Below are positions 1 to 24,498 of a stretch of 24,498 nucleotides of DNA, piece by piece. The stretch is taken from positions 1-24,498 of the forward strand of contig BTVV01000093.1 in NCBI GenBank assembly GCA_045863855.1. Reading direction: 5' to 3'. The DNA is from Planctomycetota bacterium (GTDB taxonomy: Bacteria > Planctomycetota > SZUA-567 > H5-PLA8). Under the pieces are notes generated by a model. It saw nothing but the letters and a program-made list of their open reading frames with translations. It did no database searches and was not told the DNA's origin. A program made the translations under genes and the position numbers. How positions within the stretch are numbered: position 1 is the first letter of the stretch; each line of letters starts with the position of its first letter.

Positions 1-2
1 TC

Positions 3-431
3 ACCGGCAGGCCGCCGTACGACGGTGCGGGCAGTTCGGTGATGCGCCAGCACATCAAGTCCGATCTGCCCGACCCGCGCACCATCAACACCAACATCCC
101 CGAAGCCATAGTCCACGTTCTCGAACGCATGATGGCCAAGGACCCCAACGACCGCTACCAGAACACCAACGAACTCTTCGACGACCTCGAACTGGTCAAG
201 ATGGGGCAGGACCCGTCCACCGACCGGCTCGAAGTCGGCAAGTCGACGATCATCCGCGCGTTCAAGATCGAACAGAAGCTGGCGATGCGCGCCAAGAGCG
301 AAGTCGAAGTCTTGCAGGACGAACTGAAGCGCACGCGGAAGTTCATGGTCTACAGCTTCGTGCTCTCGGGCCTGCTGATGGTGGGCTTGGTGATCGTAGT
401 CTTCCTGATGGTCTTCCGCGGCGGCAGTTAG
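3..431 (+). CDS. Ser/Thr protein kinase, C-terminal part (5' truncated by window), ending in a transmembrane helix
   Basis: Frame reads TGRPPYDG...MRQHI..DLPDP...ERMMAKDPNDRYQ (Hanks kinase subdomains IX-XI), then a coiled-coil-like stretch and a hydrophobic C-terminal segment (FMVYSFVLSGLLMVGLVIVVFLMVF). Confidence 0.9.
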   Translation, partial: TGRPPYDGAGSSVMRQHIKSDLPDPRTINTNIPEAIVHVLERMMAKDPNDRYQNTNELFDDLELVKMGQDPSTDRLEVGKSTIIRAFKIEQKLAMRAKSEVEVLQDELKRTRKFMVYSFVLSGLLMVGLVIVVFLMVFRGGS

Positions 432-511
432 CCGCCGGCGAACCGAATCGCTCCGCACGCACTCGAATTTGCGCCGTCGCATTCCCGCATCCTCTTGATT
501 ACCTTTCTTCC

Positions 512-1420
512 ATGAGCTTGTCGTTCGCGATCGTGGGCGGCGGAGCGCTAGGCGGCTTTTACGGCGTGATGCTCGCCGCCGCCGGGCAGTCCGTCCGCTT
601 CCTGCTGCGCTCGAATTACGAGCAGGCGCGGCGGGAAGGCCTCGCGCTCCAGTCCGCCGCCGGAATCGTCCGCATTCAACCTGCCGAGGTCTATGCGCAA
701 GCCGAGGGAATGCCGCCGTGCGACGTGTTCTGCGTCTGCACCAAATCGGTCGGCAACGCGCGGCTTCCCGAGGTGCTGGGTCCGCTGCTTCGTCCTGGCG
801 CGGTGTTGCTGTGCATGCAAAACGGGCTCGGCGTGGAAGAGGATCTCGCGCGCATCCTGCCCGAAACGCCGCTCGTCGGCGGCCTCTGCTACTTGGGCGC
901 GGTCTCGACAAGCCCCGTGACGGTCCGGCATGTCGGTTACGGGCACCTCAGCCTGGGCGCTTTCGGCCCGTCCGCCCAAGCTTGGCTGGAACCACTCGCC
1001 GCCGCCTTTCGCGCCGCGGGCATCGGCGCGCAAATCGCGGCGAACCTGCAGGAAGCGCGCTGGCGAAAACTGGTCTGGAACATCCCGTTCAACGGGCTCT
1101 GCGCCCAGTACGGGCTCGACACCAGCGCGCTGATGGAACGGCACGAGGACGAGGTCAAGGCGCTGATGCTTGAAGTATGTGCCGGGGCGCGCGCGTGCGG
1201 AGCCGCGGTGGACGACGCCTACTGCGGCCAGATGCTGGAAATCACGCGCGGCCTGCCCGAGTACGAGCCCAGCCTCAAAGTCGATTTCGACCGCCGCCGC
1301 GCACCGGAGTTGCATTACCTGTACGAGCGCCCGCTCGAGGCCGCCCGAGCCTCCGGCCACGAGATGCCGGGCGTGAAAGCGCTTTACGAAAAGCTAAAGG
1401 ATCGCGCGGTGGATTTATAA
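512..1420 (+). CDS. panE: 2-dehydropantoate 2-reductase (ketopantoate reductase, ApbA/PanE family)
   Basis: GGGALGGFYG Rossmann motif, CTKS, MQNGLG, RWRKLVWNIPFN and PSLKVDF...PE motifs of ketopantoate reductases. Confidence 0.9.
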   Translation: MSLSFAIVGGGALGGFYGVMLAAAGQSVRFLLRSNYEQARREGLALQSAAGIVRIQPAEVYAQAEGMPPCDVFCVCTKSVGNARLPEVLGPLLRPGAVLLCMQNGLGVEEDLARILPETPLVGGLCYLGAVSTSPVTVRHVGYGHLSLGAFGPSAQAWLEPLAAAFRAAGIGAQIAANLQEARWRKLVWNIPFNGLCAQYGLDTSALMERHEDEVKALMLEVCAGARACGAAVDDAYCGQMLEITRGLPEYEPSLKVDFDRRRAPELHYLYERPLEAARASGHEMPGVKALYEKLKDRAVDL

Positions 1421-1439
1421 TCCGCTTGCAAAGGATTTC

Positions 1440-2318
1440 ATGAATCCTTATGGGATCGACCTCATGGCGCGTTCCAAGATTGGGCTTTCTAGACTGATTT
1501 TCATCGTGCTGTCCGCGGGCATTTTCCTCGGGATAAACATTACATGGTCTAAGGGTCGAACAGGGTTGGCGTCCGGCATACCTGTGGAATTCGTGGAGGA
1601 GCGGGGATGGCCTGCAATAGCGCACCAGTATTCGGTTCGGACAGGCATTCCGCCAACGGAATGGCGCTCCGAATCTCGTTCAGACTTTTGGCGCGACTTT
1701 AGTGCTTCTGGAGTTTATCCATACGAGGTTCACGAAACTTGGCGTGAGGGAGGATGCGTAACCAACTTTCTCATACTCTTGATCTTTATCGGCCTTTGCT
1801 TGTGCACTAGGCAGATTTCCTTTGTGAAAGATATGGAGTGTCGTAATGATGCAAGTGCTCTAATTGGGTATCATAAGCTCCCCCTGCATCCATTTACTCT
1901 GATTTTCACAACCTTACTATTAATGTCTGTTTTCGAGATTTTTCACTCCGACCATCCCATCTCTGACAAGTTTCGTTACGCCACCATCTACCTTTTCTTA
2001 GTTGCCGTGCTAGTTGCCGCTTTCGAAGCGACGGTACGCTGGGCCTCCGTAAGGATAAACGCGTTCCGACCCCGCATCTCCTTATTGGGAGCCGTCTCAA
2101 TGATGCTCGCCCTTAGCGCCATGCTTCCCTTCGTCATGGAATTCATGCAGATCCAGCGCGGATGGAAGGCCAAACTTCAGGTCATGACTTTGTGCGCGCC
2201 AGTAATGCTTGCCATGCTCTTGGCGGTAAATGGACTTTGCATTTTATATCTTCGAAAAAAATCAAATCACAATGAGCAACACAAACAAGCCGCCAACCAA
2301 TCCGGCAAAGACGATTAA
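1440..2318 (+). CDS. Hypothetical multi-pass membrane protein (low GC)
   Basis: 292-aa ORF with about six hydrophobic segments and an RGWP motif; visibly more AT-rich than flanking genes. Confidence 0.65.
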   Translation: MNPYGIDLMARSKIGLSRLIFIVLSAGIFLGINITWSKGRTGLASGIPVEFVEERGWPAIAHQYSVRTGIPPTEWRSESRSDFWRDFSASGVYPYEVHETWREGGCVTNFLILLIFIGLCLCTRQISFVKDMECRNDASALIGYHKLPLHPFTLIFTTLLLMSVFEIFHSDHPISDKFRYATIYLFLVAVLVAAFEATVRWASVRINAFRPRISLLGAVSMMLALSAMLPFVMEFMQIQRGWKAKLQVMTLCAPVMLAMLLAVNGLCILYLRKKSNHNEQHKQAANQSGKDD

Positions 2319-2331
2319 AGGGATGCGTGCC

Positions 2332-2371
2332 AAAAAAAGCCCGGCCGGCGGAATCACTCCGACGGCCGGGC
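2332..2371 (-). terminator. Rho-independent terminator, minus strand
   Basis: Minus strand reads GCCCGGCCG-T-CGGAG-TGA-TTCCG-C-CGGCCGGGC followed by T7; no U-tract follows the hairpin on the plus strand. Confidence 0.85.
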
Positions 2372-2575
2372 CGGTGAGTACACCGGACTGTCCTCGCAGT
2401 TGGCTCGTCAGCCCCGACGGTTCCCCCCGGGGCTGGCCGACTGCGGCTGTTCGCCGCGTCGGGACACTCCTTCGATTAAACGTCGCTCTCCAGAGCGCCC
2501 TAAGATCGTGACCCTGATGGATAAAGGGAGGCCACGAACGAAAGGATGCGGCCAGGTACTACCGAAAGGTCCGTC

Positions 2576-2626
2576 CTACAAGGACAGCCTCCTCCGGTCA
2601 CCGTAGAGGTTACTACTGCCTGTCAC
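2576..2626 (-). CDS. Putative 16-aa peptide MTGSSNLYGDRRRLSL embedded in the structured RNA
   Basis: GTG start 7 nt after GGAGG of GAAAGGAGGTGG; 16 sense codons then TAG. Confidence 0.4.
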   Translation of the reverse strand: MTGSSNLYGDRRRLSL

Positions 2627-2796
2627 TGGACCACCTCCTTTCGTGCTGCGGCCTCCCTTAGTCATCCTGACCTCCCCCGGAGCGGGTCGGAAGTCGGGGT
2701 TGCCGGCCACCGTTTAGACCGGTACGCACCGACTTGCGGACTGACCTAGGTGTCTACTAACCCAGCCGGAAACCGTCTTTCCGGCTCCATAATCGG

Positions 2797-2825
2797 ATAA
2801 TCGATTACGCACCGGTGCAACTCAA
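2797..2825 (-). promoter_or_regulatory. Possible sigma70-type promoter for the structured RNA
   Basis: Minus strand TTGAGT-N17-GATTAT places the start near 2790, immediately before the first hairpin; the match to consensus is imperfect. Confidence 0.35.
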
Positions 2826-2914
2826 GATATTTTCGCTCGCTTTCCGTTTTGAATAGAAATTATAGGTTCAAGACCCGCTTACGGTTGCGATCTTAATGCG
2901 CTCTGCACGTTTCC

Positions 2915-2941
2915 AAGCACGGCCCATGAACTGCCGTGCTT
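2915..2941. promoter_or_regulatory. 9-bp inverted repeat upstream of the oxidoreductase (operator or leader hairpin)
   Basis: AAGCACGGC-N9-GCCGTGCTT. Confidence 0.3.
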
Positions 2942-3010
2942 ATCGCGTGCGCTTGTGAGCCACCGCACAGGAGCTAACGTGGTAGCTACCTTGGCTCGGA
3001 GCATTCGCCC

Positions 3011-4150
3011 ATGAGTTCAGCTACCCGTCCCATCCGCATCGGCATTGTCGGCTGCGGGCAGATCGCCCAGATCATGCACCTGCCCCACCTGCGCCAGTTG
3101 GACGAACTATTCCAGCTCACGGCGCTCTGCGACGTCTCGCCCGGCGTGCTGGCCTACTGCGGCGAACGCTGGCACGTCGAACCCGCGCAGCGCTACGCTT
3201 CAACCGAAGCGATGGTCGAACGGGCGGGACTCGACGCCGTGCTCGTCTGCGACGTGCTCCATTCCGACGCGAGCGTCACGGCGCTGAACGCCGGCTGTCA
3301 CGTCTTGGTCGAGAAGCCTATGGCCCACAGCCTGCAGGAATGCGACCGCATGCTCGAAGCCGCCGCCAAGAGCGGCAAAACGCTGATGATGGCGTACATG
3401 AAGCGCTTCGACCCGGCCTACGAGTACGCGCAGGCGCGCGTGGCCAAGCGCAGCGACGTTTTCCACGTCCGCGCGCACGACTTCGTCGGGCCGAACGGCG
3501 CGTTCACCGGAGACATTCACCGCACGGTCGTCTTCAAGGACATCCCGCCCGGCAACGACGCGCGGGAGGTCATGCGCAAGCGCATGAACCAGGCGCTGGA
3601 AGGACGCAGCGAGCCGGCGGCCGGGCACGTGTACGGGACACTCCTGGGACTGTGCACGCACGATTTGACCATTCTTCGCGGCATGTTCGGCAGCCCCAAG
3701 CGCGTCAAGTCGGCGCTGTACGGGCGCGGCGGGCGCACCTTCCACGCGCTGCTCGACTACGGCGACCAGATCACCGGCGTCTTCGAGTATGCCAACCTCA
3801 AGCTCAAGAAGTTCGACGAAGTTCTCTCGATCTACGCCGACAGCGAAGTGATCCACGTCAAGTTTCCGAGCCCCTACGTGCCCTTCGCGCCGACGGTGGT
3901 GGAACTGTGGGAACCCGACGGTCCGGGCAAGGCCGACCGCCCCGACGCGCCCGATCTGCCCGATGGTCCCGCGGGGCAGGGCTTCAAGGAATCGTTCGTG
4001 ATGCCCAGCCTCGACGAAGCCTTCCGCCGCGAGTTGCAGCATTTCGCGCATTGCGTGCGCACCGGAGCGAAACCGCGCACGACGCCCGAAGACGGGCGCG
4101 AGGACGTGCGGATGTGCATCGAGATGACCAAAGCCGCGCTGCAAGGCTGA
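3011..4150 (+). CDS. Gfo/Idh/MocA family oxidoreductase
   Basis: IRIGIVGCGQIA NAD-binding motif, HVLVEKPMA, YMKRFDP, and C-terminal F..ELQHF..CV..G..P....DG; ggag SD upstream. Confidence 0.92.
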   Translation: MSSATRPIRIGIVGCGQIAQIMHLPHLRQLDELFQLTALCDVSPGVLAYCGERWHVEPAQRYASTEAMVERAGLDAVLVCDVLHSDASVTALNAGCHVLVEKPMAHSLQECDRMLEAAAKSGKTLMMAYMKRFDPAYEYAQARVAKRSDVFHVRAHDFVGPNGAFTGDIHRTVVFKDIPPGNDAREVMRKRMNQALEGRSEPAAGHVYGTLLGLCTHDLTILRGMFGSPKRVKSALYGRGGRTFHALLDYGDQITGVFEYANLKLKKFDEVLSIYADSEVIHVKFPSPYVPFAPTVVELWEPDGPGKADRPDAPDLPDGPAGQGFKESFVMPSLDEAFRRELQHFAHCVRTGAKPRTTPEDGREDVRMCIEMTKAALQG

Positions 4151-4180
4151 GCCTAAAGTTTAAGCTGCGGAGGCCGTTGC

Positions 4181-5455
4181 ATGGCGCATCCCGAGTTTGC
4201 GAATCCCGCCGAAGTCTTCGAGGCGCTGGGGCTGGGGGCGGAGTTCGAGCCTTGGAAAGCGTCGTGGGCCTCCAGCCAGGCGACCTACCCGGCGCGGCGC
4301 GAGATCCCATGGCTCACCGAAGCGTGGGTCGCCGAAGCCTGCGCGGCCTTGAAGATGCCGGCCGACGCGGCGGAAGCCTTCCAACTCGGGCGGGCATGGC
4401 TGGCGCAACACCCGGCCGCGCGGCGCTTGGCTTGGCACGGGCACGACCTGCTCTTTCACGCACCCGCCGATACGCTCCAGGCCAGCGGGCGCTGGGGCGT
4501 CCTGCCCGAATCGCTCGGGGACGGTGCACGCATGTTCCAGGGCCTGGTGCTCCTGTCCGGGCACCGCATCGTCCGCCAGCGCCATGCCGCGCGAGGCATT
4601 CCCGAAACCATCACCCTCGACACGCTCTCCGATCTGGAACTGTGGACGCGCGAGTACAAACGCCAGACCGGGCACTGGGGCTGCAGGCAGTTCGGCTGGT
4701 TGCGCCATCACTTCACCTGCGATCTATTCAAGCTCGGGCGGCTGCAATTCAATTTCCATCCCTGCCGCTTTCACGTGCATGTCTTACGGCACACGCCGAC
4801 TGGGCGCGTCGTCGCCTTGGCCGAAGACGGGCAGCGCTTTCGCGCAGACGGGCAGTACTGGAACGCCGACCGCACGGAAGCCGAGGACTTCTGGACCAGC
4901 CGCTTCGAATGCGACGGCCGCTTCATTCGCGGGAACCGCATCGATCCGGCCGGCTTCGCCGTGCGCGAACCGGTCGAACTGCCGGTCGACGAATACCGCA
5001 AGGAGTTCGGCTGGGGCGATCACGCGCTGGGCATTCACATCGCCGCCAGCGGACCGATGGACCACGCCGCCTGCGGCGATTCGATGCGCCAAGCGTGCGA
5101 TTTCTTTCCGCGCCACTTTCCGGAATACCGCGTCCGCGGCTTCTGCTGCAGTTCGTGGCTGCTCGACGCGCAGTTCGAGGCGCATTTGGCGCCGGAATCG
5201 AACATCGTCCGTTTCCTGCGCGAGTACTACCTGCTCCCGCTGCCCGGCGCCAACGACGAACAGCACTTCGAGCGCGTATTCGACGGCCCCGTCACCGACC
5301 CCGACCGCGCGCCGCAGAACAGCAGCCTCCAAAAAGCGATGATCCGGCACGTCAAGCAAGGCGGCCGCTGGCGCGGGATGGGGTGCTTCTATTTGCCCGA
5401 GGATCTGAACTGGGGCCAGCAGGTCTACCGGAGGGGCGCAGGCACAAACAAGTAA
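4181..5455 (+). CDS. GNAT-like acyltransferase (NAT_N / GNAT_C, DUF5596-like)
   Basis: H..RGIPE.I..DTLSD, WLRHHF...LFKLGRLQF, IHIAASGPM, CSSWLLD, SNIVRF and SSLQ motifs; GGAGG SD at about 4169. Confidence 0.75.
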   Translation: MAHPEFANPAEVFEALGLGAEFEPWKASWASSQATYPARREIPWLTEAWVAEACAALKMPADAAEAFQLGRAWLAQHPAARRLAWHGHDLLFHAPADTLQASGRWGVLPESLGDGARMFQGLVLLSGHRIVRQRHAARGIPETITLDTLSDLELWTREYKRQTGHWGCRQFGWLRHHFTCDLFKLGRLQFNFHPCRFHVHVLRHTPTGRVVALAEDGQRFRADGQYWNADRTEAEDFWTSRFECDGRFIRGNRIDPAGFAVREPVELPVDEYRKEFGWGDHALGIHIAASGPMDHAACGDSMRQACDFFPRHFPEYRVRGFCCSSWLLDAQFEAHLAPESNIVRFLREYYLLPLPGANDEQHFERVFDGPVTDPDRAPQNSSLQKAMIRHVKQGGRWRGMGCFYLPEDLNWGQQVYRRGAGTNK

Positions 5456-5517
5456 CGCGTAAACGAGAACTGGAAAACGCAGCCGCCCAGGCGGTCGATT
5501 TACGTGCGCGTAACGTC

Positions 5518-6069
5518 CTACGCGTTCGCTGCGAGCGCTTCTTCGTAGGTTCCGAAAATCCGCAACGTCGCTTCGAGGCCCAGCGTCTCCATCATCTTGC
5601 GCGCTTCGACGGGCACATGGACAAGCTTCAGGTTCAGGCGGTCGTTGAGGTTCAGCAGCAAACCCAAGCCGGCGGTGCCGAGCGGGCGGACTTGGCTGAG
5701 ATCCACAATGAGGTTCTTCGCGCCGTAGCGCTGCAAGCGGTAGACCTCCTTGTCCAGCCGCAGCGCCGTCAGGCTGTCGAGCGGTCCGTGCAGATCCATG
5801 GCGAAGAGCGAGGGCTTGATTTCGAGCGCGCGCATCTCCAGCTTCACGTCCACGCGCTGCTCGGTCTCCTCGAAGAGCACATCTTCTTCGTGCAGATCGA
5901 CGCTTTGATGCGTTCCGCTCGCGACGGCCAGATCGGCGAACCCGCGCACGGCTTCCTGGCGCGCTTCCTGAGCGCTGTCGCAGCCCAGTTGGGCCACGAA
6001 GCGCAGAATGCGCCCGGTGTTCTTCTCCAACGCCGTGCCGTAGGGAATGACCACTCGATAACAAGCCAT
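5518..6069 (-). CDS. STAS-domain (anti-sigma factor antagonist-like) protein with an extra N-terminal domain
   Basis: C-terminal LHGPLD...LIVDLSQV..LGTAGLGLLL...LKLVHV.....MMETLGL...IF..YEEAL STAS pattern; start placed at ATG 6069. Confidence 0.75.
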   Translation of the reverse strand: MACYRVVIPYGTALEKNTGRILRFVAQLGCDSAQEARQEAVRGFADLAVASGTHQSVDLHEEDVLFEETEQRVDVKLEMRALEIKPSLFAMDLHGPLDSLTALRLDKEVYRLQRYGAKNLIVDLSQVRPLGTAGLGLLLNLNDRLNLKLVHVPVEARKMMETLGLEATLRIFGTYEEALAANA

Positions 6070-6199
6070 GATACGCTTCCGAAACGTTCGAATACCGCCG
6101 CAACCAACTTCCCTGCCCAAAAACAAGCGTACAGGCTGGCGTTTGGAATACAATTCCAACGCAGCCAATCCCGGTCACTTCTTCTCAAAGGATACGCGC

Positions 6200-6472
6200 A
6201 TGGACATCCGCAGCTTTCAGGATCTGATCCGCAAAGTCTACCTCGAAAAAGACAGCGCCCGCGGCCTGGACGGTACGTTCATGTACTTCGTCGAAGAAGT
6301 GGGCGAACTGGCCACCGCGCTTCGTGAGGAAGACCGCGCCGCGCAGGCCGGCGAGTTCGCCGACGTCTTCGCCTGGCTGCTCTCGCTGGCCAACCTCGCC
6401 GGGATCGATATGGAAGAAGCGCTGGAGAAGTACAAAGACGGCGGGGACATCCACAAAAGCCCGAAGCCGTGA
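6200..6472 (+). CDS. MazG-like nucleotide pyrophosphohydrolase (single domain)
   Basis: FQ..I...Y..KD..RG...TF...VEEVGELA.ALR...EFADVFAWL.SLAN..GID; AAGGA SD before ATG 6200. Confidence 0.88.
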   Translation: MDIRSFQDLIRKVYLEKDSARGLDGTFMYFVEEVGELATALREEDRAAQAGEFADVFAWLLSLANLAGIDMEEALEKYKDGGDIHKSPKP

Positions 6473-6473
6473 A

Positions 6474-8552
6474 TCACTCCCCTTTGAACGCCCCAAGCAC
6501 GCGCAAACCGTCGAGGTACAGCACCGTCGCGCGGTTGTCCTTGCGGTTGACGCGCACGCCGATCCAGCGCACTTCGCTCAGGTCGATCTCCTTGCCCGCC
6601 AGATCGCAGACGAGCGACTGCGCGCTCTTGGGCGCCACGCTGAACGGAAATTCCGCACGCTTACCCGACGTATCCGTGCCGATGTCTCCGCTGCGCAGTA
6701 CGACGGCCAGTTCGAGCGGCTGCGCGGGATCGGCGTTGAAGCAATCCAGCCGCACCTGCAGTGCGCCCGTCCAATCCCACTTCTGGTCGGCGCCCAAGCT
6801 GAGGTAAAAATCGCTGGCCGGATAGGCCATGCTGCGCGGCTCGAACGAGAGCCGCAGCGCGTTCCCGCCTTCGGTCACCCCCTGCTTGCCCAGCCACGCG
6901 AGCACGTCTTTGCGCGGACGGAAGCTCCAGTTGGTGATCTCGATGCCGTTCTCGAACGTGCCCAGCAGAATCTCGGTTCCCCCCGCGGCGGCTTTGCCGC
7001 GTTCCAGCCGCCACGTGCGGCGCTGTTCGCGCATCTCCGCGTCGAGATCGTCGTCGCTCATCAGCAGCACGGCCAGCTCGTCGTCGGATGGCTGCGGCAA
7101 AAGGTCGGCCGCCGGCGCAACGGGCTCTTTAAGGACGTTCAACCCGTCGGTCCCCAGTTGAAGCTGCGCCCCCGGCAGCACTTCGCGCGCGCCGCCGGGC
7201 GGAGTCCAATACAGCGTGCAGTTCGCCGCGCCGGTGTCGTCGTGACAACGCACCTTCAGCGCGTAAAGTTTGTCTTTCTCGAGTTCGGCCTTGCCTTCGT
7301 GAATCGTTCCCGCGGTCCCCGAATCCCAGGCCTCGATGGCCAACTCGCCGCCGATCCACACCCGCGCGCCTTCGTCGGCCTTGACGCCCAGCGTATACAG
7401 GCCCGTCGCGGGTGCTTTCAGCAGCCCCGTCCACTCGATCCCGAACTCGTTGGTGGGCAACTCATCGGCCGGGCGATCCAGCTTCCAGTCGAACTCGATG
7501 TTCGGATCGCGCTGCACCAGCGCCGGCTCCCCATCGAACTTGCGATTCGCGTAGTAGCGCCCCAAAAGCCCCAGGCGTTCGGAAGCCGGAGCGGCGGTGG
7601 CCGCGGGCCGGAGCAGCTTGGCCGGCGGCGCCGGCGCGGGATCGGCAGGCGGACCTGCGGTCGTCTTCGCGGCGCTCGCGGACGTCTTGTGCTCGGTTCC
7701 GCCGCTCGGCGTCGTCTCCGTGATGCTGCTCTTGCCGCCCTTGGCCGGCGGCTCGGAGCGATCCTTGCCGCCAAAGATCAGGTAGCCCAGCACACCCAGC
7801 AAAACCACCCCTCCGCCGACGCCGGCGTACAGCAATCCCGAACGCGGCGGCTCAGCCGCGGGAATGCGGCCCTGACTGGTCGGCCGCCCGCGGCCGGTAT
7901 TCCGCGCGCTGCGCGGCGCAGGCGCGCCAGCAGGCATGGAGACCGTGCCGCTCGAACGCCGCCGCGCCGAACTGGTCGCGAACGTGGTTCCGCTGCCTTG
8001 ATCGGGAACGTTGTCATCCTCTTCGGGCTGCGCTTGCGGCGGCGGCACCCGCACGCCGCCGCTCTGCGGGCGCACACCTTGCCCGGGGCTCCCCGCCCGC
8101 GCCGGTCCGCTGCCGCGGCGCACGGCGCGCGAGTTCAGCGGCGTGCTCCGAGCGGCCGGCGAATTCACAGGCGTACTCCGGGCCGCAGGCGAATTCACCG
8201 GAGTGCTTCGCGCGGCAGGCGCGCGCCCCGAAGGGCCTTGCCGGGCCGGGCCCGTTGGCGCACGCGTGCGGCTCGTGCCGGGCGAAGGCCGCACGCCCGA
8301 AGCCGGCCGAACGCTCGTCGCCGGACGCCCGCTGGAAGACGGACGCGCCGCAGGCGCTTTCGGCGCCGGCGCGGCTTCTTCCTCTTCTTCATTCAGGTTA
8401 TTTTTCTCGATGCAAGGCAGGCAGAAGTACTCTTTCATGATCTCGCGCGCCTGCCCGCGCGCGAGCATCTCGTCCGTGATGGGCGTTCCGCAGAAATCGC
8501 AAGGCCGTGCCGCCACGTCCAAACCCTCGATCCATACACGCCAGGACGCCAT
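6474..8552 (-). CDS. Membrane-anchored PA14-domain protein with N-terminal CxxC-CxxC motif and Pro/Ala/Arg-rich linker (start may be GTG 8516)
   Basis: CDFC...CLPC N-terminus, low-complexity linker, one TM helix, PA14 motif GLLGRYY...RDPNIEFDW...FGIEWTGLL.AP.TG.YT....DEGARVWI, and a C-terminal beta-rich carbohydrate-binding-like domain. Confidence 0.82.
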   Translation of the reverse strand: MASWRVWIEGLDVAARPCDFCGTPITDEMLARGQAREIMKEYFCLPCIEKNNLNEEEEEAAPAPKAPAARPSSSGRPATSVRPASGVRPSPGTSRTRAPTGPARQGPSGRAPAARSTPVNSPAARSTPVNSPAARSTPLNSRAVRRGSGPARAGSPGQGVRPQSGGVRVPPPQAQPEEDDNVPDQGSGTTFATSSARRRSSGTVSMPAGAPAPRSARNTGRGRPTSQGRIPAAEPPRSGLLYAGVGGGVVLLGVLGYLIFGGKDRSEPPAKGGKSSITETTPSGGTEHKTSASAAKTTAGPPADPAPAPPAKLLRPAATAAPASERLGLLGRYYANRKFDGEPALVQRDPNIEFDWKLDRPADELPTNEFGIEWTGLLKAPATGLYTLGVKADEGARVWIGGELAIEAWDSGTAGTIHEGKAELEKDKLYALKVRCHDDTGAANCTLYWTPPGGAREVLPGAQLQLGTDGLNVLKEPVAPAADLLPQPSDDELAVLLMSDDDLDAEMREQRRTWRLERGKAAAGGTEILLGTFENGIEITNWSFRPRKDVLAWLGKQGVTEGGNALRLSFEPRSMAYPASDFYLSLGADQKWDWTGALQVRLDCFNADPAQPLELAVVLRSGDIGTDTSGKRAEFPFSVAPKSAQSLVCDLAGKEIDLSEVRWIGVRVNRKDNRATVLYLDGLRVLGAFKGE
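8131..8220 (-). repeat. Three tandem 30-nt repeats encoding PAARSTP(V/L)NS
   Basis: Plus-strand units gagttcagcggcgtgctccgagcggccggc / gaattcacaggcgtactccgggccgcaggc / gaattcaccggagtgcttcgcgcggcaggc. Confidence 0.85.
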
Positions 8553-8909
8553 GCTGAAGCATGGCCCTGCGCACCGGCCGTCCCAAGATTCGAAATAGCT
8601 CCCCGCCTACACATGGTGCATGGTAAGCGCTGGGGAACCTGCCCGCCAGCCGAATCCTAACTCCCTGAAGCTCTCGTAGATATACCCGCTTCGCGGCCTG
8701 TGAAACGAAAAAGGCGCGCCTCTCGGTAGATACTTTGCACAGGTGCTGCAACCGCGCTCGATTCGGGCCAGCCAAGCGTTGACTTGCCTCCTCCAACGCG
8801 TCAAAGTGGTTAATGTTAGACGTGGTGCACGACCGCCACGCAAGGTCTTCAGACGCCTCCAGGCAACGTGCTGCTCATGACGTTCGAGCGGCGCCCGAGA
8901 GTTCGCGCG

Positions 8910-10886
8910 ATGAACCTGCCACGCACCTATCGCATAGCCTTAAAGTTCGGGCTCGCGCTGGGTTTGGCGATGACGGGGCTCTTCGTTCACGACCGCCTGT
9001 GGAACGAACCGCTCACCTCGGCCTACCAATACATTTTCTGGTCCGGCGCGGCGCTCTTGATGCTCGTGGTTCTCTTCGGCCACGGCGTACGCGTCCTGCT
9101 TTCGTTTTTCCGCTTCCAGTCGCGCGTGAAATCGTTGATCACCGGCTTGGGCCGCGAGCGCATGGTGCTGTACCAAGCCGCGCTGGCGATGCACCGCGAA
9201 CAGGAAGAACGCGCGCTGGAAATTCTGGCCCAGCTTCCCGAGCAAACGACGCCGGATGTGCAACGTGCGGCGCGCTGGCTGAAAGCCTTGGCCGGCGCGC
9301 AGTGGTTGCGCCGCGAGCGCCGCGTGCTTTCGAATTACCGCGAGCCCTTCCCGCAAATCCACGCGCTCTTCTTCAGCCACGGCCCGCGCCGCGTTCCGCT
9401 GCGCCGCCAGATGCTGGCCCGCGAACTGGCCGAGATCCCTTCCAAGGAACTTGACTCCTTCGCGCGCGGCTACTTCGAACTGATCGAGATGCTCATCCCG
9501 GCTTTGGACCAGCCCGAGCATCCGTTTCACGCGCATGCCGAGGATATCCTGGAGTTCCTCACCGGGCGCATGTACCTCCTCGGCGCGAAGGAACGCTTCG
9601 GCGTCTGGCTGGCGCGGATCAAGCCCTCGCTCCTGCGCGGCGGCGGCGCGCTCATCGCCGCCACGCGGCTCTTGCAGCGCGAGTGCTACCAGGAGGCGCT
9701 CGATCTGCTCAACCGCCTCCGCGCCGACGGGCTGCTCTCCGAGGAGACCGAGACGGTTCGCCGCATGGCCGCGTTCTTTGCGCTGCTCACCCGGCCGCAC
9801 TTGCGCCTGAACAACGCCGAGATCCCGGGGCTCTTCGCCGACCTGCACTATCACGGCTGCGTCGAGATGGGGCTGCTGCGCTACCCCACGGCCGAACAGC
9901 TTCCCGCCGTTGTCGATTGCTGCCGCCGTGCGCGCGACTTGAAGGCCAGCAAGGAGAGCTTCGTCGCAGACCTGCTGGGCTTCTGGGAGGTCTTCGGTGA
10001 CGAACTCGCTCTGCACCTCGCCGCGATTCTCAAGCGCCTGACCGGACACAAGGGCCGCAAATGCCCCGCGCGGATCGGCTTCTGGCGCGACCAGTGGAAG
10101 ACCGTCAAACCCGAGTTCGACCGCTTCGAGATGCTCCTGATGGACGGCATCGCCGCGACATCCGCCGGGCAACTGGCCGCCGCCTCCAATCTCTTCGAGC
10201 GCGCCCACGAACTCGAACCCGGCCAGAACGCTCCGCTGCTGAACCTCTTCTACTTGCGCCTACTCTCCGGCAAGGAAGAGCAGGCGCGCACGTTGGCCGC
10301 CGAACTGGTCCGGCGCTTTCCCTTCGACTCCGGCGCGTTCCTCGCCCTGGGGCGGCTCTTCGCCGCGCACCTGGAAGATATCGAGGAAGCCGAGTACCTC
10401 TTCCGCCGCGCGCGCGAACTCGAACGCCAGTCCATCGAACCGCTGATTCTGCTGGGCGAAGTAAAGCTGATGGAAGGGCGCTACGCCGAAAGCCAGTCCT
10501 ACTTCGATCAAGCCAAACAGCTCGATCCGGCCAGCCTGGAAGCCAAGCTGGGCCTTGCGCGCACATACATGGAAACCAAGCGCTACAACTTGGCCATCGA
10601 TAACCTGCAGTCCGTCGCGCAGGACGGCAACGGCGAGATCCAGCATCTGGCGCACTACCACCTCTACCGCACCTATCGCGAGATGCAGAACGACCGCAAG
10701 GCCATCGAGTTCCTCGACAAGGTCCCGCCCGGCTTCTTCAAGGAGCCCGACGAACTGGACGACATCGCGCTGCATCTGGAAAGCGAACAGCAGTACGCCA
10801 AAGCGCGCGTCTTCAGCGAGCGCGCGATGCTCCTGCGCGCCCGCGGCTTCGGCAGCACCGACGGCCTGGAAGGCGCGGAGATTTAA
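8910..10886 (+). CDS. Tetratricopeptide-repeat protein with two N-terminal TM helices
   Basis: C-terminal TPR-like units (LGEVKLMEGRYAESQSYFDQAKQLDP, LGLARTYMETKRYNLAIDNL); two hydrophobic segments at the N-terminus; start uncertain (8868-8910). Confidence 0.82.
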   Translation: MNLPRTYRIALKFGLALGLAMTGLFVHDRLWNEPLTSAYQYIFWSGAALLMLVVLFGHGVRVLLSFFRFQSRVKSLITGLGRERMVLYQAALAMHREQEERALEILAQLPEQTTPDVQRAARWLKALAGAQWLRRERRVLSNYREPFPQIHALFFSHGPRRVPLRRQMLARELAEIPSKELDSFARGYFELIEMLIPALDQPEHPFHAHAEDILEFLTGRMYLLGAKERFGVWLARIKPSLLRGGGALIAATRLLQRECYQEALDLLNRLRADGLLSEETETVRRMAAFFALLTRPHLRLNNAEIPGLFADLHYHGCVEMGLLRYPTAEQLPAVVDCCRRARDLKASKESFVADLLGFWEVFGDELALHLAAILKRLTGHKGRKCPARIGFWRDQWKTVKPEFDRFEMLLMDGIAATSAGQLAAASNLFERAHELEPGQNAPLLNLFYLRLLSGKEEQARTLAAELVRRFPFDSGAFLALGRLFAAHLEDIEEAEYLFRRARELERQSIEPLILLGEVKLMEGRYAESQSYFDQAKQLDPASLEAKLGLARTYMETKRYNLAIDNLQSVAQDGNGEIQHLAHYHLYRTYREMQNDRKAIEFLDKVPPGFFKEPDELDDIALHLESEQQYAKARVFSERAMLLRARGFGSTDGLEGAEI

Positions 10887-10913
10887 GCCCCAGCCTGCGT
10901 ATCGGCCTGCCGG

Positions 10914-11366
10914 TCAGGCCGGGAGCGCGGATTCTTCGCGGCCCGCCAGCCGCCACACGCCCCACGCCGCCGCCAGACAGCTTACCTGCAACGCCAAGGT
11001 CTGCAGGCCGATGCGCGCCGCATGGGCGGTCCCGAAGCAACCGCAGGAAATATCCAGCCCGCGGGCAAGCGCCGTGACGACGGCGGCGGCAAAAATCAGC
11101 ATCAGCGCGCCGGAGATCATCGCGGCGGCGCGCACCCAAAGACCCAGGATCAGCGCCGCGCCGCAGAGCAGTTCGAGCCAGGGCAGAATCACCGCCAGCA
11201 CCTGATTGGCTTGTGCGGGCAGCAACCGATAGCCGGCGAGTTCCATCGCGAAGCCGTGCGGATCGGCCAGCTTAGCGATCCCGACGTACCCCAGCAGGCC
11301 GCCCAAGGCCAGCGCCAGCCCCCAACGCGCCAGCGGGAGGCGGCGCGCAGCGGCAGGCGCATTCAT
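10914..11366 (-). CDS. MauE/DoxX family membrane protein
   Basis: KLADP..F......YRLLP, LPWLEL..G..LILG and GLDISCGCFG motifs. Confidence 0.88.
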   Translation of the reverse strand: MNAPAAARRLPLARWGLALALGGLLGYVGIAKLADPHGFAMELAGYRLLPAQANQVLAVILPWLELLCGAALILGLWVRAAAMISGALMLIFAAAVVTALARGLDISCGCFGTAHAARIGLQTLALQVSCLAAAWGVWRLAGREESALPA

Positions 11367-11367
11367 C

Positions 11368-14025
11368 TTACTTCACGCTCCGCGCCGAAAGCGGCTCGTC
11401 GGCCCCGGGCGCCAGGGTCACCTTCCAACGCCGCTTTTCGCTCTCCAGTTCCAGCTCGTTGCCTTGCCGGCGCAATCCGAACGGCGGCGGGAAATCCCAC
11501 GGCGAAACGGGCCGCACGCGGAAAACGATCAGTCCCAGTCCTTCGGCGGCCGGCGCGGCCGTCTTGATCGAGATCAGGCGCTTGCGGCCGGCCTGGACCG
11601 CACTCTGCCCATCGAGGCGAACATCGGCGAGCGCCTCCACGGCCGCATTGGATGGCTCCAGCACCGCGAGGTCCAGACCCGCGCGTTCGCCTTCCGAACT
11701 CCAGCGCCCGTCCTGTTCGATCAGGTAGCCCTGCGTATGCCAGTTCCATTGCAGTTCAAGGGGCTGGGCGAGCGACGCCTCGTCCAGCACCACGGCGATA
11801 TCGGGCTTCAGGTACAGGATGCTGCGGCGGTACTTGGTCAGTCCGGCCTGGGCGGGATAGGCCGGCGCCAAGTCCATGACGATCAGATCGGCTTCGGGTT
11901 TGGAGACGGCGCGTTCGATGCGCGGGGCGCGCGGCGCATGCTGCCAAGGCTGATAATTGAGGCGCCCCACATTTTCGCCAAGCTGCCCCATGCCGCCGAA
12001 AAGCATCACGTTCGAGTCGGCGCTTTTCCGGTCGCGCCGGTCGTCGGGAATGCGCAGCGCGTTCTCGCCGAAGCCGTACAGCAGCGGCGCTCCGCAATCG
12101 GGCTCGTTCTGCCCTAGGCCGAAATCGCGGCGCAGGCCAAAGGCCCGGTGGCCCAGCGGCGGGCCCGCGCGCACGGACAGCACCGTCGCCTCGGACGTCC
12201 ACTCGCTGCGCGCGACAACCCAATCCAGATCGGCAAAGTGGGCCAGCGTCGGCAGCGGCGGATCGCGGTCCGGCGGGCGTTCGCGCACCTGCAAGCCCGA
12301 CCAGGGGAAATTCAGATACACCGAATGGTCCTGGCAGGTGTAAGCCTTGGCGAGTTCGGTCGCCAGCCACTGCGCGCGTTCGTGTTCGAGCCCCGCGGGA
12401 TCGGAGAAGCGCTTGGCCAGCGCGCGCAGCACGTGGTCCGGTCCGCTGTCGCAGGACGTATCGTTCCCCGCGAATCCCACGGCATGCGGGCGTTGATTGC
12501 GCAACGCGCCGGGCAAAAGCGTGTGCATGCCGAACCGCCGCGACGCGGCAAACCACGGATGCGAGAAAACATCGATGCCCAGATGCGCGTGCGCCAGATC
12601 CGCCCAGCGCATCAACTGCTCGGCCGCGGTCTGCCAGGCGTAAGCGCCGTGCGGATGCCCGCCGTCGGGGCCTAATGCGGCGAGCGTTTCAAGCAGCAGT
12701 TCGTGCGCCAGATACAGCCAGCCGGGGGCTTCGGGTTCGTCTTCCCTGAACGCCAGCGCGCATTGAAAGAGCGCGCCGCACAAAATGGCGCGCCGCAAAC
12801 TCAGCGGGTCGTCGGCGCCTGGAATGTTGCGCATGGCCAGCCGGCGCGCGACAAGCCCCGCGCGCTGGCGCACGGTCGCGCGGATCCGGGCGCGCGTCTT
12901 CTCGTCGAGCTTGTCGTAAAGCCAGTCGTAGCCGAGCGCCAAGCCTTGCAACTGCCGCGCCGCCGCCCAGTCGATTCCGTTGTACTCTTCAAGGCCCCAC
13001 TGCGGATACCCGCACGACGCATGGATGTGCGCCACCGCCGAATCGAGCGCCTTCTTATCGCCCTTCAGCGCGTACGCGACCGCCAGCGTGGGAATGGCGT
13101 CGCCCGTCGGCACCTGCCATTGCTGATGCGTATCCTTCTGATACTGCGGGTCGGCCATGAACTTGGTGTAGTCCCGCGGACCGGAACTGATCATGCCGTG
13201 CACGCGGCTGAGTACGTGGTCCGATGCCACTTTCAGACTGTCCTGCGCGCCGAAGCGCAGGGCGTTCCATTGCGCCGAATCGAAAAAAAGCCGCGGGTGC
13301 TTGCGCGCGTCGCGCTTGAACGCATCCGGCGCCGGCGTGGACTTGATGCGCCACTCCGAGGCTGGGCGCGGGGTCAGCAGCAGCGCGACGTTGCGGATCG
13401 AAAGGTCCACGCTGCGCGGTTCTCTTACGCCTTTGCTCAGCGACGCCTCCAGCTTCGCGGCCTTGGCGTCCGGCGGAATCTCCAGGTCCATCGCGCGCCA
13501 TTCGCCCAGCGGAAAGAGCGGCAAATCCGGAGTCCGGCACGTTGCCCTGCGAACCTTCTCCTGTTTGCCGTCCTTGGTTTCGAAACCGTATTGCCCCAGC
13601 CATACGTGCGGCGAATACGTCTCGGCGTCGGCGGATTCGATGCGGTACTCGAAGCGCAACAGCACGAAGCGCCCCGGCGGCACGTCCACGCTCGGCAGCG
13701 AGGCGAACGTCCAGAGGTTCTTGCGTTCGGCGCCTTTGATTCGCAGCACGCCCGGTTCGGACACGCTCAGTTCGACGCCCGGCGAGGCGCTCCAACCTTC
13801 CGCGTCGGACTTGAACGCAAACGCTTTCAGGGTGCCGAAGCCGCTGCCCTTTTCGGGCAACGGAGGCGGGGGGGTAAGATGCCAGGCTTCGGGTATCGCA
13901 TCGAGCACCGTCGCGGGCACTTCACCCGCCGCGCATGCACTCAGGACGGCCACACTTAACGCCGGCAACGCCCCAAGGGTCGCGCGCCGCAAGAACCGGC
14001 TCCGTCCGCCCGATCGCCCATTCAT
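11368..14025 (-). CDS. DUF4962 / heparinase II/III-like protein, probable lipoprotein, catalytic motifs degenerate
   Basis: HPRLFF, LA.GYDWLY..L, GPDGG, F.DL.WVVARS.W, GPP.GH and RRSILYLKP motifs; LSAC lipobox-like N-terminus. Confidence 0.75.
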   Translation of the reverse strand: MNGRSGGRSRFLRRATLGALPALSVAVLSACAAGEVPATVLDAIPEAWHLTPPPPLPEKGSGFGTLKAFAFKSDAEGWSASPGVELSVSEPGVLRIKGAERKNLWTFASLPSVDVPPGRFVLLRFEYRIESADAETYSPHVWLGQYGFETKDGKQEKVRRATCRTPDLPLFPLGEWRAMDLEIPPDAKAAKLEASLSKGVREPRSVDLSIRNVALLLTPRPASEWRIKSTPAPDAFKRDARKHPRLFFDSAQWNALRFGAQDSLKVASDHVLSRVHGMISSGPRDYTKFMADPQYQKDTHQQWQVPTGDAIPTLAVAYALKGDKKALDSAVAHIHASCGYPQWGLEEYNGIDWAAARQLQGLALGYDWLYDKLDEKTRARIRATVRQRAGLVARRLAMRNIPGADDPLSLRRAILCGALFQCALAFREDEPEAPGWLYLAHELLLETLAALGPDGGHPHGAYAWQTAAEQLMRWADLAHAHLGIDVFSHPWFAASRRFGMHTLLPGALRNQRPHAVGFAGNDTSCDSGPDHVLRALAKRFSDPAGLEHERAQWLATELAKAYTCQDHSVYLNFPWSGLQVRERPPDRDPPLPTLAHFADLDWVVARSEWTSEATVLSVRAGPPLGHRAFGLRRDFGLGQNEPDCGAPLLYGFGENALRIPDDRRDRKSADSNVMLFGGMGQLGENVGRLNYQPWQHAPRAPRIERAVSKPEADLIVMDLAPAYPAQAGLTKYRRSILYLKPDIAVVLDEASLAQPLELQWNWHTQGYLIEQDGRWSSEGERAGLDLAVLEPSNAAVEALADVRLDGQSAVQAGRKRLISIKTAAPAAEGLGLIVFRVRPVSPWDFPPPFGLRRQGNELELESEKRRWKVTLAPGADEPLSARSVK

Positions 14026-14066
14026 TGCGCTTATCTATATCAGAAGCCCCGGCTTCCTGCACCGGC

Positions 14067-14984
14067 CTACTCCTGCCCGGGTTCGGCCTCCGGCTCCAAG
14101 TCCTGCTCGGGCAATTCCGTATAACGCCCTTCCAGCACGATCTCGCCGGACACGGTCATGCTTACCGTCTTCCCCTCGGCCTCCAGATGTCCGCTGAAAC
14201 TGAACGTCATGCTCAGCGCGTCCTTGGGCTTGCCGATGGCGGCGTTCTTGGGATACAGCCCCGTGTACTTCACCGACAACTCCGAGCGCTCGGGCTTCAC
14301 GTTCGGCGGGCAGCCCGGGGGAACGAAGCTCGCGGTCTCCAGGGTGGCTTTGACTTCGAGGCATTCCACCGGCCCCTCGGCCTTCAATCCGGCCAGCGTA
14401 ACCGTGCCTTTCAGGTCTTCGGGCTTAAGCGAACCGCCGAAGCCGGAGAGCCGCTTCGCCGCGGCCTCCGAATTGGCCGGCCACTCCGAACCCAGGAACT
14501 GCGGATTGGGCGATCCGAAAAGCTGATCTTCGGTCGGTCCCGTGCCGCCCAGCTCGAAGAACAGCTCCAGCGCTTCCACCGTCTCCTGCGGCGCGGGCTT
14601 CCCGTCGATGCGGTACACCTCGCGCCCTTCCTCGCGGCTCACGGCCAGTACCGTCCCCTTCTCGAGGATCGCGCGCTTGCCTTTCGAGTCGGTCGCTTCG
14701 CACTTTTCGACGACGCATTCGTACCCCAGCGGCCGGCCCACGCCGTCCACCGCGGTTACCTTCTGCACCGCGGCAAAGACAAGCTTGCGGTTCTCTTCCT
14801 CGCCCTGAGCGGCCTCGCCGGGCGGCTGGAGCTGAATCTTGAGCTTCTCGGAATGAACCAGCACCGCGTGGCGGCGATGCCCGGCCTTAACGGGCCGGTG
14901 GAGTTGGATCGCGTACTCCGTCGCCGCCTGCGCGGCTCCGGCGCACAGCAACACCATCATCGATACGACGCGCACAGCGCGCAT
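14067..14984 (-). CDS. Hypothetical secreted protein
   Basis: Signal peptide ending AAQA, AAAGGA SD upstream, coding-like composition. Confidence 0.75.
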   Translation of the reverse strand: MRAVRVVSMMVLLCAGAAQAATEYAIQLHRPVKAGHRRHAVLVHSEKLKIQLQPPGEAAQGEEENRKLVFAAVQKVTAVDGVGRPLGYECVVEKCEATDSKGKRAILEKGTVLAVSREEGREVYRIDGKPAPQETVEALELFFELGGTGPTEDQLFGSPNPQFLGSEWPANSEAAAKRLSGFGGSLKPEDLKGTVTLAGLKAEGPVECLEVKATLETASFVPPGCPPNVKPERSELSVKYTGLYPKNAAIGKPKDALSMTFSFSGHLEAEGKTVSMTVSGEIVLEGRYTELPEQDLEPEAEPGQE

Positions 14985-15020
14985 GGCAGTCCTTTCGAGA
15001 ATCGGGAAGTTTGAAGGCGG

Positions 15021-15239
15021 TCAGGCGTGCGGCGCATCCAGCGTCTCGGGCTCGTCCGGCACGACAACCTCTTCGGGCGGAATCCAGACAACCTTCCCGT
15101 CCTCCCAGACGCAGATCGGTTGCCCGAGCAGCTTTTGTTCGAGCAGCACCTGCCGCGCCGCGCGCTTGAGCGCCGCGTCGATGGCCGCGCCCTCGGCTAC
15201 GAGATCGGTCAGCGGGCGAGGTTCAGCCTTTCGAATCAT
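15021..15239 (-). CDS. Small hypothetical protein, typical downstream partner of zeta-toxin-like ATPases
   Basis: AL..A......K.LG.PI.VW.DGKVVWIPPEE pattern; lies directly after the ATPase pseudogene. Confidence 0.75.
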   Translation of the reverse strand: MIRKAEPRPLTDLVAEGAAIDAALKRAARQVLLEQKLLGQPICVWEDGKVVWIPPEEVVVPDEPETLDAPHA

Positions 15240-15286
15240 GGCTCCATTTCCTCGCTTGCGGCCAAAGTTCGACGTCCCGAACGCCG

Positions 15287-15733
15287 CTAAGCGGGCGCCT
15301 TCGCATCTGAATTATCGTAAAAATACCAGCGATCCGCAATAGACATGTAAAGCCGGAAGAAATGGCTTAACCCCGAGCGATACCGCCTCCGTATGATGGC
15401 TTCAGGAATTTCGTGGCCGCCCCGGCTTACGCGTTCGGCCATTCGAGCCACGGCTTGATCCGGGCTGGGCAGCCAATAATACAGCAACAGGAACCCATAG
15501 CCGGAATCTTTGAGCGATTTTATCCAAGGTACAAAAGATCGGCTCGCCAAGGTGCTCTCGAATGCGAATGACCGGCGCTCATGCGCCAACTCCCGCCAAG
15601 CCTTGCGCGATCACGTCCGCGTTTACAAAAGCTTCGACGCCAAGAAAATCGTTTATAATTGTGGAGGCCGACGTCGTCTTTCCTGCCCCGTTAGGTCCGC
15701 CTAATAGGATGACCCAAGGCCGCTCGGCCGCGC

Positions 15734-15737
<4 letters not shown>
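15287..15737 (-). pseudogene. Zeta-toxin-like / predicted ABC-type P-loop ATPase, frameshifted
   Basis: GGPNGAGKTT Walker A and FVNADVIAQGL lie in one frame (stop at 15579); SFAFESTLA, RGGH.IPE..IRRRY and YDNS lie in another. ATG 15737 overlaps the trpB stop. Confidence 0.82.
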
Positions 15738-16966
<1,229 letters not shown>

Positions 16967-17100
16967 CGTTGCCGTCCTCGCCGTTCGAGCCGCCCCCAAG
17001 GTACGCGCCACGGCGGGCTGGCACAAGCCGAGGGGCGAACCGTTCCGTGCGCCGCGGCGGCCCGCGGGCTATACTCGGCATCCCGCTAACGGAGGCCGCC

Positions 17101-17382
17101 GTGACGCCGCTCTCGCGAGACACCGAGCCCTGGGCCGAAGCGCTCCAGGCCGAACTGATCCGCAACGCCACGCCCGCGCAGCGCCTCAAGCTGGCCCTGC
17201 AACTTACCTGCTTCAGTTGGAACGCCACGCGCGCGGCCATCGACCGCCTGCATCCCGAAAAGTCGCAGGACGAACGCGACCGACTGTTTCTGACTCAGCT
17301 TTACGGGAGCGATACGGCCGAGTGGTTTTTCGTGAACCGCGACCGCCAGCGCCGCGAGACGCAGGCGCGGGAGCGGACGTGA
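17101..17382 (+). CDS. Small helical hypothetical protein coupled to the nucleotidyltransferase (putative antitoxin-like partner)
   Basis: GGAGG SD then GTG 17101; DT.P.AE..Q.EL.R..TP.QRL...HP..S..E.......LYG pattern; its TGA overlaps the next GTG. Confidence 0.72.
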   Translation: MTPLSRDTEPWAEALQAELIRNATPAQRLKLALQLTCFSWNATRAAIDRLHPEKSQDERDRLFLTQLYGSDTAEWFFVNRDRQRRETQARERT

Positions 17383-17960
17383 GCGAGAACGAGATCGTCG
17401 GTGTTTGCCTGCTCGTGATACGCGCCCTGGAAGCGCTGGGCATTCCTTACGAATTGGGCGGTTCGATGGCCAGTTCCTTGCTCGGCGCGCCGCGCTCCAC
17501 CCGCGATGCGGACCTGGTGGCCGATCTGTCCCCCGCGCAAGCGCGCACGCTGGCGGAATCGCTTCATCCCGATTTCGTATCGAACGCGGACAGCGCCGCC
17601 AGCGCCGTGGTTCAAGGCCGCTCGTTCAACCTGATTCACTTGGGAACGATGCTGAAGGTCGACATCTTTCCGGTCAAGGCCGGCCTGTACTGGCGTGGCG
17701 AATTTGCACGCCGGCTGCGCATCCGGCTGCCCGGCGACTCCGCGACCGAAGTCTGGTGCACGAGTCCCGAAGACATCGTGCTCAAGAAACTCGTCTGGTA
17801 CCGCGACGGCGGCTCGGTCTCGGAGCGCCAGTGGCAGGATCTGCTGGAAGTTTTGCGCGCACAGCGCGGCCGCCTGGACGAAGGCTATCTGAGCCGCTGG
17901 GCGGACGATCTTGGAGTCGCCGCACTGCTGAAGCAGGCCCAATCCCAGGCCCAAACCTGA
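17379..17960 (+). CDS. Pol-beta-superfamily nucleotidyltransferase-like protein
   Basis: GIPY.LGGS.AS...G.PR.T.DAD motif, then KVDIF, SPEDIVL.KL.WY, S.RQW.D and LD..YL.RWA. Confidence 0.8.
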   Translation: MSENEIVGVCLLVIRALEALGIPYELGGSMASSLLGAPRSTRDADLVADLSPAQARTLAESLHPDFVSNADSAASAVVQGRSFNLIHLGTMLKVDIFPVKAGLYWRGEFARRLRIRLPGDSATEVWCTSPEDIVLKKLVWYRDGGSVSERQWQDLLEVLRAQRGRLDEGYLSRWADDLGVAALLKQAQSQAQT

Positions 17961-17997
17961 TTCGATGCGTTAAGAACCAACCCCGAGGAGCACGACC

Positions 17998-19371
17998 ATG
18001 CCCGCCCAACGCCCCAACGTCATCGTCTTCTTCTCCGACCAGCAGCGCTACGACACCGCCGGCTGCTACGGCGGCCTCGCCAACATCACCCCGCACCTCG
18101 ACGCCATGGCCGCCAGCGGGACCAAATTGGAATACAGCTTCACCGTCCAGCCCGTCTGCGGACCGGCGCGAAGTTGCTTCCAAACCGGGCGCTACGCCGC
18201 CGGACCCCAAGGCACCGGCTGCTGGCGCAACGGGATCGCCCTGCGCGACGACGAACCGCACACCCTGGCGCGCCTCTTTGCCGCGAACGGCTACCGCACC
18301 GGGTACATCGGCAAGTGGCATCTCTTCGAAGAAGGCAAGGACACCATGAACCAGCGCTGGTGGACCGCCCCGGTTCCGCCCCACGCGCGAGCCGGATACC
18401 AGGATTGGTACGGCGCGAACATCCTCGAATTCTTCAGCGAACCTTATGCCTTCCGCGTTCAGGATGCCAACGGCGTCGAAGTCCGCCGCGGCGGCTACCG
18501 CGTCGACGCGCAGACCGACGTGATGCTCGAATACCTCCGCGACAGCGCGCGCCACCAGCAGCCCTTCTTTCTCTTCAACAGCTACATCGAGCCGCACCAC
18601 CAGAACCACATGAACCGCTACTACGGCCCCGAGGGCTCGCGCGAACGATTCAAGAACGCCTGGGTGCCCAACGACCTGCGCAACCATCACGGAAAGGGCG
18701 ACTGGGAGAAGGAATGGCCCGACTACCTGGGCTGCTGCGCCAGCCTCGACGACAACCTCGGGCGCCTGCGCGCGGCCTTGCGGAACTTCGGCCTCGCCGA
18801 AAATACCATCGTCCTCTATTGCAGCGACCACGGCAGCCATTTCCGTCTGCGCAACGGCGAGTACAAGCGCAGTTGCCACGAAGCTTCGATCCGCGTGCCC
18901 TCGGTGATCGAGGGGCCGGGCTTCGAAGGCGGCGTGACCGTCCGCGAACTCGTCAGCCTGCTCGACTGGCCCGCCACGCTCCTCGATGCGGCCGGGATCG
19001 AAGTACCCTCAAGCTATCAGGGGCGCAGCGTGCTCTCGCTCGTCCAAGCCGCGCGCGGCGGACAGGCAGCCCCGGCGTGGCCGCAGGAAGTCTTCGTCCA
19101 GATCAGCGAAAGTCACATCGGCCGCGCGATCCGCACCAAACAGTGGAAATACAGCGTTGGCGCGTCCAAGGACGCCGAGGACGGCGCCGGCGGCGCCAAG
19201 CGCTACGAGGAACAATTCCTCTACGATCTGGCCAAGGACCCGTACGAACAACGCAACCTGATTCAAGATCCGGCGCTGGCGAGCGTGCGCGGCGACCTGC
19301 GCGCGGCGCTCCTGCGAAGGCTGGAAGCGGCCGGCGAAGTGCGGCCGGATATCGTTCCGGCGGCCTCGTAA
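17998..19371 (+). CDS. Sulfatase (formylglycine-dependent, Cys type)
   Basis: RPNVIVFFSDQQR, CGPAR (CxPxR), GYRTGYIGKWHL, SDHG and FLYDL..DPYE..NL; GAGGAG SD. Confidence 0.93.
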   Translation: MPAQRPNVIVFFSDQQRYDTAGCYGGLANITPHLDAMAASGTKLEYSFTVQPVCGPARSCFQTGRYAAGPQGTGCWRNGIALRDDEPHTLARLFAANGYRTGYIGKWHLFEEGKDTMNQRWWTAPVPPHARAGYQDWYGANILEFFSEPYAFRVQDANGVEVRRGGYRVDAQTDVMLEYLRDSARHQQPFFLFNSYIEPHHQNHMNRYYGPEGSRERFKNAWVPNDLRNHHGKGDWEKEWPDYLGCCASLDDNLGRLRAALRNFGLAENTIVLYCSDHGSHFRLRNGEYKRSCHEASIRVPSVIEGPGFEGGVTVRELVSLLDWPATLLDAAGIEVPSSYQGRSVLSLVQAARGGQAAPAWPQEVFVQISESHIGRAIRTKQWKYSVGASKDAEDGAGGAKRYEEQFLYDLAKDPYEQRNLIQDPALASVRGDLRAALLRRLEAAGEVRPDIVPAAS

Positions 19372-19408
19372 AAAAATGAGGGGGCCCCTCGGGGTAAAGG
19401 GGCCCCCT
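19370..19408 (-). terminator. Rho-independent terminator, minus strand
   Basis: 11-bp stem AGGGGGCCCCT/AGGGGCCCCCT followed on the minus strand by CA-T7. Confidence 0.8.
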
Positions 19409-19497
19409 GCGGGAGAATCGGGGGATGCGGGTTATCACCCCCCTAGGGCGCAGAGGAAGCGGACGAGCTTCAGCGGCACTCGCCCGTAAGCTTACAA
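19372..19497 (-). ncRNA. Candidate sigma54-dependent small RNA (about 125 nt)
   Basis: Lies between a -24/-12 motif and an intrinsic terminator; internal hairpins (19461-19468/19478-19485 and a G/C-rich one at about 19420-19443) with CU-rich linkers; no credible ORF. Confidence 0.5.
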
Positions 19498-19508
19498 AGG
19501 TATGTATG

Positions 19509-19523
19509 GCAACCCCAACGCCA
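19509..19523 (-). promoter_or_regulatory. Sigma54 (-24/-12) promoter candidate
   Basis: Minus strand TGGCGTTGGGGTTGC = TGGC-N7-TTGC with correct GG/GC spacing, preceded by an AT-rich region. Confidence 0.55.
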
Positions 19524-19756
19524 CATTGAGCATATTCTTTTCAATGGGATCTGGTATGTATATTATTCACTTATATGGTAAGTGTTTACGAAGATATTAT
19601 GAGCCTATTCTTAGCATTATCCAAGATTCAAGAAGGTGGCATATATCATTCACTTGCTCGAATCTGACGGAGATTGTCATACGCCCTGTATCAATTTGCA
19701 TGGGCTCATGTGCGATGACCGGGAAGTTACACTTTTTGTCGGTCGGCTTAGAGCCG

Positions 19757-20401
19757 CTATGGCGTTTTCGCATCGAAGCGCAGGTAGTGAACCACCGCCG
19801 GCGGTACGTTCAGCGGCACGATGCGGGATTGGAATTCGTAGCGCTTGATAAACCCGCGCACGACATCGCGCACGCCCTTCAAACGCTTGCGCGACTCGCG
19901 GCTGCGAAACGGAGCCTGCAACTCCCGGATCGCCAGATACTCGAAGTAGGTCAGCGTGCCGCCCGGCCGCAGCAGCGCGCGGAAGTGTTCGAAGAACCCT
20001 TCCACTTCTTCGGGCGTGAAATTGTTGAGCGGCAGACCGGACAGGATCGCGTTGTAGCTCGGTTTCGCGGGCAGTTCCCGGACATCGCTCTTAAACACCC
20101 GGATCCTGCGCCGCATCGCTTCGTAGCAGCGGTCGTTCGCGATGCGTTCTTCCAGATGCGCGGCGAAGCGCGGGCTGATCTCGTACAAATCCAGCCGCCC
20201 CTGCCCTTTCAAGTGCCGCACCACCGCTTTGGTGAACGCTCCGGTTCCGGGGCCGACTTCCAGAACCCGGAAGCCGCGCCGAATCGCCGCGGGCTTCGGT
20301 AACGCACGCGCCATCGCCTGAGCCAGAAAGCGGCTGCTCGGCGCGATCGCGCCGGTGGTTTTAAAGTCTTTCATACTCTCGCGCAAAAAGGTAAGCGGCA
20401 T
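19757..20401 (-). CDS. Class I SAM-dependent lipid N-methyltransferase (PmtA/OlsG-like)
   Basis: TGAIAPSSRFLA..M, VLEVGPGTG.FT, ILSGLP..NF, L.PGG...FEY and NVPPA.V. Confidence 0.85.
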   Translation of the reverse strand: MPLTFLRESMKDFKTTGAIAPSSRFLAQAMARALPKPAAIRRGFRVLEVGPGTGAFTKAVVRHLKGQGRLDLYEISPRFAAHLEERIANDRCYEAMRRRIRVFKSDVRELPAKPSYNAILSGLPLNNFTPEEVEGFFEHFRALLRPGGTLTYFEYLAIRELQAPFRSRESRKRLKGVRDVVRGFIKRYEFQSRIVPLNVPPAVVHYLRFDAKTP

Positions 20402-20727
20402 AGGGTTGCAGTTTCGTCTCGATGCCTTGCGCTGCCCGCGGACACGCCATTCGTGAAGCCGTAGATTATGCGCGCCGCCGATTCAAGCCAAGCCAGATTT
20501 CTCCGATCCTGCGCACGGCCCCAGGGTTAGAACTTGTGTTTGAGCAAACCTCCGGTACAAAAATGCACGTGAGCACTCGATCCATCCGTCGCCCCCAGCG
20601 CCTCGAGCTGACCCTGCCGGGCCTCGATCCGGGGTACGCCGCCTAACCGGTCTACCAAGCTCAACCGTAACCGAAATTCTGCCATCGAATCGTTAGTTTC
20701 ATCCTGTGCTTGCTCAGGGAGTCCGTC

Positions 20728-21792
20728 ATGTTTGTCTGGCTTGCCGCCGAGGCGAATATCGTCCACCCGCCTCGCCCCGATACGCCGTTGTGGGCTTGGA
20801 TCGTCTTCGGTCTGCTCGTGCTGGGCATGCTGGCCGTCGACTTATTCGCCTTCAGCCGCAAAGCGCAGACGCGCGGACTGACCCAGGCGGCTGTCTGGTC
20901 GGCGGTCTGGATCGGACTCGCCGGAGTATTCGGCGTGGGCGTGTATTACGTGCGCGGATACGATGCGGCGCTCGAGTACGGCGCCGCCTACCTCGTCGAA
21001 AAGTCCCTCTCCGTCGATAACATCTTCATCTTCCTCGTCATCTTCCGCTACTTCGGCATACCCACCGTCTTCCAGCATCGCGTGCTCTTCTGGGGCATCC
21101 TGGGCGCCCTGATCATGCGCGCGATCATGATCGGCGTCGGCGTACAGCTCATCGAGCACTTCCGCTGGATCCTCTACTTCTTCGCCGCGTTCCTCGCCTT
21201 CACCGGCCTCAAGCTCTTCTTTCACGACGACGCGAACCACGATCCCAGCCAGTCCTGGGCCTTCCGGCTCACGCGCAAATACATCCCCATGACCGAGAGG
21301 ATGGACGGCGAACACTTCTTCGTGATCGAACAAGGCAAGCGGCTCGCCACCCCGCTGTTCCTGGTCCTCGTCGTCGTCGAAGCCACCGACTTGGCCTTCG
21401 CCTTGGACAGCATCCCCGCCTGTCTGGGCATCTCGCATGACCTGTTCGTGATTTACACCTCGAATATCTTCGCGATCCTGGGCTTGCGCGCGCTCTACTT
21501 CCTGCTGGCCGGCGCGATGAGTTCCCTGCGCTTCCTGAAAGCGGCACTCTCGATCATCCTCGTCTACATCGGCGTGAAGATGCTCCTGGCCGAACTTCAC
21601 CACGCCCAGGTGGAGTGGGCCTTCAAGATTCCGACCGCTTGGTCGCTGGCCACGGTGGCCGGGGTGCTCGTCGTCGCGGTCTCCGCTTCCCTGCTCTTTC
21701 CCGCGCCGCCCGCCCCCCACGCGCCGCCCGGGGAACTGCCGTCCTCTGCCGACGCCCCGCCCGCGCCCGGTTCGGCGGAAAAAAACGCCTAA
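20728..21792 (+). CDS. TerC/Alx family membrane protein
   Basis: YLVEKSLSVDNIFIF, QHRVLFWGILGALIMR, ATPLFLVL..VE.TDL.FALDSIPA, YTSNIFAILGLRALYF; AGGGAG SD before ATG 20728. Confidence 0.95.
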   Translation: MFVWLAAEANIVHPPRPDTPLWAWIVFGLLVLGMLAVDLFAFSRKAQTRGLTQAAVWSAVWIGLAGVFGVGVYYVRGYDAALEYGAAYLVEKSLSVDNIFIFLVIFRYFGIPTVFQHRVLFWGILGALIMRAIMIGVGVQLIEHFRWILYFFAAFLAFTGLKLFFHDDANHDPSQSWAFRLTRKYIPMTERMDGEHFFVIEQGKRLATPLFLVLVVVEATDLAFALDSIPACLGISHDLFVIYTSNIFAILGLRALYFLLAGAMSSLRFLKAALSIILVYIGVKMLLAELHHAQVEWAFKIPTAWSLATVAGVLVVAVSASLLFPAPPAPHAPPGELPSSADAPPAPGSAEKNA

Positions 21793-21825
21793 AGCAAAAC
21801 GGCCGGGCGTCTTCGCCCGGCCGTT
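21792..21825 (-). terminator. Intrinsic terminator between convergent TerC and LysM-protease genes
   Basis: 12-bp stem AACGGCCGGGCG-TCTT-CGCCCGGCCGTT, with a U-rich tail on the minus strand. Confidence 0.75.
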
Positions 21826-21848
21826 CCCTGCTTGCCTTAGCGTCCGGT

Positions 21849-23195
21849 TTATCGTGCGGCCGGGATCAGCAGGCGCTGCCCGACACGGATCAGGTTCGGA
21901 TCGTCCAGCGTGTTGGCGGCCAGCAGTTCGCTCAAGCCCAGGTGGTGGCGCTTGGCGATCTTGGTCAGGTTATCCCCGGGCTGAACTTCGTACACCGTGG
22001 GCACCGTCCGCGGCAACTCGGCCTGGACGGCCGGTGCGGCGGCGGCCGGCGCGGGCTCCAAAGCGGGCGGCTGCCGCACTTCGGCATTGGCGGCTTGCGT
22101 TACCGGCACGGGCGCGACTTGGGCCGGCGTGGCGAACTCCAGCGGACTCACCGATTCCGCCGGTTTGCGCACTTCGGCCAGACGCGCTGCGACGGCGGGC
22201 AATGTCACGGCTTCCGCCTCGCGCTTCGCGGGTTGAACCTTCTCGGCCGGGAGGACCCAGCGCGGAGCCTGGTTGGGGCTGGGCGCCGCGGCGCGCGGAT
22301 GCATCGCGACCTCCACCGGAGGCACTTCGGCAACCGGCTGCAGCGTCTGGCCCGGCAACGCCGGAACGCTCGTCACGGCGGGTGCCGTTTGGGCCTGCGA
22401 TGCGGGAGCAGGCGCCGGAACCGGAGCCGATACGGCGGCAGGCGCGGGGCTCGAAAGAGCCGCGACCTGCACCGGAGCCGGCGCGGGAACGGCCGACCCT
22501 CGGCGGTGGTCTTCCAGGAACCCGCGCACGCCCATCAGCGGTACGAAAAGCCCCAGGTTGTGGTCCAGATCGCCATCCTTCGGAATCCCCGCGACGGCGA
22601 CGCCGACCACGTCGCCGGACGAGGCGTCGAAGAGCGGCCCGCCGCTGCAACCGTGATCGAAGGGCAGGCGCGCCGAACTGCGCACCGAGCCTTGGGCAAA
22701 GCGCTTGGTCAGCGAACCTTCGTACAACGCCACCGGCGTGCCTTTGGGCGAACCCGCCAAAGTCACGCGGTCGCCCGGCCGCGCATCGCGGTCGGCCAGG
22801 CGGACCAGCACCGGAAGATCGTCGCCGGCTTCCACGATGCACAGATCCAGGCTCTCGTCGAAGCAGACGACGCGGCAGCGCAGCCAGTAGGTGCGCGGCC
22901 CGTCGACGACTTCGATCTTGAGCGTATCGAAAGGCTGGTCGCGGTCGTCGAGCACGTTATGCGCGGCGCTGAGCAGGTAGCGGCGGCCCGGATAGCCGTA
23001 GGCCGAGAGGTCCGTGCCGAAGGCCGTCCCGTGTCCGGTGATGACGGCGCCGCCTTCCATGCGCTCGTACCGGATGCGCACGGCGGCTCTGAGCATCTCG
23101 TCGCGCGAAGCCGCCTGCACGGTAGCGGCCGGCAGCAGCGCGCCGAACAGCAGCGCCCAGCCCATGAATTGGAAGACCTTGATTCGCCGCGGCAT
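21849..23195 (-). CDS. Secreted trypsin-like serine protease with Pro/Ala linker and C-terminal LysM domain
   Basis: Signal peptide; triad motifs LLSAAHNV, DLCIV and HGCSGGP; LysM YEVQPGDNLTKIAKRH...L.ELLAAN.LDDPNLIRVGQRLLIP; AGGGAG SD. Confidence 0.9.
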   Translation of the reverse strand: MPRRIKVFQFMGWALLFGALLPAATVQAASRDEMLRAAVRIRYERMEGGAVITGHGTAFGTDLSAYGYPGRRYLLSAAHNVLDDRDQPFDTLKIEVVDGPRTYWLRCRVVCFDESLDLCIVEAGDDLPVLVRLADRDARPGDRVTLAGSPKGTPVALYEGSLTKRFAQGSVRSSARLPFDHGCSGGPLFDASSGDVVGVAVAGIPKDGDLDHNLGLFVPLMGVRGFLEDHRRGSAVPAPAPVQVAALSSPAPAAVSAPVPAPAPASQAQTAPAVTSVPALPGQTLQPVAEVPPVEVAMHPRAAAPSPNQAPRWVLPAEKVQPAKREAEAVTLPAVAARLAEVRKPAESVSPLEFATPAQVAPVPVTQAANAEVRQPPALEPAPAAAAPAVQAELPRTVPTVYEVQPGDNLTKIAKRHHLGLSELLAANTLDDPNLIRVGQRLLIPAAR

Positions 23196-23288
23196 GGCAC
23201 TCTCCCTGGTCTATCCCCCGATTAGCGTTATCGGCCAGAGCGCGGCGCCCTATGGAGATAATTCCGCCGCGCGGGCGCCGCGGCGCAT

Positions 23289-23314
23289 AAAAAAAACCGG
23301 GCCTTGCGGCCCGG
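23289..23314 (-). terminator. Rho-independent terminator
   Basis: Minus strand CCGGGCC-GCAA-GGCCCGG-T8, downstream of the 23343 stop. Confidence 0.85.
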
Positions 23315-23342
23315 GTTCGAACGGCCTGTACGTCCAACCGGA

Positions 23343-24197
23343 TCAGTCGATCTGCTTCAGGAAAGCTTCCTGGTCGATCCCCGAATCGCGGATCGTCCGC
23401 GCGAAGGCCGCGACTTCGCCCCACTTCAGCGTGCCCGAGAACTGGCGCATCTTGAAGTAATCGGCCTGCATCGAGCGCAGGTGGTCGAAGTTCGCTTTGT
23501 CCGTCGGCGCCGGCGTGAAGCTCACCACCGCCGCAGGATCGGCCACATGCCCGCCCAGCGCGCTGCGTGCGCCCTGCTTGATCGGCACCATCTGGATATC
23601 CATGGTGCAGTCGATGCAGCGGTAAGCGTTTTCCTTCTTCTCGAAGCGGAACCCCTTGAACGTGGTGAAGAGCACGATCGGCGTATCGCGCTTGTCCGTT
23701 GTCTGAGGCTTGTAGCCGCCCGGCAGCTTGATCCCTTCCAGCAGATGCTCGAGCCCGAAAATCACTCCGCCGATCAAGCGGTCGGTCGCAATCATGTCCT
23801 CGGCGATATTGGTGCTGCTGGTGATCTTCCCGTACGTCCGCGCTTCACCCTGCACCAAGGTCACGCCCAAGCGGTCGTCCTTCTGCAGCGCCTTGAAGAC
23901 GCGCGCGAACTCGCGGCGGTCGACGGGCGGCTTGTAGGTGGCCGTCCCGTTGATGGTGAAGACGTTCTCTTTCTTGTCGTAAACGATCGTCTTCAGCGCT
24001 TCCACGCCGAAGGCGCCTTCTTCGAGCACCACGCCCTTGGGCAGGTCGCGGTAACGCGCTTCGCCGGCCTGAATCGAAGGTAAGTCGGTGCGCGCTTCGA
24101 CCAGCACTTCGGGAGCCGCCCGGTCGGCCGAAAACGCCGGCGCCGCCAGCAAGGCCAGTCCAAGGCACAGACTCAGAATCGTGAATCGCTTGCGCAT
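23343..24197 (-). CDS. Hypothetical secreted protein
   Basis: AAAGGA SD before ATG 24197; signal peptide MRKRFTILSLCLGLALLAAPAFSA; strong GC3 codon bias. Confidence 0.8.
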   Translation of the reverse strand: MRKRFTILSLCLGLALLAAPAFSADRAAPEVLVEARTDLPSIQAGEARYRDLPKGVVLEEGAFGVEALKTIVYDKKENVFTINGTATYKPPVDRREFARVFKALQKDDRLGVTLVQGEARTYGKITSSTNIAEDMIATDRLIGGVIFGLEHLLEGIKLPGGYKPQTTDKRDTPIVLFTTFKGFRFEKKENAYRCIDCTMDIQMVPIKQGARSALGGHVADPAAVVSFTPAPTDKANFDHLRSMQADYFKMRQFSGTLKWGEVAAFARTIRDSGIDQEAFLKQID

Positions 24198-24244
24198 GCT
24201 AAAGTCCTTTCCCTTATAGGCACCAAAACAGAGGTTTGCGAATG

Positions 24245-24273
24245 ACACCGGCCGGCATAGCGCCGGCCGGTGT
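24245..24273. terminator. GC-rich hairpin downstream of the last gene (terminator-like or mRNA-stabilising)
   Basis: ACACCGGCCGGC-N5-GCCGGCCGGTGT; the U-tract is weak on both strands. Confidence 0.5.
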
Positions 24274-24300
24274 TTACGGATCGGATACAGGCCGATGGGC

Positions 24301-24498
24301 TTACTTGGCGGCCTTCGGCATCAGGCTGTCCAGACCCGTGCCCGGAACTTCCTTGTAGCGTTCCTGACCGCAGTCGCACTTGACCAGGCGCCAAACCAGC
24401 TTGGCCGGAGTTTCCAGAACCTGCTTCGTGACCGTTTCCGTCTTGGCCGGAATCTCGACCTTAGTGGCCACTTCGGCAGCCGTCTGGACTTCCTTGCG
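24301..24498 (-). CDS. C-terminus of a protein with IPAxxxTVxKxV-type repeats (truncated by window)
   Basis: Open frame RKEVQTAAEVATKVEIPAKTETVTKQVLETPAKLVWRLVKCDCGQERYKEVPGTGLDSLMPKAAK-stop; not in the ORF track because its start lies outside the window. Confidence 0.75.
   Translation of the reverse strand, partial: RKEVQTAAEVATKVEIPAKTETVTKQVLETPAKLVWRLVKCDCGQERYKEVPGTGLDSLMPKAAK

What the first reader, a model, noticed from the sequence alone, without database searches (positions are those of the whole stretch)
2332..2790. Stand-alone, about 455-nt highly structured minus-strand RNA not matching tmRNA, RNase P, SRP or 6S layouts
Seen: both flanking genes are on the plus strand, yet a strong terminator with a U7 tail faces the minus strand (2332-2371), so something appears to be transcribed leftward here. 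Nearly the whole interval folds. Helices, 5' to 3': a 9-bp hairpin (2764-2786); AAGUCGG/CCGACUU enclosing CCGGUC/GGCCGG (2691-2735); an interrupted stem of about 29 bp (2626-2659 with 2524-2555) capped by three small hairpins; CGCUC-UGGA-GAGCG (2484-2497); GGAGUGUCC/GGACAGUCC closing a 3' domain with a GGAA-tetraloop arm; and CCGGUG-UACU-CACCGG. Several mismatches become G-U pairs only on the minus strand. Inference: an independently transcribed large structured RNA of a family I cannot name, possibly undescribed. This is the best candidate for a new system in the window.
Basis: partly seen in the sequence, partly recalled or inferred. Interest (0 to 1): 0.88.

Follow-up and report, generated by a model that had tools for sequence, protein, structure and literature searches.

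The report
Large structured ribosome-binding mini-mRNA
This is a folded RNA of about 460 bases, seen in public RNA data, that carries a near-perfect docking site for the tail of the small ribosomal subunit in front of a 16-codon reading frame; it is a larger, more elaborate version of the poorly understood rre mini-mRNAs published only for Alphaproteobacteria, here in an uncultured Planctomycetota family.

Summary
The structured minus-strand RNA is real but is not a pure non-coding RNA. Window 2790-2332 folds well (z -6.5). It is single-copy in 14 of 16 same-family genomes and shows covariation in 21 homologs (29 of 45 pairs). RNA contigs from four studies lie inside it (strand not shown). No Rfam family reaches its cut-off.

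It is a 17-nt stretch complementary to the 16S rRNA 3' tail, the best of 12,746 GGAGG sites in the genome. It ends at a GTG that opens a 14-16-codon frame whose indels keep the frame. These are the hallmarks of rreB/rreR (Hahn et al.). Unlike rreB, it is 2-3 times longer, has a covarying 5' three-way-junction domain, and folds its 3' end onto the frame. It also carries a second Shine-Dalgarno-like site 13-17 nt before the stop. Similar mini-genes occur in 12 other Planctomycetota families, mostly with that second site, read in all three frames.

Best reading (0.55): a ribosome-engaging mini-mRNA whose translation, not its peptide, matters. The output is unknown. New variant of a known kind.

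The parts
2332..2790 (-). Whole transcript, about 459 nt (family range 324-484 nt)
   Evidence: Fold z -6.5; lengths; RNA contigs at 2372/2373/2378 to 2773/2777/2782 in 3 runs and 2482-2775 in a fourth; exact ends inferred
2820..2825 (-). Putative -35 hexamer (TTGAGT); TTG(A/C) at this place in homologs
   Evidence: Read by eye in 23 upstream regions; position; not called by the scanner
2808..2819 (.). Palindrome TGCAC-N2-GTGC(A/G) in the promoter spacer; candidate transcription-factor site
   Evidence: In 7 of 23 homolog promoters; genome-wide 32 of 47 sites with the 2-nt spacer lie in low-GC flanks, against 1-13 for spacers 0, 1, 3-7
2797..2802 (-). Putative -10 hexamer (GATTAT), 17 nt from the -35; atypical
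   Evidence: inference
2764..2788 (-). P1, 5' hairpin with ACG in or beside the loop
   Evidence: 8 pairs counted, 6 with changes on both sides; weak matches in leaders of other families
2656..2752 (-). 5' three-way junction: P2 (2752-2738 with 2667-2656) closing P3 (2735-2691) and P4 (2690-2669, loop with CUCC at 2682-2679)
   Evidence: P2 6 of 10, P3 3 of 3, P4 6 of 6 pairs with changes on both sides; a model of the 5' domain alone finds the family
2626..2642 (-). Extended Shine-Dalgarno: 17 nt complementary to the 16S rRNA 3' tail (16 Watson-Crick pairs, 1 G-U), ending at the G of GTG
   Evidence: 16S tail taken from 3 same-family genomes; best of 12,746 GGAGG sites in the genome
2576..2626 (-). 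16-codon frame MTGSSNLYGDRRRLSL plus TAG (family 14-16 codons)
   Evidence: Frame and stop kept in 22 of 22 family loci and in 2 held-out genomes; translation inferred, not shown
2591..2597 (-). Second SD-like site (GGAGG) inside the frame; its GAGG starts 16 nt before the stop
   Evidence: 22 of 22 family loci; kept through amino-acid changes; mostly unpaired in helix B
2598..2603 (-). Helix B1 5' strand (CGGUGA), pairs with 2377-2372 next to the terminator
   Evidence: 99.2% of cells paired but nearly invariant, so no covariation support
2576..2589 (-). Helix B2 5' strand (end of the frame and the stop), pairs with 2399-2386
   Evidence: Duplex -20.6 to -35.8 kcal/mol in 21 of 21; compensatory changes at 4 positions
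2524..2556 (-). Anti-RBS strand (core 2556-2539), which with its extension closes the ribosome site (helix A); topologically crosses helix B
   Evidence: -22 to -27 kcal/mol right after the stop in 9 of 21 homologs; preferred state of the window RNA by 27.7 kcal/mol
2400..2523 (-). Variable insertion region with hairpins, including an arm with a GACG motif (2436-2403)
   Evidence: Length varies widely; GACG arm in 17 of 21 rows by eye
2332..2371 (-). Intrinsic terminator hairpin (2371-2339) and U7 tail
   Evidence: 8 of 12 pairs with changes on both sides, 98.8% paired

Best explanation
It is an rre-type ribosome-engaging mini-mRNA, transcribed on its own, in which being translated matters more than the peptide. 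Shown: the RNA exists, is conserved as one copy, and holds a 17-nt 16S-tail complement, a GTG frame of 14-16 codons, a second SD-like site before the stop and covarying helices. Inferred by analogy with rreB: the 30S subunit binds tightly through the long duplex and initiates weakly at GTG. Inferred from anatomy: a ribosome reading the frame melts the frame-to-3'-end helix (B). The 16S tail can re-pair with the second site when the stop codon is in the A site; the spacing to the P-site codon is 13 nt, against 11 nt at the start site. In the lineages with an anti-RBS strand, including this one, the RNA can then refold so that the docking site is closed. The RNA's fold and lifetime would thus report how readily ribosomes initiate and terminate on it. 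What receives that signal is not known; the conserved 5' junction with its CUCC loop is the candidate output part.
For: 17-nt complement, best of 12,746 sites in the genome. GTG-to-TAC distance is only 15, 18 or 21 nt in 21 homologs, while two neighbouring spacers take lengths of all three residues mod 3. The stop changes among TAA, TAG and TGA. The five core codons have no synonymous change in 22 loci, which were picked by that 15-mer, while the next codon varies among W, R, C, L and E. Two genomes found by the 5'-domain model alone have the site, the frame and the GAGG, with D-to-E and R-to-Q changes. 22 of 26 extended-SD loci elsewhere in the phylum have unrelated 10-22-residue peptides. 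The pre-stop GAGG is read in all three frames across lineages, with a Fisher-combined shuffle p of 7e-9 over 13 families. rreB binds 30S, is weakly translated and its turnover needs the start codon (PMC5711450).
Against: No ribosome binding, translation or strand was shown for this RNA; contigs cannot show strand. The window for the second-site test (-24 to -5) was chosen after seeing the data, and families share ancestry. One family (f47) has no site there, and 2 of 4 rreB-like loci lack it. A review states that optimised ribosome profiling shows no pervasive pausing at SD-like sequences (PMC7829197). The anti-RBS switch is strong in only 9 of 21 homologs. In the window RNA, opening the site costs 23 kcal/mol by prediction, against -30.6 for the 16S duplex. 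Helix B1 is invariant, so unsupported by covariation. Overexpressed rreB gave no growth change.
Confidence: 0.55

Rival explanations
1. The 14-16-residue peptide is the product; the long SD, GTG and helices only keep its synthesis low until needed.
For: YGDRR..LS is kept across a family with 48% mean column identity, frame and stop are conserved, and RreB and RreR are conserved within their clades.
Against: No synonymous variation in the core; one position takes W, R, C, L or E; peptides of other families are unrelated; CC2171-like frames read the same bases in different frames. Synthetic RreB and RreR stayed unstructured.
Confidence: 0.2
2. The RNA is a clamp or chaperone for the 16S 3' end that holds idle or immature 30S subunits; translation is incidental.
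For: The complement covers the whole tail, including bases past the usual anti-SD. The RNA assembled alone from 4 of 4 RNA libraries, in two of them with no flank cover at all. A preprint reports pre-16S 3' extension contacts with mRNA leaders (10.1101/2025.09.11.675593, passages).
Against: It does not explain the conserved frame and stop. For rreB the authors judged ribosome sequestration unlikely, because ribosomes far outnumber it and 20-fold overexpression had no growth effect. Contig depth is no measure of level.
Confidence: 0.12
3. It is a base-pairing regulatory RNA or sponge: the conserved CUCC loop pairs with SD sequences of mRNAs, or the GGAGG sites titrate anti-SD small RNAs.
For: The CUCC loop of P4 is kept while the stem covaries. 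There are two GGAGG tracts, its own promoter and terminator, and variable neighbours.
Against: No target was sought or shown. The loop could pair in cis with either GGAG, which covariation cannot test because the bases are invariant. The frame conservation is unexplained.
Confidence: 0.08
4. It is the toxin mRNA of a type I toxin-antitoxin pair (sequestered strong SD, 3' fold-back).
For: A strong SD closed by an anti-SD, plus a long-range fold-back, resemble hok- or aapA-type mRNAs (recalled, not tested).
Against: The peptide has 14-16 residues and is hydrophilic (GRAVY -0.69 to -0.78 for 4 tested). It is single-copy in 14 of 16 family genomes. No family member among 7 and 18 viral-contig hits. 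No antisense RNA was seen, although contigs cannot show strand.
Confidence: 0.03
5. It is this lineage's 6S- or Ms1-like RNA-polymerase-binding RNA.
For: No 6S RNA was found in the genome; the RNA is conserved as one copy.
Against: No match to the 6S model at the locus. The fold is multi-domain, not one rod, and conservation centres on a ribosome site and a frame. The genome is 94% complete, so a 6S gene may be unassembled.
Confidence: 0.02

Closest known systems
rreB / rreR small mRNAs (Hahn et al., RNA Biol 14:1353, PMC5711450)
   Same: 16-17-nt complementarity to the 16S 3' end that ends at the G of a GTG start; frame of 14-18 codons; own promoter and terminator; structured; neighbours not conserved between lineages; function unknown.
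   Different: Reported only in Alphaproteobacteria. rreB is 165 nt with the docking site about 12 nt from the 5' end; this RNA is 324-484 nt with a 135-146-nt structured 5' domain. It has one G-U in the duplex and an unrelated peptide. A second SD before the stop and a crossing anti-RBS helix are not described in the text I read (figures not visible).
Rfam RF01867 CC2171 (Caulobacter sRNA)
   Same: Same extended SD and GUG at the start of the model; 3' end folds back onto the frame next to a terminator. Its best match in this genome is this locus. The published rreB primer begins like the CC2171 consensus.
   Different: 21.6 bits against a cut-off of 75; only the docking site aligns; no 5' domain; CC2171-like frames have 21-22 codons.
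Rfam RF02471 Ms_IGR-5 (Actinobacteria sRNA)
   Same: Its best match in another Planctomycetota genome (G115) falls on that genome's extended-SD element, E 0.0075.
   Different: No match in this genome (0 at E <= 1); described as uncharacterised in the passages read.
Type I toxin mRNAs (hok, aapA, txpA; recalled)
   Same: Strong SD held by an anti-SD; long-range pairing to the 3' end.
   Different: Short hydrophilic peptide, single copy, family-wide presence, no antitoxin seen.
Large ornate RNAs (OLE, GOLLD, ROOL, raiA)
   Same: Size of several hundred nucleotides, multi-helix fold, stand-alone gene, unknown function.
   Different: No match to any of these Rfam models; carries a conserved ribosome site and frame; much of its length is lineage-variable insertion.

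Membership tests
rre (rreB/rreR) small mRNAs | At least 16 nt complementary to the 16S rRNA 3' end | tested here: met
   17 nt to the G of GTG with one G-U, against tails from 3 same-family genomes; 17 or more contiguous pairs (G-U allowed) in 17 of 21 homologs, 15 in one and 10 in three. The genome's own 16S end was not found.
rre (rreB/rreR) small mRNAs | Complement ends at the first base of a GTG start of a very short frame | tested here: met
   GTG plus 14-16 codons in 22 of 22 loci and in 2 held-out genomes
rre (rreB/rreR) small mRNAs | Stand-alone small transcript with own promoter and terminator | tested here: inconclusive
   RNA contigs confined to the interval in 4 of 4 runs; terminator covaries; the promoter is by eye only and strand is not shown
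rre (rreB/rreR) small mRNAs | Co-sediments with 30S, weakly translated, turnover needs the start codon | not testable with these tools
   Shown for rreB only
rre (rreB/rreR) small mRNAs | Sequence homology to rreB or rreR beyond the docking site | tested here: inconclusive
   No rreB or rreR model was available. Four rreB-like loci from the viral scan share no peptide similarity by eye. RreB and RreR themselves share none, so this does not define the class.
Rfam CC2171 (RF01867) | Score at or above the gathering cut-off of 75 bits | tested here: not met
   21.6 bits
Rfam Ms_IGR-5 (RF02471) | Score at or above 45 bits | tested here: not met
   No match in G000
Rfam Pxr (RF01812) | Score at or above 80 bits at this locus | tested here: not met
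   Only a 21-bit match on another contig
tmRNA / RNase P / SRP / 6S | Model match at the locus | tested here: not met
   None at the locus. tmRNA is on C137, RNase P on C264 and large SRP on C75; 6S was not found in the genome.
Type I toxin-antitoxin | Hydrophobic toxin peptide long enough to enter a membrane | tested here: not met
   14-16 residues, GRAVY -0.69 to -0.78
Type I toxin-antitoxin | Antisense antitoxin RNA | not testable with these tools
   Only unstranded contigs were available
Cis-acting leader or attenuator | Conserved same-strand downstream gene | tested here: not met
   Downstream neighbours differ; the gene is convergent in the window and in L003, L004, L006, L007, L013

The most novel reading that the evidence does not exclude
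rre-type genes are a cross-phylum class of ribosome-operated RNA devices in which two Shine-Dalgarno sites bracket a throw-away frame. The first loads the 30S subunit and the second re-catches the 16S tail at the stop codon. This Planctomycetota family is its most elaborate form: an added three-way-junction domain and a two-state fold convert ribosome transit into a regulatory output, for example a signal of free-30S supply or of termination and recycling capacity.
Probability: 0.25. Interest if true: 0.8.

Novelty: new variant of a known kind. Interest (0 to 1): 0.55.

Why it matters
rreB/rreR were published with no function, and my library search for the name found only that paper. Finding the same hallmark in 13 Planctomycetota families with unrelated peptides argues that the class is old or repeatedly selected, and that the RNA-ribosome interaction is what is kept. 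The conserved second SD-like site at a fixed distance from the stop and the covarying 5' domain are concrete, mutable parts. They turn an open question (what rre genes do) into direct tests by toeprinting, ribosome profiling and synonymous or frame-shift mutants. The RNA also assembles on its own from engineered-water metatranscriptomes while matching no Rfam family.

Tried and rejected
Rfam at cut-off over the window: 0 matches. E-value mode gave 8 weak matches, mostly to the terminator hairpin. ARAGORN on the window: none.

Two BLAST hits outside the family (G040, G059) cover only the terminator, and the 5'-domain model does not find those genomes. Three of 15 genome-collection hits are ordinary genes. 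Two viral scans (7 and 18 loci) gave no family member; the rreB- and CC2171-like loci there look like host DNA (inference). A strict extended-SD pattern found 0 of 71 genomes in another phylum.

A recalled resemblance to myxobacterial Pxr could not be confirmed: the model does not match here, and no sequence was found in three main texts and one supplement. The 5'-domain model gives only weak matches (E 0.03-0.4) in leaders of 7 other-family elements, so homology of their leaders is not shown. Single-sequence MFE structures disagree between homologs and were not used as the consensus. The prediction that full-length RNA opens the docking site was not borne out in general: the opening cost stays 5.7-23.2 kcal/mol.

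The first promoter-palindrome count used the wrong spacer and was redone. Sequence and place look-ups of earlier findings returned nothing. No protein-structure or complex job was run, because the peptide is below the size limits.

Full report
Observation. The interval 2332-2790 lies between two plus-strand frames: 1440-2318 (no Pfam family) and 3011-4150 (Gfo/Idh/MocA). The minus strand folds at -239.7 kcal/mol, z -6.54; the plus strand at -215.5, z -5.52; neither was matched by 100 shuffles. No Rfam family reaches its cut-off in the window. The genome's tmRNA, RNase P and large SRP RNA are on other contigs, and no 6S RNA was found.

Distribution. The sequence is single-copy in its genome. 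BLAST found it in 12 of 16 same-family genomes, with terminator-only hits in 2 of 44 others. A covariance model of the 5' domain alone found 14 of 16 and 0 of 44, always one copy; 12 of the 14 were or closely matched training sequences. An exact pattern matched 7 of 401 genomes of the phylum, all in the family. In the genome collection 12 of 15 hits were true, all titled Planctomycetota MAGs; 3 were chance. A capped metagenome scan gave 13 family loci among 120. Alignment A1 has 21 full-length rows: 12 from genomes and 9 from metagenomes. I left out one near-identical genome copy, three metagenome loci that repeat genome rows, and one 5'-truncated locus. Neighbouring genes vary (AraC, surE, rplC, rpsT, an EF-G-like GTPase, DUF1015, a metal repressor), and the downstream gene is often convergent, so it is not a leader.

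Structure. Of 45 consensus pairs taken from the RNAalifold result (10 of its 55 pairs were left out), 93.1% of cells pair and 29 show changes on both sides. No shuffle of 500 reached any measure, and slid partners pair at most 47.5%. The structure was derived from these sequences and they are related, so the controls overstate. The supported parts are a 5' hairpin, a three-way junction with a CUCC loop, and the terminator. All 21 homologs have negative folding z-scores, 17 at or below -3 (20 shuffles each). The second half of the frame pairs with the 3' end in 21 of 21 (-20.6 to -35.8 kcal/mol), with compensatory changes at four positions; its outer six pairs are invariant. An anti-RBS strand just after the stop is strong in 9 of 21. 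It crosses the first helix topologically, and in the window RNA the closed state is predicted to win by 27.7 kcal/mol.

Expression. Twenty RNA runs from 8 studies held 9-16% of the sampled words of 1400-4200, and the RNA is 16% of that stretch. In the 4 runs laid, from 4 studies, contigs cover 2378-2782, 2482-2775, 2372-2773 and 2373-2777 with 0-1 differences and do not run into the flanks. These are contigs, so strand, level and exact ends are not shown. No DNA run was laid, and the agreement of ends is a weak hint only. Three contigs stop at the foot of the terminator hairpin.

At 2642-2626 the RNA can pair over 17 nt (16 Watson-Crick, one G-U) with the 16S tail of three same-family genomes. 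It is the best of 12,746 GGAGG sites in the genome; the next have 13 Watson-Crick pairs. The last paired base is the G of a GTG that opens MTGSSNLYGDRRRLSL. In homologs the frame has 14-16 codons. The distance from GTG to the core is only 15, 18 or 21 nt, whereas two neighbouring spacers take all residues mod 3, and the stop varies among all three codons. The two genomes found only by the 5'-domain model both have the site and a 14-codon frame, which is a held-out confirmation. Translation is inferred from this, not shown.

A second site. A GAGG starts 16 nt before the stop in 22 of 22 family loci; these loci were picked by a motif that includes it, but the two held-out genomes keep it through amino-acid changes. 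A looser extended-SD pattern matched 29 of 201 phylum genomes, against 11 reversed-pattern matches in 10 genomes. Of 26 non-family loci returned, 22, from 12 families, have frames of 10-22 codons followed by hairpins and a U-rich run; 4 have long frames and look like chance. Their peptides are unrelated. Their pre-stop region pairs with the anti-SD at a median of -9.4 kcal/mol, against -3.3 for 2,027 long-frame stops. The GAGG falls in all three codon positions across families, and shuffles within each frame give a combined p of 7e-9 over 13 families. Against: the window was set after inspection, lineages are not independent, and family f47 lacks the site there. In 7 of 8 CC2171-like loci and 2 of 4 rreB-like loci there is only a weaker GAGG 12 nt before the stop. 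A review says that pervasive pausing at SD-like sites is not supported (PMC7829197, passages).

Comparison with what is known. Hahn et al. (PMC5711450) describe rreB: 165 nt, a 17-nt complement ending in GTG, 14 codons, bound to 30S, weakly translated, with turnover dependent on the start codon, no growth effect on overexpression, and analogs only in Alphaproteobacteria. I read main-text parts 1-5 of 6 and supplement part 1 of 2; figures were not visible. The element works like an rre gene by every sequence feature that I could test; the biochemical features are untested. It is not a member of CC2171 (21.6 of 75 bits, although this locus is the model's best hit in the genome), Ms_IGR-5 or Pxr. 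CC2171 was confirmed by Northern blot without a function (10.1101/2022.01.24.477521, passages). Other papers seen as passages only: PMC11701678, PMC5684412, PMC10217877, PMC11928866, PMC13009471, PMC10454040, 10.1101/2025.09.11.675593 and 10.1101/2021.12.14.472595. PMC5568312 was a supplement search only, and PMC7667032 a search listing only. Library searches listed no description of this family or of rre genes in Planctomycetota. The library lacks most subscription papers, bioRxiv supplements are closed, and large motif catalogues were not checked. Earlier AI notes of this scan describe rre-like RNAs in other phyla; I saw them after finding the rreB paper and use them as leads only.

Mechanism and verdict. 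Shown: a conserved, covarying, stand-alone RNA with a 16S-tail complement, a frame-conserved micro-ORF and a second SD-like site. Inferred: tight 30S loading, weak GTG initiation, melting of the frame-to-3'-end helix by the ribosome, re-pairing of the 16S tail at the stop, and refolding or decay as a result (0.55). Rivals are a functional peptide (0.2), a 30S clamp (0.12), a base-pairing regulator (0.08), a type I toxin (0.03) and a 6S-like RNA (0.02). The output is unidentified. It is a new variant of a known but unexplained kind: 2-3 times larger than rreB, with an extra 5' domain, in another phylum. Interest 0.55.

Noticed in passing
window 2808-2819 and 31 other low-GC sites in G000: Palindrome TGCAC-N2-GTGC(A/G): 32 of 47 sites lie in low-GC flanks, against 1-13 for other spacer lengths; a candidate site of an unidentified global regulator, also in 7 of 23 homolog promoters.
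   Followed up: partly
L177-L182, L184-L195, L200-L203: 22 extended-SD mini-genes in 12 other Planctomycetota families, each with a structured leader of roughly 70-190 nt by eye, a 10-22-codon frame and a terminator-like end; none reaches an Rfam cut-off among the 17 scanned.
   Followed up: partly
L052, L068, L083, L102, L118, L125, L149, L151, L160: CC2171-like RNAs hold a GTG frame of 21-22 codons behind the same extended SD, and the rreB primer starts like the CC2171 consensus, so CC2171 is probably an rre-type mini-mRNA; 2 of 9 pass the cut-off.
   Followed up: partly
L220, L221, L223, L230: rreB-like genes (14-16 codons) on viral-collection contigs, probably host DNA beside prophages.
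   Followed up: no
window 1440-2318: 292-codon plus-strand frame with no Pfam hit and low GC (0.465 at 1601-2000); DNA just past the RNA's terminator differs in the two same-genus genomes, so this looks like a variable gene slot.
   Followed up: no
L005, L006, L010, L011: In 4 of the 13 homolog loci examined the RNA lies next to translation genes (rpsT, rplC, an EF-G-like GTPase); not conserved across the family.
   Followed up: no
window 2771-2776, 2574-2570, 2411-2408 and homologs: GACG recurs in the 5' hairpin loop, just after the stop and in the 3' arm, and in 5' hairpin loops of several other-family elements; unexplained, possibly a repeated protein site.
   Followed up: partly
G000 whole genome: No 6S RNA match, although tmRNA, RNase P and large SRP RNA are present (94% complete assembly).
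   Followed up: no

What the first reader, a model, noticed from the sequence alone, without database searches (positions are those of the whole stretch)
2524..2659. 17-nt complement of the 16S rRNA 3' end, locked in a long stem in front of a 16-aa sORF
Seen: plus strand 2626-2642 reads CTGGACCACCTCCTTTC, identical at 16 of 17 positions to the canonical bacterial 16S 3' tail CTGGATCACCTCCTTTC. The minus-strand RNA (GAAAGGAGGUGGUCCAG) could therefore pair with 17 contiguous 16S nucleotides, the one difference giving a G-U pair. That is far longer than an ordinary SD and would reach into the helix 45 region. A GUG lies 7 nt after GGAGG and opens MTGSSNLYGDRRRLSL-stop (2626->2576). The whole site is paired with a downstream internal anti-SD mimic (CUGGCCGCAUCCUUUCGU) inside AAGGGAGGCC/GGCCUCCCUU, so the sORF forms the loop of the stem that hides its own RBS. 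Inference: a conditional ribosome trap or sponge, or a tightly repressed peptide mRNA. SD sequestration resembles type I toxin mRNAs, but the peptide is hydrophilic, unlike Hok, Fst or TisB toxins.
Basis: partly seen in the sequence, partly recalled or inferred. Interest (0 to 1): 0.85.

Follow-up and report, generated by a model that had tools for sequence, protein, structure and literature searches.

The report
Large ribosome-docking mini-mRNA, rre type
This is a real, free-standing gene for a folded RNA of about 450 bases that carries an oversized landing pad for the ribosome, a 16-codon frame and a second landing pad just before the stop codon: an enlarged Planctomycete version of the unexplained 'rre' mini-messages described in Alphaproteobacteria, probably built to hold ribosomes rather than to make a useful peptide.

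Summary
Observation confirmed. The site is the core of a stand-alone minus-strand RNA gene (about 2790 to 2332) found in 13 genomes of one Planctomycetota family and 21 metagenome loci. It works like the rreB/rreR mini-mRNAs of Hahn et al. (PMC5711450): 17-nt complement of the 16S tail ending on the G of a GTG, then a short ORF. The principle is therefore published, and this scan has already met rre-type RNAs on other DNA (e1-6786274, e1-7605182). Different here: three times longer, with covarying 5' and 3' domains; frame and stop are kept but codons vary non-synonymously (RNA, not peptide, is selected); a second SD-like site (GGAGG) lies a fixed 12 nt before the stop, and such a site is enriched in every rre clade sampled (53 of 123 other ORFs against 6 expected), which I did not find in print; a long-range helix buries the stop. 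Best model: a ribosome is held at the start and again at the stop, and this occupancy sets the RNA's fold and fate. Ribosome binding was not testable here.

The parts
2815..2820 (-). candidate -35 hexamer (TTGCAC) of the RNA's promoter
   Evidence: TTG-type hexamer at the same place in 11 of 13 homologs, TTGACA in 3 of them; the consensus scan called no promoter in this copy; inferred
2332..2790 (-). whole RNA gene, about 450 nt (5' end estimated)
   Evidence: homology over the whole length; fold z -6.55; four RNA-library contigs of four studies lie on 2372/2391-2773/2779 (strand, level and true ends not shown)
2764..2786 (-). 5' hairpin P1
   Evidence: 9 pairs, 7 with changes on both sides (helix 1)
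2651..2752 (-). structured leader domain with near-invariant CACCU (2752-2748) and invariant CCGCA (2739-2735) motifs
   Evidence: alignment A1; helices 2-5, 16 pairs, 10 with changes on both sides
2626..2642 (-). SD1: 17-nt complement of the 16S rRNA 3' end, last base = G of the start codon
   Evidence: 17-18 contiguous pairs in 10 of 13 homologs, 15 in one, 10 in two (against the G002 tail)
2576..2626 (-). sORF, GTG start, 16 aa MTGSSNLYGDRRRLSL, TAG stop
   Evidence: GTG, frame and stop kept in 13 of 13 genomes (14-16 aa) and 21 of 21 metagenome loci
2598..2603 (-). helix A 5' strand CGGUGA (inside the ORF)
   Evidence: pairs with UCACCG 2377-2372; 5 of 6 pairs never vary, so no covariation support
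2591..2595 (-). SD2: second SD-like GGAGG, ending 12 nt before the stop, in the loop between helices A and B
2576..2589 (-). helix B 5' strand (last four codons and stop)
   Evidence: complementary to 2399-2386; duplex beats at least 193 of 200 shuffles in 13 of 13 homologs
   Evidence: predicted in this copy; significant in 7 of 13 homologs
2524..2533 (-). 3' arm of the outer stem with 2659-2650; particular to this lineage
   Evidence: not conserved in alignment A1
2372..2399 (-). 3' strands of helix B (2399-2386) and helix A (2377-2372)
2332..2371 (-). terminator-like hairpin and U run
   Evidence: 12 pairs, 6 with changes on both sides, followed by T run in 13 of 13; not listed by the simple scan

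Best explanation
A single-copy, independently transcribed rre-type mini-mRNA whose working parts are RNA signals and the act of translation, not the peptide. Step 1 (shown for rreB, inferred here): SD1 binds the 30S subunit very tightly through the whole free 16S tail; with the GUG start this gives slow escape and little translation. Step 2 (computed): holding SD1 open favours a second fold in which helices A and B bury the end of the ORF and leave SD2 in a loop; the masked and the open fold cross each other, so they are alternatives. Step 3 (inferred): a ribosome that does elongate melts these helices and, at the stop, meets SD2 at a spacing that lets the anti-SD pair again, so it lingers after termination. 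Step 4 (inferred, least sure): ribosome occupancy at start and stop decides the RNA's fold, cleavage and lifetime, making the RNA a read-out of free ribosomes or of recycling; the large leader and 3' domains are lineage-specific additions that tune this or bind proteins.
For: Same RBS layout as rreB/rreR, for which 30S co-sedimentation, weak translation and start-codon-dependent decay were measured. GTG, frame and stop in 13 of 13 and 21 of 21, length changes only in whole codons. Last nine sense codons: 1 synonymous against 6 non-synonymous variant codons; third bases of CTG and TCC, which the search pattern did not fix, never vary in 18 distinct metagenome loci. Stop exactly 12 nt after GGAGG in 21 of 21. 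Strong anti-SD match 12-18 nt before the stop in every group: this family 12 of 12 (2.1 expected), rreR-type 30 of 32 (9.0), rreB-type 7 of 11 (0.2), CC2171-type 21 of 49 (3.4), other phyla 13 of 17 (1.7), other Planctomycetota 6 of 14 (1.0); 10.5% of 600 long ORFs of this genome. GAGG is the commonest 4-mer there, 53 of 123 against a shuffle mean of 6.3 and maximum of 15, and occurs in all three frames (36/9/8). An SD 9-14 nt before a stop slows mRNA release 50-fold in vitro (PMC5737721, passages). Helix B probability of at least 0.5 in 4 of 13 free and 10 of 13 with SD1 held open. Covarying structure: 24 of 53 pairs change on both sides, 0 of 500 shuffles. RNA-library contigs of four studies lie on just this gene.
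Against: No ribosome data exist for this RNA. In this window's own copy helices A and B are not predicted even with SD1 held open (also G003, G015), and opening SD1 costs 23 kcal/mol against 5.6-13.5 in the 12 relatives. The SD2 window was chosen after looking at the sequences, kin are not independent, and 70 of 123 other ORFs lack GAGG there; the motif may be a conserved helix arm or protein site (in Rfam Ms_IGR-5 the consensus GGUGGCUGC is complementary to GCAGUCACC before the terminator). SD2 here lies a few bases further from the stop than the tested 9-14 nt. Helix A never varies and helix B rests on few independent changes. Two homologs keep only 10 contiguous pairs to the tail used. rre function is unknown even in Bradyrhizobium.
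Confidence: 0.6

Rival explanations
1. Conditional ribosome sponge or storage RNA: an abundant RNA that unmasks SD1 under stress and parks 30S or 70S particles in bulk, possibly two at a time (start and stop).
For: Duplex with the 16S tail -33 kcal/mol; masked and open folds; 20 of 23 listed RNA runs from 8 studies hold part of the stretch and the 4 laid cover the gene; shortest rre ORFs sampled are 9-10 codons, about one ribosome spacing (recalled).
Against: 20-fold overexpression of ribosome-binding rreB did not change growth and ribosomes far outnumber it; abundance cannot be read from contigs.
Confidence: 0.15
2. A large structured RNA with a job of its own (protein scaffold or precursor of a trans-acting small RNA) in which the SD-ORF module is only a tether or a timer for processing.
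For: About 300 nt of covarying structure outside the module, invariant CCGCA and near-invariant CACCU motifs; rreB yields a 60-nt ORF-containing fragment in the soluble fraction; 15-nt core nearly invariant.
Against: The 3' domain varies from about 75 to 245 nt; alphaproteobacterial rreB works with 165 nt and an 8-nt leader; no Rfam family fits; core invariance is explained by helix A and SD2.
Confidence: 0.13
3. A tightly repressed gene for a functional peptide (toxin or signal).
For: Frame, start and stop kept; clade-conserved peptides (YGDRRxLSx here); Hahn et al. read rre genes as small-protein genes.
Against: Synonymous sites frozen while amino acids change; peptide hydrophilic; peptides unrelated between clades while GAGG is kept across frames; RreB and RreR unstructured and without growth effect.
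Confidence: 0.1
4. Chance match or a stray piece of a 16S gene.
For: The match is short and the assembly lacks its 16S 3' end.
Against: 0 of 100 shuffles; flanks are not 16S-like (no rRNA hit); conserved with ORF and terminator in 13 genomes and 21 loci.
Confidence: 0.01

Closest known systems
rreB (Bradyrhizobiaceae, 14 aa) and rreR (Rhodobacterales, 18 aa) mini-mRNAs; Hahn et al., RNA Biol 2016/17, PMC5711450 (abstract and main text parts 1-4 of 5 read; figures and supplement not seen)
   Same: 16-17-nt complement of the 16S 3' end whose last base is the G of a GTG; short ORF; own promoter and terminator; RBS predicted to be partly paired; context not conserved.
   Different: Other phylum; about 450 nt against 165; SD1 lies about 150 nt from the 5' end behind a structured leader instead of 8 nt; large 3' domain; unrelated peptide; no blastn match of the RNA body to any of 119 named loci once the RBS is masked (5 family members tried). 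The paper reports only Alphaproteobacteria and, in the text read, no second SD before the stop.
Rfam RF01867 CC2171 (Caulobacter sRNA)
   Same: Consensus begins with the same RBS and GUG; members found by the RBS pattern carry 21-22-aa ORFs (L120, L191). This locus is the model's best hit in the genome.
   Different: 21.6 bits against a cut-off of 75; only the RBS aligns. Filed in Rfam as a non-coding sRNA.
Rfam RF02471 Ms_IGR-5 (actinobacterial sRNA)
   Same: Consensus has an extended SD, GAGGUGGCUG shortly before a stop triplet and UCACC before the terminator, all three also seen here; rre-type loci of Acidobacteriota and Methylomirabilis pass its cut-off (L139, L150, L236).
   Different: No hit at this locus at E up to 10; no long leader; GAGGUGGCUG is read in another frame.
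Type I toxin mRNAs (hok, fst, tisB; recalled)
   Same: RBS masked by a downstream part of the same RNA.
   Different: Hydrophilic 14-16-aa product under no visible amino-acid selection; far longer SD.

Membership tests
rre mini-mRNAs (Hahn et al.) | at least 16 nt complementary to the 16S 3' end | tested here: met
   17 nt with one G-U against the tail of two same-genus genomes; own tail not assembled
rre mini-mRNAs (Hahn et al.) | complement ends on the first base of a GTG start | tested here: met
   G at 2626; GTG in 13 of 13
rre mini-mRNAs (Hahn et al.) | conserved short ORF | tested here: met
   14-16 aa in 13 of 13 and 21 of 21
rre mini-mRNAs (Hahn et al.) | stand-alone transcript with own promoter and terminator | tested here: inconclusive
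   covarying terminator, positional -35, RNA-library contigs confined to the gene; start, strand and promoter not shown
rre mini-mRNAs (Hahn et al.) | co-sediments with 30S, weak translation, start-codon-dependent decay | not testable with these tools
   needs cells or extracts
rreB or rreR in the narrow sense | clade peptide of 14 or 18 aa in an alphaproteobacterial RNA of about 165 nt | tested here: not met
   unrelated peptide, about 450 nt, Planctomycetota
Rfam CC2171 (RF01867) | score of at least 75 bits | tested here: not met
   21.6 bits
Rfam Ms_IGR-5 (RF02471) | score of at least 45 bits | tested here: not met
   no hit at the locus
tmRNA | tRNA-like domain and resume-codon tag | tested here: not met
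   ARAGORN 0 genes; no Rfam hit; ORF has its own RBS and start
type I toxin-antitoxin mRNA | hydrophobic membrane peptide | tested here: not met
   MTGSSNLYGDRRRLSL and homologs are hydrophilic
type I toxin-antitoxin mRNA | antisense antitoxin RNA | not tested
   contigs give no strand
leader-peptide attenuator | conserved downstream operon on the same strand | tested here: not met
   downstream gene is convergent here; by a rough GC3 rule the best downstream ORF is opposite-strand in 8, same-strand in 4, none in 1 of 13

The most novel reading that the evidence does not exclude
rreB, rreR, CC2171, Ms_IGR-5 and this RNA are one ancient, many-phylum class of two-site ribosome-holding RNAs: SD1 holds an initiating ribosome, SD2 holds a terminated one a short ORF further on, and a fold switch driven by 30S binding couples the two, so that the RNA senses or stores ribosomes (perhaps as a queued pair). 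This family's 450-nt form would be its most elaborate version.
Probability: 0.25. Interest if true: 0.8.

Novelty: new variant of a known kind. Interest (0 to 1): 0.52.

Why it matters
The rre genes have been an open puzzle since 2016: conserved, ribosome-bound, barely translated, no phenotype. This case shows that the design reaches far beyond Alphaproteobacteria, ties it to two Rfam families filed as non-coding, and adds two testable features: a second SD-like site at a fixed distance before the stop and selection on nucleotides rather than amino acids. Both move the question from 'what does the peptide do' to 'what does a ribosome held at start and stop do', and can be tested at once in Caulobacter, Bradyrhizobium or Rhodobacter.

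Tried and rejected
Rfam at gathering score over the window: 0 hits; tRNA/tmRNA: 0. Promoter scan: 0 sites; its two terminator calls are not the conserved hairpin. Second copy in the genome: none by DNA search. Beyond the family, DNA matches were short or weak (E 2e-4 or worse) and were not used. Two loci (G011, G019) lacked SD1 and terminator and were dropped, as were three extra one-mismatch places; 5 of 25 loci and 6 of 119 had no 8-30-aa ORF and were dropped; identical ORFs were counted once (135 and 123 left). G014 and G016 keep a weaker SD1 but were kept. MAFFT misplaces the helix B partner in A1, so helix B was counted in a script, not by the count of structure pairs. Reads: 4 of 23 listed runs were laid; most of the flanks have no cover, which proves nothing; no DNA run was laid as control; small shares of the other runs are no evidence, also not of habitat. 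Paper searches: the RBS motif as text, 0 papers; rreB with extended Shine-Dalgarno, 1 paper; rreB or rreR from 2017, the 30 listed of 942 all off topic; Planctomycete terms, 0; Ms_IGR-5, 3 papers, one read in passages, annotation only; CC2171, 4 papers, two read in passages, expression shown, no function; S. meliloti Ribo-seq paper has no 'rreB'; S. aureus extended-SD paper has no 'Hahn' or 'Bradyrhizob'; listings gave nothing new. The library lacks most subscription papers, so later work on rre may exist. No protein structure or homolog search was run on the 16-aa peptide (too short for the tools).

Full report
Observation. The finding lies in the intergenic stretch between a plus-strand ORF ending at 2318 and a Gfo/Idh/MocA oxidoreductase gene starting at 3011. 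The 17-mer at 2626-2642 is there, unique in the window (0 of 100 shuffles) and in the assembly at up to 1 mismatch. The assembly's 16S 3' end is missing; both same-genus genomes that hold a 16S gene end in ...GGCTGGATCACCTCCTTTCT (2 of 3 genomes searched). Start, ORF and stem are as described. The host is placed in Planctomycetota by inference: loci of phylum-mates match named loci of Kolteria novifilia and a Phycisphaeraceae MAG outside the RBS.

The real unit. The minus strand from about 2790 to 2332 folds far better than shuffles (z -6.55). A DNA search matched 12 of 16 family genomes and a core-motif search added G015 while two other hits were false, giving 13 aligned members of 361-508 nt. 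The consensus has a 5' hairpin, a multi-helix leader, the SD-ORF module, a variable 3' domain and a terminator; 24 of 53 pairs change on both sides, 0 of 500 shuffles reach that, and slid partners fall to 29-49% paired (kin are related and the structure was derived from the alignment, so this is not a probability). Neighbours differ among members, and the convergent ORF next to the terminator here is missing at that place in G002. 20 of 23 listed RNA runs from 8 studies hold a small share of window 1400-3400; in the 4 laid, one contig each of 387-405 nt lies on 2372/2391 to 2773/2779 at 99% identity or more, one run also has three short, more diverged pieces on the oxidoreductase gene. Contigs show neither strand, level nor true ends, and no DNA control was laid, so this is a hint of a discrete transcript whose limits agree with the prediction.

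What is selected. GTG, frame and stop are kept in 13 of 13 (14-16 aa) and in 21 of 21 metagenome loci found by a pattern that did not include the stop (3 are duplicates, and some match the genome set). Yet in the last nine sense codons there are 6 non-synonymous and 1 synonymous variant codons. The frozen bases have RNA roles: CGGUGA can pair with UCACCG just before the terminator (helix A), the last codons and stop pair with a conserved segment 5' of it (helix B: 0 of 200 shuffles in 11, 2 and 7 of 200 in two; at most 4 of 200 in all 18 metagenome loci that held the anchor), and GGAGG lies in the loop between. It crosses helix B, so the two are alternative folds; forcing SD1 open raises helix B from 4 to 10 of 13, but not in this window's copy, whose extra outer stem makes it the most locked member (23 kcal/mol to open against -33 for the bare 16S duplex).

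Wider class. The RBS-plus-GTG pattern occurs once in 25 of 301 phylum genomes (reversed control in 8), 20 of them with a 10-22-aa ORF. A capped scan of named genomes returned 119 loci, 113 with a 9-27-aa ORF: mostly Alphaproteobacteria, plus 7 Planctomycetota, 3 Acidobacteriota, 2 Burkholderiales and one each of Krumholzibacteriia, Gemmatimonadota, Lujinxingiaceae and Methylomirabilis (some phylum names recalled). Of 20 scanned, 2 pass Rfam CC2171 and 2 pass Ms_IGR-5; of 5 more closely scanned, 3 pass Ms_IGR-5. One locus is the 14-aa ORF of Afipia broomeae ATCC 49717, a strain that Hahn et al. list for rreB, which ties my peptide-based group labels to the paper; its figures and supplement were not seen and may bear on taxon range.

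Second SD. Across all groups an anti-SD match peaks 12-17 nt before the stop; GAGG is the top 4-mer, 53 of 123 against 6.3 expected, in all three frames. The window was chosen after inspection and kin inflate the counts, but the excess appears in six groups with unrelated peptides. With the stop in the A site this puts the motif at an ordinary SD-to-P-site distance (inference). An SD before a stop is known to slow mRNA release 50-fold and to raise ribosome occupancy at stops (PMC5737721, passages). I did not find this feature in the text of Hahn et al. or in searches.

Comparison and verdict. The element works like rreB/rreR and meets the sequence hallmarks by which that paper defined rre genes; it is not rreB, rreR, CC2171 or Ms_IGR-5 in the narrow sense. 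Earlier notes of this scan reached the same rre reading for other DNA; I had reached it before, and those notes are not independent support. No note covers this family. New are the enlarged architecture, the evidence against peptide-level selection, SD2 and the link between the Rfam families. Shown: sequence, conservation, covariation of leader and terminator, RNA-library cover. Computed: alternative folds, SD2 enrichment. Inferred: 30S binding, weak translation, lingering at the stop, and the purpose. Verdict: new variant of a known kind, interest 0.52.

Noticed in passing
L060-L118 (viral contigs): The same oversized RBS with GTG occurs in 59 viral loci, many ahead of short Lys/Arg-rich ORFs (e.g. 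15 aa in L112, 11 aa in L083, 40-41 aa in L072 and kin); a few are rreB- or CC2171-like and may be host DNA.
   Followed up: no
L035:1300-1540: Three tandem short Lys-rich ORFs (about 9-11 aa), two with extended SD and GTG, followed by a structured stretch and terminator, in a phylum-mate.
   Followed up: no
window 1440-2318 (+): 292-aa ORF, lower in G+C, with hydrophobic stretches and no Pfam hit; absent at this place in the same-genus genome G002, so probably a recent insertion next to the RNA's terminator.
   Followed up: partly
L038-L050, L121, L138, L155, L156, L159, L162, L177: Other Planctomycetota rre-type RNAs also have structured leaders of about 70-200 nt before SD1, unlike the alphaproteobacterial and acidobacterial ones; several distinct families.
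   Followed up: partly
G000 C24 and C44: Two further sites AAAGGAGGTGAGCC followed by a start codon, on other contigs; possibly a second family of strong-RBS small genes.
   Followed up: no
L134: An rreR-type (Rhodobacterales) start lies at a contig end of a MAG labelled Cytophagales; likely mis-binned.
   Followed up: no
window 15287-15589 (-), 17217-17960 (-): Short ORFs around the trpB-like gene (15734-17026) look like an AAA/zeta-toxin-like fragment and a nucleotidyltransferase-like gene (recalled resemblance, not tested).
   Followed up: no
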